From NCBI GenBank assembly GCA_002269645.1, contig NIVC01000299.1, positions 268,598-332,597 on the forward strand: a DNA stretch of 64,000 nt. Reading direction: 5' to 3'. The DNA comes from Macrostomum lignano. Lineage: Eukaryota. The translations under genes were made by a program, and so were the position numbers. The notes under the pieces are model-generated. The model had not been told where the DNA came from and made no database searches. It saw only the letters and a program-made list of their open reading frames with translations. Below, in pieces: positions 1 to 64,000 of the stretch. Each line of letters begins with the position of its first letter. Positions within the stretch are counted from its first letter, which is position 1.

Positions 1-9
1 CTGGCCTGA

Positions 10-135
10 TTCGAGTTCCGCGTGGACGGCCGTTGGTCAGCTCCACCCGCGGCCAAGGCTGCCTTCCTGTCGCGAGTTCGCAACGCCATCGCCCATGCGA
101 CCTCGGTGCACCAGTGCAGCAATCCGAAGCTGCAG
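10..135 (+). CDS. Possible internal exon of an unidentified gene entering from the left edge (FEFRVDGRWSAPPAAKAAFLSRVRNAIAHATSVHQCSNPKLQ)
   Basis: High-GC3 reading in frame 1 ending at CAG|GTCAGC (donor 136, phase 0), phase-compatible with the acceptor at 1342. No family recognised, and there is an in-frame TGA at 7-9. Confidence 0.3.
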
Positions 136-177
136 GTCAGCGATCGGCTGGTGATCGTCGGCCCGGCCAGATCACCA

Positions 178-523
178 CCAGCTCAAGTTGGACTGACTGA
201 AGTCCATTGCCGTGGCCAACCAGCTCAAGTTGGACTGACTGAAGTCCATTGCCGTGGCCAACCAGCTCAAGTTGGACTGACTGAAGTCCATTGCCGTGGC
301 CAACCAGCTCAAGTTGGACTGACTGAAGTCCATTGCCGTGGCCAACCAGCTCAAGTTGGACTGACTGAAGTCCATTGCCGTGGCCAACCAGCTCAAGTTG
401 GACTGACTGAAGTCCATTGCCATGGCTAACCAGCTCAAGTTGGACTGACTGAAGTCCATTGCCGTGGCCAACCAGCTCAAGTTGGACTGACTGAAGTCCA
501 TTGCCGTGGCCAACCAGCTCAAG
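178..523. repeat. 42-bp minisatellite, about 8 copies (CCAGCTCAAGTTGGACTGACTGAAGTCCATTGCCGTGGCCAA)
   Basis: Direct tandem periodicity; PAQVGLTEVHCRGQ repeats in the ORF track. Confidence 0.95.
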
Positions 524-1016
524 TCGGCTTGAACCAAATCCTGTCTCCAGGTGAGAATCGAGCCATCCGAGTTCCGCACTTCCTTCGAATTTTTCATTTT
601 TCCTAGAAAGACCTCAAGTAGACCTCAGCAACAGTGTGGAGCTGCAGTTAAATTTACGCTTGTATTTCTAAGCTAGAATTCGGCTCCGGTTCGTTAAGGC
701 TGTTCGTGACTCGGCCTGTGCTGATTAAATCCGAGTCTGAAGCGCTTCTGACCCCGGCTGTGCGCTCATAAAAGTCACGAAAAAACCTGACCACAGATTC
801 CAACCCAGTGCCCGCCAAGAGCTCACGTGAATTATTTACTGCCCTGATCTGAGTATCGAAACTGCCTCTGGTTTTATTTGTCAAACTCGCCCTTCACGAC
901 CGCCATCGTTTATGATCGATATGCTCAGGATTTAAAAAAAATATTTATAGAGAACGGAACTAAGGCCAATAGTACCTATTGATGAAGTAATGCACTGTTG
1001 CAAAGGTTGTGTGTGT

Positions 1017-1159
1017 GTCGCCTTGGCTGTCGCCTTGGCTGTCGCCTTGGCTGTCGCCTTGGCTGTCGCCTTGGCTGTCGCCTTGGCTGTCGCCTTGGCT
1101 GTCGCCTTGGCTGTCGCCTTGGCTGTCGCCTTGGCTGTCGCCTTGGCTGTCGCCTTGGC
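1017..1159. repeat. 12-bp tandem repeat (GTCGCCTTGGCT), about 12 copies
   Basis: Direct periodicity. Confidence 0.95.
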
Positions 1160-1342
1160 GTCAGTGGCTGAAACTCCCTATGTAACCAAGAACAAATATT
1201 ACCGATAGAAGTCATCAATTTTTGGTGTTTGATCTCTCACTGCTTGAGTATTCCCTCCTCAGAATAGTTGCTATTGAGCAGCACAAGAAGTTCCGATTTG
1301 GTGCCCCATCAGTGATGCTGGATTTTCCGCCCCCGCCCTCAG

Positions 1343-1590
1343 GCCGAACTCGACAAGCTGGTGAGGAGCTTCGGCAAGGCGGTGGACGACCTGGAAGAGC
1401 TTGACGCCAAGGACAGCCCGAAATGGACGCAGCGAAGATCTGGGCGGGGCCGGCAGGCCAGGCGCGCCGCCAAAATCGAGCGAAGGCTCAGCGCGTCAAG
1501 TCCATCACGGCGGAGCGGCGGGCCCAGAAGGATTCTAAGAAGTTGAAAGAAAGAGTCAGAGAAGAAGGTGGCGAAGAAAGCAAATAATAA
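1343..1590 (+). CDS. Possible terminal exon of the unidentified left-edge gene (AELDKLVRSFGKAVDDLEELDAKDSPKW..., Lys/Glu-rich tail)
   Basis: Pyrimidine tract plus CAG acceptor at 1341-1342 and AATAAA at about 1586. The reading appears to change frame twice in the 3' half, which may be indel errors. Confidence 0.3.
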
Positions 1591-1606
1591 AAAGAAGTCT
1601 AGAAAT

Positions 1607-1815
1607 CTGCTCTATAACATACTGCTCTATAACATACTGCTCTATAACATACTGCTCTATAACATACTGCTCTATAACATACTGCTCTATAACATACTGC
1701 TCTATAACATACTGCTCTATAACATACTGCTCTATAACATACTGCTCTATAACATACTGCTCTATAACATACTGCTCTATAACATACTGCTCTATAACAT
1801 ACTGCTCTACAACAT
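1607..1815. repeat. 15-bp tandem repeat (CTGCTCTATAACATA), about 14 copies
   Basis: Direct periodicity. Confidence 0.95.
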
Positions 1816-2460
1816 GGCCAACTCAAGCCACAGGATGCTGCACTCTCAGATCGTGCAAATTTGCAAACAGCATAGGCGAGACAGGAAGGTTTCAGTTTGT
1901 TGAGCACTGAATTCCCGACGTCTCACCTTTTAGTCTACCTAGCTGCCGTGCTGCCGTGTGTCACATCTCGATCCACAGACTTTCTTAACAGATAGTCGGA
2001 TGCAATGCACGGGTTGCAACCAGTCGATGGGTCTGTTTGCCAGCCTCAAAGCGGAAAACTGGTGGAAACTACTGGACTCCTGGAAGCATTTTATCTCCTG
2101 AAGAAAACCAGCTGGGATTCTGTCCTGCTTGCTAATGCAGTTCTGAGCAGAGAGACTCATTCCATTTGAAACTTTCAACTTTCAGTTGCAGCTTTAATGC
2201 ACTAAGCAAAGTCGTTTTCAGAAAAGCTTTACTGACTTTGGAAAGGTAGCTCTTTACCTGTATTTTATTTGTTTCTTTCTCTATCCGAACGGGCGTCCAA
2301 CTTTCAGGTCAGACGAACTTCAAAGTAATATTTTTCTTTTTTTCATTTGAAAAGCGTTGATTAACAATTCCCAATGCAAACTTTAACTAAGCCTGTTTGT
2401 TCACTTCAAGTGAATCAGGTTCAAGCCAGCCAGCTCCGCCAACTCTCCGTCACCCCACAG

Positions 2461-5400
2461 CCTGTCCCAAGCCCGTCAGCAAGGCGGGCCCGTGTCTGCG
2501 CAACTTCAGGCTCATCAACGAGACTCTGTTCAGGTTCGAGCACAAGTCGCTCACCTGCACCAAGGTGCAGCGCACTAGGGAGCTCCGGTGCTCGTGCCCG
2601 AAGCCGCAGGTGGAGACGGCTCACTGCAACGGCAAGTTCGTGCCCATCAAGGTGTTTGAGCAGCGGGTGAACAAGCTCAACGGCTGCGATGACATCTTGT
2701 GGACGGGGTCGGCCCGGTGCTCGCGTTCCTGCAGCAAGCGGACCGACTTGGCCTTCGTCATCGACTCGTCGGACTCCGTGCGCGGCACGAACTTTGAGTA
2801 CATCCGGCGCTTCATTGTCGCCGTGGCCAAGAAGCTGGACGTGTCGCGAGACAACACACACATCGCGCTGCTCAAGTACTCGAGTGTGGAGCACATGAAG
2901 GTGGTGTTCAACTTTGTGGCCCACTACAACCTAAAGTCGATGGCGCGGCGAATCATGGAGATGCGCTACTCGCCCGGCTCCACGTACACCGGGGACGCCC
3001 TGCAGAACTTCCGCAAGTTCCTTCTCAACTCCATCAACGGCTATCGCGGCGGCCCCTCTAGCGGCGTCGACAGCGTCGTGGTCCTCGTGACCGACGGAGC
3101 CTCGAACAGCGCGGTGGACCCGGTGAAGGAGGCCGGCAAGATCAAGGCGCTGGGCTGCAGCATCGTCACCATCGGCGTTGGCGACGACCTGCAGAACAAG
3201 GAGCTGGAGAAGGTGGCGAGCGACCCGGCGGCCGTCCACAGCTTCAAGACCGACTCGTTCAGAGAGCTCGGAGACCCGGATTTCGTCGAGTCGGTGGTCA
3301 GCGCCACGTGCCGAGTCGGGAAAGTCAACAAGCTCTCCGTTCTCGCAGAGTTTTCTCGTGAGTGCTCTGCTCTCGGCTGCTGCTACTGTGCTTAATTGCT
3401 TCTCGCGACAGTTCAGCAGCTGATGGATTGCCGGCCCCCTTCTCCACTGTCTAACTGCTCTCGCGTAGCTGCTTATTAGTTGAGAACTTCTCAAGGATCT
3501 CCTCAGTGTGTACTTTTATTACTGCACCCCTAAGCTTTTGGAGATCTTGGCACTCTAAGCTTCAATTTGCTCAAGCTTTTTTCGGGTTAAGCAATTCAGC
3601 CCTCAATTTGCACTCAGTTTGCCTTTGTTGAGAGTGTCTGCCCCCAATATCCGCCTTCTGTCTCCGCGGCCTCAGTGCGTCTGCTTCGTTCCTTGTAGCA
3701 GCACCTGATGCTCTGGTTTCCAACCAGCTCAGCTGCTCTCCATCGCTAATAATATTGATTGATTTCCCCTCCAATGCTGCCCGGAGTTCTGAGCGGCAGT
3801 CCGAAGTGCCGCAACTGTTGAAGGCGGCCGCCCACAACCTCAGGTGCGACTCGCTCCGTGGACCGCATCAACTGACCTGCCAATACACTTTCAATACAGT
3901 ATTCGATTATCGCCATCGCTTCAGAATGCATTGTTAATGACTGTTTTGTATCCATATTTTTAATTTTGCCAGAAATTCTGCTCAAGGCTCAAGCCCAAGG
4001 AGTCGATGTGGATTGGAAGAAGTTCGGCTTCTCCAAACTGAACGGTGAGTTGCCGCCCTGCTGCTGCAATCTGAGATTCCCTGATTGACGTCAAGCTGGC
4101 GGCCTGGACTGCTCAAGGCCTTGCTCAAGCAGCTGTGGGCACTGACTTCCCCTCGCGAGTCCTGTTTCTGGCCCGATCGAGCTCAAAAACGCCCTGTGCT
4201 CTGTGACGCACACGGAAACGGCTTTCGTGTTGAGCTAATTAGCTGGATTGCCAAACAGGAAACCCGTGGGCCAGCCGAGCACCTGTCAGACTCATTAAGG
4301 AAGTTGCCGCCAGCTGATTTTCGAGACGATTTTTCCCGTTTCTGCTGAAATCTGCGAGATGCAGAAGGAAGCTGCTTTCCCTGGCGCTTCTTTTAATCTG
4401 CGAGCTTGCAAAACAGGCGGCACTGTTGCAAACATTGCAATCGTGCAGCACTGTTCCAGAATATCCAGCTTGCAAAACAGGCGGCACTGTTGCAAACATT
4501 GCAATCGTGCAGCACTGCTCCAGAATATCCAGCTTGCAAAACAGGCGGCACTGTTGCAAACATTGCAATCGTGCAGCACTGTTCCAGAATATCCAGACAG
4601 GCTAATGGATTTTTATCCTAAAAGCTCTTCAAGCCGCCGACCTGATACCGAAACGACCCCCCCCCCCTGTCTGAGCTGCCGCGCCCCGCGACTTTGCCTG
4701 CATCCCCCCTACCCCAGCCTCCTAATCCCTGCCACTCTCCATCCAGCCAACCCTTCACCGCTCGCGTCATCCGCAGCCTCTCAGCTGTCCGCAGTCGGCT
4801 TCAAGCTGATCCGGGATTCCGGGCCGCCCGTTACCATGGCAACGCCAAGCCGTAAAGCCGATTTCGAATGGACGATGCGAGCGGCCCTGTCCGATGTTCT
4901 TCGCGTTCACCCGTTCTCCATCGTCCAGCTTCGCCTCCGGCCACCAGCCGGTCAGTCCGGCTCTGTCCGGCTGCCAGAGAAGCAGAGCCGCAGGCTGGCC
5001 GGGCTGGTCGCGGCCGGCAAATTTCGCTTCAGTTGGAGCGGCGCAACTTTTCGAATCGACCCGGAGTCGCTGTCGGTCGCGTCTGCGGGTGAGTCCGGCC
5101 CTTTGAGAGGCTTAGGTGGACAAGTATTTAATAAATAAATGGGTTTGCCGAAATCAAGCTGGGCTCATTTAGAATATTTGATTGACAAATAATGACATAA
5201 ATTAAAGATTATTTGAGTTAATAAACAAATCAGTTAAATAGAATTATATTGTACCGATTATTATTTCTGAAATCGATTCTTAAAGCCTTTTCGCGCCGGA
5301 GCTAGAAGTACAAAAGCTCCGTTCCTGCCGACATGGTCAGCTGGGCTGGCCATAGACTATAGCTAGAATCTTAATGCGCCGCTGTGCAAAGCCTTTCTAG

Positions 5401-8400
5401 CTGAGAAGGGAGCATTTTATACTCGGCTTGGACTAATCTTGGGTCGCATTTCACTTAATGCTCTCTGTATAGATTATGCCGTGTGTACACTTGATATTTA
5501 GCAGTAGACACTACAGTTCACTTTAAAATCTGCAAACAGGCCTTTTTGATAGAGAAAGCACTGCACGTCCTTAATACGAGTAGTGCATCATTTTATTGAA
5601 AATGAATACGCATTTAAGCATTTAAGCGTAGTTTTAGGAAGCGAATCGATTTCAATGCGATCCAGGTCGCCAACCGTCAGAGGAGCGTCATCTGATATAT
5701 CCGGTAGGGGTGTATCCAGAACCGAATGGTCATCCATCGTAGGATCTTCTAAGAAACGGATGAACTCCGCTAGGTCAGCGTCGCCAGCGTGGTCGGTTGC
5801 ACTCAGCAAAGAAAGGAAATCCATTTCGCTTGAAGACACTCCGTTAAGAGAATCAGTAAGCAGATTTTTCCAATTTATTAGATGCATTTTAGTGGTTGAT
5901 GTTAAAGCAAGCAAGCTTATATCAAGCCACAGTCCCCTGCATTTCTCTACTCTATATTCACTCGATAGTCTATGGTACAGTTGGAATTGCTCCATAGCGC
6001 TTCCTATGGCAGTGTCGATGTCGTTGTCGATGTCTATGGCCAAAACCTGCGCAGTCTAGGACGTTTCTGATTCGCTGAGACATCGTTAAACAATCGGCGT
6101 TAAACAACGCTTCAGCGTTAAGCAATGCTTCTAGTCGAGTATGCTAAACGATAGTGACAATAAGTCTATACATACGGTACTAGAGGTAAACAATAAGCAA
6201 AATCACGAGTGGCGTAGCAATGGGAGATCTGCAATGGGAGATTATACATACGGTACTAGAGGTAAACAATAAGCAAAGATCACTCGTAGCTACGCCGGTA
6301 GTCAGCTACGCCACTCGATGAAAATCTGAAGCCGATTTTTAGAATCCACCCACCCCCTCAGGTCACCAAGCTTTTTAGTCTATGGCACAAGTTGTGTATC
6401 GACGACGGCAACTGAGTCTGGTGACTGAGCGATGTTGTCTTGCTTATTTGATACATGCATTTTCTAAGTGTGAAATGTCTTATATTTCTGAGCATCGGCT
6501 TTTTACAACATTCTAGCCACAACTTGTGCCATAGACTAAAAAGCTTGTTGACCGGATGGGGTAGGTGGATTCTAAAAATCGGCCTCAGATTTTCATCCCT
6601 ATTGGCACTCTATACTAGGCGACCTCAATACTCTTTGCTCGGCAGGAACGGCTACTGTGAAGCTCATAACTTTTATTTTACCATAGACTCCAAAAATTAC
6701 CAGCAGTAAAGGCTGTTGGTCCATGGTCAGCCCTGCTGACCATCCGGCAGCTTAAAGTTAAACTATTCAAAAATAAATAACACTTCATATTATTATAGCC
6801 TTTTGTAGCCCATTTGGGCTTACACGCATTTTAATCCAATTTAATCCAAGATTCGTTTGCCAATGCAATCGATTTTTTGTCTATGGTAGCAAGGCTGGCA
6901 CAGCGGCATTCAATTTGGTCCAACAAGCATCAATCTGGTCCAACAAGCATCAATTTGGTCCAACAAGCATCAATTTGGTCCAACAAGCATCAATTTGGTC
7001 CAACAAGCATCAATTTGGTCCAAAAAGCATCAATTTGGTCCAACAAGCATCAATTTGGTCCAACAAGCATCAATTTGGTCCAACAAGCATCAATTTGGTC
7101 CAACAAGCATCAATTTGGTCCAACAAGCATCAATTTGGTCCAACAAGCATCAATCTGGTCCAACAAGCATCAATCTGGTCCAACAAGCATCAATTTGGTC
7201 CAACAAGCATCAATTTGGTCCAACAAGCATCAATTTGGTCCAAAAAGCATCAATTTGGTCCAACAAGCATCAATCTGGTCCAACAAGCATCAATCTGGTC
7301 CAACAAGCATCAATTTGGTCCAACAAGCATCAATTTGGTCCAACAAGCATCAATTTGGTCCAACAAGCATCAATTTGGTCCAAAAAGCATCAATTTGGTC
7401 CAACAAGCATCAATTTGGTCCAACAAGCATCAATTTGGTCCAACAAGCATCAATCTGGTCCAACAAGCATCAATCTGGTCCAACAAGCATCAATCTGGTC
7501 CAACAAGCATCAATTTGGTCCAACAAGCATCAATTTGGTCCAAATGCTCTTGAGCCATTCGGCAAATTCTTGTCCCCTCGCAACCGTCTGCAGGTGGTTG
7601 CGTATCGCTGGAATATCAGCGGGTCTACCGACAATTTCCAGTCGCTTTTCCAGAGCTCTGTCGGTAGTCCAACTGGAACTGTTCCTTGAACTTCTGCTGC
7701 ATTTTCTACAAAGTCAAACAAAGGGTTCGTCTCAACTGCATCGAGTAGCAGTCGGACCTGAGGCTCTCGCAACTTGCCTTGGCGATTGCCACCCGTTCGC
7801 AGGCGATCTCTGCCGCCAGTGGTTTCAACGCGCTGATGGATGCTGTAAACCATCTTTCCTTTTACATTCAGCAGCCTTTCTTTCTTTTCAACTTTCCTTT
7901 GGGTGTTCAACTCTGTCGAGCGCTTTGATCACAAGCCAATGGCAATTGGTTCATCAGCCCAGCATATGGCCTTCAATTATGGGGCTGATCTTGCTCCACC
8001 ACAGCCACTCCAAATGAAACAATGGACCAAATTAAACCAATATATTTATATAATATAATAAAACATTTTAACTTTGACATAAAAAATAATAATACAATGA
8101 CAGTTTCTGTTAACTGTTAGCCAGGGATGAACTTAGAGTAGCTAAACTTCCCTCACGCTCAATCCATTTTTTAGTTTCCCTAATCTCGAGTCCTTTCAAA
8201 AAAAGATTCCAATCTCATTAGAGCCAATACGTGTCAAAATCAGATAGTTAAAAGAGGCCACTTCTCGGCTGAAAACACAGCCAAGCCAGAACAGTCGTCT
8301 GCAGAACGCTAACAGCATTAAAGCAGATGGACTGCTAGACGATAGTCCAGCCAGTTAATGCACTGAAACAACAGACAGCCAGTGCTGAAAAATATGCAGA

Positions 8401-11400
8401 CGCTGCAGTCTGCAGAGCCCCAATTTGTCCGTCCCAGCTTCCCGCAGCGATGATGCGGATTGAATTTCAGCAGCTCGGTCTCAATTTCCTTCGCTAGATC
8501 GGAATGTCGTGTAAAAAATCCAGCCCTTGCCTGTCTGCGAAACCCCCTCCCCCCTACCGACTGGGATGCTGCATCAGCCCCCCCCCCGCTGCCCAGTGGC
8601 CGGGTGTGTATCGATTCCCTGTGGCTTGGCCCGAGCTCTGCTCGTGGACAAAGCGCATCACTGTCCGGGGGAATTTTATCCCCTTTCCAAGAAATCCCAA
8701 TTTGCTAGAGTAATATAGTAGCATTTTCCAGTTAGATTTCAATCCTACAAACTATCAAATTAATCCTCAAGGAGAAAAGGCGCACGCTGTTTCACAGAGC
8801 CACTGCGGTTCCAGTTTTGTTCCAGCCAGTTTTGTCTGGAGACTGAGTGCACTCGCAGCCCGCGCTACTGAAGAGGAACTGCACAAAGGACGCGATGACA
8901 AGAACTCCATCGGCAGTGGCTGAATGTGAAGATCCGGACTTCCCTCCGCTTGCCATCCGAGCGTGAAATGTGAGATCGTGTACCAAAAGACCTTTGTTGA
9001 CCTTTCGAATGATGCATCAAGAAGTTTAACATCTCCATGGAAATGACGATGGCACAGCACTGTGTTCACGTCATCTAGAAAAGCAACTGTAGGGCTGAAC
9101 GGCTCTTGGGCTTTTTTTTAGAGGCCGGGTTGTGTGCACCCTGGCGCACTTTAAGCGACATAGGCACACAACCGGCGAGAGGCATTACTGCCCATTCCGC
9201 CGACTCCCCTGAGCAGGCATACAAGCGCGCGGATACGTACGCAGGCACACACTCACACAGGAGTGTACAGCGGCCCTAACTTTATATTATCGTTAGGCAT
9301 TTACACTTCACTGCGCCTTGGGGGGTTGGCTCTCAAAGCCGTTAATTGCACGAGCAGAGCCAAGCCGAGATTCCAATTCAGCCCCAAATTAATGTGACTG
9401 CACTTGGAATCGAGCCTGGGTCGCTGGCACACCAGAGCAGCAGCGCTACCGCTGGGCTACGGCCCCCCTTGGCTCTTGGGTTTGCCGGCCGACTGCCATG
9501 CGAGTCACGTGGATGAGGCTGGCTTCAATCAGTGAACACGGCGTGGGCGGGGCCGCAGCAGTAGACGCCAGCGAGTTCTCCGAGTAATTCATGAGATCAA
9601 TGCCGAGACAATGATGGCACTGATGCTCCAAGGGTGCATCGAACACCTCATAAATTACAGGAGTAACTGCTCTTGAAGATGTGCAGGGCAAACGGCAGTT
9701 CTGCACCGTCATAAACGACAAACAGCAGACGGCAGTCCCTCCGCCCTACTACTTTGAGAACTGACTGTATGAGCAAAGCTGACTCCACGCAGGATCAAAT
9801 TGATATTCGACCGATAAGGCAACTTTAGCCATAGAACCCCAGAGACTCTCAGACTTTGTGCGTCTTTTTAACATTCAGAACTATATTGACGGCTCGCAGG
9901 ACCAAATTAAGTGGGACGTGCTGAAATAAAACTCTAAGAATAGAACATAAATAGTTGATACAATTAGCGCAATGGCCATCCGGATTCTCGTAAATCCTAT
10001 CCTATTATGTGAGGGAATTTTCTCGATACCATCTCTCATCCTATCCTATCCCGATTTCATCCCACCCCATCCCGATCCCATCTCGATCCCATCCCATCCC
10101 GATCTCATCCCATCCTGATCCCATCCCGATCACATCCCATCCCATCCCGATCTCATCCCATCCCGATCTCATCCCATCCTGATCCCATCCCGATCCCATC
10201 CCATCCCGATCTCATCCGATCCCATCCCGATCCCATCCCATCCCGATCTCATCCGATCCTGATCCCATCCCGATCACATCCCATTCCGATCCCATTCCGA
10301 TCCCATTCCGATCCCATCCCATCCCGATCCCGTCACAGCTAGTGCCAATCCCAACCTCCTCACCACAGAAGCAGCAGACTCTGTCCGACAGGCGCAGCTG
10401 GCGCCAGATATGGCGCTAGACGCCTGGCGCCCACTTCGCCGTCTTCTGCGCCGAGCCGAAAAGGCCGCGCCGCACATCAAGCGCGACGACGCGCGCCGCC
10501 TGGCGGTAAAAGAGCTGCGCCAGCTCCGCGCACTTTTGGCGCGCTCCGAACGCCGTCTGGACCGGCTGGTAGCGCGCTGCACCGAGGCGGTGTCTGCCGC
10601 CACCAACGGGAGCAGCCGGAAGAAACGCGCCAGGCTGCTGCGCGCCTGCGCCACTTTGACGCAGCGCCTGCTGTCGGACGCGGCCAAAGTGGTTCGGCGG
10701 GTCGGCTACATCCGGTACTTCGCCAGGGCCGGGGACTGGGCCAACCTGCGGCATGGAGAGAGACGGTGAGGCTGGGGCTGATGCTCGGCTGAAGTGATCC
10801 GTGATCGGATATGAGCCTCTCATGGGATGGGGTCTCTCATGGGATGGGGTCTCATGGGATGGGGTCTCATGGGATGGGGTCTCTCATGGGATGGGGTCTC
10901 TAATAGGATTGAGTCTCATGGGATGGGGTCTCTCATGGGATGGGGTCTCTAATGGGATTGAGTCTCATGGGATGGGTTCTCATGGAATGGGGTCTCAAGG
11001 GATGAGATCTCTCATTGGATGGGGTCTCTTATAGGATGGGGTCTGTCATGGAATGGGGTCTCTCATTGGATGTGGTCTCTCATGGGATGGGGTCTCTCAC
11101 AGGATGGGGTCTCTCATGGGATGGAGTCTCTCATGGGACAGGAGATTCCTTAAAGAATGGGATTCCCGATTGGATGGGATCTCTGACTGACGGGAATGGA
11201 CCTGCGGTGTGATGGGATCTCTCATGAGATAAGATCTCTGTTGGGATTGGGTCTTTCATGAGAACGAATCTCTGAGGGGTTATAGACCTAAAGGATTACG
11301 ACATTTGGCTGGATGGCATCTCTTGAGATGGTTTCTACGGTGGGATGGGATCTCCGCTTCGATCTCTCAGGGTGGCGCTGGTTAGGCAGATACCACATAC

Positions 11401-13083
11401 ATCTGGTGGAACAAGATGGGATCAGGGATCAGGGACTCTGAACTGGCTCAGTTTGTGGATCAGTGCCTGTTGAGCATCTCGCAGGAAAATGTTGAAGAAA
11501 GTTCAGTCTCAGTCTCTCCAAGGATCGCTCAGTCTCAGTTCACGGAGCAGCAATTGGAAGCGCTGGGAAGATGGAGACAGCATGAATTCTGGAGATGTTT
11601 GCCATCCGAGCGTGAAACCCAAGCGGCCATTGTGCAGCTCCATTGTTTCCCTGTGGCTGGAAAGAATGGGACAAATTGCAGACAGTCCCCATGTAGTGTG
11701 TGCATGGGTACACACAGCACTGCAGAAGCAGCTGAACTATCAAAAAGTTGTGTGGTTTTAATCCCGCTACGGAACTGGAAGGATTTTCCTGCTTGAGCCA
11801 GTGATTCCTCCCTTTAGGAACATTTCTAACAAATTGCTTCAAAGGCAAATTCGAATTTTTTACTAAAACTTTGTTAGTTTGCCAGTAGAACTCTGAAGCG
11901 CCTTCATGGCTATAATGACGAATTCGATATCTGAATTTGAAATTGAACATTTCGAGCGCCTGACTGGAATTTCTTGCCAGTCTCTTTTTTGATGGTTTTT
12001 AAAACAGTTTGAGAACCCGTGACTGCACCTCGGCCGATGCTTGCTTACTTTGCAGTTCGAAACAGGGTTGGACATTGTCAGCTAGTAACCAGCCGCTCGG
12101 GAAATTTTCCCATGCTAACACACTTTAGCTAACCTATGTACTATAACTAGCCTATGTACTTTAACTAGCCTATGTACTTTAACTAGCCTATGTACTATAA
12201 CTAGCCTATGTACTTTAACTAGCCTATGTACTTTAACTAACCTATGTACTTTAACTAGCCTATGTACTTTAACTAGCCTATGTACTTTGACTAGCCTATG
12301 TACTTTAACTAGCCTATGTACTTTAACTAGCCTATGTACTTTAACTAGCCTATGTACTTTAACTAGCCTATGTACTTTGACTAGCCTATGTACTTTAACT
12401 AGCCTATGTACTTTAACTAGCCTATGTACTTTAACTAGCCTATGTACTTTAACTAGCCTATGTACTTTAACTAGCCTATGTACTATATCCAATCCAGGGT
12501 GCATCGGCGAGTGTCCCGAGCCCGGGACCGCCTGCCCGCTCTGCTGCCTCTGGCTGACCGCCAGGCAGCCTCGCCGACCGCTGCCGGCCCGTCGCCAGCA
12601 GAGCTCCGCCATCGCGCCCTCCGCCGCCTGACGCTGGGCGTTCGCGAGCTCCGCAAGCTGCACCGCGCGCTGTTCGCCGCACACCGGCTGACCTTCATCA
12701 GCCTGCAGCCCGCGCTCGGCCGGGCCCGCGGCGCCCAGCTGGACCGGCTGGACCGCAGGCTGCGCGACTTCGCCGCCATCCGCCTGGCGGTGACCAAGGC
12801 CTACTCGGCGATGGCCATCCCGCCCGATCGGCCCAGCTTCGTCATGTCGGACTCGGCCACTTCGGAGCCTCTGGACGCTTACCTGGCCGCCCTGCTGCGA
12901 GCGGCGGGCGCAGCAGCCAGGCTGCCGGCCCAGGCCCGCTCGGTGGCGGCCGCGCACCCTTCAGCCACGGCCGGCTTGAAGAAGCTGACGCCCAACCTGC
13001 TGGCCGCGGCCGCCAAGGTGCGCCGCGCTGCTAGCAGAATGCGGCGCCGCCTGCGGCAGTTCAGAGCGATGCCGCGGAGCTGA
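2461..13083 (+). CDS. Multi-exon probable extracellular protein: two Cys-rich CPKP modules, a von Willebrand factor A domain, an unassigned alpha/beta segment and an Arg-rich helical C-terminus (5' end not located)
   Basis: Exons 2461-3357 (phase 1-1), 3973-4044 (1-1), 4795-5088 (1-1), 10369-10765 (1-2) and 12498-13083 (2-stop). All are GT-AG and phase-compatible (748 codons after the first 2 nt). vWA hallmarks: DLAFVIDSSDS (MIDAS DxSxS), STYTGDAL, VVVLVTDG, IVTIGVGD, ELEKVASDP. The vWA exon is certain; joining of the distal exons is inferred from phase only. Confidence 0.65.
4404..4597. repeat. 64-bp tandem triplication in intron
   Basis: GCTTGCAAAACAGG recurs at 4404, 4468 and 4532. Confidence 0.9.
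5300..6046 (-). mobile_element. Possible decayed Crypton/DUF3504-like tyrosine-recombinase transposon fragment (acidic ORF 5588-6043 plus disrupted downstream motifs)
   Basis: Intronless antisense ORF ending PLTVGDLDRIEIDSLPKTTLK, followed across stops and frameshifts by FLYQKG, EMRPK..EYK and RKALHSGALRF. These resemble, from memory, the N-terminal region of Crypton YRs. No catalytic motif seen. Confidence 0.3.
6317..6597. mobile_element. Foldback/MITE-like element with 80-bp inverted arms and a 121-bp spacer
   Basis: 6317-6396 (GATGAAAATCTGAAGCCG...GGCACAAGTTGTG) is the near-perfect reverse complement of 6518-6597. No clear TSD. Confidence 0.7.
6808..8010. mobile_element. Diverged copy of the dispersed element at 23271-23820 (inverted), interrupted by a 20-bp array
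   Basis: Shares the GCCCATTTGGGCTTAC terminus, CTATGGTAGCAAGGCTGGCACAGCGGCA, CATTCGGCAAA, TTTTCCAGAGCTCT and GATCACAAGCCAATGGCA with the reverse complement of the 23.3-23.8 kb copy. Confidence 0.75.
6911..7543. repeat. 20-bp minisatellite (CAATTTGGTCCAACAAGCAT), about 31 copies
   Basis: Direct periodicity. Confidence 0.95.
9111..9470 (-). mobile_element. tRNA-derived SINE, copy 1, with poly(A) tail and 10-bp TSD
   Basis: Minus-strand head GCCGTAGCCCAGCGGTAGCG (Pol III box A) and GGCTCGATTCC (box B, 9406-9416). A8 tail is the T run at 9112-9119. Direct repeat GGCTCTTGGG at 9101-9110 and 9471-9480. A homologous copy lies at 18086-18421. Confidence 0.85.
10030..10332. repeat. Degenerate (ATCCC/ATCCCG)n array ending just upstream of the acceptor at 10368
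   Basis: Direct periodicity. Confidence 0.9.
10815..11240. repeat. Degenerate G-rich ~17-bp array (CATGGGATGGGGTCTCT)
   Basis: Direct periodicity, decaying towards the 3' end. Confidence 0.85.
11416..11796 (+). mobile_element. Possible decayed BEL/Pao-type gag zinc-knuckle fragment
   Basis: LHCFPVAGKNGTNCRQSPCSVCMGTHST resembles the CF.C...GH...C...C..C.G.H motif of BEL/Pao gag, with residues missing. Motif resemblance only. Confidence 0.3.
12125..12485. repeat. 18-bp minisatellite (CTAGCCTATGTACTTTAA), about 20 copies, ending 12 nt before the acceptor at 12497
   Basis: Direct periodicity. Confidence 0.95.
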
Positions 13084-13987
13084 GGCTGCTGAAGGCCGGG
13101 ACACGGGAAATTCGGATGGGTGGGGCAGGCGAATCGATCCAAGGACTGCTGGAGCACTGGACTGGAATCCGAAACCACTTGACTCTTAGTTTGGGGCCAC
13201 TGAACAAGAAACTCAGAGCCGCTGTGCACCAAATTGAAATCCTTCGGTCTCCTGGATGCTTTCCAATGCCAAGACTTTGGGGTGCGAGTGTTTCTCTTCC
13301 AGTCCAGGTATCTGGTGGTCCCTGGCCAATTTTCGTAGCCAATTTGGCGACCTTTCTGACTTTCGCGCAGATCGGGGTTGTTTTTTTAGTATTAAAAAGT
13401 GTGAACTTTTACAAGACGGTGCAGAGAGAATGTGTTCCTTAATATTTAACCACTTACAGGGTTTTTGTATTCAATAAACTGTCCATTGAATTGTTAATTA
13501 ACCTCTCCAGACGTTATATATTTATTTTGTCTGAAAATTTGCTCTTATTTTGGTGCTCTTTATTCGAAACCAATTCGGCCGGCACACACGGCCGAACTTT
13601 CGGCCAGCCCACGCATTTTTCAGGAAAAAAAAACAATTTTAATCCGCGTGTCGTTGACGGTTTTTGCCTCGCCGTCACCGACACGGCTGTCAGCGGGGCC
13701 GGCGGGCGAAGTGAATTATTGATGACGCGGCGTGTGACAGAAACCCAGCGTCGATCTTTGCTCGACAGTTTTTGGTTGCCTTTCAGCGGGACTTTTCGGC
13801 TAACAAAATTAGCCAGCAGCTGGGTTGAAGGGGAGAACCGCGTTCAACATTTCGCGTTATGATAATTCGCGCTCAGAATTTAGAGTGAACGGAATTGCGG
13901 CGGCTCTGAACTCCAAGTTTAAAATGTCGCTTACTGAAGGGTGACTTCACCCTGGCGGCAGCACTGAACTGGGAGATCCGCATCACA

Positions 13988-14450
13988 CCCATCAAGAGGC
14001 CGGGCGTCCATCCAAGAGACAGTGGTGCGCTGCATCAAGAGACATTGGCGTCCACCGAGAGACAGGGGAGTCCATCGAGATACAGGGTCGTCCATAAAGA
14101 GACAGTGGCGTCCATCAAGAGACAGGGTCGTTCGTCAAAAGACAGTGTTGTCCATCAAGAGATATTGGCGTCCACCGAAAGACAGGGGAGCCCATCAAGA
14201 GACAGGCGTCCATCAAGATACAGTGTCGTCCATTAAGATACAGGGTCGCCCATCAAGAGACAGTGGCGTCCACCGAGAGACAGAAGAGCCCATCAAGAGA
14301 CAGGCGTCCATCAAGATACAGTGTCGTCCATTAAGATACAGGGTCGCCCATCAAGAGACAGTGGCGTCCACCGAAAGACAGGGGAGCCCATCAAGAGACA
14401 GTGGCGTCCATCAAGAGACAAAGGCGGTCACCAAGACACCCAATATTGGC
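13988..14450. repeat. Degenerate ~21-bp tandem repeat (CCATCAAGAGACAG core)
   Basis: Recurrent CCATCAAGAGACAG; related in sequence to the 25.4-26.2 kb array. Confidence 0.8.
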
Positions 14451-14998
14451 AATCAATCAATATACCAATATACCCCCTTCAATACACGAGCTGGAACGCC
14501 TAGGTGCTATGCACTTTGATGTCACAGCTCGTTTCATCTCACTGCAGCCAATCAATATTTGGGTATTCGAGGTATCTCCTGCGTACGACACCTCTGCCTG
14601 CAAGTCGGGTGGCAACTCTACCGGATCGTATCGCCTTTTATCCTCTACCCATTCCACTCCATCTAGCTGAATTTCTGCACTTAGAGATGAAACGATAATT
14701 CACGGCTACATTATCGCGAGTTGCCCTGCCGTATGGAGGGATGGCATGCTGTAAATGAGCTGCTCTATTCCACAATTCATCTGTTGCATCTCTATCCACT
14801 AGCTGCATCGTTTTGCGTGCATACTTAGCGATGGGCTGGTCGGGAATTCTTATCTGACGAGCCCGATAATGAGCCCGAGATGTGTGGGGCGTTTAGGCTG
14901 TAGCAAATGGCACCGGATTGACACCCGATATCCATTTGTGCTCAGCCATAATAATTTGAGCCACACGCGCGCCATTGTGCGTCGTTCTTCGCGAAAAA

Positions 14999-15190
14999 TC
15001 AAGCTATAATGGCTGAATTCCTAAAGCTCCTGATGCTACCAACCTTAGTTTGCAGTGCGACTTTGAACAAATCAAGGCGACCGTTGATACGGCAAACCTC
15101 TGAAACGGATACGTAGGCAGGCACACGCTTACACAGCTCACACTGCAGTCCTGACTGCTTCATCCTCACGCATGTACACATTGCGCCTTG
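14999..15190 (-). mobile_element. Possible decayed PHD-finger (CR1/L2 ORF1-like) fragment
   Basis: CTCVRMKQSGLQCELCKRV resembles the C..C......SGIQCE.C..W.H PHD motif of LINE ORF1 proteins, but the W/H/C residues are missing. Confidence 0.25.
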
Positions 15191-15278
15191 AAGGTTGGCT
15201 CTCGCCTGATCAATTGCGTAACAAGCTCCAGGCTAATTTTCCTGCACGAGCCCAAAATTAATGTTCTTTGACGTCATA

Positions 15279-15545
15279 GTCAGATGTGTCAGTGTCAGAT
15301 GTGTCAGAGCCAGATATGTCAGAGCCAGATGTGTCAGTGTCAGATGTGTGTCAGTGTCAGATGTGTCAGAGCCAGATATGTCAGAGCCAGATGTGTCAGA
15401 GCCAGATGTGTCAGAGCCAGATGTGTCAGAGCCAGATGTGTCAGAGTCAGATGTGTCAGAGCCAGATGTGTCAGAGCCAGATGTGTCAGAGCCAGATATG
15501 TCAGAGTCAGATGTGTCAGAGCCAGATGTGTCAGAGTCAGAGCCA
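15279..15545. repeat. 15-bp minisatellite (GTCAGAGCCAGATGT)
   Basis: Direct periodicity. Confidence 0.9.
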
Positions 15546-15654
15546 CTTTGCCCCCGCTCGCAACCTTTATACGTCCTCTGAAAGATAAAGAGTGGGATCA
15601 GGTATGCTCGTAATCCGTTGCGCACTAAGCGATTTTCATTTAGCATTCATGTCA

Positions 15655-16218
15655 GTCAAGAGTCAGATTGTCAGAGCCAGATCTGTCAAGAGTCAGATTG
15701 TCAGAGCCAGATCTGTCAAGAGTCAGATTGTCAGAGCCAGATCTGTCAAGAGTCAGATTGTCAGAGCCAGATCTGTCAAGAGTCAGATTGTCAGAGCCAG
15801 ATCTGTCAAGAGTCAGATTGTCAGAGCCAGATCTGTCAAGAGTCAGATTGTCAGAGCCAGATCTGTCAAGAGTCAGATTGTCAGAGCCAGATCTGTCAAG
15901 AGTCAGATTGTCAGAGCCAGATCTGTCAAGAGTCAGATTGTCAGAGCCAGATCTGTCAAGAGTCAGATTGTCAGAGCCAGATCTGTCAAGAGTCAGATTG
16001 TCAGAGCCAGATCTGTCAAGAGTCAGATTGTCAGAGCCAGATCTGTCAAGAGTCAGATTGTCAGAGCCAGATCTGTCAAGAGTCAGATTGTCAGAGCCAG
16101 ATCTGTCAAGAGTCAGATTGTCAGAGCCAGATCTGTCAAGAGTCAGATTGTCAGAGCCAGATCTGTCAAGAGTCAGATTGTCAGAGCCAGATCTGTCAAG
16201 AGTCAGATTGTCAGAGTC
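15655..16218. repeat. Homogeneous 30-bp minisatellite (GTCAAGAGTCAGATTGTCAGAGCCAGATCT), about 19 copies
   Basis: Direct periodicity; a dimer of two diverged 15-bp halves. Confidence 0.95.
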
Positions 16219-16701
16219 AACCTTTGTGGGTCCTCTGAAAGCTAAAGTTACTTGCACCAAGCGATTTTCATTTAGCCTCCCATTGTTCCTTTCTAAATAG
16301 TAAATATGAACAACAATAAAACGCGACAGAAAGACAGTTTGCGGGCATATTGCCATCAGTCTGCTGGCTAGAATCACTCGCCAAAGAGATTTATTGATTA
16401 CTTAGTTGCGGTGTATTAGATATTTATGCGATCGAGGACAGAGCATTTTTGGGACGTTTCGAACCACGAACTGATTAGTACAACAAGCAATTGGAATCAG
16501 TAAAGAGCGTCTGTGCTTCGGATAGTCCCAGTAGACAATCTCGCTACCGTAAGCCGCCTGCCTCTTCTTGCCGCCACTTTGATTGGTTTTTTTTCACGGG
16601 AGGGTCTTTGCAATGCGGGACTGGGATAACTTTGGGCTTGGTGCGGAGGAACTCTCGGGAATGACGTTGCAGGGCTTCAACTCGTTTGTTACAGGCCGGA
16701 T

Positions 16702-17241
16702 CTAGTCCGACTCGTCATCGATGGCGTCCATCGAGCCTCGCTTGCCTCCAAGCCTGGGGCTCTTGTAATAGGCCTTCTTGCCGAGACGAGGGCTGACGTA
16801 CCAGGCCTTCTTGCCGAGACGAGGGCTGACGTACCAGGCCTTCTTGCCGAGACGAGGGCTGACGTACCAGGCCTTCTTGCCGAGACGAGGGCTGACGTAC
16901 CAGGCCTTCTTGCCGAGGCGTGGGCTGACGTACCAGGCCTTCTTGCCGAGGCGTGGGCTGACGTACCAGGCCTTCTTGCCGAGGCGTGGGCTGACGTACC
17001 AGGCCTTCTTGCCGAGGCGTGGGCTGACGTACCAGGCCTTCTTGCCGAGACGAGGGCTGACGTACCAAGCCTTCTTTCCCAGCCTAGGACTGGCATAGTA
17101 GGCCCTCTTGTCGTCGCTGCTGTCAGCTGCTACACTTTTCTTGCTAGCATGACTGTCGTCATGCTCTTCTGCAGTTGCCATGACAACCAGAGCAGCCACG
17201 GCTAGAGCGGCAATGACGCTGCCTGTTCCGCAGAAACGCAT
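16702..17241 (-). CDS. Neuropeptide precursor (PRXamide type): AYYASPRLa, 9x AWYVSPRLa, AYYKSPRLGa
   Basis: 179-aa single-exon ORF with a hydrophobic signal peptide (MRFCGTGSVIAALAVAALVVMATA) and acidic spacers. Eleven peptides are each followed by a Gly amide donor and KK/KR dibasic sites. Differences between the AWYVSPRLG units are synonymous. AATAAA on the minus strand at 16390-16395. Confidence 0.93.
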   Translation of the reverse strand: MRFCGTGSVIAALAVAALVVMATAEEHDDSHASKKSVAADSSDDKRAYYASPRLGKKAWYVSPRLGKKAWYVSPRLGKKAWYVSPRLGKKAWYVSPRLGKKAWYVSPRLGKKAWYVSPRLGKKAWYVSPRLGKKAWYVSPRLGKKAWYVSPRLGKKAYYKSPRLGGKRGSMDAIDDESD

Positions 17242-18085
17242 CGCTGGTCTTCGTAGAATGAACGAGGTTGCTTTTTATTGTTCTGTAAAGGCAGCTTTGA
17301 ATCAGAGCTCTTTGTACAACCGAGCGCAGTAACTGAGTCGAAGCAAAAGTCGTGGCTCTGCAAGTTATACCCCTCTATATTCTCCCCAAGAACGAATGAG
17401 GATACAGAATGCCTCTGCTTCCATTGGTTTCTCAGTTTAAACGCTGCAGACGGAATGTCCACGCCAATCAGAGCTGGACTGACGGTCTCTCCGCTCACAC
17501 AATTAGCAGAAGACTCGAACATACAAATGGCAATTGCTGGTGATTTTAGAGGAAAATTTATGCAGGAAATTGAAACCATCAGCTAAAAGCTGGCTCATAT
17601 TACAGCTAGTGGCTTCGAGGGGTCAACGATAGGCCAGTCAATGTACAGCTGCAAGGAGTTTTCTTAGAAACAAAACGCCCAGCCCAATTTCTAGCAGTCC
17701 TTGAGTGCATCACGCTAGCAGTCTTCTTTACGAGCGTAGTCTGCTATCAGCGTGTTAGCTGTTGAAATAGCTTTCAATTCCTTCTGCTTCATTATCCGGT
17801 GCTCATTTTGTTAACCCCGAATTCGTTGCTACGGACACAAAATGTTCTGCTCAGGACTGTATTTACCTGACAGACATCCGCAGCTTCAAAAGCACCTAAG
17901 AGCTACTTTAAAAATCACCGTGAAAGCGACTATAAGACTGGGACTTATTGTAATCATAATGATTGCTGCAGGGACTGCACGTACACGCGAAATCGTCCCA
18001 CATCCAGCGCAGTGAGGCAATTGTGCTGACTTCTGAGCACTTGCAATTGCGCAGGTACTGTGTGAGCAGGCACGCACTCGTGCCA

Positions 18086-18421
18086 TTTTTTTATGAGAGG
18101 CAGGGGCTGTGCGCACCCTGGCGCACTTTAAGCGACATTGTCACACAACCGAGACCATTGCAAGAGGCATTACTGCCCATTCCGCCGACTCCCCTGAGCA
18201 GGCACACAAGCGCGCGGATACGTACGCAGTCACACAGGACTTTATATGTTGTTAGGCATGTAGACTTCACTGTGCCTTGGTGTGGTTGGGTCTCAAGGCC
18301 GCTAACTGCACAAGCAGAGCCAAGCTGAGAATCCAATTTAGCCCCAAATCAATGCGACTGCACTTGGAATCGAGCCTGGGCCGCTGGCAAATCCGAGCGC
18401 TGCGCAGACCGCTGGGCTACG
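18086..18421 (-). mobile_element. tRNA-derived SINE, copy 2
   Basis: Colinear with 9111-9470 (GCACCCTGGCGCACTTTAAGCGACAT; GGAATCGAGCCTGGG; CCGCTGGGCTACGGC). T7 run at 18086-18092. Imperfect TSD GCACTCG(T/C)GC at 18074-18083 and 18422-18431. Confidence 0.8.
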
Positions 18422-19351
18422 GCACTCGCGCTCACACAAAATGCGTCCTAGATCTGTTGAGCATTTTTAGCATTCTTTCATAGAAGTACTTTAGACAAAC
18501 TAAAGTACAAGCAAAGCGAATCCGTTGCCGAAAATTGTCTGCTGGAAAATGAAAGGCTGCAGTAATTGAAAACGATCGATTGTCAATCGCACTGCTTCAC
18601 AGGTGAGGATTGGAAATGACGCTGTGAGTCAATATTAAAAATAGTCTGCTCCAGAGATGTGGCGTGAAGCTCCAGTGCCAGCTGCTTTCATCTGCATGCA
18701 TGGAAATAACTGGTTGAGCACTTGACTCACTAACGAATTTTACAGGGCATTGGGAACCTTTTGTAGAATAGTGTTAGGGAAGGCAACGTGAGCAGACGTC
18801 TGGAGACTGACCCGAACTCCAGCTGCAGCACCCATGCCCTGAGTCCTCTCTAAGATCAAGAACTCTACCTACCAATGTGGTCTCTAGCTTGGATGAGTTG
18901 AAATTTTAAAATTGCTTTTCTATTTTTGTGACAAGTTTCCCCAGGAGAGGGCCGGCTTCAGTGATGAACTTCTCCCTAACTACTGCTGAAAACCAAACTG
19001 GAAGAAATTCTTTAGAATCGCAAATTTATTCTGCAACTTCATCATTTCACGTATTGCAAATATTTCTGCTTCGTGAATTAAATAGAAGAGCCTCTCCTCC
19101 AAAACACGGACTACTTATAGCAGTATTGATAGATCCTTTGTCTTATTTTTCCCATTACTTAACTTTTGCATAACAAATGCAGTTTTCAGGGCGTTTGCAA
19201 CTTAAAATAGAGGCTGGAGTCATGAACTTTAGTATCAAAATACAAAAGCAACTTCTAGTGGTCCTTGCAAATAATAATATTTTGAAGTTTATTCGGATTC
19301 TTGTGGATATAATTACGCCCTAAGAAGGTCCATGTAAAGTGAGTGAGTGAG

Positions 19352-19378
19352 TGAGTTAGTTTTTAGTTAGTTAGTTAA

Positions 19379-19473
<95 letters not shown>

Positions 19474-19474
19474 A

Positions 19475-19505
<31 letters not shown>

Positions 19506-19524
19506 ATTAATTAGTTAGTTAGTC

Positions 19525-19572
<48 letters not shown>

Positions 19573-19573
19573 C

Positions 19574-19609
<36 letters not shown>

Positions 19610-19622
19610 ATTAGTTAGTTAA

Positions 19623-19653
<31 letters not shown>

Positions 19654-19672
19654 ATTAATTAGTTAGTTAGTC

Positions 19673-19745
<73 letters not shown>

Positions 19746-19754
19746 ATTAATTAA

Positions 19755-19797
<43 letters not shown>

Positions 19798-19802
19798 ATT
19801 AA

Positions 19803-19861
<59 letters not shown>

Positions 19862-19862
19862 A

Positions 19863-19913
<51 letters not shown>

Positions 19914-19932
19914 ATTAATTAGTTAGTTAGTC

Positions 19933-19969
<37 letters not shown>

Positions 19970-19974
19970 ATTAA

Positions 19975-20037
<63 letters not shown>

Positions 20038-20046
20038 ATTAATTAA

Positions 20047-20101
<55 letters not shown>

Positions 20102-20106
20102 ATAAA

Positions 20107-20166
<60 letters not shown>

Positions 20167-20167
20167 C

Positions 20168-20218
<51 letters not shown>

Positions 20219-20219
20219 C

Positions 20220-20254
<35 letters not shown>

Positions 20255-20255
20255 C

Positions 20256-20298
<43 letters not shown>

Positions 20299-20300
20299 CT
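19352..20300. repeat. (TTAG)n microsatellite, about 950 bp
   Basis: Direct periodicity. Confidence 0.98.
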
Positions 20301-20659
20301 ACTTAGTTTTAGTTTTTTGAGAGTTATCTTCATTATGAACTTTTCCCTCTATTTGCGCTTGTAATATTCTTTCATGCTACTCCTCGCATTCCGTGAGTAG
20401 CTTATAAGGACATGCTTTTTTGCGAATGAATTGTTTACACAAAGAAAAATTTCGTAGAAAAGAGGGATATTTTAGCCAGGGCAGTCAATTAATAGCTGGT
20501 AATTAATTTTGTTAAAATCGAGTATTTTCTCTGTTGATTATGCCTTTGATATACTTTTCTTGACCGCTTTATTAAAAATTTGTAAACAAAAATCTGGAAA
20601 AATAATTTTCAGTAATCTGGGGAGAGCCTTGCATTGGGATTTTGTAGAATTAATCGGTG

Positions 20660-22602
20660 TTATAATAATCTCCTTTGCCTGCCGATTTGCGCTGGTCGGA
20701 GCTCAGATCGGATTGGCAGGTAGGACACTCGGCAGAATTTGCAGCACCAATTGTAAACAATGTCGTCGCTCCTTGTGAGACACCTCAGCTGGCTTAGCGA
20801 CCTCTGGCGCTTGCTGGCCAGCGGCTGGGTAGCTGGAAAATATTAGACTGATGAATTTAAATATGTCAATGACTACCAGAGGTTGATGGGCGAGGATTTT
20901 AGGTAAAAGAAGCCCCAAGCTCCCTTCCAGTTCAGATGGGCTGCAGGGTCCATGGTTCAGTTGGCTCCAAGCTCCCTTCCAATCCAGATAGGCTGCAGGG
21001 TCCATGGTTCAGTTGGCTCCAAGCTCCCTTCCAATCCAGATAGGCTGCAGGATCCATGGTTCAGTTGGCTCCAAGCTCCCTTCCAGTCCAGATAGGCTGC
21101 AGGGTCCATGGTTCAGTTGGCTCCAAGCTCCCTTCCAATCCAGATAGGCTGCAGGGTCCATGGTTCAGTTGGCTCCAAGCTCCCTTCCAATCCAGATAGG
21201 CTGCAGGGTCCATGGTTCAGTTGGCTCCAAGCTCCCTTCCAGTCCAGATAGGCTGCAGGGTCCATGGTTCAGTAAGCTCGAAGCTCCCTTCCAGTCCAGG
21301 TGGGCTTCAGGGTCCATGGTTCAGTTGGCTCCAAGCTCCCTTCCAGTCCAGGTGGGCTGCAGGTCCATGGTACAGTTGGCTCCAAGCTTCCTTCCAGTCC
21401 AGGTGGGCTTCAGGGTCCATGGTTCAGTAAGCTCCAAGCTCCCTTCCAGTCCAGGTGGGCTGCAGGGTCCATGGTTCAGTAAGCTCCAAGCTCCCTTCCA
21501 GTCCAGGTGGGCTGCAGGTCCATGGTTCAGTTGGCTCCAAGCTTCCTTCCAGTCCAGGTGGGCTGCAGGGTCCATGGTTCAGTAAGCTCCAAGCTCCCTT
21601 CCAGTCCAGGTGAACTGCAGGTCCATGGTTCAGTTGGCTCGAAGCTCCCTTCCAGTCCAGGTGGGCTGCAGGGTCCATGGTTCAGTAAGCTCCAAGCTCC
21701 CTTCCAGTCCAGGTGGGCTGCAGGGTCCATGGTTCAGTTGGCTCGAAGCTCCCTTCCAGTCCAGGTGGGCTGCAGGGTCCATGGTTCAGTAAGCTCCAAG
21801 CTCCCTTCCAGTCCAGGTGGGCTGCAGGTCCATGGTTCAGTTGGCTCCAAGCTTCCTTCCAGTCCAGGTGGGCTGCAGGGTCCTTGGTTCAGTAAGCTCC
21901 AAGCTCCCTTCCAGTCCAGGTGGGCTGCAGGGTCCATGGTTCAGTTGGCTCGAAGCTCCCTTCCAGTCCAGGTGGGCTGCAGGGTCCATGGTTCAGTAAG
22001 CTCCAAGCTCCCTTCCAGTCCAGGTGGGCTGCAGGGTCCATGGTTCAGTAAGCTCGAAGCTCCCTTCCAGTCCAGGTGGGCTGCAGGGTCCATGGTTCAG
22101 TAAGCTCCAAGCTCCCTTCCAGTCCAGGTGGGCTGCAGGGTCCATGGTTCAGTTGGCTCCAAGCTCCCTTCCAGTCCAGGTGGGCTGCAGGGTCCATGGT
22201 TCAGTTGGCTCCAAGCTCCCTTCCAGTCCAGGTGAACTGCAGGTCCATGGTTCAGTAAGCTCCAAGCTCCCTTCCAGTCCAGATAGGCTGCAGGGTCCAT
22301 GGTTCAGTAGCCTCCAAGCTCTCTACCAGTCCAGATAGTCTGCGGAGTCTATGATTTAGTAAACTCGAAGCTCCCTTCCAGTCCAGGAGGGCTGCAGGGT
22401 CCATGGTTCAGTAGCTCTTAACTGATCCCTTCCAGTCCAGGTCGGCTGCAGGGTCCATGGCTAACTCACTCAGCCGCCGCAACGCCGTCCCTCGCTTGTC
22501 TTCGTACAGGCCGGCGGTGCTGTCGTAGACGCCGCCCCAGTCGGCGCAGGCGGCGGTCACCTCCTCGATCAGGCGGAGGCCGCACTCGGTCAGCCAGCGG
22601 GC
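20660..22602 (-). CDS. Insulin-like peptide paralog 2 (B-chain and A-chain exons; atypical Cys pattern, possibly a pseudogene)
   Basis: Exon 22602-22470 (phase 0-1): ARWLTECGLRLIEEVTAACADWGGVYDSTAGLYEDKRGTALRRL, with C-x11-C. Exon 20832-20660: TTQPLASKRQRSLSQLRCLTRSDDIVYNWCCKFCRVSYLPIRSELRPAQIGRQRRLL*. GT-AG sites and intron phase match the paralog at 24100-24739. No intact signal-peptide exon found. Confidence 0.8.
20905..22460. repeat. 52-bp minisatellite, about 30 copies, filling the ILP2 B/A intron
   Basis: GGTCCATGGTTCAGTTGGCTCCAAGCTCCCTTCCAGTCCAGGTGGGCTGCAG periodicity, starting about 10 nt inside the donor at 22469. Confidence 0.95.
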
Positions 22603-22611
22603 CTGCGAGTA

Positions 22612-23030
22612 TGTGTGACTCAGCAGCCATAGCATGTGTGACTCAGCAGCCATAGCATGTGTGACTCAGCAGCCATAGCATGTGTGACTCAGCAGCCATA
22701 GCATGTGTGACTCAGCAGCCATAGCATGTGTGACTCAGCAGCCATAGCATGTGTGACTCAGCAGCCATAGCATGTGTGACTCAGCAGCCATAGCATGTGT
22801 GACTCAGCAGCCATAGCATGTGTGACTCAGCAGCCATAGCATGTGTGACTCAGCAGCCATAGCATGTGTGACTCAGCAGCCATAGCATGTGTGACTCAGC
22901 AGCCATAGCATGTGTGACTCAGCAGCCATAGCATGTGTGACTCAGCAGCCATAGCATGTGTGACTCAGCAGCCATAGCATGTGTGACTCAGCAGCCATAG
23001 CATGTGTGACTCAGCAGCCATAGCATGTGA
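22612..23030. repeat. 23-bp minisatellite (GCATGTGTGACTCAGCAGCCATA), about 18 copies
   Basis: Direct periodicity; spans almost the whole interval between the GTGAGT donor at 23035 and the CAG acceptor at 22603. Confidence 0.95.
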
Positions 23031-23270
23031 CTCACAGGATCGCTAGCCGATTGGCTGTCTCGACTGATTGGCTGGCCTCAGAACCCGCGCGAGTTTGCAA
23101 TTTTACGCAATAAGCTCACAATGCCGCATCTTCCGAACTTCTGAAGTTTCTCAACTATAGTTTATGGCGAAACCCCATTTTTAGTATATGGATTTGCGAA
23201 ATCTGTTTTAAAATCTTAAGTCTGTATTTAGAGCGTTGTAATCTATCTGAAGTAATATACTAGATTTGTG

Positions 23271-23820
23271 CAGCCCATTTGGGCTTACGCGCACCTCCAT
23301 TAGCAACTGCTTTGGAGGAGTAAGATCAGTCACTATGACCCTATGCTAGGCTGATGAACGAATGCCATTGGCTTGTGATCGAAGCGCTCGACATAAATGA
23401 ACACCCAAATGACATTGTAAGGTTGTAAGATTGTTGAATATAAAAGAAAAGATGGTTAACAGCATCCATCGGCGCGTTGAAACCACTGCCGGCAGAGGTC
23501 GCCTACGAAAGGGTGGCAATCGCCAAGGCAAGTTGGTCGAGAGCCTCAGCCCCAGGTCGAACCCTTTGGTGACGGAGCAGAAAATGCAGCAAAGTTGAAG
23601 GAACAGTTCTGATTGGTTATCAGATTTTGACTATCAGAAGAGCTCTGGAAAAGGCACTGAAAATTGTTGGTAGAGACGCTGACAGTTTGCCGAATGACTG
23701 ACGAGGGTTTGGACCAAATTAAGTGCCGCTGTGCCAGCCTTGCTACCATAGACAAAAGCTCCACTGCACTGGCAAGCGTGTCTTGGATTGAATTAAATGC
23801 ATGTAAGCCCAAATGGCCTG
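23271..23820. mobile_element. MITE-like non-autonomous DNA element, about 550 bp, with 18-bp terminal inverted repeats
   Basis: CAGCCCATTTGGGCTTAC (23271-23288) versus GTAAGCCCAAATGGCCTG (23803-23820) is a 17/18 inverted match. A second diverged copy lies at 6808-8010. No TSD identified. Confidence 0.6.
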
Positions 23821-24099
23821 AAAAGGCCATATTTAATTTTACAGATTTTTCCCAACGAGCTTGTGAAACATCCTTCGACGAAACGCTACGCGCAGATGCA
23901 GTGGGAAACACAGAGCTAAAATGTCCGTACGCCAAAAGAGCCATGATTTTGAGAGTTATTTGGGAAACTTTTTGGTCGCAGAACTCTCTGCGTTCGATTT
24001 TAATGAATTTTTATTCATGTTAATATCGTATTGGTGGCAAGTTTGTCAAATTCATTCGAGCTTTGTCACTCCGGATCAGAGAGGCAGCTCAACTCGGAC

Positions 24100-24739
24100 T
24101 CAGACGGGCTCAGGCAGGGCGCAGAACTGCTGCAGGTAGGAGACGCGGCACCAGCGGCAGCAGCACTGGTTCACCACGTCATTGCTCTTGTTGAGCCGGC
24201 AGCCAAGGTCGAAGATGCTCGGCACGCTGCTCCTCTTGCTGGCGGCGACGCCTGCGGGCAGCGAGACGGGGCGAGTTTGCAACGGGTTTGCTGCTGGGGA
24301 TTCCCTATTGGGAAGAGAGAGGAGAAAATGCACTGGGCAAGTTTGAAACGGGTTTGCTGCTGGGGATTCCCTATTGGGAAGAGAGAGGAGAAAATGCACT
24401 GGGCAAGTTTGCAGCAAGACACGCACGGTCCAGCAGTGCCGCGGTGGCCAGTCTCTGCCGGCGCCGGCTCACGAGCTGCCCGTAGATGCCGCTGGTGCTG
24501 TCGTAGACCCCGCCGCGGTCAGCGCAGGCGTTCCGGAGCTCCTGCACCAGACGCTCGCCGCACTCGTTGATTGACTCATTCTGCGAATCAGGTTGCGAGG
24601 CCGGTTGGCGAGTGGCTGCACGGAGGCGAGTCCTGGCATGGGAGATTCAGGAGAGAGAGGGACTTACCGGATCCTTGTAGGCCGCGCAGGAGGCGGTGAG
24701 GCAGGCAAAAGCCAGGGCGGTCAGCGCGAAGGCGTTCAT
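24100..24739 (-). CDS. Insulin-like peptide precursor 1 (125 aa, 8 Cys in the mature region)
   Basis: Exons 24739-24668 (MNAFALTALAFACLTASCAAYKDP, signal peptide), 24580-24427 (NESINECGERLVQELRNACADRGGVYDSTSGIYGQLVSRRRQRLATAALLD) and 24251-24100 (RVAASKRSSVPSIFDLGCRLNKSNDVVNQCCCRWCRVSYLQQFCALPEPV*). All GT-AG, 378 nt in frame. B chain C-x11-C; A chain CC-x3-C-x8-C; basic processing sites RRRQR and KR; AATAAA at 24010-24015. Confidence 0.92.
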
Positions 24740-24825
24740 GTTGGTTTTGTCTCAGGCAACTGCGCGGTTGCTCTCACGGGGCCGGTGTCTCTGGATGCTG
24801 TCCGGGACAGCTCAAGCCATCCCGC

Positions 24826-24833
24826 TATTTATG
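24826..24833 (-). promoter_or_regulatory. TATA-like box (CATAAATA) of ILP1
   Basis: About 87 nt upstream of the ATG, in a GC-rich promoter-like context. Confidence 0.5.
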
Positions 24834-25469
24834 CTTTCGGGGCTGCGGCCTCATTGGCCCCCGCCCCAGCTTCCGGCGCCGCTTTGGCGCTCGACTTTCA
24901 AAAGAGTCCCCCACGAAAAAGAGGAGATTTTGCCGCGTTTTTGCCGACTCAGTGGCTGCCGGATTTGCTCAATCAATTATTTCGCTCTGCTAGTGCAGTA
25001 ATTGAATGTAAACAGCAAATTCTGTTTAAATACAGTGCATGTATGAAGCCTCGGGACTAAAAATAGTCAGTGAGTTTGGCCGCGGTGCCTCCATGTGGAT
25101 CAGCTCTATGCAGATGCAGACGCTAATCCTCACCCTATGTGTCAGTCTCCCGCTGACTCAATCTTAATCTCAAAAACCTCAAAAACAGGGGAGTGGCATG
25201 CCTTATAGGGGAGAAGAACTGGCTTTAAATCCCCTTAATGCATAGATTAGAGACTACGCAAATCCCAATGACATTCAAGCGGCACCCGGTAGGGTAACAC
25301 TCAGTTCTCTGTAGAGTACTCAGAGCTGCCATATCAGAGTCTCAGAGGCCCTCAGATCACGCCGCAAAGAACACCCCCCGCATAAAAAACAAAAGAAGGA
25401 AGCCATCAAGACGCGCCGGTGTCCATCAATAAACAGTGATGCTTACCAAGACACAATGGCGCCCACGAT

Positions 25470-26200
25470 GAGACAGAGGCGGCACTTTCTAGGAAACAGG
25501 GACAGGGGCGCCATCCCAGAGACAGTGGCGCCACCCCAGAAACAGGGGCGCCACCCCAGAGACAGAGGCGGCACCCAAGAGAAAGGGGCGCCACCCAAGA
25601 GACAGGGGCGCCACCCCAGAAACAGGGGCGCTACCCCAGAGACAGAGGCGGCACCCCAGAGACAGAGGCGGCACCCAAGAGAAAGGGGCGCCACCCAAGA
25701 GACAGGGGCGCCACCCCAGAAACAGGGGCGCTACCCCAGAGACAGAGGCGGCACCCCAGAGACATGGGCGGCACCCCAGAGACAGGGGCGGCACCCAAGA
25801 GACAGAGGCGCCACCCCAGAGACAGGGGCGCCACCCCAGAAACAGGGGCGCTACCCCAGAGACAGAGGCGGCACCCAAGAGACAGGGGCGCCACCCAAGA
25901 GACAGGAGCGCCACCCAAGAGACAGAGGCGCCACCCAAGAGACAGGGGCGCCACCCAAGAGACAGGGGCGGCACCCCAGAGACAGGGCGCCACAGAGACA
26001 GGGGCGCCACCAGAGACAGGGCGCCACCCAAGAACAGGCGCCACCCAAGAGACAGGGGCGCCACCCAAGAGACAGGGGCGCCACCCAAGAGACAGGGGCG
26101 GCACCCAAGAGACAGGGGCTCTACCCCAGAGACAGAGGCGCCAGCCAATTGACAGGAGCGCAATAAACAGGGAAGCGCCAGACAGAAGTGCCCTCGCCAA
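25470..26200. repeat. Degenerate 20-21-bp GC-rich minisatellite (CCACCCAAGAGACAGGGGCG)
   Basis: Direct periodicity. Confidence 0.9.
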
Positions 26201-26744
26201 AAAGACAGAGGCCTCCACCCAAGAGGCAGGGGCGCCACCAAGCCTCAACATCTGTAGAGTAAATGCCTAAGCGCGATAAATTTAATGAATGAAAAAGCAT
26301 TCATTGTTTTTAATTTTTGCTTTATTGAAAGTAAAATGCGGCGGGGGTTTTCCGCTGCCAACCAGCCGGCCGCCCCTGCAGAAGTTATCCTGCAGGACTT
26401 CAACTGTCACACCGGGCCAATTCTGTTTGCCAAACCGCCCACGCATTCATCTGCCCGACTGTGCCCGCCTAGCAACAGAAAGAGCTCGGGGATCTCAGGT
26501 ATCAAAGACTGCAGAAGTAGGCCTGCTTTTTTCGCGCCAATTTTCAAGCTGTGAATCTGCAAAACTTACTGGCGCTTTTTTGCGCCGCTTTCGCTTTGAG
26601 TCTCGCCTGACGGAACCCGACGCTTCCTGGCTATAAAGCGATTCTTTGTTGCAAAAAAGCGAAAATGAAAGTCGCTTCATGCCCGTGAAAAGTCCTTTTG
26701 CCTTTTGCTGTTTGCCTCAATGTGTTCTAGTTAATGTCCAAGTA

Positions 26745-29213
26745 TATCTCTGTGTCTGTCTCGGAGCATGTTTCAGTGTCTGTCTCAGTGTCTGTTTCAG
26801 TGTCTGTCTCAGTGTCTGTCTCAGTGTCTGTCTCAGTGCCTGTCTCAGTGTCTGTCTCAGTGCCTGTCTTAGTATCAGTCTCAGTGTCTGTCTCAGTATC
26901 AGTCTCAGTGTGTGTCTCAGTATCAGTCTCAGTGTGTGTCTCAGTATCAGTCTCAGTGTGTGTCTCAGTATCAGTCTCAGTGTCTGTCTCAGTGTCTGTC
27001 TCAGTGTCTGTCTCAGTGTCTGTCTCAGTGTCTGCCTCAGTGTCTGCCTCAGTGTCTGTCTCAGTGCCTGTCTCAGTGTCTGCCTCAGTGTCTGTCTCAG
27101 TGTCTGTCTCAGTGCCTGTCTCAGTGTCTGTCTCAGTGTCTGTCTCAGTGCCTGTCTCAGTGTCTGCCTCAGTGTCTGTCTCAGTGTCTGTCTCAGTGCC
27201 TGTCTCAGTGTCTGCCTCAGTGTCTGTCTCAGAATCAGTCTCAGTGTCTGCCTCAGTATCTGTCTCAGTGTCTGTCTCAGTATCAGTCTCAGTGTCTGTC
27301 TCAGTGTCTGTCTCAGTGTCTGTCTCAGTGTCTGTCTCAGTATCAGTCTCAGTGTGTGTCTCAGTGTCTGTCTCAGTGTCTGTCTCAGTGCCTGTCTCAG
27401 TGTCTGCCTCAGTGTCTGTCTCAGTGTCTGTCTCAGTGCCTGTCTCAGTGTCTGCCTCAGTGTCTGTCTCAGAATCAGTCTCAGTGTCTGCCTCAGTATC
27501 TGTCTCAGTGTCTGTCTCAGTGTCTGTCTCAGTGCCTGTCTTAGTATCAGTCTCAGTGTCTGTCTCAGTATCAGTCTCAGTGTGTGTCTCAGTATCAGTC
27601 TCAGTGTGTGTCTCAGTATCAGTCTCAGTGTGTGTCTCAGTATCAGTCTCAGTGTCTGTCTCAGTGTCTGTCTCAGTGTCTGTCTCAGTGTCTGTCTCAG
27701 TGTCTGCCTCAGTGTCTGCCTCAGTGTCTGTCTCAGTGCCTGTCTCAGTGTCTGCCTCAGTGTCTGTCTCAGTGTCTGTCTCAGTGCCTGTCTCAGTGTC
27801 TGTCTCAGTGTCTGTCTCAGTGCCTGTCTCAGTGTCTGCCTCAGTGTCTGTCTCAGTGTCTGTCTCAGTGCCTGTCTCAGTGTCTGCCTCAGTGTCTGTC
27901 TCAGAATCAGTCTCAGTGTCTGCCTCAGTATCTGTCTCAGTGTCTGTCTCAGTATCAGTCTCAGTGTCTGTCTCAGTGTCTGTCTCAGTGTCTGTCTCAG
28001 TGTCTGTCTCAGTATCAGTCTCAGTGTGTGTCTCAGTGTCTGTCTCAGTGTCTGTCTCAGTGCCTGTCTCAGTGTCTGCCTCAGTGTCTGTCTCAGTGTC
28101 TGTCTCAGTGCCTGTCTCAGTGTCTGCCTCAGTGTCTGTCTCAGAATCAGTCTCAGTGTCTGCCTCAGTATCTGTCTCAGTGTCTGTCTCAGTGTCTGTC
28201 TCAGTGCCTGTCTTAGTATCAGTCTCAGTGTCTGTCTCAGTATCAGTCTCAGTGTGTGTCTCAGTATCAGTCTCAGTGTGTGTCTCAGTATCAGTCTCAG
28301 TGTGTGTCTCAGTATCAGTCTCAGTGTCTGTCTCAGTGTCTGTCTCAGTGTCTGTCTCAGTGTCTGTCTCAGTGTCTGCCTCAGTGTCTGCCTCAGTGTC
28401 TGTCTCAGTGCCTGTCTCAGTGTCTGCCTCAGTGTCTGTCTCAGTGTCTGTCTCAGTGCCTGTCTCAGTGTCTGTCTCAGTGTCTGTCTCAGTGCCTGTC
28501 TCAGTGTCTGCCTCAGTGTCTGTCTCAGTGTCTGTCTCAGTGCCTGTCTCAGTGTCTGCCTCAGTGTCTGTCTCAGAATCAGTCTCAGTGTCTGCCTCAG
28601 TATCTGTCTCAGTGTCTGTCTCAGTATCAGTCTCAGTGTCTGTCTCAGTGTCTGTCTCAGTGTCTGTCTCAGTGTCTGTCTCAGTATCAGTCTCAGTGTG
28701 TGTCTCAGTGTCTGTCTCAGTGTCTGTCTCAGTGCCTGTCTCAGTGTCTGCCTCAGTGTCTGTCTCAGTGTCTGTCTCAGTGCCTGTCTCAGTGTCTGCC
28801 TCAGTGTCTGTCTCAGAATCAGTCTCAGTGTCTGCCTCAGTATCTGTCTCAGTGTCTGTCTCAGTATCAGTCTCAGTGTCTGTCTCAGTGTCTGTCTCAG
28901 TGTCTGTCTCAGTGTCTGTCTCAGTGTCTGTCTCAGTGTCTGTCTCAGTATCAGTCTCAGTGTGTGTCTCAGTGTCTGTCTCAGTGTGTCTCAGTGCCTG
29001 TCTTAGTATCTGTCTCAGTATCAGTCTCAGTGTCTGCCTCAGTGTCTGCCTCAGTGTCTGTCTCCGTGCCTGTCTCAGTGTCTGTCTCAGTGTCTGTCTC
29101 AGTGTGTCTCAGTGTCTGTCTCAGTGTCTGTCTCAGTGTCTGTCTCAGTGTCTGTCTCAGTGTCTGTCTCAGTGCCTGTCTCAGTGTCTGTCTCAGTGTC
29201 TGTCTCAGTGTCT
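26745..29213. repeat. 12-bp satellite (TCAGTGTCTGTC) with a 672-bp higher-order repeat
   Basis: Variant patterns recur at 672-bp offsets (identical ORF starts at 26912, 27584 and 28256). Confidence 0.95.
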
Positions 29214-29291
29214 TAGCGCCTGTCTGTCTTACCTGTCTTGGATTTGCTAGGGTCTTTCTTTGTGACTTTATGACTTGTCTCATCTCTCCAG

Positions 29292-29678
29292 GATGACGGA
29301 GTGGCGCAAGAATCATAAACTTATTTTGGAGCACCAGAGTAAGGAGAAGGCGGCATCTCACATGTCTCCAAAGTCACTCAAGCTGAAAATCCGTCAGCAG
29401 GTGAGCAACGCTGCTTTTGCCAGCAATTCTCGGTCCTGAGCAGTCACGCAAGGCTGTTGATCAGCGCTCAGATTGCGCTGCTGCGTCAGTGAAGCTGCAG
29501 CTGCTTCGACTCAATTTCTTTGATGCTTTTAAGAAACTTGAAGATTTTGCTCACGCGATTTCCTGTGCCATCGAATTCCAGGTTTGACCTGATAGCTGAA
29601 GCCTCGGGGATGTCAGCAACTCCGGTTCGAGCTGACAACAGCAGAGCTGTCTCACAGGATTCTAGGAAAGAGCATTTG
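29292..29678 (+). CDS. Candidate exons of an unidentified plus-strand gene
   Basis: 29292-29400 (CCAG acceptor, MTEWRKNHKLILEHQSKEKAASHMSPKSLKLKIRQQ, GTGAGC donor) and 29582-29678 (FDLIAEASGMSATPVRADNSRAVSQDSRKEHL). A possible bridging micro-exon is 29444-29484, and a further phase-0 exon may lie at about 31318-31440. No family recognised. Confidence 0.35.
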
Positions 29679-30755
29679 GGTCAGAGAGGATTGTGGGTCA
29701 GACGATTGTGGGTCAGAGAAGATTGTGGATCAGAAAGTATTGTGGGTCAGAAAGTATTGTGGGTCAGAGAGGATTGTGGGTCAGACGATTGTGGGTCAGA
29801 GAAGATTGTGGATCAGAAAGTATTGTGGGTCAGAAAGTATTGTGGGTCAGAGAGGATTGTGGGTCAGACGATTGTGGGTCAGAGAAGATTGTGGATCAGA
29901 AAGTATTGTGGGTCAGAAAGTATTGTGGGTCAGAGAGTATTGTGGGTCAGAGAGGATTGTGGGTCAGAGAGGATTGTGGGTCAGAGAAGATTGTGGATCA
30001 GAAAGTATTGTGGGTCAGAAAGTATTGTGGGTCAGAGACTATTGTGGGTCAGAGAGGATTGTGGGTCAGAGAGGATTGTGGGTCAGAGAAGATTGTGGAT
30101 CAGAAAGTATTGTGGGTCAGAAAGAATTGTGGGTCAGAGAGTATTGTGGGTCAGAGAGGATTGTAGGTCAGTGAGGTTTGTGGGTCAGAGAGGATTGTGG
30201 GTCAGAGAGGATTGTGGGTCAGAGAGGATTGTGGGTCAGAGAGGATTGTGGGTCAGAGAGGATTGTGGGTCAGAGAGGATTGTGGGTCAGAGAGGATTGT
30301 GGGTCAGAGAGGATTGTGGGTCAGAGAGGATTGTGGGTCAGAGAGGATTGTGGGTCAGAGAGGATTGTGGGTCAGAGAGGATTGTGGGTCAGAGAGGATT
30401 GTGGGTCAGAGAGGATTGTGGGTCAGAGAGGATTGTGGGTCAGAGAGGATTGTGGGTCAGAGAGGATTGTGGGTCAGAGAGGATTGTGGGTCAGAGAGGA
30501 TTGTGGGTCAGAGAGGATTGTGGGTCAGAGAGGATTGTGGGTCAGAGAGGATTGTGGGTCAGAGATGATTGTGGGTCAGAGAGGATTGTGGGTCAGAGAG
30601 GATTGTGGGTCAGAGAGGATTGTGGGTCAGAGAGGATTGTGGGTCAGAGAGGATTGTGGGTCAGAGAGGATTGTGGGTCAGAGAGGATTGTGGGTCAGAG
30701 AGGATTGTGGGTCAGAGAGGATTGTGGGTCAGAGAGGATTGTGGGTCAGAGAGGA
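29676..30755. repeat. 17-bp minisatellite (GAGAGGATTGTGGGTCA)
   Basis: Direct periodicity; heterogeneous 5' half, homogeneous 3' half. Confidence 0.95.
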
Positions 30756-31084
30756 TTTTTCGGGCAAATGACAGTGTGTCAGAAATTAATAAGATAAATC
30801 AATGCCTGAAGGAATGTTTTCAGGAAAAAATTAAAAACTAAAATTGATTTGAATTAATATTAAATAAGCACAATGTAACTGAACTGAATTATCGCAGGAA
30901 TACATTGAAAAAAGTTTATCAAAGCATCGACTGACGAATTGATTTTGCAAAATGTTCTGCTTAGGCAGTTGGTTTTGATTGGTAAAAGTTGGAAAATTAG
31001 ATTTGGTTTGATAAGGAAGGGATTGATTAGGAACTCTAGCGATTAGGTGAACCGAAAAATACATTTTATCTAAAATCTAAAAGT

Positions 31085-31245
31085 TAGAAGATCCAGGAGA
31101 TCAAAATGATCCAGGAGATCTAGGAGATCTAGAAAATCTAGGAGATCAAAATGAACCAGGAGATCTAGGAGATCTAGGAGGTCTAGGAGATCTAGGAGAT
31201 CTAGGAGATCTAGGAGATCTAGGAGATCTAGGAGATCTAGGAGAT
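31085..31245. repeat. 9-bp repeat (GATCTAGGA)n
   Basis: Direct periodicity. Confidence 0.85.
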
Positions 31246-31481
31246 TTTGGAGATTTGGTGCTCTAGGAAAACTATGAAATCTATGATGTCTAGAAATTTA
31301 AGTTTCATAACGCACAGCCTCATCAAGCCGTCCGGCAGGACTCGAACCTGCCGCTTCCTGTCCACCTTTTGGCCCAGGATGAACAGGACTCCTGGTTCAC
31401 GCCGGGGCTGTACACCGTCAGGACGGCCGGCTGCTGATGTTGCACACACTCGAGTAGCAGCAGGCTGGCGAAGAGGACAGA

Positions 31482-31485
<4 letters not shown>

Positions 31486-31538
<53 letters not shown>

Positions 31539-32194
31539 AAGACACTAAGACAGAAAGACACTAAGACACTAAGACACTAAGACACTAAGACACTAAGACA
31601 CTAAGACACTAAGAAACTAAGACACTAAGACACTAAGACAATAAGACACTATGACACTAAGACACTAAGACACTAAGACACTATGACACTAAGACACTAA
31701 GACACTAAGACACTAAGACACTAAGACACTAAGACACTAAGACACTAAGACACTAAGACAATAAGACACTAAGACACTAAGACACTATGACACTAAGACA
31801 CTATGACACTAAGACACTAAGACACTAAGACACTAAGACACTAAGACACTAAGACACTAAGACACTAAGACACTAAGACACTAAGACACTAAGACAGTAA
31901 GACACTAAGACACTAAGACACTAAGACAATAAGACACTAAGACACTAAGACACTATGACACTAAGACACTAAAACACTAAGACACTAAGACAATAAGACA
32001 CTAAGACACTAAGACACTAAGACACTAAGACACTAAGACACTAAGACACTAAGACACTAAGACACTAAGACACTAAGACACTAAGACACTAAGACACTAA
32101 GACGCTAAGACACTAAGACACTAAGACACTAAGACACTAAGACACTAAGACACTAAGACACTAAGACACTAAGACAATAAGACACTAAGACACT
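31486..32194. repeat. (GACA)n followed by an 8-bp (AGACACTA)n array
   Basis: Direct periodicity. Confidence 0.95.
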
Positions 32195-32786
32195 GTGAGA
32201 GAGGGTGTCATTGCAGAGAGGTTTTTTAAAAAGGATTCAAAGACAAAGGTTTCTGTGATTCAAAACATTAATCAAACTCGCGTCGCGACCTCGGCATCTG
32301 TTATGACACCAGCAGGAGCTGCAGTGGTAGCGCACTGAAGTGCAGAATGTTGCACTTTCATTGCACCAACCAACCAGAAATTGTTTAGTTAAGAACAAGC
32401 AGGTGCTCCAGCACCGTCAGCAAGTGCTGCAGAAATTGAAGTAGGAGTCGGTGGGGCTCGTGAAATATGAGGGCTAGCAAACATTCCCAATCTCCATCTG
32501 CCACAAATGACACTACCTGAGAGCTTCAGCTGCTTTCCTTGGCTGCTGCAGAACCGAACAAACTCTAAGAAGTGTTGACAGGGCAAACAGACAGACGATG
32601 CCAACCCGTTTTACATTTTTTGGTAGTGGAAATTTTTTAACGTTTCTACTTAGCATAATGCACTACTGAAAGTAGATAAGTTTGCATTTGTCACGTTTAA
32701 AATCGTTTGAATGATGCTCGTAGATCATCAGCTACGAGATGCTCGTAGCTGAAGTTAAATCTAAGGGGATGGAGAATGAGAACTTT

Positions 32787-33405
32787 AGGGTAGACAGCGG
32801 ATCGTCAGGGTAGACAGCGGATCGTCAGCGTAGACAGCGGATTGTCAGGGTAGACAGCAGATCGTCAGGGTAGATAGCGGATTGTCAGGGTAGACAGCGG
32901 ATTGTCAGGGTAGACAGCGGATCGTCAGGGTAGACGGCGGATTGTCAGGGTAGACAGCAGATCGTCAGGGTAGACAGCGGATCGTCAGGGTAGACAGCGG
33001 ATCGTCAGGGTAGATAGCGGATTGTCAGGGTAGACAGCGGATCGTCAGGGTAGACGGCGGATTGTCAGGGTAGACAGCAGATCGTCAGGGTAGACAGCGG
33101 ATCGTCAGGGTAGACAGCGGATCGTCAGGGTAGATAGCGGATTGTCAGGGTAGACAGCGGATCGTCAGGGTAGACGGCGGATTGTCAGGGTAGACAGCAG
33201 ATCGTCAGGGTAGACAGCAGATTGTCAGGGTAGACAGCGGATCGTCAGGGTAGACAGCGGATCGTCAGGGTAGACAGCGGATCGTCAGGGTAGACGGCGG
33301 ATTGTCAGGGTAGACAGCAGATCGTCAGGGTAGACGGCGGATTGTCAGGGTAGACAGCAGATCGTCAGGGTAGACAGCAGATTGTCAGGGTAGACAGCAG
33401 ATTGT
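32787..33405. repeat. 20-bp minisatellite (TCAGGGTAGACAGCGGATCG), about 31 copies
   Basis: Direct periodicity. Confidence 0.95.
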
Positions 33406-33935
33406 CTGTCTCACCTGGTTCTTACCTGGTTCCTGGTTCTTCATCTGTAACCAGGAAAATTAGAAAACCGAAAAGATACCCCATTCAAAACTGTTTGCAG
33501 ATTTTAAGTACAATTGGTGGCTTTGAGAGTCACAATAAAATAAAATAAAAATACTTAAATATTTTAGCCATGAAAGTAAAAAATTCTTTTTTCATTGCAT
33601 TAAAAACAGTCTTTGCACTCAAAAAATCACGTAAAGGTGAAATATTCAGAAAATGCCACTTGAAATATTAGTGTTAAAATATGTATTAATAAATTTTGAG
33701 TTTTTGTTACTTTTTAATTATTTTTAGATTGCAATGAATAAGCGATTTTCCTAAAACTAATAATTGACGAAAATCAGGCGTTTAGAGAATAATGATAATG
33801 ATAATAATGTACACACACATAATCACACATGCATGTACACATTCTACGCATAACATATTCGTAATTTCTGCTACTACTGCCAATGCATTGAAAGCTTTTG
33901 TCAGCAATCTTTACTGGCAATACAGTCTGCATGGC

Positions 33936-33973
<38 letters not shown>

Positions 33974-34670
33974 GTAAACTGAAACTTGATCCGCGGCCTC
34001 AATCTCCTTGTTGCAAACACTCCGGATATACAGCATATCGATTGAGGCTAATGTGAGACAGACCTTAGCAAGCGATTGCGCATGCGGGCTGCTTGGTCAT
34101 TTCCTCTCACAACCAGACCGGAAAGGCAGGACTGATTGAGAAGTCGATTTATTATTAATCAATCATAATTTTGCTCTCAACTCTCTGAGAAGATTTTCTC
34201 TTCAAGTCGTTCCTGTACTTCTACACGGTTCGGCCAGGCTGCTCAGCTGACCTGCGTTCAAGCCTGCAACTTTTGGCACGCGATCGGTCGCTCCACCTGT
34301 CAGTAATTGATGGAGACAAGCAAGCAGCGGATTCCCTCTCCGCTCTGCAGCGTCCGTCAGCCTCAGCGCTTGCGTGTGGGGGAGCCTACGGGGTCTTCAC
34401 TGTTCCAGCGTTCGGTGCTGCCTTCAGGCCTCACATCAATTGCTGGGGAGGCTGCACGACTAAATGCAGCTGCCTAGCAACCAGCTGCTGTAGGCAAACT
34501 CTCGCCATTGGATTTCTGCAGATGCAAATGCATGCGCTGTGCCGCGGGAGGGGGGCTGAGCGCCACGATCCCTGGCTCGAATACGTGCGAATTCGTTTTT
34601 GAGGCTGGTGTGCCCGAAAATTGGCTCAGGGGGTTGTGGTTCACAGCCATGAGGACCAGCCTCCAAGGCA

Positions 34671-35215
34671 GAGTGACAGAGTGACAGCGTAACAGTGACA
34701 GAGTGATAATGTAACAGTGACAGAGTGATAGTGTGACAGTGACAGAGTGATAGCGTAACAGTGTCAGAGTGACAGAGTGACACAGTGACAGAGTGACAGA
34801 GTGATAGCGTAACGTGTCAGAGTGACAGAGTGACAGAGTGACACAGTGACAGAGTGACAGAGTGACAGAGTAACAGAGTGACAGAGTAAAGCTGTGACAG
34901 TAACAGAGTGACAGAGTAACACAGTGGCAGAGTGGCAGAGAGATAGACTGACAGAGTGACAGGGACAAAATGACAGAGTGACAGAGTGATAGTGTGACAG
35001 GGTGACTGACTGACAGAGTAAAAATGTTACAGAATGACAAAGTGATGGTGTGACACTGACAGAGTGAAGCTGTGATAGAGTGAAAGAGTGACAGAGTAAC
35101 AGAGTGACAGAGTAAAGCTGTGACAGAGTGACAGAGGGATAGAGTGACAGAGTGACAGAGTGACAGAGTGACAGAGTGACAGAGTGACAGAGTGACAGAG
35201 TGACAGAGTGACAGA
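34671..35215. repeat. Degenerate 8-bp (GTGACAGA)n array
   Basis: Direct periodicity. Confidence 0.9.
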
Positions 35216-35998
35216 GGTCGCTGCCTCAGTGAAGTGAAGAAGTCCCGAGCCCCAGTGAAGAGCCCGATGAATCAGAGGAGGTGAGAGGCTCAGAGTCTCA
35301 GTCTCAGCATCCCGAGTCCTGTTTGCTCAGCGGTCTGCAATCACAAAAGCCTCAACTCGCCGCGGGATGAGGCAGAAGAGCGGTGAGTTGGAGAGGGGGA
35401 GAACTTGCGCTAAGGAGACTCCGAGCGAGCCCGAGTGCGCAGCCGAGGAGGCGGGGCTTGTAAAAGAGGAAAGCAAGAAAAAGCGAGGCAGAGGATGAAA
35501 GCAGGTGGAACGAGTCGCATGCACCTGCGGCCGAGGCTGGACGGGAGAATTATCCCCACAGCCTCGATGGGAAACCGATCTGCCTACTTCGCTTTGCCTT
35601 CCGCATTCGTGGGGCCGGGAAGGAGGGCGATAGGGAGGGGAGAGCCGTGACCGACCGGCCTGGGGACCTCGGACGGTTCGGGTGGCATTCGAATCCCACT
35701 GCTGGGGGGATGAAGCATTCTCTCTCGAGTCTCCAAGGCCCGACTTTCTGTCGCTTTTTTCTTTCGATGCGTCGCCGCGGTTTCCCACCCTCACCCCCCC
35801 CCCTGACCGGCCGGCGCCCCGCTGGCTGCCTATTTACCTGGGATTTTGCGAGGGGGGGTTAATCCGGGCAAATTGGATGAAAATGGCTCAATTAATTTCG
35901 GCATTTCACCGGGCAGATCGGGGGAGAAAACCATTCGGAATTCATCGGCTAAATCGAGCGATGAAGACAAAAGTCCTTGTGGGCCGAAACCAGAGAGA

Positions 35999-37833
<1,835 letters not shown>

Positions 37834-38274
37834 CATATAGATAAGCTGGCCAGTCGTGTGCAGACGGGCTGCACAAGTTTGGCAAATCAATGGAAAGATG
37901 AAGCAAGTCGCAGAGAGTGAATGAGTTCATGGAAAACTAGTTATTCTACAATTTGATGCAGCGCAGAGGCTGCGTGCCCGAGATAGAAGGGATTGGGGAT
38001 CTCGGACAGGGTGGGGGCAGGGGAGCCGAGCAGTCCCGGCCAACTGGCTCGCGGGGGCGATTTTCGCACGGGTCGCTCTGAGTGGCGGGCGCGAGTGGCC
38101 GCATGCAGTGTGAATTAAAGCTTTGGAGGGCCGGCCAGTCACCCAGCCAGCTCCGGCGATTCCCTTCAGTCCTGCCCTGCTGGCCAAGGTGAGTCAAGGT
38201 GAGCGCCTGATTTTGAATTCCTGCAGTAGTGCGTTACATTTCCTTTCATTTGTGGCTGCTGGAGTGGCAATTTG

Positions 38275-39000
38275 GAGAGGGAGGGGGAGAGAGAGAGGTA
38301 GACTTAGAGGGAGAGGGAGAGTGAGAGAGAGGTAGACTTAGAGGGAGAGGGAGAGTGAGAGAGAGGTAGACTTAGAGGGAGAGTGAGAGTGAGAGAGAGA
38401 GATAGACTTAGAGGGAGAGGGAGAGTGAGAGTGAGAGAGAGAGATAGACTTAGAGGGAGAGTGAGAGTGAGAGAGAATGAGAATGAGAGAGAGGGGAGGG
38501 GAAGAGAGAGTGAGAGTGAGAGTGAGAGAGTGTGTGTGTGAGAATGAGAATGAGAAATGGAGTGAGATTGAGAGTGAGAGCGAGAGTGAAAGAGAGGGAG
38601 AGCGAGAGTGAAAGAGAGGGAGAGCGAAAGTGAAAGTCAGAGTGAGAGTGAGAGAGGGAGGGACGCGAGAGAGAGGGAGAGTGAGACGGAGGCTCCAGAG
38701 AGAGGGAGAGGGAGAGTGAGACGGAGGCTCCAGAGAGAGGGAGAGGGAGAGTGAGACGGAGGCTCCAGAGAGAAAGAGAGGGAGAGTGAGACGGAGGCTC
38801 CAGAGAGAAAGAGAGGGAGAGTGAGACGGAGGCTCCAGAGAGAAAGAGAGGGAGAGTGAGACGGAGGCTCCAGAGAGAAAGAGAGGGAGAGTGAGACGGA
38901 GGCTCCAGAGAGAGGGAGAGGGAGAGTGAGACGGAGGCTCCAGAGAGGGGGAGAGGGAGAGTGAGACGGAGGTTCCAGACAGAGGGGGCAGAGAGAGAGT
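38275..39000. repeat. Purine-rich (GA) tract containing a 35-bp array (...GAGACGGAGGCTCCAGAG...)
   Basis: Unit recurs at 38683, 38718, 38753, 38788 and beyond. Confidence 0.9.
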
Positions 39001-39639
39001 CCGATAGAGCCAATGGGTCACTGTGAGAAGCAAGGATTGACTGACAGTCGGAGAAGCAGAAGGCAGGAAATGCAGCACAGAAAATGGGGATTTACAGACA
39101 GCCCAAGGAGCCCATGAGCGATTCAGCCGCCAGCCGTCAGTCAGTCTCAGGGACCGCTGAGATGCGGGATGTGAGGCTCAAAACGCTGTCCAGTTAGGCA
39201 GAAGTCGAGGGATTTCGCTGAGTCGCAAAGAGCTGCTCGGGCGACGGAGTGCGAAAAAACTTGCCAACTTAGGTCAGTAAAAGCAGTCGAGAGCCAAGAA
39301 GTCGACAAAGCCACTCGCTCGGATGCAGAAAGACACAGGAGGACAGACAGTAGCGAGCGAAAAGCAGAAATGTCAGAAGACAGAGAAACGCGGTCCTCGG
39401 CGCAGTCTTGGGAAGCCTATCAAATTGCCTTCTGAGCTCCCACCCGCATGCTCAAAAGCTCCTCATCCTTTGATGTCGAAGTGAAGCTGGGGGGTTAGTT
39501 GAGACTCAAGGGAAGAAGAGTTCATGCGCTGTGGCGCCTTTGAACTTTGGCTGCGGGCCACCCTGGGACGGCTTTCCGGAGGAGCTGGGGGGAGAGAATG
39601 CAGAGTGGAGACGGGGGATGGGAGGGGGAAAAGAAGAAG

Positions 39640-39980
39640 GGTAGATAGAAGAGGGGGAGATAGAAGAGGGGAGATAGAAGAGGGGGAGATAGAAGAGGGG
39701 AGATAGAAAATTGTCCCGGGATAGGAGAGGGAATTGGATACCCGTAGAAGACTTTTAAATGGGAGAGAGAGAGGGAGTAGGGGAGAGTGAGACGGGAGAG
39801 GGAGAGGGAGAGGGGAGAGTGAGACGGGAGAGGGAGAGGGGAGAGGGGAGAGGGAGAGGGAGAGGGAGAGGGAGAGGGGAGAGTGAGACGGGAGAGGGAG
39901 AGGGAGAGGGAGAGTGAGACGGGAGAGGGAGAGGGAGAGGGGAGAGTGAGACGGGAGAGGGAGAGGGAGAGGGAGAGGGA
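39640..39980. repeat. Polypurine (GGGAGA)n-type tract
   Basis: Direct sequence composition. Confidence 0.85.
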
Positions 39981-40267
39981 AACATGATCGGAGAGAAAGA
40001 CAGGAAAGGGGGGAGCCAAATACCAGATGATGAGGGATGAGAGGGGTGAGAAGGAGAGTGAGAGTTAGCAACCAAGTCAGAGGTTCAGACAGCCCAGAGA
40101 GGCCGCGGTTCCCACGCCCGCGATTCAGCCCTCAATCTCCGTACCTCATCTCCGGGAATGAATTGCCGAGTTGGACTCCCTCCAAGTCCTCTCTGGCCCC
40201 GCGGGCCAGACAGCATGCAATTATCCCCCGCTAATTCGGACAGCCACCCCCCTCCTCCTCCGCCAGG

Positions 40268-40322
40268 ATGCTGCGAAGCCTCATCTCGATCGGCCTGCTT
40301 CTCCTGCTGCTGGGCGCCCCAG
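40268..40322 (+). CDS. Candidate alternative first (signal-peptide) exon 1a of the nAChR gene: MLRSLISIGLLLLLLGAP
   Basis: ATG in good context, hydrophobic core, and a strong GTAAGC donor in phase 1, the phase required by exon 55382 (giving ...[12 protein letters not shown]). No other coding exons were recognised between here and 48058. Confidence 0.6.
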
Positions 40323-40559
40323 GTAAGCAACCCGGACTTCGGGGCCAGTCGCTGCCGGAATCTGGCAATTTCTGGGACTCGAACTGCCGGCACCTCATCT
40401 CATCTATCCATCTTCCCCTCCGATCCTGATGACAGAGCGGCTTGCTTTTTTGCCTTCTTTTGCATGCAGTGCTTCTTTTGCCATTTCTGGTTGCTTCGTG
40501 TACCTGTAAATTCTTGTCTCACATGGCATTCAAATAGCATAATCTCCCTGCTTTGGTCC

Positions 40560-41082
40560 TATCTATCCCCAGTCTCATTCATCTATCCTCAGTCTCACTT
40601 CACCTATCCCTAATCTCACTTCACCTATCCCTAATCTCACTTCATCTATCCCTAATCTCACTTCACCTATCCCTAATCTCACTTAATCTATCCCTGATCT
40701 CACTTAATCTATCCCTGATCTCACTTTATCTATCCCTGATCTCACTTCATCTATCCCTGATCTCACTTCATCTATCCCTGATCTCACTTCATCTATCCCT
40801 GGTCTCACTTCATCTATCCCTGGTCTCACTTCATCTATCCCCAATCTCACTTCATCTACCCCTGATCTCACTTCATCTATCCCCAATCTCACTTCATCTA
40901 TCCCTGATCTCACTTCATCTATCCCCAATCTCACTTCATCTATCCCCAATCTCACTTCATCTATCCCTGATCTCACTTCATCTATCCCCAATCTCACTTC
41001 ATCTATCCCTGATCTCACTTCATCTATCCCCAATCTCACTTCATCTATCCCCAATCTCACTTCATCTATCCCTGATCTCACT
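40560..41082. repeat. 21-bp minisatellite (CTATCCCTGATCTCACTTCAT)
   Basis: Direct periodicity. Confidence 0.95.
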
Positions 41083-41805
41083 CTCCAAATTTCCCCTTCC
41101 CCGCACAGAAAGGCGTCCAGAATCCCGTCAGCCCGCATGACCGCAGCCTCCTGAATTATTGACTCCGCATCCCGGAGCCGGAGTCAGTTGCCCGCTTCCG
41201 CATGCAACACCCAATCCAGCCAAGTCAATGACACTCAAAACAGCCCATTGCCTCAGTGCAAACTGGGAATAAATGCTTGTGGGTTTATCCTATGCCTAGC
41301 AGTGATCGTGGAAGCTATCTTTAAAAATTCCCCAGTTTGGGGAGTTTCCCCCCCCCCCCAGCTTCTCCCTCATCACGCGGCCCCGCAGTCTCCAGCGCAA
41401 CGAGAGCTCTGTCACTTTCTCGGATGAAGAGAGGCCTCCCAGCCTCACCCGCTGTCCCTCCCCTCCGATGAGCGAAGCTGCAGTTTTCCCTCTGTTAAGT
41501 CGCAGCCTCTCCAAGCGGCTTCTTCATCAGGGGGAGGCAGCTGGGGCAGCGGAGCGGAGCCAACCCGGCGGTGAAATCGGATTAAAAATAAGCAAATTGA
41601 GTGGGCGACTGCCCCCCCCCAGCCTCACGGGTAGGTAGCGGCTGAAACTCGCCTCATAATTCCACCGTCCCACCCCCTGCCACCAGGCTTGCAGTGCAAC
41701 TTCAAATCGATGCCCGTCTTGCTTTGCCCCGGGCTCCCACAGCTGCTCTTCTCAAACTTATATTTCAGCTAACATTCCTGCCCGCCAACTCCCACAGTCG
41801 ACCCC

Positions 41806-42480
41806 TCCAGTCTACTCTTCCAGTCTACTCCTCCAGTCTACTCTTCCAGTCTACTCCTCCAGTCTACTCTTCCAGTCTACTCCTCCAGTCTACTCCTCCA
41901 GTCTACTCCTCCAGTCTACTCTTCCAGTCTACTCCTCCAGTCTACTCCTCCAGTCTACTCCTCCAGTCTACTCCTCCAGTCTACTCTTCCAGTCTACTCC
42001 TCCAGTCTACTCCTCCAGTCTACTCCTCCAGTCTACTCCTCCAGTCTACTCCTCCAGTCTACTCCTCAAGTCTACTCCTCCAGTCTACTCCTCCAGTCTA
42101 CTCCTCAAGTCTACTCCTCCAGTCTACTCCTCCAGTCTACTCCTCCAGTCTACTCCTCCAGTCTACTCCTCCAGTCTACTCCTCCAGTCTACTCCTCCAG
42201 TCTACTCCTCCAATCTACTCTTCCAGTCTACTCCTCCAGTCTACTCCTCCAGTCTACTCCTCCAGTCTACTCCTCCAGTCTACTCCTCCAATCTACTCTT
42301 CCAGTCTACTCCTCCAGTCTACTCCTCCAGTCTACTCCTCCAGTCTACTCCTCCAGTCTACTTCTCCCAGTCTACTCCTCCAGTCTACTTCTCTAGTCTA
42401 CTTCTCTAGTCCACTTCTCTAGTCTACTTCTGTAGTCCACTTCTCGATCTCTAGTCTACTTCCCCAGTCTACTTCTCCCG
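41806..42480. repeat. 13-bp minisatellite (CTCCAGTCTACTC)
   Basis: Direct periodicity. Confidence 0.95.
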
Positions 42481-43932
42481 TTTGCATTAGCCTAGGTCTC
42501 CTATTCGCAATTCTCACTCTGACAAGCTGAGCACAGAATCACTGATGCTTCTATCTTCTCAAATTCTAGCACAGCCGTCCCCTAATTCTCTTCCTCCCGC
42601 GTCTCCAGCGTCTCAGCTTGTCAAACTTTTTATCAAAATTACCAAACAAGACAGAGGCAATGACGGCATCAAGCCTGTCAATATATCCTCCCCATTTTGG
42701 GAAAATTATCCCACGGATAACAATAGGGGAGAAAACGTTCTGGTTGCTAAAATTAGCTCGCCTCCGACCTGATGCTTTTTGAAACTTATTGGCATTGACC
42801 TGCGTACTTGAAGCTCTACTAAAAGTAGAAAGTTAGAAATTTTATCTACAAATTTAGTATGTTCCCAGAAAATTGAGCATTGAAGTGAATTTCTTTCTCG
42901 CTTCAATCAGACTCGGTGGCTGCAGCAGGCGCCATCCATCAAGCACTGTTTAACTGCTTATGCAGCATCGGCTGCGGATCTCCAGTTTATGGATTTATTG
43001 TGCATGCACTGGGGAGCAGAGATGCGGAAGCTGAGGGGGCAGCGGAGGGCAATCCGGACTCGGGGATTAATCAGACAGACAAACAGGCCAGAGCTGCAGT
43101 GCGAACATTCCCAAGAGCAAATATGAGCAGTGCAAGCATGCGTATTGATTACCGATAGGCTTGGTGGACCCCCCGGCCTCCTCCAGCTGTTGCCCCCAGC
43201 CCAAGCCTAATCCCCACGGGGGTGGGAGAAAAGTCCAGGCAGGCAGTTTCAAATCCCGCAAAATTTGCCTTGCAACCGCGGGCTCAACATCCTCAGCTCT
43301 GCCCAGTCTCTCCGCTTACTCACAGCTCCTCTCCTCAGGTGCGCTGAGGCGGGCAGCGATGGGGATGGAAAATGCCGCGAAAGAGAAGCACAGAAGAAGT
43401 TCCTCCTTCGAGGCTGAGTTTCCCAATTAGGGAAGACTGGAGAGGAGGCTGGCTCCTTGGGGGGGGGGGAGGCGTCTCCTCCTCCTCGTTATGCGGCTGA
43501 GACTCCGTGGGGATCCCGGGAGCTGAGGCGGTGGAGACGCCTGGCATTGAGACTGGATGAAGGAGGGGCTTCAGCTTCCTCGCTTCCCTCCCCTGAGCCA
43601 CCCCCCCCCTATGCTACCCGTTTTATTACGGGACAAATGAGGCCAAATTCCAGATCCCTCAGCCTGCTGAGTCGGAGGAGACGGCGAGGAAAGAAGGAGG
43701 GAAGATTGGGGGAAGGAGGAGGAGCCGGAGGGGTTCTCAAGTACGCGGCTGGTTGCAGCTGATGAAGCCAGATTGGGGAGCCTGAGCTGGCCACAGACTT
43801 TTGAGCACAAGAAGCTTCTTAAATAAGTCGTTGCACGGGGGCCAACAAGTATTGGGGGGGGGGGAGTTTTCTCTGGGATAAATTTTTGCCTGCCTCAGCC
43901 TTGGCCCAGCTGTAGGACTGCAGAATATAGCC

Positions 43933-44530
43933 CCCCATAGGCCCTATAATCCCCATAATCCCCATAATCCCCATATTCCACATAATCCTCATAATCCCCA
44001 TAATCCTTACAATCCCCATAATTCACATAATCCCTACAATCCCTATAATTCCCATAATCCCTACAATCCCTATAATTCCCATAATCCCTACAATCCCTAT
44101 AATTCCTATAATCCCTACAATCCCCATAATCCCCATAATCTCCATAATCCCCATAATCCCCATAATCTCCATAACCCCCAAAATTCCCAAATTCCCTATA
44201 ATCCCTAAAATTCCCATAGTCCCTACAATCCCTATAATTCTCATAATCCCTACAATCCCTATAATTCCCATAATCTCCATAATTCCCATAATCCCTATAA
44301 TCCCTATAATTCCCATAATCCCCATAATCAACAAAATCCCCATAATCCCCATTATCTCCATAATCCCCATAATCCCCATAATCCCCATAATCCCTATAAT
44401 CCCTATAATTCCCATAATCCTCATAATCAACAAAATCCCCATAATCCCCATAATCCCCATAATCCCCATAATCCCCATAATCCCCATAATCCCCATAATC
44501 CCCATAATCCCTATAATCCCCATACTCCCC
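43933..44530. repeat. 9-bp array (CCCCATAAT)n
   Basis: Direct periodicity. Confidence 0.9.
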
Positions 44531-44759
44531 ATTTACCAATTGCAGCTCGTAGCCTAAGACTCAGCCAAAGAGAAAGCCATATGTGATAGAAGCGATAAAT
44601 GATTCCCGATGGCTACTGGGAGGGAGCAGAATTAAGTAAGAGGCTGGCCCAGGTTCGACTTCTTCCGGCGATGAGGAGCTGAAGAGATTAATTTTGGGGT
44701 GGAAAAAATTTGGTAAATTTATTTCAGCGTCAAGAGATGCGAAATCGTAAGCTCGCAGT

Positions 44760-45540
44760 TTGACTAGATTAGCAATCCATTTGACTAGATTAGCAATCCA
44801 TTTGACTAGATTAGCAACCGATTTGACTAGATTAGCAATCCATTTAGATAGATTAGCAATCCATTTGGATAGATTAGCAATCCATTTGGATAGATTAGCA
44901 ATCCATTTGGATAGATTAGCAATCCATTTGGATAGATTAGCAATCCATTTGGATAGATTAGCAATCCATCTGACTAGATTAGCAATCCATTTAACTAGAT
45001 TAGCAATCCATTTGGATAGATTAGCAATCCATTTGACTAGATTAGCAATCCATTTAACTAGATTAGCAATCCATTTGGATAGATTAGCAATCCATTTGGA
45101 TATATTAGCAATCCATTTGGATAGATTAGCAATCCATTTGGATAGATTAGCTATCCATTTGGATAGATTAGCAATCCACTTGGATAGATTAGCAATCCAC
45201 TTGGATAGATTAGCAATCCATTTGGATAGATTAGCAATCCATTTGGATAGATTAGCAATCCATTTGGATAGATTAGCAATCCATTTGGATAGATTAGCAA
45301 TCCATTTGGATATATTAGCAATCCATTTGGATAGATTAGCAATCCATTTGGATAGATTAGCTATCCATTTGGATAGATTAGCAATCCACTTGGATAGATT
45401 AGCAATCCACTTGGATAGATTAGCAATCCATTTGGATAGATTAGCAATCCACTTGGATAGATTAGCAATCCACTTGGATAGATTAGCAATCCATTTCGAT
45501 AGATTAGCAATCCACTTGGATAGATTAGCAATCTATCCAA
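44760..45540. repeat. 21-bp minisatellite (TAGATTAGCAATCCATTTGGA)
   Basis: Direct periodicity. Confidence 0.95.
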
Positions 45541-46385
45541 ATTAGAGACGTCATTCCTTTTGACTTGTTTTTCAACGTCTCAAACCGTCCTTTTCCTTTG
45601 AATCTTCGGTGGGGATCTGTGGGATTTGTTTTCAGCCTGTTTCGGGAAGAGTTTTCTCCTGTTTTTTCTCCCAGCCCCGCCGGCCTCCCCGGGAAGAAAT
45701 TCAGAGGGGAAATCGGCAGGGGGGCAGTGAGGATTCTGGCCTGGCGCGCTCGGAAAAGTCATAAAATTTTATTTTCGCATTTCTGCCGAAATCTCCTCGG
45801 GATCTCGATGGACGCAGCTCCCCAAGCCTAATCGCCTGCTCAGGCCTCAGTGTGCTCAGCTCAGAGGCCCAGCCAGCCCGGGGCTGCCGTGTACTTTCCG
45901 CCGAGGCCCAACATGAAGTGTCGCTGCGGCCCAGCAGCCGCGGTGCTTCATTCCACAATTCGCTCAACAATTTTTTATTCGCTTGTCTGGCTGAGAGCCT
46001 CCAGGGAAGCCCATTTCAGCCTGAGTCTACTGAATTATTCTCGCGGCGCTACTCAAATCCCCACTTGTCTCCGAGAGGCCCGCAGGTCTCCAGCTCAGGC
46101 CACTTGGAGACATTTTTTTACTCTCCCGCATAAATAATTCAGCTGGATGGAGACTGCGGACTCCGCCGGGCTCTGCGCGGGCCTTTGTTTCTTAGAAACG
46201 CACACAGGATTTTAAATTGATTTCTTAGAATTTCGTTTTCAAAAGCGCGATTTTTTGTTTGGGGTTAGTCTTAATAGATTATTTCTTCAAATAGATTTTT
46301 TATCAATACTCAGCTTTGATTCTGAAAGAGTTATAAATCTGCATTTCTTTATACAATTCCAAAAGAAAATTGATAATATTCTAAT

Positions 46386-47565
46386 CCACTCTGATCCAAC
46401 TGTTCGTGTTTGGCTAGATTAGCAATCCACTCTGATCCAACTGTTCGTGTTTGGCTAGATTAGCAATCCACTCTAATCCAACTGTTCGTGTTTGGCTAGA
46501 TTAGCAATCCACTCTAATCCAACTGTTCGTGTTTGGCTAGATTAGCAATCCACTCTGATCCAATGGTTCGTGTTTGGCTAGATTAGCAATCCACTCTAAT
46601 CCAACTGTTCGTGTTTAACTAGATTAGCAATCCACTCTGATCCAATGGTTCGTGTTTGGCTAGATTAGCAATCCACTCTAATCCAACTGTTCGTGTTTGG
46701 CTAGATTAGCAATCCACTCTGATCCAACTGTTCGTGTTTGGCTAGATTAGCAATCCACTCTAATCCAACTGTTCGTGTTTGGCTAGATTAGCAATCCACT
46801 CTGATCCAATGGTTCGTGTTTGGCTAGATTAGCAATCCACTCTGATCCAACTGTTCGTGTTTGGCTAGATTAGCAATCCACTCTGATCCAACTGTTCGTG
46901 TTTGGCTAGATTAGCAATCCACTCTAATCCAACTGTTCGTGTTTGGCTAGATTAGCAATCCACTCTAATCCAACTGTTCGTGTTTGGCTAGATTAGCAAT
47001 CCACTCTGATCCAATGGTTCGTGTTTGGCTAGATTAGCAATCCACTCTAATCCAACTGTTCGTGTTTGGCTAGATTAGCAATCCACTCTGATCCAATGGT
47101 TCGTCTTTGGCTAGATTAGCAATCCACTCTGATCCAACTGTTCGTGTTTGGCTAGATTAGCAATCCACTCTAATCCAACTGTTCGTGTTTGGCTAGATTA
47201 GCAATCCACTCTAATCCAACTGTTCGTGTTTGGCTAGATTAGCAATCCACTCTGATCCAATGGTTCGTGTTTGGCTAGATTAGCAATCCACTCTGATCCA
47301 ATGGTTCGTGTTTGGCTAGATTAGCAATCCACTCTAATCCAACTGTTCGTGTTTGGCTAGATTAGCAATCCACTCTGATCCAATGGTTCGTCTTTGGCTA
47401 GATTAGCAATCCACTCTGATCCAACTGTTCGTGTTTGGCTAGATTAGCAATCCACTCTAATCCAACTGTTCGTGTTTGGCTAGATTAGCAATCCACTCTA
47501 ATCCAACTGTTCGTGTTTGGCTAGATTAGCAATCCACTCTGATCCAATGGTTCGTGTTTGGCTAG
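46386..47565. repeat. 41-bp minisatellite (CCACTCTGATCCAACTGTTCGTGTTTGGCTAGATTAGCAAT), about 29 copies
   Basis: Direct periodicity; shares the core TAGATTAGCAATCCA with the 21-bp array. Confidence 0.95.
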
Positions 47566-48057
47566 GTTCTGTTTGAAATTCTTTCCTGTTGGCTAGACTA
47601 GCAATCCATTGTAATCCCTGACGGAGCGGACCTGACTGCCCAGCCGCGTGGCAGACCCGGAAGCGATATTCCGGCAGCAGAAGCGATGGAGCTGGTCCCG
47701 TCTTCCACACGGCAAGCCTCCAAGTCCGGTTGCTCAGAGGCGTCGGCACAGGGGGGGGGGGCGGCGGCTCCCTCGCCGGATTTGCCCCCTCCTTGGGAGC
47801 CATTCAACCGTGGCGCGCCCGGCCCCGGCGGTTCTTGAGAGGCGGGGGGGGTGGCTGAGTTGGGAAGAGGGAGAGGGAGAGGCGGAGGGGAGGGAAGGAG
47901 AATGGGAAAATGACTACAAGAGCCCCTGCAGGCCGCGCCGCTGCCAGGAGAGCCTCCACTTCGTTCCCCCGGCAACCAGGGCTCGCAGCCGCAGCCCCAG
48001 CTTGAGAAGTTTCGCGGCGGATTAGTCTCTAAGAAAATCAGATCGGTCGGATTAGCA

Positions 48058-51000
48058 ATGGCGAGTTTGCCGGTTTTATTGACGTTGCTGTTGGCGACCT
48101 GGGCTGCTCTGCTTGGCTGGCAAGCCGCTCACTGCAAGCAGAACGGTGAGTTTCTTATTGATTGAGACTGTTCAGGGATTAGTGCTCAGATTTCGAACCT
48201 TCAATGGGAATTTCTTGGATTCTTGGAATTTTCCGGAGAGGCAAATTTAAAGACGAGTTACAAGTACTTAGATGGCTAGACCTTCAGAGGGTTAATAACT
48301 CATTCAAGCCTTCAGGGGGAATAAAAGTTAACTGAACCTTCAGGGGGAATAAAAAGCTATTCAAGCTTCAGGAGTAATAGAAAGTCGTCTAAACCTTCAG
48401 GGAAAATGCAAAGTTGTCCAAAACTTCAGGGGTAATAGAAAGTCGTCTAAACCTTCAGGGAGAATGCAAAGTTGTCCAAAACTTCAGGGGTAATAGAAAG
48501 TCGTCTAAACCTTCAGGGAGAATGCAAAGTTGTCCAAAACTTCAGGGGTAATCGAAAGTCGTCTAAACCTTCAGGGAGAATACAAAGTTGTCCAAAACTT
48601 CAGGGGTAATCGAAAGTCGTCTAAACCTTCAAGGAGAATACAAAGTTTTCCAAAACTTCAGGGGTAATAGAAAATCGTCTAAACCTTCAGGGAGAATGCA
48701 AAGTTGTCCAAAACTTCAGGGGTAATCGAAAGTCGTCTAAACCTTCAGGGAGAATACAAAGTTGTCCAAAACTTCAGGGGTAATCGAAAGTCGTCTAAAC
48801 CTTCAGGGAGAATACAAAGTTTTCCAAAACTTCAGGGGTAATAGAAAATCGTCTAACCCTTCAGGGAGAATGCAAAGTTGTCCAAAACTTCAGGGGTAAT
48901 CGAAAGTCGTCTAAACCTTCAGGGAGAATACAAAGTTGTCCAAAACTTCAGGGGTAATAGTCAGCCGAGTTCATAAAAAGACAGAAAAACTGAGACATCA
49001 GCTTGCCTCCCGCGTCGGAAAAAGTTTGCCCAACACCGAATTTTGTCGACGTCTCCATAAATAATGCCTCCCCCATCCGATGCAGATGGAGAGCCCAGCC
49101 TCATTAATTTGCACCGCTCAACTGAAGCTCTGAGCCCCCGTTCGAGACCCTTCTCTCTTTCTCTCTCTTTCTAGCTCTCTTCGCTTTACTTCTCTCCTCA
49201 GGGAAATTAGTCCTGGCCTTGGAGAACCCGCTAGCGACCAATTTTATGGCTTCATCTGGACTCGAGACTCGCGCAGCCTCCGGTCTAGACTAGTCTTGGC
49301 CTCAGATCCTCTGTCCTACGAGAAATCCCCCCCAAATCCTCATTTGGATCGACTGAAATACAGAGAAACAGCTGATTTTTAGACTGTCCTGTGCCTTCTA
49401 CTCTACTGCTAGTAGGGCTGGACAGGCAGAGGGAATCTCTCTCAGATGAGCATGGACTCAATAGGGAATCTCTCTCAGATGAGCATGGACTCAATGGGGA
49501 ATCTCTCTCAGATGATCATGGACTCAATGGGGAATCTCTCTCAGATGAGCATGGACTCAATGGGGAATCTCTCTCAGATGATCATGGACTCAATGGGGAA
49601 TCTCTCTCAGATGATCATGGACTCAATGGGGAATCTCTCTCAGATAAGCATGGACTCAATGGGGAATCTCTCTCATATGAGCATGGTAGCTACGCTACCT
49701 CGGGCCGAACCCGTCCATTGACGAGGTTTGCCAGCCCGACAGCATCCCACGGCTCATCCAGTTCCTTCGGGCGACTAGACGAGCCAGTTTCTTCCCAACG
49801 GAAGATCACGCTGCAGGACGGACCGGCGGACCACCCTGACCGGCCCCACGCCTCTGCCTGTCTGCGGGCCTTCAGGGGCTAGCGGAATGGGCGACCCTCG
49901 CCTCCCCGCTGTGTCTACGGACCACCCTGCAGCTAAGTAAGTAAGTAAGAGCATGGACTCAATGGGGAATCTCTCTCAGATGAGCATGGACTCAATGGGG
50001 AATCTCTGTCAGATGAGCAAGGACTCAATGGGGAATCTCTCTCAGATGAGCATGGACACAATGGAGAATCTCTCTCACCCAGTATAGTCTGGATACATTT
50101 CTAAAGATACTTCTCCCTTGCTACCAAACAGTAGTATGAACTGCACTTTAGCTGCAAAAAATGTGTGGACAGGAAAAGCAGAAAAGAAGCAAAAAGCAAG
50201 GCATGCTTCGGAGGGAAAATTTTCAGTCTCTTCACTCGGTTTCGGACAAGAAATTCGCGGCCGAACCAAAAAAGTGGAGGGTTCGAAAGGGTTTTTTGCC
50301 GTCCACCTGGCTTGATCGCTTTTTCATAATCTGTTTTTGCTTCTTGCCTGTCGCGAACAAGCAGAGAAAATGCAGTCACATCGGTCACGTGCCTGCGGTG
50401 CTTCTTCCTTTAAATTCTTTTGCCGAGAGGCGGATCGGAGAGCCGAATCCTTTGACATCAGGGGGTGGCGGCTCGGGCACAAAGGAAGCTGCAGAGGGGC
50501 GGATTAGATGGAGCAATCTGAGTTGGGGATTCTGTTTCATGCCTATTCTCAATGCCAAAATTTGAGCTGTAGGGATTTGTATGTAAACAGGGCGATTTTT
50601 TTATGGACTAAAATTCCTGCAGTAAAACGTGTGTTCAGAGAATTTGAAGCTTATGAAGCCACGGACACACCACGGATGCACCATGGACACACCATGGACA
50701 CACCATGGACACACCATGGACACACCATGGACTCACCACGGACACACCACGGATGCACCATGGACACACCATGGACACACTATGGAATACGCTCGTACCG
50801 TGACACAACATGGACACAACTGATGCCATGGACACACCATGGTCACAGCTGATACCACAGACACACAGCTAATACCACAGACACACAGCTAATACCACAG
50901 ACACACAGCTGATACCACAGACACACAGCTGATACCACAGACACACAGCTAATACCACAGACACACAGCTGATACCACAGACACACAGCTGATACCACAG

Positions 51001-54000
51001 ACACACAGCTGATACCACAGACACACAGCTGATATCACAGACACACAGCTGATACCACAGACACACAGCTGAGACACACAGCTGATACCACAGACACACA
51101 GCTAATACCACAGACACACAGCTGATACCACAGACACACAGCTGATACCACAGACACAGCTGATACCACAGACACACAGCTGATACCACAGACACACAGC
51201 TGATATCACAGACACACAGCTGATACCACAGACACACAGCTGATACCACAGACACACAGCTAATACCACAGACACACAGCTGATACCACAGACACACAGC
51301 TGATACCACAGACACACAGCTGATACCACAGACACACAGCTGATACCACAGACACACAGCTGATACCACAGACACACAGCTGATACCACAGACACACAGC
51401 TGATACCACAGACACACAGCTGATACTACAGACACACAGACACATAAAGATGCCTAATCTATGGACAGATTTAAGCCAGTTTTCGACATTTTTATTATTT
51501 TATTTGAGCACAAGAGGGAAAGCACAAGGCCTGAATTCCATTCAGCATTTCCTGACGCGAGATTAACGCGGGATTAACAGATTAACGGGCTCGCCAGTAA
51601 ACTGGGGCCGTCGCTCTGTCAATGGCCGCCTTCCTGTCCTCTTCGCTCTGGCAAGCAGGAAGCGCCACCCGGCTTTCACGGCGATAGGAAGTGGCTTCTG
51701 ACTCCCAGCTCCCCTCTCGGCAGTTAATTATTCAGGTATTGGGGGAGAAAGGAAGTGCTGGATCAGCTGGCAGAGGGGGGAGCACAGGAAGAAGGGATTA
51801 TTTGCCAGTTGACTTTGAATGCTTCGAAGAAACACACACAAGAGTGCCGGCCTGCAAGGCGTGGCGGGGATCTGGGAGCTCTGGTCGGATCCGGGATCGG
51901 GCACCACTGCAATACATTATTGATTTTATTCGCCTCCCTCTTGTTTCGCACCAGTCCAAGAGGCTGCATAATTTACTGCCGCTATCTAGGAGCTAGTGTA
52001 GCCCCACCTTCTGAATGAGTTCAGGCCGGGGACGTCTGAATGCCTGGACTGGAAAGCCGCCAACAATGTTGGAAGCTCAGGCAGTAAAACTTTGCGGACA
52101 TAAAATTGTTCGAAGCAAAACTGAGGCTGAATTTGTCCTGCACTACCCCCCCCCCCCAGATTTTTATCCCCAACTGATGGATGACCAAAACTCCTCCCTG
52201 TGCCCCAGTAGCAGCCATTGAAGCTGCTTTTCATTTGAGCAGCTGGGCGCGCGTCTCATGCCTTGCTTAGTCCGAGGCCTGCCTCGAGTTAATCCTCCAG
52301 TTTGATTACTTCGCATGATGGGCCGGCCTGATAGAGACGGAGGTAGGGGCAGGCAGACAGATAGCTGGAGTAGGGAGTGGCGCGGCAGCTCAGGAGGCTG
52401 TCACCCTGTGTTTGCGTCCTCGATGTTGCACTGCTTGGGATATGGGATCTGACAGACAAGCCATTTTCTGGGAGGCCTCTTCCCCGATCTCCTCTCCCGG
52501 AACAGAGTCCGAACTCTCTAAGGCAGCTCTCCCCCTCGGGGCAGAGCCCGGGAGGGGTGGCTGGACATTCGAACTCAAAACTCGAGCCAAAAGTTGAGTG
52601 TCACGCGTGATGCTGCATGATTAGAAAGGTGGGCGAGCTGAGGAGTTAGGGGCAGAGATCTGATCGCCACCTTGTACTGGACTCTTCATTTTGCTTTGAT
52701 ACTTTTATCAAAGCACAGATATTCGAGGTTTTAGGTCCATGAATTTTTTAGCTTGTGCGATGTGCTTGGTCTTCGTCGACATGACATTTCCAGCTTGTGC
52801 GATGTGCTTGGTCTTCGTCGACATGACATTTCCAGCTTGTGCGATGTGCTTGGTCTTCGTCGACATGACATTTCCAGCTTGTGCGATGTGCTTGGTCTTC
52901 GTCGACATGACATTTCCAGCTTGTGCGATGTGCTTGGTCTTCGTCGACATGACATTTCCAGCGTGTGCGATGTGCTTGGTCTTCGTCGACATGACATTTC
53001 CAGCTTGTGCGATGTGCTTGGTCTTCGTCGACATGACATTTCCAGCTTGTGCGATGTGCTTGGTCTTCGTCGACATGACATTTCCAGCTTGTGCGATGTG
53101 CTTGGTCTTCGTCGACATGACATTTCCAGCTTGTGCGATGTGCTTGGTCTTCGTCGACATGACATTTCCAGCTTGTGTGATGTGCTTGGTCTTCGTCGAC
53201 ATGACATTTCCAGCTTGTGTGATGTGTTTGGTCATCGAAGACACGATATTCCCAGCAAGTGAATTGCGAATCCCTTTTTAAATTTTAGATTGCATGTTTA
53301 TTGAAGCGTGTGCAGAAAAAAGCACCTAAAATTTCTAGGAAAGCTTAAATATAGAGTTCAATATCAGGAGCATAGAGACCCTGCAGTTAATGCGTTTTTG
53401 CTTCTCAATTTTTTCAACTCAACGCTTTGAACCCTGCCGCAGAGCCCTCCTCAGTTCTGTTCAGAGTCTGCCTCCCCCTTCTCCAGTCTAGTATTGTGTT
53501 CACCTCTGCTCCTTGGCAAAAAGCGGCACAGATGCGGAGAGAAGGGCGAGAGAGCAGGGAGACAGGAAGCGAATTGAAATTGGCGCTTCTTGTGGCGCCG
53601 CGACTCAAATCCGTGCCGGCAGGAGAGTTCGGGAAAATCGGGCAGCGCGACGCGGAAAGCAGCTGTGATTACTTAATTAGGACCCGGCGAGGGGTTAATC
53701 AAATGAAAACGCAAAAAAAGAGAAAAAAAGCGATGGGAGGACGTTCCAGCAATCGCGGAGCTCTCCTATCCCTCTCGGCCCCTCTCCCCCTCCCCCTGTT
53801 TTCTTTCTATTTTCCCCGAGTGCTGCATCAATGCTTGGGCAGGCTGTGCACTGAGGCTCTGGATGTGCCGGCCCGACCCTTGCCCGCCAGTGTACAGGCT
53901 CGCCAGAAGCAAGCGGCTACTAGCCTGAAGGCCTTGCAGCTCTCTGCCTCTCGAAGCCCAGGGCTGCAGTCAGTCTGTTTAGCAAGACGTTAATCTTTAT

Positions 54001-57000
54001 TTTTTGGAGCGCAGAAATAATGCCAGAAGAACATCAAAGAAGAAAGAGAGGCGAGGGAGGCATTGCGGCACACTTGGCTGAGCAAAGCAAATTAAGTCAC
54101 AAGCTGAGATGCTGGCTAGTGTTTCTGATCGATGGCTAACAAGCTTGAATGCTATTTGACTTAGTGCTGGCTGACTTAGCACATTGCTACCGACATGTAG
54201 AGTAAATTACTTTATAAGGCTCTCGAAACCTTTTAGATAATTTGAAATCACTTCAATTACAGAGTCTGACGCACAGAGGCTGGAGGTCCCCTGCGACAAA
54301 CCTCATTGCGCTGCATTTTGAGATTTTCCAATTCATTAATGTGGTTGGGAGAGATGCATTCAATGCTATATTAAAAATCTAAATATGAAGCTTCATCTGA
54401 CAGAATCAGCAGCCAGTCGATAGAGATGGATAATTAATTGAAATAGCTACGGGGGGCATCGGCGTGGGTTCTACACAATGCAGCAGAGAATTTTTGAGCT
54501 GCACACCATCCATCATCTATCCAGAATCCTACTCTGCCTCATCATCATTGCTGATTTCGCTCCCGCCAGCCCCAACAACACCCTCCTGCGGCGGAGGCTC
54601 TCGGGCTGAATAAGTGGGCATCTGGCTGAGTGAGGGATCGGACAGACAGGCGGAGGCGGGCAGGCGGACGGGAAGTTTCCCGCTAATGGCGGTCAAATGC
54701 CCGCAGCATCTGAGTGGGAGGGGGTTCGGGCCGGGTAGCCCAAGTCCTTGTTTTCTAACAGCGCCTCCCCCCCCCCTCTTCCATAAAATATCCCCACCAG
54801 CCCTCAGCCCACGGTAGCAGATCGCCTCTCTGCGCAGCCTGCACCAGCCGCTTTAACTATCGTTTTGTTCCACCCTCACTGCTCCCTCCCTTCCTCCCCT
54901 CTCCTATCTCTCTCCACCATACTGACTGCAGTGCATTGGCCTTGGGTCGTAAGTTTCAAACGCAAGCAAGCAGTACTTCGGGCGCAATGAGCGTTGGCCG
55001 CTGAACTGTCTGTAGTGCGCCAGAGCCTACCCTAAGCCCTTGTTTGTCCTCCCACCAGCCAATCAGCCGCCAGCTCTGTCCCCCAACTCCCGTCTCTCTC
55101 TGTATAATAAAATTCTCCTAAAACGTTTGTCTCTGTGGCGTTTTTGGTTTCTGTCTTTATCCATACGGAGCGCATTGAAAGTGCTTTTAGTACAATCAGT
55201 AGTTTTACTATACCGATCATTATACAGTATTGAGTAGCTGCTTGACAATGCGGGCCCTCTGGCTAGCGGTGACAGTGTTATTTGTTCAGTTTAGTAAGCC
55301 TCTTCGCAGTCGCTGAGTTCTGTTATAAATTTTACTAAAACGAAGCCGAAAAAATGACCTGTGAATCCGGTTTTATTGCAGAGTCGATCGCACTGTCAGA
55401 CGAGAAGACGCTGATCAAGAAGATTCTGTTGGACTACAAAACAGCCGGCGTCGATGGCAGGCCGGTGCAGAACACCACGGATGTGGTCACCGTGCAGTTC
55501 GGCCTGGGCCTGATCCAGATCCTTGACCTGGACGAGAAGAACCAGGTCCTCACCATCAAAGTCTGGTCAAGATTTGTGAGTTGTGTATCTTTTATCTGCA
55601 TGCAATGTACGATGTCTTCGTGTATACAGACAGACAACCGCTATGGGAAAGAAAATGCCAGGCTCCAGTGAAAAAAAATCGATTTTGGTTAGTTACTCTT
55701 TCTTACGAGTAGAAGCTAGCACGAAACTGTTTGAAAAGTACGCTTTTCCGTTTGCGCAAACAGCAATTGAGTAATGTCTAAAATTGTAACAAATTCCAGT
55801 CATGGACAGATCAGCTTTTGCAGTGGAACGCGACACAGTACAATGGCGTGTCCGAAGTTCGAATCCCGACTAGAGACGTCTGGACGCCGGACATCGTGCT
55901 TTACAATTAGTGAGTGCAGACTTTTACCACCAATGACAAGGAGAGCGTGTCTTCGCGTTAAGTGGAGCTTCTCTGACCGCGACAGCCTAAGCCAACCCTG
56001 GGACAGCCCTAACCAACCCTGCGACAGCCCTAAGCCAACCCTGCGACAGCCCTAAGCCACCCTGGGATAGCCTTAACCAACCCTGCGACAGCCCTAAGCC
56101 AACCCTGGGACAGCCCTAAGCCAACCCTGCGACAGCCCTAACCAACCCTGCGACAGCCCTAAGCCAACCCTGGGACATACCCGGTACTGTAAAACGTTAT
56201 TCAATGGACTCAACGACCTCTCTCTCCAAATCCGCTCTCCAGTGCCGACGAGCGTCTCAAAGAGCAGCGCGAGGTGATGATTGTGACGAACCACACAGGC
56301 CGGGTGATCTGGATCCCCCAGCAATCTACAAGTCCACCTGCCAGGTAGACATCACCAACTTTCCATTCGATCAGCAGAGTTGTCACCTAAAATTCGGCAG
56401 TTGGACCTACGACGGATTTAAGCTGGACATCCAGTTCTATCAGAACAAGTCCAACATCAGCACGGATGACTACATCCAGTCCAACGAGTGGCACATTGTG
56501 GCCCTGCCCGCCACCAGGAATGTCAAGTTCTACCCCTGCTGCAACGAGCCCTACCCGGACCTCACCTTCTTTCTGTTGTAAGTTGCATTGATTAGTGCTG
56601 AAATTCACAACCAATACACTACAGGCTCTGTAGTGCACGCTAATCTACTACATCTTCAGCTGACAATCCTGCGACAGATATTACACATTGTATTGCTGAT
56701 GAACCTCAACTATATATGCGTGTATTCAGACCCATTGCACCCCATTTAGCTCGTATTGCGTAATTAAATTTCACAAGAGAGTAATGCGCCGCAGGTCCAC
56801 TACCGTTGAACCACCCACGTAAATAAAGTTGGCTCAATTAAGCTTTCACACTCCACTTAAGCCTGGAAACTCACTTTTCAATAGCTAGGCACCGAATCTC
56901 ACCGGCCCCAGTTAATTTAGACACCAACCCCGTTAGGCCACCGACCCTCCCCGGTTTTATTGCTCTACAACCGGCCCCAGTTAATTTAAACATCAACCCC

Positions 57001-59639
57001 ATTAGGCCACCGACCCTCCCCGGTTTTATTGCTCTACAACCGGCCCCAGTTAATTTAAACATCAACCCCATTAGGCCACCGACCCTCCCCGGTTTTATTG
57101 CTCTACAACCGGCCCCAGTTAATTTAGACACCAACCCCATTAGGCCACCGACCCTCCCCGGTTTTATTGCTCTACAACCGGCCTCAGTTAATTTAGACAC
57201 CAACCCCATCAGGCCACCGACCCTCCCCGGTTTTATTGCTCTACAACCGGCCCCAGTTAATTTAAACATCAACCCCATTAAGCCACCGACCCTCCCCGGT
57301 TTTACTAGGACACAAACTAAGCCAAATCTTCAACTTGCCCTCTCAGTCTGAAGCGAAATCCAGAGTTTTTCGCCTACCTGCTGGTGCTGCCATGCGTGCT
57401 TCTGTCCTCGCTGACCCTGGTCATCTTCTGGCTGCCGCCTGAGAGTCCTGCCAAGATGCTGCTGGGTGAGTGAAGCTCAAATGCAAGACAGTTTTCAGTC
57501 AATCCAGAACACGCTCTTGCAAGCTTTGCTTAGTTCGAATAAAACACAAATTCTAACAAAGCGACTCATCACCTGTCCGCAGGCATGAACATTTTCGTCG
57601 CCTTCTTCCTGCTGTTGCTGCTTTTGGCTGAATCCACGCCGTCCGCCTCAACCAGCGTCCCCTACATTGGTGAGTCGGACAGTCAGTAACCGGAGCTAAA
57701 ACGGTTGCTTTTGGATAGAAACCAAAGCCATAGACGCCCGACACTTGCGATAGAGTGTCAGAGGTTCGATTCCGCGTACGTTTGTGCTCCTCATGCGAAA
57801 ACTGAAATTTTCACCCGCAGGATTCTACTACTGTCTGAACATGCTGCTCATCACTCTGTCCACTTTTCTGAGCGTTATCGTCATTAATTTGTACTTCCGA
57901 GGCGACAAACGAAACAGACTGCCCGGCTGGCTTAAGAAGGTTTGTATAGACCGAGTCTAATAAGCGGGTGCCTCCTGTCCTGACGTGGGTGCCTCCTGTC
58001 CTGACGTGGGTGCCTCCTGTCCTGACGTGGGTGCCTCTGTCCTGACGTGGGTGCTTCTGTCCTGACGTGGGTGCCTCCTGTCCTGACGTGGGTGCCTCTG
58101 TCCTGACGTGGGTGCTTCTGTCCTGAAGTGGGCGCCTTCTGTGCTGAAGTGGGTGCCTTCTGTGCTGAAGTGGGTGCCTCCTGTCCTGAAGTGGGTGCCT
58201 CCTGTCCTGAAGTGGGTGCCTCCTGTCCTGAAGTGGGTGCCTCTTGTACTGAAGTGGGTGCCTTCTGTGCTGAAGTGGGTGCTTCTGTCCTGAAGTGGGT
58301 GCCTTCTGTGCTGAAGTGGGTGCCTTCTGTGCTGAAGTGGGTGCCTCCTGTCCTGAAAAGGGTGCCTTCAGTCCTGAAGTGAGTGCCTCCTGTCCTGAAA
58401 AGGGTGCCTCCTGTCCTGAAGTGGGTGCCTTCTGTACTGAAGTGCGTGCTTCTCTCCTGAAGTGGGTGCCTCCTGTCCTGAAGTGGGTGCCTCTTGTACT
58501 GAAGTGGGTGCCTTCTGTGCTGAAGTGGGTGCCTTCTGTGCTGAAGTGGGTGCCTTCTGTGCTGAAGTGGGTGCCTCCTGTCCTGAAAAGGGTGCCTTCA
58601 GTCCTGAAGTGAGTGCCTCCTGTCCTGAAAAGGGTGCCTTCTGTACTAAAGTGCGTGCTTCTCTCCTGAAGTGGGTGCTTCTGTACTGAAGTCTGTGCCT
58701 CCTGTTCTGAAGTAGGCGCTTCTGTCCTGAAGTGGGCGCGCCTCTATCCTGAAATGCCACAGGTCAACGTGGCATTGGTTATAACTCTGGTCAAAGTTTT
58801 TCGCACAAAAACCTGTCAATCCGCCGCCTCCGCAGTGCATCGAATTCCTGGCCAAGATGCTCTGCATGCGGCAGGTGATCACCAAGAGCGAGACGGAGAA
58901 GCTGCGCCTCATCCGTTCTGAGATCAAGCACAACCGGCACCACAACAAAAAGAAGAAGCAGGGCCGGCGAGCTCAAGTTGTGGAACTGGCCGGCGATACC
59001 GGCGGCGGGCCGACCTCCTTAACGTCGCAGAGGTTCCAGAACTACGTCGACGAGGCGTCGGTGCGCGACTCCATCGCAGCAGCCGCCGCGGCCGCCGCTT
59101 CAGGCGGAGGATCCGGTGGTTTCGACTTCCAGCAGCAGCAGCATCAGCAGCAAATGTTGCTATCCTTGGGAGGCAACAGCGCCGCAAACCACCCAGGTTA
59201 CCCGGATGAGTCTCTGCTGTTCCATCCGCAGTTCCAACAGCAGCAACAACAGCAGCAGCAGCAAAAGCAGCAGCAGCAGAACCTACTCAAACAGGCTGAA
59301 GACTCCACCATCCACCTGACGCAGTCGATGGAAAGCGACCTCCGCGAGATTCGCCGATCGATCCGCAACCTGATGATGCGCCTGGCTCAGAAGGACGCCA
59401 CGCAGAAGGTGGCTCGCGAATGGCGCATGGTGGCTCTAGTGCTGGACAGGATCTTCTTCTGGTGCTACCTGGTCATCATCATCACGGCCGGCTTCACCCT
59501 GCTCATGCCGACCAGCCCGGCCGCGAGCCGGATCGAGGAGACCATCGAGGAGTACAAGGCCGATTACACGACGGTCCGGCCAGCCCCGATGACCACGGCG
59601 CCACCGGAGCCGGCCACTGTGGGCTACTCGATGCTCTGA
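48058..59639 (+). CDS. Nicotinic acetylcholine receptor alpha subunit, predicted anion-selective (ACh-gated chloride channel type)
   Basis: Exons 48058-48145 (signal peptide [29 protein letters not shown]), 55382-55575, 55800-55909, 56243-56577, 57347-57465, 57583-57669, 57821-57939 and 58836-59639, all GT-AG. Motifs: WTPDIVLYN, Cys loop [23 protein letters not shown], loop [12 protein letters not shown] (vicinal Cys), M1-M3, long M3-M4 loop and M4 ([15 protein letters not shown]). The 1856 nt sum is one base short of 619 codons because of the C5 run at 56315-56319. Confidence 0.95.
48345..48960. repeat. 58-bp (2x29) minisatellite in nAChR intron 1
   Basis: CTTCAGGGGTAAT recurs with period 58 (48424, 48482 and onward). 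Confidence 0.9.
49432..50075. repeat. 33-bp minisatellite (GAGCATGGACTCAATGGGGAATCTCTCTCAGAT) split by a LINE insertion
   Basis: Arrays at 49432-49686 and 49949-50075. Confidence 0.9.
49687..49948 (+). mobile_element. 5'-truncated non-LTR retrotransposon (262 bp: end of ORF2, 3'UTR and (TAAG)n tail)
   Basis: 8-bp TSD GAGCATGG at 49679-49686 and 49949-49956; tail TAAGTAAGTAAGTAA. The translation [34 protein letters not shown] resembles the extreme C-terminus of I-group LINE ORF2. Confidence 0.75.
50662..51440. repeat. Adjacent 11-bp (CATGGACACAC) and 20-bp (CAGCTGATACCACAGACACA) arrays
   Basis: Direct periodicity; the switch occurs at about 50845. Confidence 0.92.
52750..53245. repeat. 42-bp minisatellite (TTCCAGCTTGTGCGATGTGCTTGGTCTTCGTCGACATGACAT), about 12 copies
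   Basis: Direct periodicity. Confidence 0.95.
55981..56175. repeat. 21-22-bp array (GACAGCCCTAAGCCAACCCTG) in nAChR intron 3
   Basis: Direct periodicity. Confidence 0.9.
56902..57305. repeat. 69-bp minisatellite, about 6 copies, in nAChR intron 4
   Basis: CCGGCCCCAGTTAATT recurs at 56902, 56971 and onward. Confidence 0.92.
57965..58745. repeat. 20-21-bp minisatellite (GTGGGTGCCTCCTGTCCTGAA) filling nAChR intron 7
   Basis: Direct periodicity. Confidence 0.92.
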
Positions 59640-60922
59640 GCTCCGAGCGGCTGCTCATTTTTCTCCTGACCGGCTTGAAAGAAGCCAGAAGAAGACTGTG
59701 CGTGTGCGATTGACAGAAATTGTGTCTCTTCCAGTAGATGGTTGACCAGCAATTGCGCCGGATGGACTAACTTTCCAGCTAGCAGACTGTGTTTCAAACG
59801 AGCTCGTACAGCACTGCATATAATACTAGTAGTAGTGTACATTAGAATGCATTGTAGTGTTTTTCTCTTAACCCTCTTACTGTGAACAGTTACAAAAACA
59901 CCTGATGGCCACTGATAACGTAATGATACTACTTTCATCTAGGCGTCTGTTCAGAGTTTTGGTGCAAAATTTGGGGGGGGGTTCCTTGGTCCCTTCTATG
60001 GCCAAAACCGACAGATCTCATAAACTCTGACAGTGGCCATCAGGTGTTTCAAAACCCGCGCTTGCGTCATGCATCAAATCAGAAGGGTTGTTTTGTCATT
60101 CAAAAATTTCGTTTCATTTTCTTAAAGTATATTTCAGGATGTTGCACTGGGCAATGTATTTTAAGCTACTTACAGTAAGTAGTATAAAGCATCCTACAGT
60201 GCAATGGTACAGTGCAATAGTTGCATTGAAAGCAGTATCTAAAAATCAATCATTTTTTAATTTAAAATGCAATAAAACATTTAATTTTAAATTTCCCGCT
60301 CAAATTTGCAGCACATTTCTGCTTTACTGGAAAACACCGGAAAATTGCGTCATTTCCCGTCGTTTTTTGCTGATGCAATAAAATTGAAAAAAAGTTTTGT
60401 TTTTCATTCTAGACCTGTAAAGTTGTGTACATTAGCTGCATTATTGTACATTAAATATATTATAAGTAGGCTCCAGTAGTAAATTGTCGGCATAGATGAT
60501 GTCGCTTATGTTTATCAAAATAAATTTCGTAAATATTAATGTAATAAAGTTCGATAATCAATCAACAACAGCATTCTGTTGCTGTTTTTGAAATCAATTT
60601 CCACTGTTTTATTGACACTTTGCATAGGGGAAATAAATTCACGCGGCTTGAGAATTCTTATAGGTAACCAGTTGCCATGCAGCATAATAGATGCGATCTG
60701 AAAATCAATACTGTTTAAAACTGATGAGTTCTCTGCTGAGATATTGTCTGCTTGTTGGACTTTAGCTACTAAATTTTTACTACGATGTTCTGAGCTCTGT
60801 GTAAATAACGCCGATTATTCGGCAGCCCTAAGTTAAACACAACGAGATGCGGAACTCTTGTTTTACAAATAGGCTTAACGTCTCGTAATCTGTTCTCTCA
60901 GAATATCATCGCCTAAGCCAAT

Positions 60923-62594
60923 TCAGTCACCCAGCCTCTCCACTGAGAGGTCCTTGAAGTAGGCGACTCCAAAGTTTTGAGTTCCAACGGCAGCCCAGCC
61001 GGACGGCAACTTCTCCCAGCCGGAAGTGCCATTGTAGGCCAGCTTGTGGTTGACTCTCAGCTGCACGAAGCCCTTCAGCATCTGCAGGGACACCGAGATC
61101 CAGCTGTCTCTGGCCAGCCCGTCAAGCACGGATGAGTACACCGCCTGCTGCATGCCTGCGGGTTGTTGCATCGGGACAAAAGTACTTAACCCAAAAAGAC
61201 TTTTTAATAACCTTTTGTTTTCTCTTCCATGTCTCCATGCTCCGAAGCAACCCACCATAGTCCCTGGTCATGAGCAAATCAAGCAGCTCACCATAGTCCC
61301 TGGTCATGAGCAAATCAAGCAGCTCACCATAGTCCCTGGTCATGAGCAGTACGGTGCAGTATCCGCCACAGCCGGGGCCCTGCAGCGGCAGCAACCAGGC
61401 AAAAACGCCGCTAGAATGCACCATCGATGCGCCAGCCTGATTGGCCTGCAGCCCCAGGTAGACACCGGTGCTGGCGTTCGCCCAGGTGGGCAGCCACACT
61501 GAGCAGTTGATTCTCGAGTCCGTCCAGCTGTAGTCTCCAATCAGGGCGCCAGGCCTGGGGAATCGGGGATAGCAGGTGTCAACTGGCGGCTGCGTCACCA
61601 CCTGCGCCATGGCTCGCTTGCCGTCGGGTGCGGAGCGAACCTCCCAGACGCCGGCCTGAGGTGCAAGGTAGCGCGGCTCCTCCTCATCGCGCAGCTCTGC
61701 CACGGTCAAGGAGATGAAAGCGGGGATCGAGGTTGGAAATCAATATTCTGATCAACTTTGACGAAATCTGGTTGCCAATCTGAGGGATACCACTGAAGGT
61801 TACGCAGCCTGTGCTCGTGTAGTTCAAGCGCATGGACCGGTCTTTCATCATTTTCGCACCTAACCGTCAGTGTGGAGCATCTCAAAGCTTTGTCTAGCTA
61901 TGGTCTTTGCAACCAAACTTGCAGCCAAACTTGACTGGATTGACCTACTCTTGGCATGGAACTCATGAGAGCAACGACTAGCGGGCCCGTGTTTCTTGAG
62001 GGTCCGACATCGAGGGGCTGGCCGAAATACAAGAAAAAACAAATGATAAGCTTGTAAATTATTGCACTCGTCTTTCTCATTTTGTTGAAGTCGTCAAGGC
62101 TTGTCCGACGATGAACCAGAGATCCAATTGATAAAGGATGCATCTGGCTTGACCAAATCCCAAACCATAACCTAAACCCTACCCTAACCCTAACCCAGAT
62201 CATCGGCAGTCTAATGATGGTATTCTTATTGGCCGTTGGCAAGAACTCCGCACCGTTGATGTCCTCTCGATAGACATCCGGGAAGAAGGTCTCGTTGGTT
62301 GGCGCCTTCTCGTTAACGATCTGAGACGGATCGTCCGTCGGTCCCGCGTCGTCCATCGTGGTCAGGGTCAGAATGGTGTTCTTGGCCAGCGTCAGCTTTA
62401 AAGTGCCGTTAACGACCTGGAATGTTGCAACAAGTTTACAAAGCAGATGAGTCTACTGTTAATAGGAAGAACTGCACAAACCACAGAGTTTTTTGTCATC
62501 TTACCGGAAAGTCCGGCAGCTTCTGAAACAGTCGGGCAGTTCGGTTGCCGTAGTCGAACACGGACTGACGCACTCGGAACCTCGTGATTGACGA
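60923..62594 (-). CDS. GALC: Galactocerebrosidase (galactosylceramidase, GH59), 3' exons; the 5' part was not identified in the window
   Basis: Exons 62594-62505 (phase 0-0), 62416-62254 (0-1), 61696-61328 (1-1) and 61155-60923 (1-stop), all GT-AG and in frame. Matches to the GALC C-terminal region: TLKLTL..NTILTLTT, FPDVYREDIN, EPRYLAPQAGVWE (cf. EAPNFADQTGVFE), ALIGDYSWTD (cf. SIIGDYNWTN) and GWAAVGTQNFGVAYFKDLSVE (cf. [21 protein letters not shown]). Confidence 0.9.
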
Positions 62595-64000
62595 CTGCAT
62601 GTAACAGGGAAGCGGTGCGAATTCAAACATAATTTAGAAATGATTTTATAAAGAATATATGCAATATCACTGCCAGGTGTTGTAAAAATTTAGGGTGTCA
62701 TCCGTGAAAATTCGCGAGTTTACGGATAACATGTCAGGGTGTTTCAGGATGTCAGGGTGTCAGGGTGTCAGGGTGTCAGGCGTGAAACGAAGAAACAGCT
62801 GGGACCACATTTCTGAGAGAAGATCGTCTTTGCTATTTGATTCTCGAGAGCAAATTTGCGGTCAATTGACTGAGAAACCGATTTCCGCTGATTTTATTGA
62901 GTCATTGGCCTCCTTTATTTATACCTAAGGTTATTAGATAAAATCTCTTTGACCGATTTTAATATCCTTAGATTTTCATTGACTGTTGTTTGATTGTTGG
63001 TTGATTGATTGATAATCCTATAGTAACGGATAGAAACACAGATTCTGATTCTGCAATTTCTGGACGAAGACGTCCCTTTTGGAAGACCTGCCTGCTGTCA
63101 GAAAATTGATGACATTGCTGACTTCCAAGCTCGAGAGGGATTAAAGTAAAGACTTCGACGCAATTGAACCGTTCCTTGAACTACGCATAAAATCACTCTC
63201 GTATCCAACAGAGTTCAGAGCAACGGGAGAACTTACTACTTGTGATCTCAGGCGCCAAATAAAAGCCTAAACGAAACCGCGACATTAAGTGACCCTTAAC
63301 CGTGTTTTCAGGCAGTGTAAAATGTGTGCCTTGGGTTTTTGGCCCTCGTAGGCGTCTCGGGTCTTAAGCGAGCGGCAAGCCCCAATTTTACGTGACCGCG
63401 CGCATGGAATCATAAGTAGTATATGTTTCTTTGACACAAAGCCGATTTCCTTATGGCGAAATACATAGTAAGTACAGCCCCAAAAAAATGGCAGAGTCCG
63501 AAATTTGCCGTGCACGCAAACTAGCTTTTACGCAATGAATTAACCAATTAGCTGAATCACTTTTACGCAAACACCTGTCTATCAACCTAAACTCTTTCCG
63601 CAATGAATGCAGCTAATTACAAGCCCAACCAAAATTCAATTTGACACAAAGCTTATTTCGCGTATAACTTAACGCATTTAAATTCTTCTTTTCAAGCAGT
63701 ATTGTATATTTCAACTAGATACAAACACAATTTGACGCACAAATTAGCGAGTTTACAAATATTGAGGCAGCATCTTAAAACAAAATTGCGTAATTTACCA
63801 TACAAGTATCGAAACGAACCAGTGCGACTTATATTCCGTTTAAAAACGCTTCGAATAAAACACTCTAGGTTTCTTCTGGTAGTCAACTTATGAAAAATAA
63901 AAAAATTACCCAAAATCCGCAACTTCCACTCTGTGGGTATTGGGTAGCAAAGCGACTATAACACCAATTTTTCGAATTTCCACACTCCTTTCCTAACCAT

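What the first reader, a model, noticed from the sequence alone, without database searches (positions are those of the whole stretch)
20660..22602. Tandem ILP paralog that has lost exactly two canonical A-chain cysteines
Seen: the B exon is clearly paralogous (ECGLRLIEEVTAACADWGGVYDST versus ECGERLVQELRNACADRGGVYDST) with the same intron phase. The A chain reads WCCKFCRVSYL-PIRSE: the first Cys of the CC pair is Trp (TGG), and the terminal Cys is absent. The gap fits an 18-nt deletion between two CTG codons (CAGCAGTTCTGCGCCCTG in ILP1), followed by a new basic tail. The family-specific extra cysteines are kept, so the total is still even (6). Inference: either a young pseudogene or a re-wired ILP with a new disulfide pattern, possibly a receptor antagonist.
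Basis: partly seen in the sequence, partly recalled or inferred. Interest (0 to 1): 0.72.

Follow-up and report, generated by a model that had tools for sequence, protein, structure and literature searches.

The report
Decaying flatworm insulin-like gene copy
Next to an intact insulin-like peptide gene of the flatworm Macrostomum lignano lies an old sister copy that has no signal-peptide exon, has lost one key cysteine by substitution and has lost the last cysteine through an 11-base frameshift deletion, so it is most likely a recently disabled gene, not a re-wired hormone.

Summary
The window is Macrostomum lignano DNA, identical to GenBank contig NIVC01000299.1 in every segment compared. The sequence facts hold. 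A second insulin-like gene (ILP2: B exon 22602-22470, A exon 20832-20660, minus strand) lies 1.5 kb downstream of the intact ILP1. It has the same acceptor position and the same phase-1 intron. It has Trp (TGG) at A6, no A20 Cys and six Cys in all.

The proposed 18-nt in-frame deletion is wrong. A third copy of the locus in the same assembly (L003) keeps 11 nt (TGCACAACTTG) that encode ...SYLHNLC, which is the canonical CX8C. The window copy therefore carries an 11-nt frameshift deletion. Its "new basic tail" is an out-of-frame reading of the former coding sequence. L003 has its own 2-nt frameshift, so no copy encodes A20 in frame.

ILP2 also lacks any signal-peptide exon; a perfect 23-bp x18 array abuts the B-exon acceptor. 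The family-invariant B22 Arg is Trp. ILP2 scores below Pfam's insulin cut-off.

The duplication is old (dS about 0.74), and the gene was constrained for most of its history, so the lesions are recent.

Verdict: a recently disabled, unannotated ILP paralogue. Expression could not be tested. Interest is low.

The parts
22470..22602 (-). ILP2 B-chain exon. It encodes ARWLTECGLRLIEEVTAACADWGGVYDSTAGLYEDKRGTALRRL plus the first base of a split codon. B7 Cys is at 22584-22582 and B19 Cys at 22548-22546. B22 is TGG (Trp) at 22539-22537, where all flatworm relatives have Arg.
   Evidence: tblastn against ILP1 gives E = 7.6e-10. The exon is 100% identical in L001, L002 and L003. Family alignment.
22603..22610 (-). 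All that remains of the upstream intron: ACTCGCAG, the 3' splice acceptor. It sits at the same position relative to GAG TGC as the ILP1 exon 2 acceptor (TTCGCAG).
22611..23029 (-). Perfect 23-bp tandem array (18.2 copies, 100% matches) that abuts the acceptor, where ILP1 has its signal-peptide exon and intron 1. Each unit contains TGAGTCA. In-frame ATGs at 22653 and 22635 would give MAAESHMLWLLSHTYSQ-ARW..., which is a poor signal peptide.
   Evidence: Copy number is about 14, 18 and 19 in L001, L002 and L003, from the coordinates.
20833..22469 (-). ILP2 phase-1 intron (1637 nt, against 175 nt in ILP1). Almost all of it is a 52-bp minisatellite (20915-22460, 29.8 copies). The intron is 2155 nt in copy L001.
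20660..20832 (-). ILP2 A-chain exon as it now reads: TTQPLASKRQRSLSQLRCLTRSDDIVYNWCCKFCRVSYLPIRSELRPAQIGRQRRLL*. KR is at 20812-20807, the extra N-terminal Cys at 20782-20780, A6 TGG at 20749-20747, A7 and A8 Cys at 20746-20741, and A11 Cys at 20734-20732.
   Evidence: tblastn against ILP1 gives E = 1.7e-4.
20715..20722 (-). Junction of the 11-nt frameshift deletion, TACC|TGCC. Copy L003 has TACC-TGCACAACTTG-TGCC here, which encodes the A20 Cys (SYLHNLC).
20660..20716 (-). Out-of-frame tail PIRSELRPAQIGRQRRLL* created by the frameshift. In the original frame the same DNA reads QSDLSSDQRKSAGKGDYYNTD and stops at TAA 20652-20650.
20568..20573 (-). AATAAA poly(A) signal, about 90 nt downstream of the ILP2 stop. 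ILP1 has one at 24015-24010.
   Evidence: This is a sequence motif only; its use was not tested.
24100..24739 (-). ILP1, the intact neighbour and reference (125 aa; BOX15_Mlig006842g1/g3). It has a signal-peptide exon (24739-24668), a B exon (24580-24427) and an A exon (24251-24100). It has eight Cys and the A-chain signature CCCX2CX8C. A TATA-like box lies at 24832-24825.
   Evidence: (Pfam Insulin 26.4 bits, cut-off 23).

Best explanation
ILP2 is an old tandem duplicate of the flatworm insulin-like peptide gene ILP1. It was kept as a working gene for most of its history and is now a recently disabled, non-processed pseudogene.

Shown:
1. It was an ordinary member of the flatworm 8-Cys ILP family. 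Its B chain has CX11C. Its A chain has KRQRSLSxLxC...CCCxxCx8C.
2. One canonical cysteine (A6) became Trp by a single base change, TGC to TGG. The B22 Arg became Trp.
3. In the window-type copies, an 11-nt deletion between two TGC triplets removed the A20 Cys codon and shifted the frame. Translation now runs out of frame to a chance TAA.
4. Another copy of the locus kept those 11 nt but carries a separate 2-nt frameshift just upstream.
5. No exon encoding a signal peptide is present. A perfect 23-bp array reaches to 8 nt from the B-exon acceptor.

Inferred: the product, if it is made at all, cannot enter the secretory pathway. It also cannot form the A20-B19 disulfide that nucleates insulin folding. 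It therefore has no hormone function. The even count of six cysteines is a by-product of two separate lesions.
For: - Organism and family. ILP1 is 100% identical to BOX15_Mlig006842g1/g3 and 99% identical to g2. It passes Pfam Insulin at 26.4 bits against a cut-off of 23 and hits IGF and insulin structures.
- Frameshift. The alignment of four copies shows the 11-nt segment only in L003. It is homologous to ILP1 CAGCAGTTCTGC. L003 also has a separate GA deletion. Translations: the actual tail is out of frame, while the frame with the 11 nt gives CRVSYLHNLC, which is CX8C.
- Pfam Insulin scores: 15.6 bits over profile positions 3-76 for the actual product; 20.1 bits over 3-81/81 with the 11 nt; no hit for the L003 product. 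ILP2 has no insulin hit in the PDB sequences.
- Family conservation. All seven relatives in the alignment keep A6 and A20 Cys: two other M. lignano ILP families, the Fasciola gigantica ILP and an insect bombyxin-like protein. The flatworm relatives also keep B22 Arg. ILP2 alone deviates. The CCCX2CX8C signature of flatworm ILPs is described in PMC5391603.
- No signal exon. There is no homology to the ILP1 promoter, exon 1 or intron 1 upstream of ILP2. The in-array ATG peptides have a maximum 8-residue hydrophobicity of 0.96, against 2.24 for the ILP1 signal peptide. The array is 100% perfect.
- Role of A20-B19. It is the first disulfide to form and is needed for native folding and ER exit, and an odd Cys count causes misfolding (PMC8514764).
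- Age and constraint. dS is 0.74 and dN/dS is 0.51, with a bootstrap interval of 0.28-0.90. Before the tail, ILP2 has 10 lineage-specific changes against 7 in ILP1. Under neutral simulation, P(no stop) = 0.077 and P(at least 6 of 8 Cys kept) = 0.05 at d = 0.37.
- No gene is called at ILP2 in any of the three copies in GenBank.
Against: - The reading frame is open across both exons. The GT and AG splice sites, the intron phase, both dibasic sites and an AATAAA are all kept.
- Both frameshifts land in the same alternative frame and give the same tail. The chance of that is 1/2.
- dN/dS is below 1, although this pairwise value averages over the long functional past and over the ILP1 lineage.
- Expression was not tested.
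- Non-annotation is weak evidence, because the GenBank annotation dropped transcripts that overlap repeats (PMC5730564).
- ILP1 exon 1 ends in phase 0 and the ILP2 B exon starts in phase 0. A shared signal exon used by alternative splicing would therefore be in frame. That is an inference.
- A weak candidate exon, MLLTIFSFIFNNLTTLQCHLG|GT, lies at 23465-23403.
- The 2-nt deletion in L003 sits exactly where identity to the other copies ends. It could be a mosaic or polishing artefact of the assembly.
Confidence: 0.8

Rival explanations
1. ILP2 is a functional, secreted, re-wired insulin-like peptide. It would have six cysteines in a new pairing (for example B19 with A11) and a basic C-terminal tail, and might act as a receptor antagonist or a binding-protein decoy. 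It would obtain a signal peptide from ILP1 exon 1 by alternative splicing, or from an unrecognised upstream exon.
For: - The ORF is open, the splice sites are canonical, the KR sites are kept, and the Cys number is even.
- The ILP1 exon 1 donor (phase 0) and the ILP2 B-exon acceptor (phase 0) are compatible.
- Both copy types end with the same tail.
- Old-assembly gene models join ILP1 to ILP2 exons, and one of them uses the 22470/20832 junction (P0003 and P0005).
Against: - The tail arises from an 11-nt frameshift, not from an in-frame change.
- The two copy types differ in the helix that follows A11, SYL against LPAQLV. That is not what a conserved new design would show.
- The frame with the 11 nt has seven Cys, so six Cys is not a kept feature.
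- The A20-B19 disulfide, the folding nucleus of the family, is missing (PMC8514764).
- B22 Arg is lost.
- The product scores below the Pfam cut-off.
- No signal peptide of its own was found.
- The fused gene models come from an error-rich older assembly and are visibly frameshifted.
Confidence: 0.07
2. ILP2 is transcribed but has no hormone function. It might be the downstream part of an ILP1 read-through or polycistronic unit, possibly SL trans-spliced at the B-exon acceptor. The product would be a non-coding or non-secreted transcript, that is, a transcribed pseudogene.
For: - The M. lignano spliced leader ends in ATG (PMC8629364). Joined to the acceptor at 22602 it would read ATG GCC CGC TGG..., in frame with the B exon. 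This is an inference.
- About 30% of M. lignano genes are trans-spliced and 15% lie in operons.
- The repeat-adjusted distance from the ILP1 poly(A) signal to the ILP2 B exon is about 1 kb.
- ILP2 has no promoter homologous to that of ILP1.
Against: - No transcript data were available to me.
- No gene or transcript is annotated there in GenBank.
- The resulting protein, MARWLTECG..., would have no signal peptide, so this reading does not rescue a hormone role.
Confidence: 0.1
3. The missing cysteines are assembly or polishing errors in a highly duplicated, repeat-rich region, and the real gene is intact.
For: - The assembly is redundant, with near-identical copies (PMC5730564).
- In L003, identity to the other copies stops abruptly inside the A exon, next to a 2-nt indel. 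That pattern could be a consensus mosaic.
Against: - TGG is present in all three assembled copies, and the 11-nt deletion is present in two contigs.
- An 11-nt gap outside any homopolymer is not a typical long-read error.
- No intact ILP2-like protein exists among the M. lignano entries recovered from the protein collections searched.
Confidence: 0.03

Closest known systems
ILP1 of Macrostomum lignano (BOX15_Mlig006842g1/g2/g3), the adjacent intact gene
   Same: - The exon 2 acceptor is at the same position and the C-peptide intron is phase 1 in both.
- The B chain has CX11C with ACADxGGVYDST.
- The ASKR processing site is kept.
- The extra N-terminal A-chain Cys and the A8 Cys are kept.
- CRVSYL is kept.

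   Different: - ILP2 has no signal-peptide exon.
- A6 Cys and B22 Arg are both Trp.
- The A20 Cys is lost through an 11-nt frameshift.
- The intron is 1.6-2.2 kb and filled by a minisatellite, against 175 nt in ILP1.
- ILP2 scores below the Pfam cut-off.

Flatworm 8-Cys insulin-like peptides with the A-chain signature CCCX2CX8C: schistosome ILPs (PMC5391603), the Fasciola gigantica ILP WUG45439.1, and M. lignano Mlig029872/027486 and Mlig020476
   Same: ILP2 clearly descends from this family. Its KRQRSLSQLRC segment is closer to Mlig029872 (KRQRSLSSLAC) than ILP1 is.
   Different: ILP2 is the only sequence in the alignment without the first C of CCC and without the X8C cysteine.
C. elegans alpha-type insulins, natural members that lack the A6-A11 disulfide (Pierce et al. 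2001, recalled from memory and not checked here)
   Same: They are a precedent that the intrachain A6-A11 bond can be lost in a working insulin-family peptide. A6-A11 is also the one disulfide that is dispensable for ER exit of proinsulin (PMC8514764).
   Different: From memory, those peptides lose both partners and keep A20-B19. ILP2 loses only A6, keeps A11, and also loses A20. That leaves B19 and A11 without their normal partners.
Non-processed (duplicated) pseudogenes in neuropeptide and hormone gene clusters
   Same: ILP2 is a tandem duplicate with its introns kept, a frameshift, essential residues lost and its 5' exon lost.
   Different: There is no premature stop in the present frame and the splice signals are intact, so it looks coding at first sight.

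Membership tests
Insulin/IGF/relaxin superfamily (Pfam PF00049) | Score at or above the Pfam gathering cut-off of 23 bits | tested here: not met
   ILP2 scores 15.6 bits, E = 0.034. ILP1 scores 26.4 bits. With the 11 nt of L003 the score is 20.1 bits over the full profile.
Insulin/IGF/relaxin superfamily (Pfam PF00049) | B chain with two Cys spaced CX11C | tested here: met
   C-GLRLIEEVTAA-C. The Cys codons are at 22584-22582 and 22548-22546.
Insulin/IGF/relaxin superfamily (Pfam PF00049) | A chain CCX3CX8C (CCCX2CX8C in flatworms, PMC5391603) | tested here: not met
   ILP2 has WCCKFC and then no Cys. CX8C appears only when the 11 nt kept in L003 are read.
Insulin/IGF/relaxin superfamily (Pfam PF00049) | N-terminal signal peptide | tested here: not met
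   No homologue of ILP1 exon 1 was found. The upstream in-frame ATGs give a weakly hydrophobic peptide. One unconserved candidate exon lies at 23465-23403. SignalP was not available.
Insulin/IGF/relaxin superfamily (Pfam PF00049) | Dibasic sites flanking a C-peptide, and an intron inside the C-peptide region | tested here: met
   DKR follows the B chain and ASKR precedes the A chain. The intron is phase 1, as in ILP1.
Insulin/IGF/relaxin superfamily (Pfam PF00049) | Common descent with a bona fide member | tested here: met
   tblastn against ILP1 inside the window gives E = 7.6e-10 and 1.7e-4. The acceptor and phase are shared.
Non-processed pseudogene | Frame-disrupting lesion relative to the ancestral reading frame | tested here: met
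   An 11-nt deletion in the window, L001 and L002. An independent 2-nt deletion in L003.
Non-processed pseudogene | Loss of residues or parts that are invariant and essential in the family | tested here: met
   A6 Cys, A20 Cys, B22 Arg and the signal exon are all lost. The role of A20-B19 is described in PMC8514764.
Non-processed pseudogene | Relaxed or neutral evolution since inactivation | tested here: inconclusive
   Pairwise dN/dS is 0.51 (0.28-0.90) over 65 codons. The relative-rate count is 10 against 7, not significant. The copies are too similar to be informative. No orthologues were available.
Non-processed pseudogene | No functional transcript or protein | not testable with these tools
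   No M. lignano transcript data could be reached. ILP2 is absent from the GenBank annotation, but that annotation excluded transcripts overlapping repeats.
Insulin-family variants that lack the A6-A11 bond (C. elegans alpha type) | Both A6 and A11 Cys absent while A20-B19 and A7-B7 are kept (definition recalled from memory) | tested here: not met
   ILP2 keeps the A11 Cys (20734-20732) and lacks A20.

The most novel reading that the evidence does not exclude
ILP2 is expressed from the ILP1 promoter. It would use either alternative splicing of the ILP1 signal-peptide exon (24668) onto the ILP2 B exon (22602), which is in frame, or an unrecognised exon. It would then be secreted as a six-Cys insulin-like peptide that lacks the A20-B19 bond and carries a basic tail. 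That would be a natural insulin-fold variant with a non-canonical disulfide map, possibly an antagonist of flatworm insulin signalling.
Probability: 0.06. Interest if true: 0.65.

Novelty: new member of a known kind. Interest (0 to 1): 0.2.

Why it matters
As it stands this is ordinary: an unannotated, recently decayed paralogue in a gene family that is multi-copy in a partly duplicated genome.

It has three modest uses:
- It is a caution for annotators of M. lignano ILPs. The locus looks coding, and older gene models fused it to ILP1.
- It is a clean example of how a frameshift can mimic an elegant in-frame loss of exactly two cysteines.
- It documents that the M. lignano ILP1-ILP2 pair is present in three near-identical copies that appear to be homogenised by gene conversion.

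The locus would bear on how much of the insulin disulfide framework is dispensable only if it proved to be expressed and secreted.

Tried and rejected
1. ILP2 protein search. A search of the 5.8-billion-protein collection with the spliced ILP2 protein gave no scored hits. It did not even return the old gene model P0003, which contains the B exon, so that negative result is of limited value.

I did not try to get round this. No structure prediction of ILP2 was made, and the ILP1 query was used for the representative search instead.

3. Signal exon or promoter homologous to ILP1 upstream of ILP2. Only chance 8-10-mers were found.

4. The 18-nt in-frame deletion model. It was rejected on the four-copy alignment. 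MAFFT alone on ILP1 against ILP2 gave an ambiguous 9-nt gap.

5. Homology of the ILP2 tail region to the ILP1 stop and 3'UTR (CCG-TCTGAG-TCCGA). It is only marginal: 87 of 2000 shuffles reach the observed score. It was not used as evidence.

6. First dN/dS run. It had a one-codon misalignment in the B block and was discarded. The corrected run is.

7. Constraint from the three copies. They are nearly identical across the coding and non-coding parts of the ILP1-ILP2 block, so this is uninformative.

8. Literature and supplement searches for Mlig006842 or for M. lignano ILPs. Nothing was found.

9. Non-annotation as evidence of silence. It was down-weighted after reading the annotation methods.
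Full report
**What is there.** The region lies on the minus strand of a eukaryotic, minisatellite-rich window. Translating it gives two adjacent insulin-like genes.

ILP1 has three exons: 24739-24668 (signal peptide), 24580-24427 (B chain) and 24251-24100 (A chain). It encodes 125 aa with eight Cys. It passes Pfam Insulin at 26.4 bits against a cut-off of 23. It matches IGF-II, IGF-I and insulin chains in the PDB.

ILP1 is 100% identical to Macrostomum lignano BOX15_Mlig006842g1/g3 and 99% identical to g2. Every window segment I compared is identical to locus L002, which is GenBank NIVC01000299.1, assembly GCA_002269645.1.

It has canonical GT and AG sites and the same phase-1 intron as ILP1. 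Paralogy is well beyond chance, with in-window tblastn E = 7.6e-10 and 1.7e-4.

The conceptual product is ARWLTECGLRLIEEVTAACADWGGVYDSTAGLYEDKRGTALRRLTTQPLASKRQRSLSQLRCLTRSDDIVYNWCCKFCRVSYLPIRSELRPAQIGRQRRLL*. It has Trp (TGG, 20749-20747) at A6, no A20 Cys and six Cys in all. The descriptive part of the finding is therefore right.

**The deletion is a frameshift.** The Mlig_3_7 assembly holds three copies of the ILP1-ILP2 pair:
- L001 on NIVC01000300.1.
- L002, which is the window.
- L003, on NIVC01000300.1 in inverted orientation.

The ILP2 B exon is identical in all three. The A exon is identical in L001 and L002. L003 reads ...TGCC--GTGTCCTACC TGCACAACTTG TGCCAATCC....

The 11 extra bases align with ILP1 CTG CAG CAG TTC TGC. 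In the ILP1-like frame they give CRVSYLHNLC, which is the canonical CX8C with the A20 cysteine.

The window-type copies therefore carry a derived 11-nt deletion between two TGC triplets (junction 20722-20715). The deletion shifts the frame. The "new basic tail" PIRSELRPAQIGRQRRLL* (20716-20660) is the old coding sequence read out of frame. In the old frame that DNA reads QSDLSSDQRKSAGKGDYYNTD and stops at 20652-20650.

L003 has its own 2-nt (GA) deletion just upstream. That deletion puts L003 in the same shifted frame, giving CRVLPAQLVPIRSELR...*. No assembled copy encodes A20 in frame.

Pfam agrees with this picture. The score is 15.6 bits over profile positions 3-76 for the actual product, and 20.1 bits over the whole profile when the 11 nt are read. 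The L003 product gives no insulin hit.

**Other lesions.**
- Conserved residues. I compared ILP2 with seven relatives: two further M. lignano ILP families (Mlig029872/027486 and Mlig020476), the Fasciola gigantica ILP and an insect bombyxin-like protein. Every relative keeps A6 and A20 Cys, and the flatworm relatives keep B22 Arg. ILP2 alone has Trp at A6, Trp at B22 (22539-22537) and nothing at A20. Schistosome ILPs are described with the same CCCX2CX8C signature (PMC5391603).
- Signal peptide. ILP2 has no signal-peptide exon. Homology to ILP1 starts at the exon 2 acceptor (TCGCAG). Eight nucleotides upstream of the acceptor begins a perfect 23-bp array of 18.2 copies (22611-23029). Nothing between that array and the ILP1 3' end resembles the ILP1 promoter, exon 1 or intron 1.
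- Possible start codons. In-frame ATGs inside the array would give MAAESHMLWLLSHTYSQ-, which is far less hydrophobic than the ILP1 signal peptide (0.96 against 2.24). One AT-rich candidate exon at 23465-23403 is hydrophobic but unconserved.
- PDB. ILP2 gives no insulin-family hit against the PDB sequences.

**Age.** Over 65 alignable codons, ILP1 and ILP2 differ by dS = 0.74 and dN = 0.375. dN/dS is 0.51, with a bootstrap interval of 0.28-0.90 (one search was misaligned and is discarded).

Before the frameshifted tail, ILP2 has 10 lineage-specific amino-acid changes against 7 in ILP1, using Mlig029872 as outgroup. The difference is not significant. ILP2 even keeps the ancestral KRQRSLSxLxC better than ILP1 does.

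I ran a crude neutral simulation over half the pairwise distance. An open frame was kept in 7.7% of runs, and at least 6 of 8 Cys were kept in 5%.

The duplicate is therefore old and was under constraint for most of its existence. The disabling changes are recent. "Young pseudogene" is right for the lesions and wrong for the duplication.

**Why I call it disabled.** In the insulin family, A20-B19 is the first disulfide to form and is required for native folding and ER exit. A6-A11 is dispensable for exit. An odd number of cysteines causes misfolding (PMC8514764).

The frame with the 11 nt has seven Cys. The present frame has six, but only because a second, frameshifting lesion removed A20. Add the missing signal peptide, the independent frameshift in the sister copy, and the different sequence the two copy types have after A11 (SYL against LPAQLV). 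Decay is then the most economical reading. I put it at 0.8.

**What keeps the rivals alive.**
- The frame is open, the splice signals and KR sites are intact, and an AATAAA lies at 20573-20568.
- ILP1 exon 1 ends in phase 0 and the ILP2 B exon starts in phase 0. Alternative splicing from the ILP1 signal exon would therefore be in frame (inference).
- The M. lignano spliced leader ends in ATG (PMC8629364). Trans-spliced at 22602 it would also be in frame, but it would give a protein without a signal peptide.
- Old-assembly gene models fuse ILP1 to ILP2 exons, and one (P0005) uses the 22470/20832 junction. These models are visibly frameshifted predictions.
- No gene is annotated at ILP2 in any copy. 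However, the GenBank annotation removed transcripts that overlap repeats (PMC5730564), so this weighs little.
- I could not reach any transcript data, and no orthologues from other Macrostomum species are in the collections searched.

**Assembly error.** TGG appears in three assembled copies, and the 11-nt gap appears in two contigs. The L003 GA deletion is less secure. It sits exactly where L003 changes from 100% identity with the other copies to about 4% divergence. That change could be a gene-conversion boundary or a consensus mosaic.

**Verdict.** ILP2 is a new, unannotated member of a known kind, a decayed paralogue, and is of low general interest.

Noticed in passing
window 20310-24100, compared with L001 and L003: Signs of concerted evolution. 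The block from the ILP1 3' end through ILP2 shows 0-1 differences in about 2.3 kb of unique sequence among the three genomic copies. The flanks differ by about 1-2% (L001) or 1-4% (L003). In L003 the identical block ends inside the ILP2 A exon, exactly at the 2-nt deletion. The cause could be a gene-conversion tract or an assembly mosaic.
   Followed up: partly
window 22611-23029: The perfect 23-bp array (100% matches, 18.2 copies) carries one TGAGTCA per unit, which matches the AP-1/TRE consensus. Two CCAAT motifs lie just upstream (about 23045-23075). Copy number is about 14, 18 and 19 in the three loci. Whether the array acts as a promoter or enhancer is unknown.
   Followed up: no
window 16689-17096 (-): The GenBank gene model downstream of ILP2 (135 aa in L002) translates to repeats of ARRPGTSA(H/L)(A/V)S. 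It coincides with a 33-bp tandem array at 16770-17076. It is probably a translated minisatellite and not a real protein gene.
   Followed up: partly
whole window: About 35 separate tandem arrays fill a large share of the 64 kb. Examples are (ATAG)460 at 35999-37837, a 12-bp unit x206 at 26747-29213, (AGTT)243 at 19338-20308 and a 41-bp unit x29 at 46383-47565. They account for the extreme GC and AT skews seen at 36-40 kb.
   Followed up: partly
window 24252-24426 (ILP1 intron 2): This intron holds a 66-bp unit repeated 2.2 times. L001 and L003 appear to lack one unit. Even the short intron of the intact gene is therefore length-polymorphic between copies.
   Followed up: no
proteins P0003 (A0A1I8F3V9) and P0005 (A0A1I8INL0): UniProt gene models from the older M. 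lignano assembly fuse ILP1 to ILP2 exons and to downstream sequence (207 aa and 681 aa). These are chimeric predictions that could mislead family surveys.
   Followed up: partly
M. lignano proteins P0006/P0012/P0013, P0010/P0016-P0018; Fasciola gigantica P0008: M. lignano has at least three ILP families, each in 2-4 genomic copies. All have the eight-Cys pattern C...CCCxxCx8C, with the extra pair inside the A-chain exon. The same pattern occurs in a Fasciola gigantica ILP. The pairing of the fourth disulfide appears to be uncharacterised.
   Followed up: partly
window 22602, with the M. lignano spliced leader (PMC8629364): The 35-nt spliced leader ends in ATG. If it were trans-spliced onto the ILP2 B-exon acceptor, that ATG would be in frame and give M-ARWLTECG.... 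This has not been tested.
   Followed up: no
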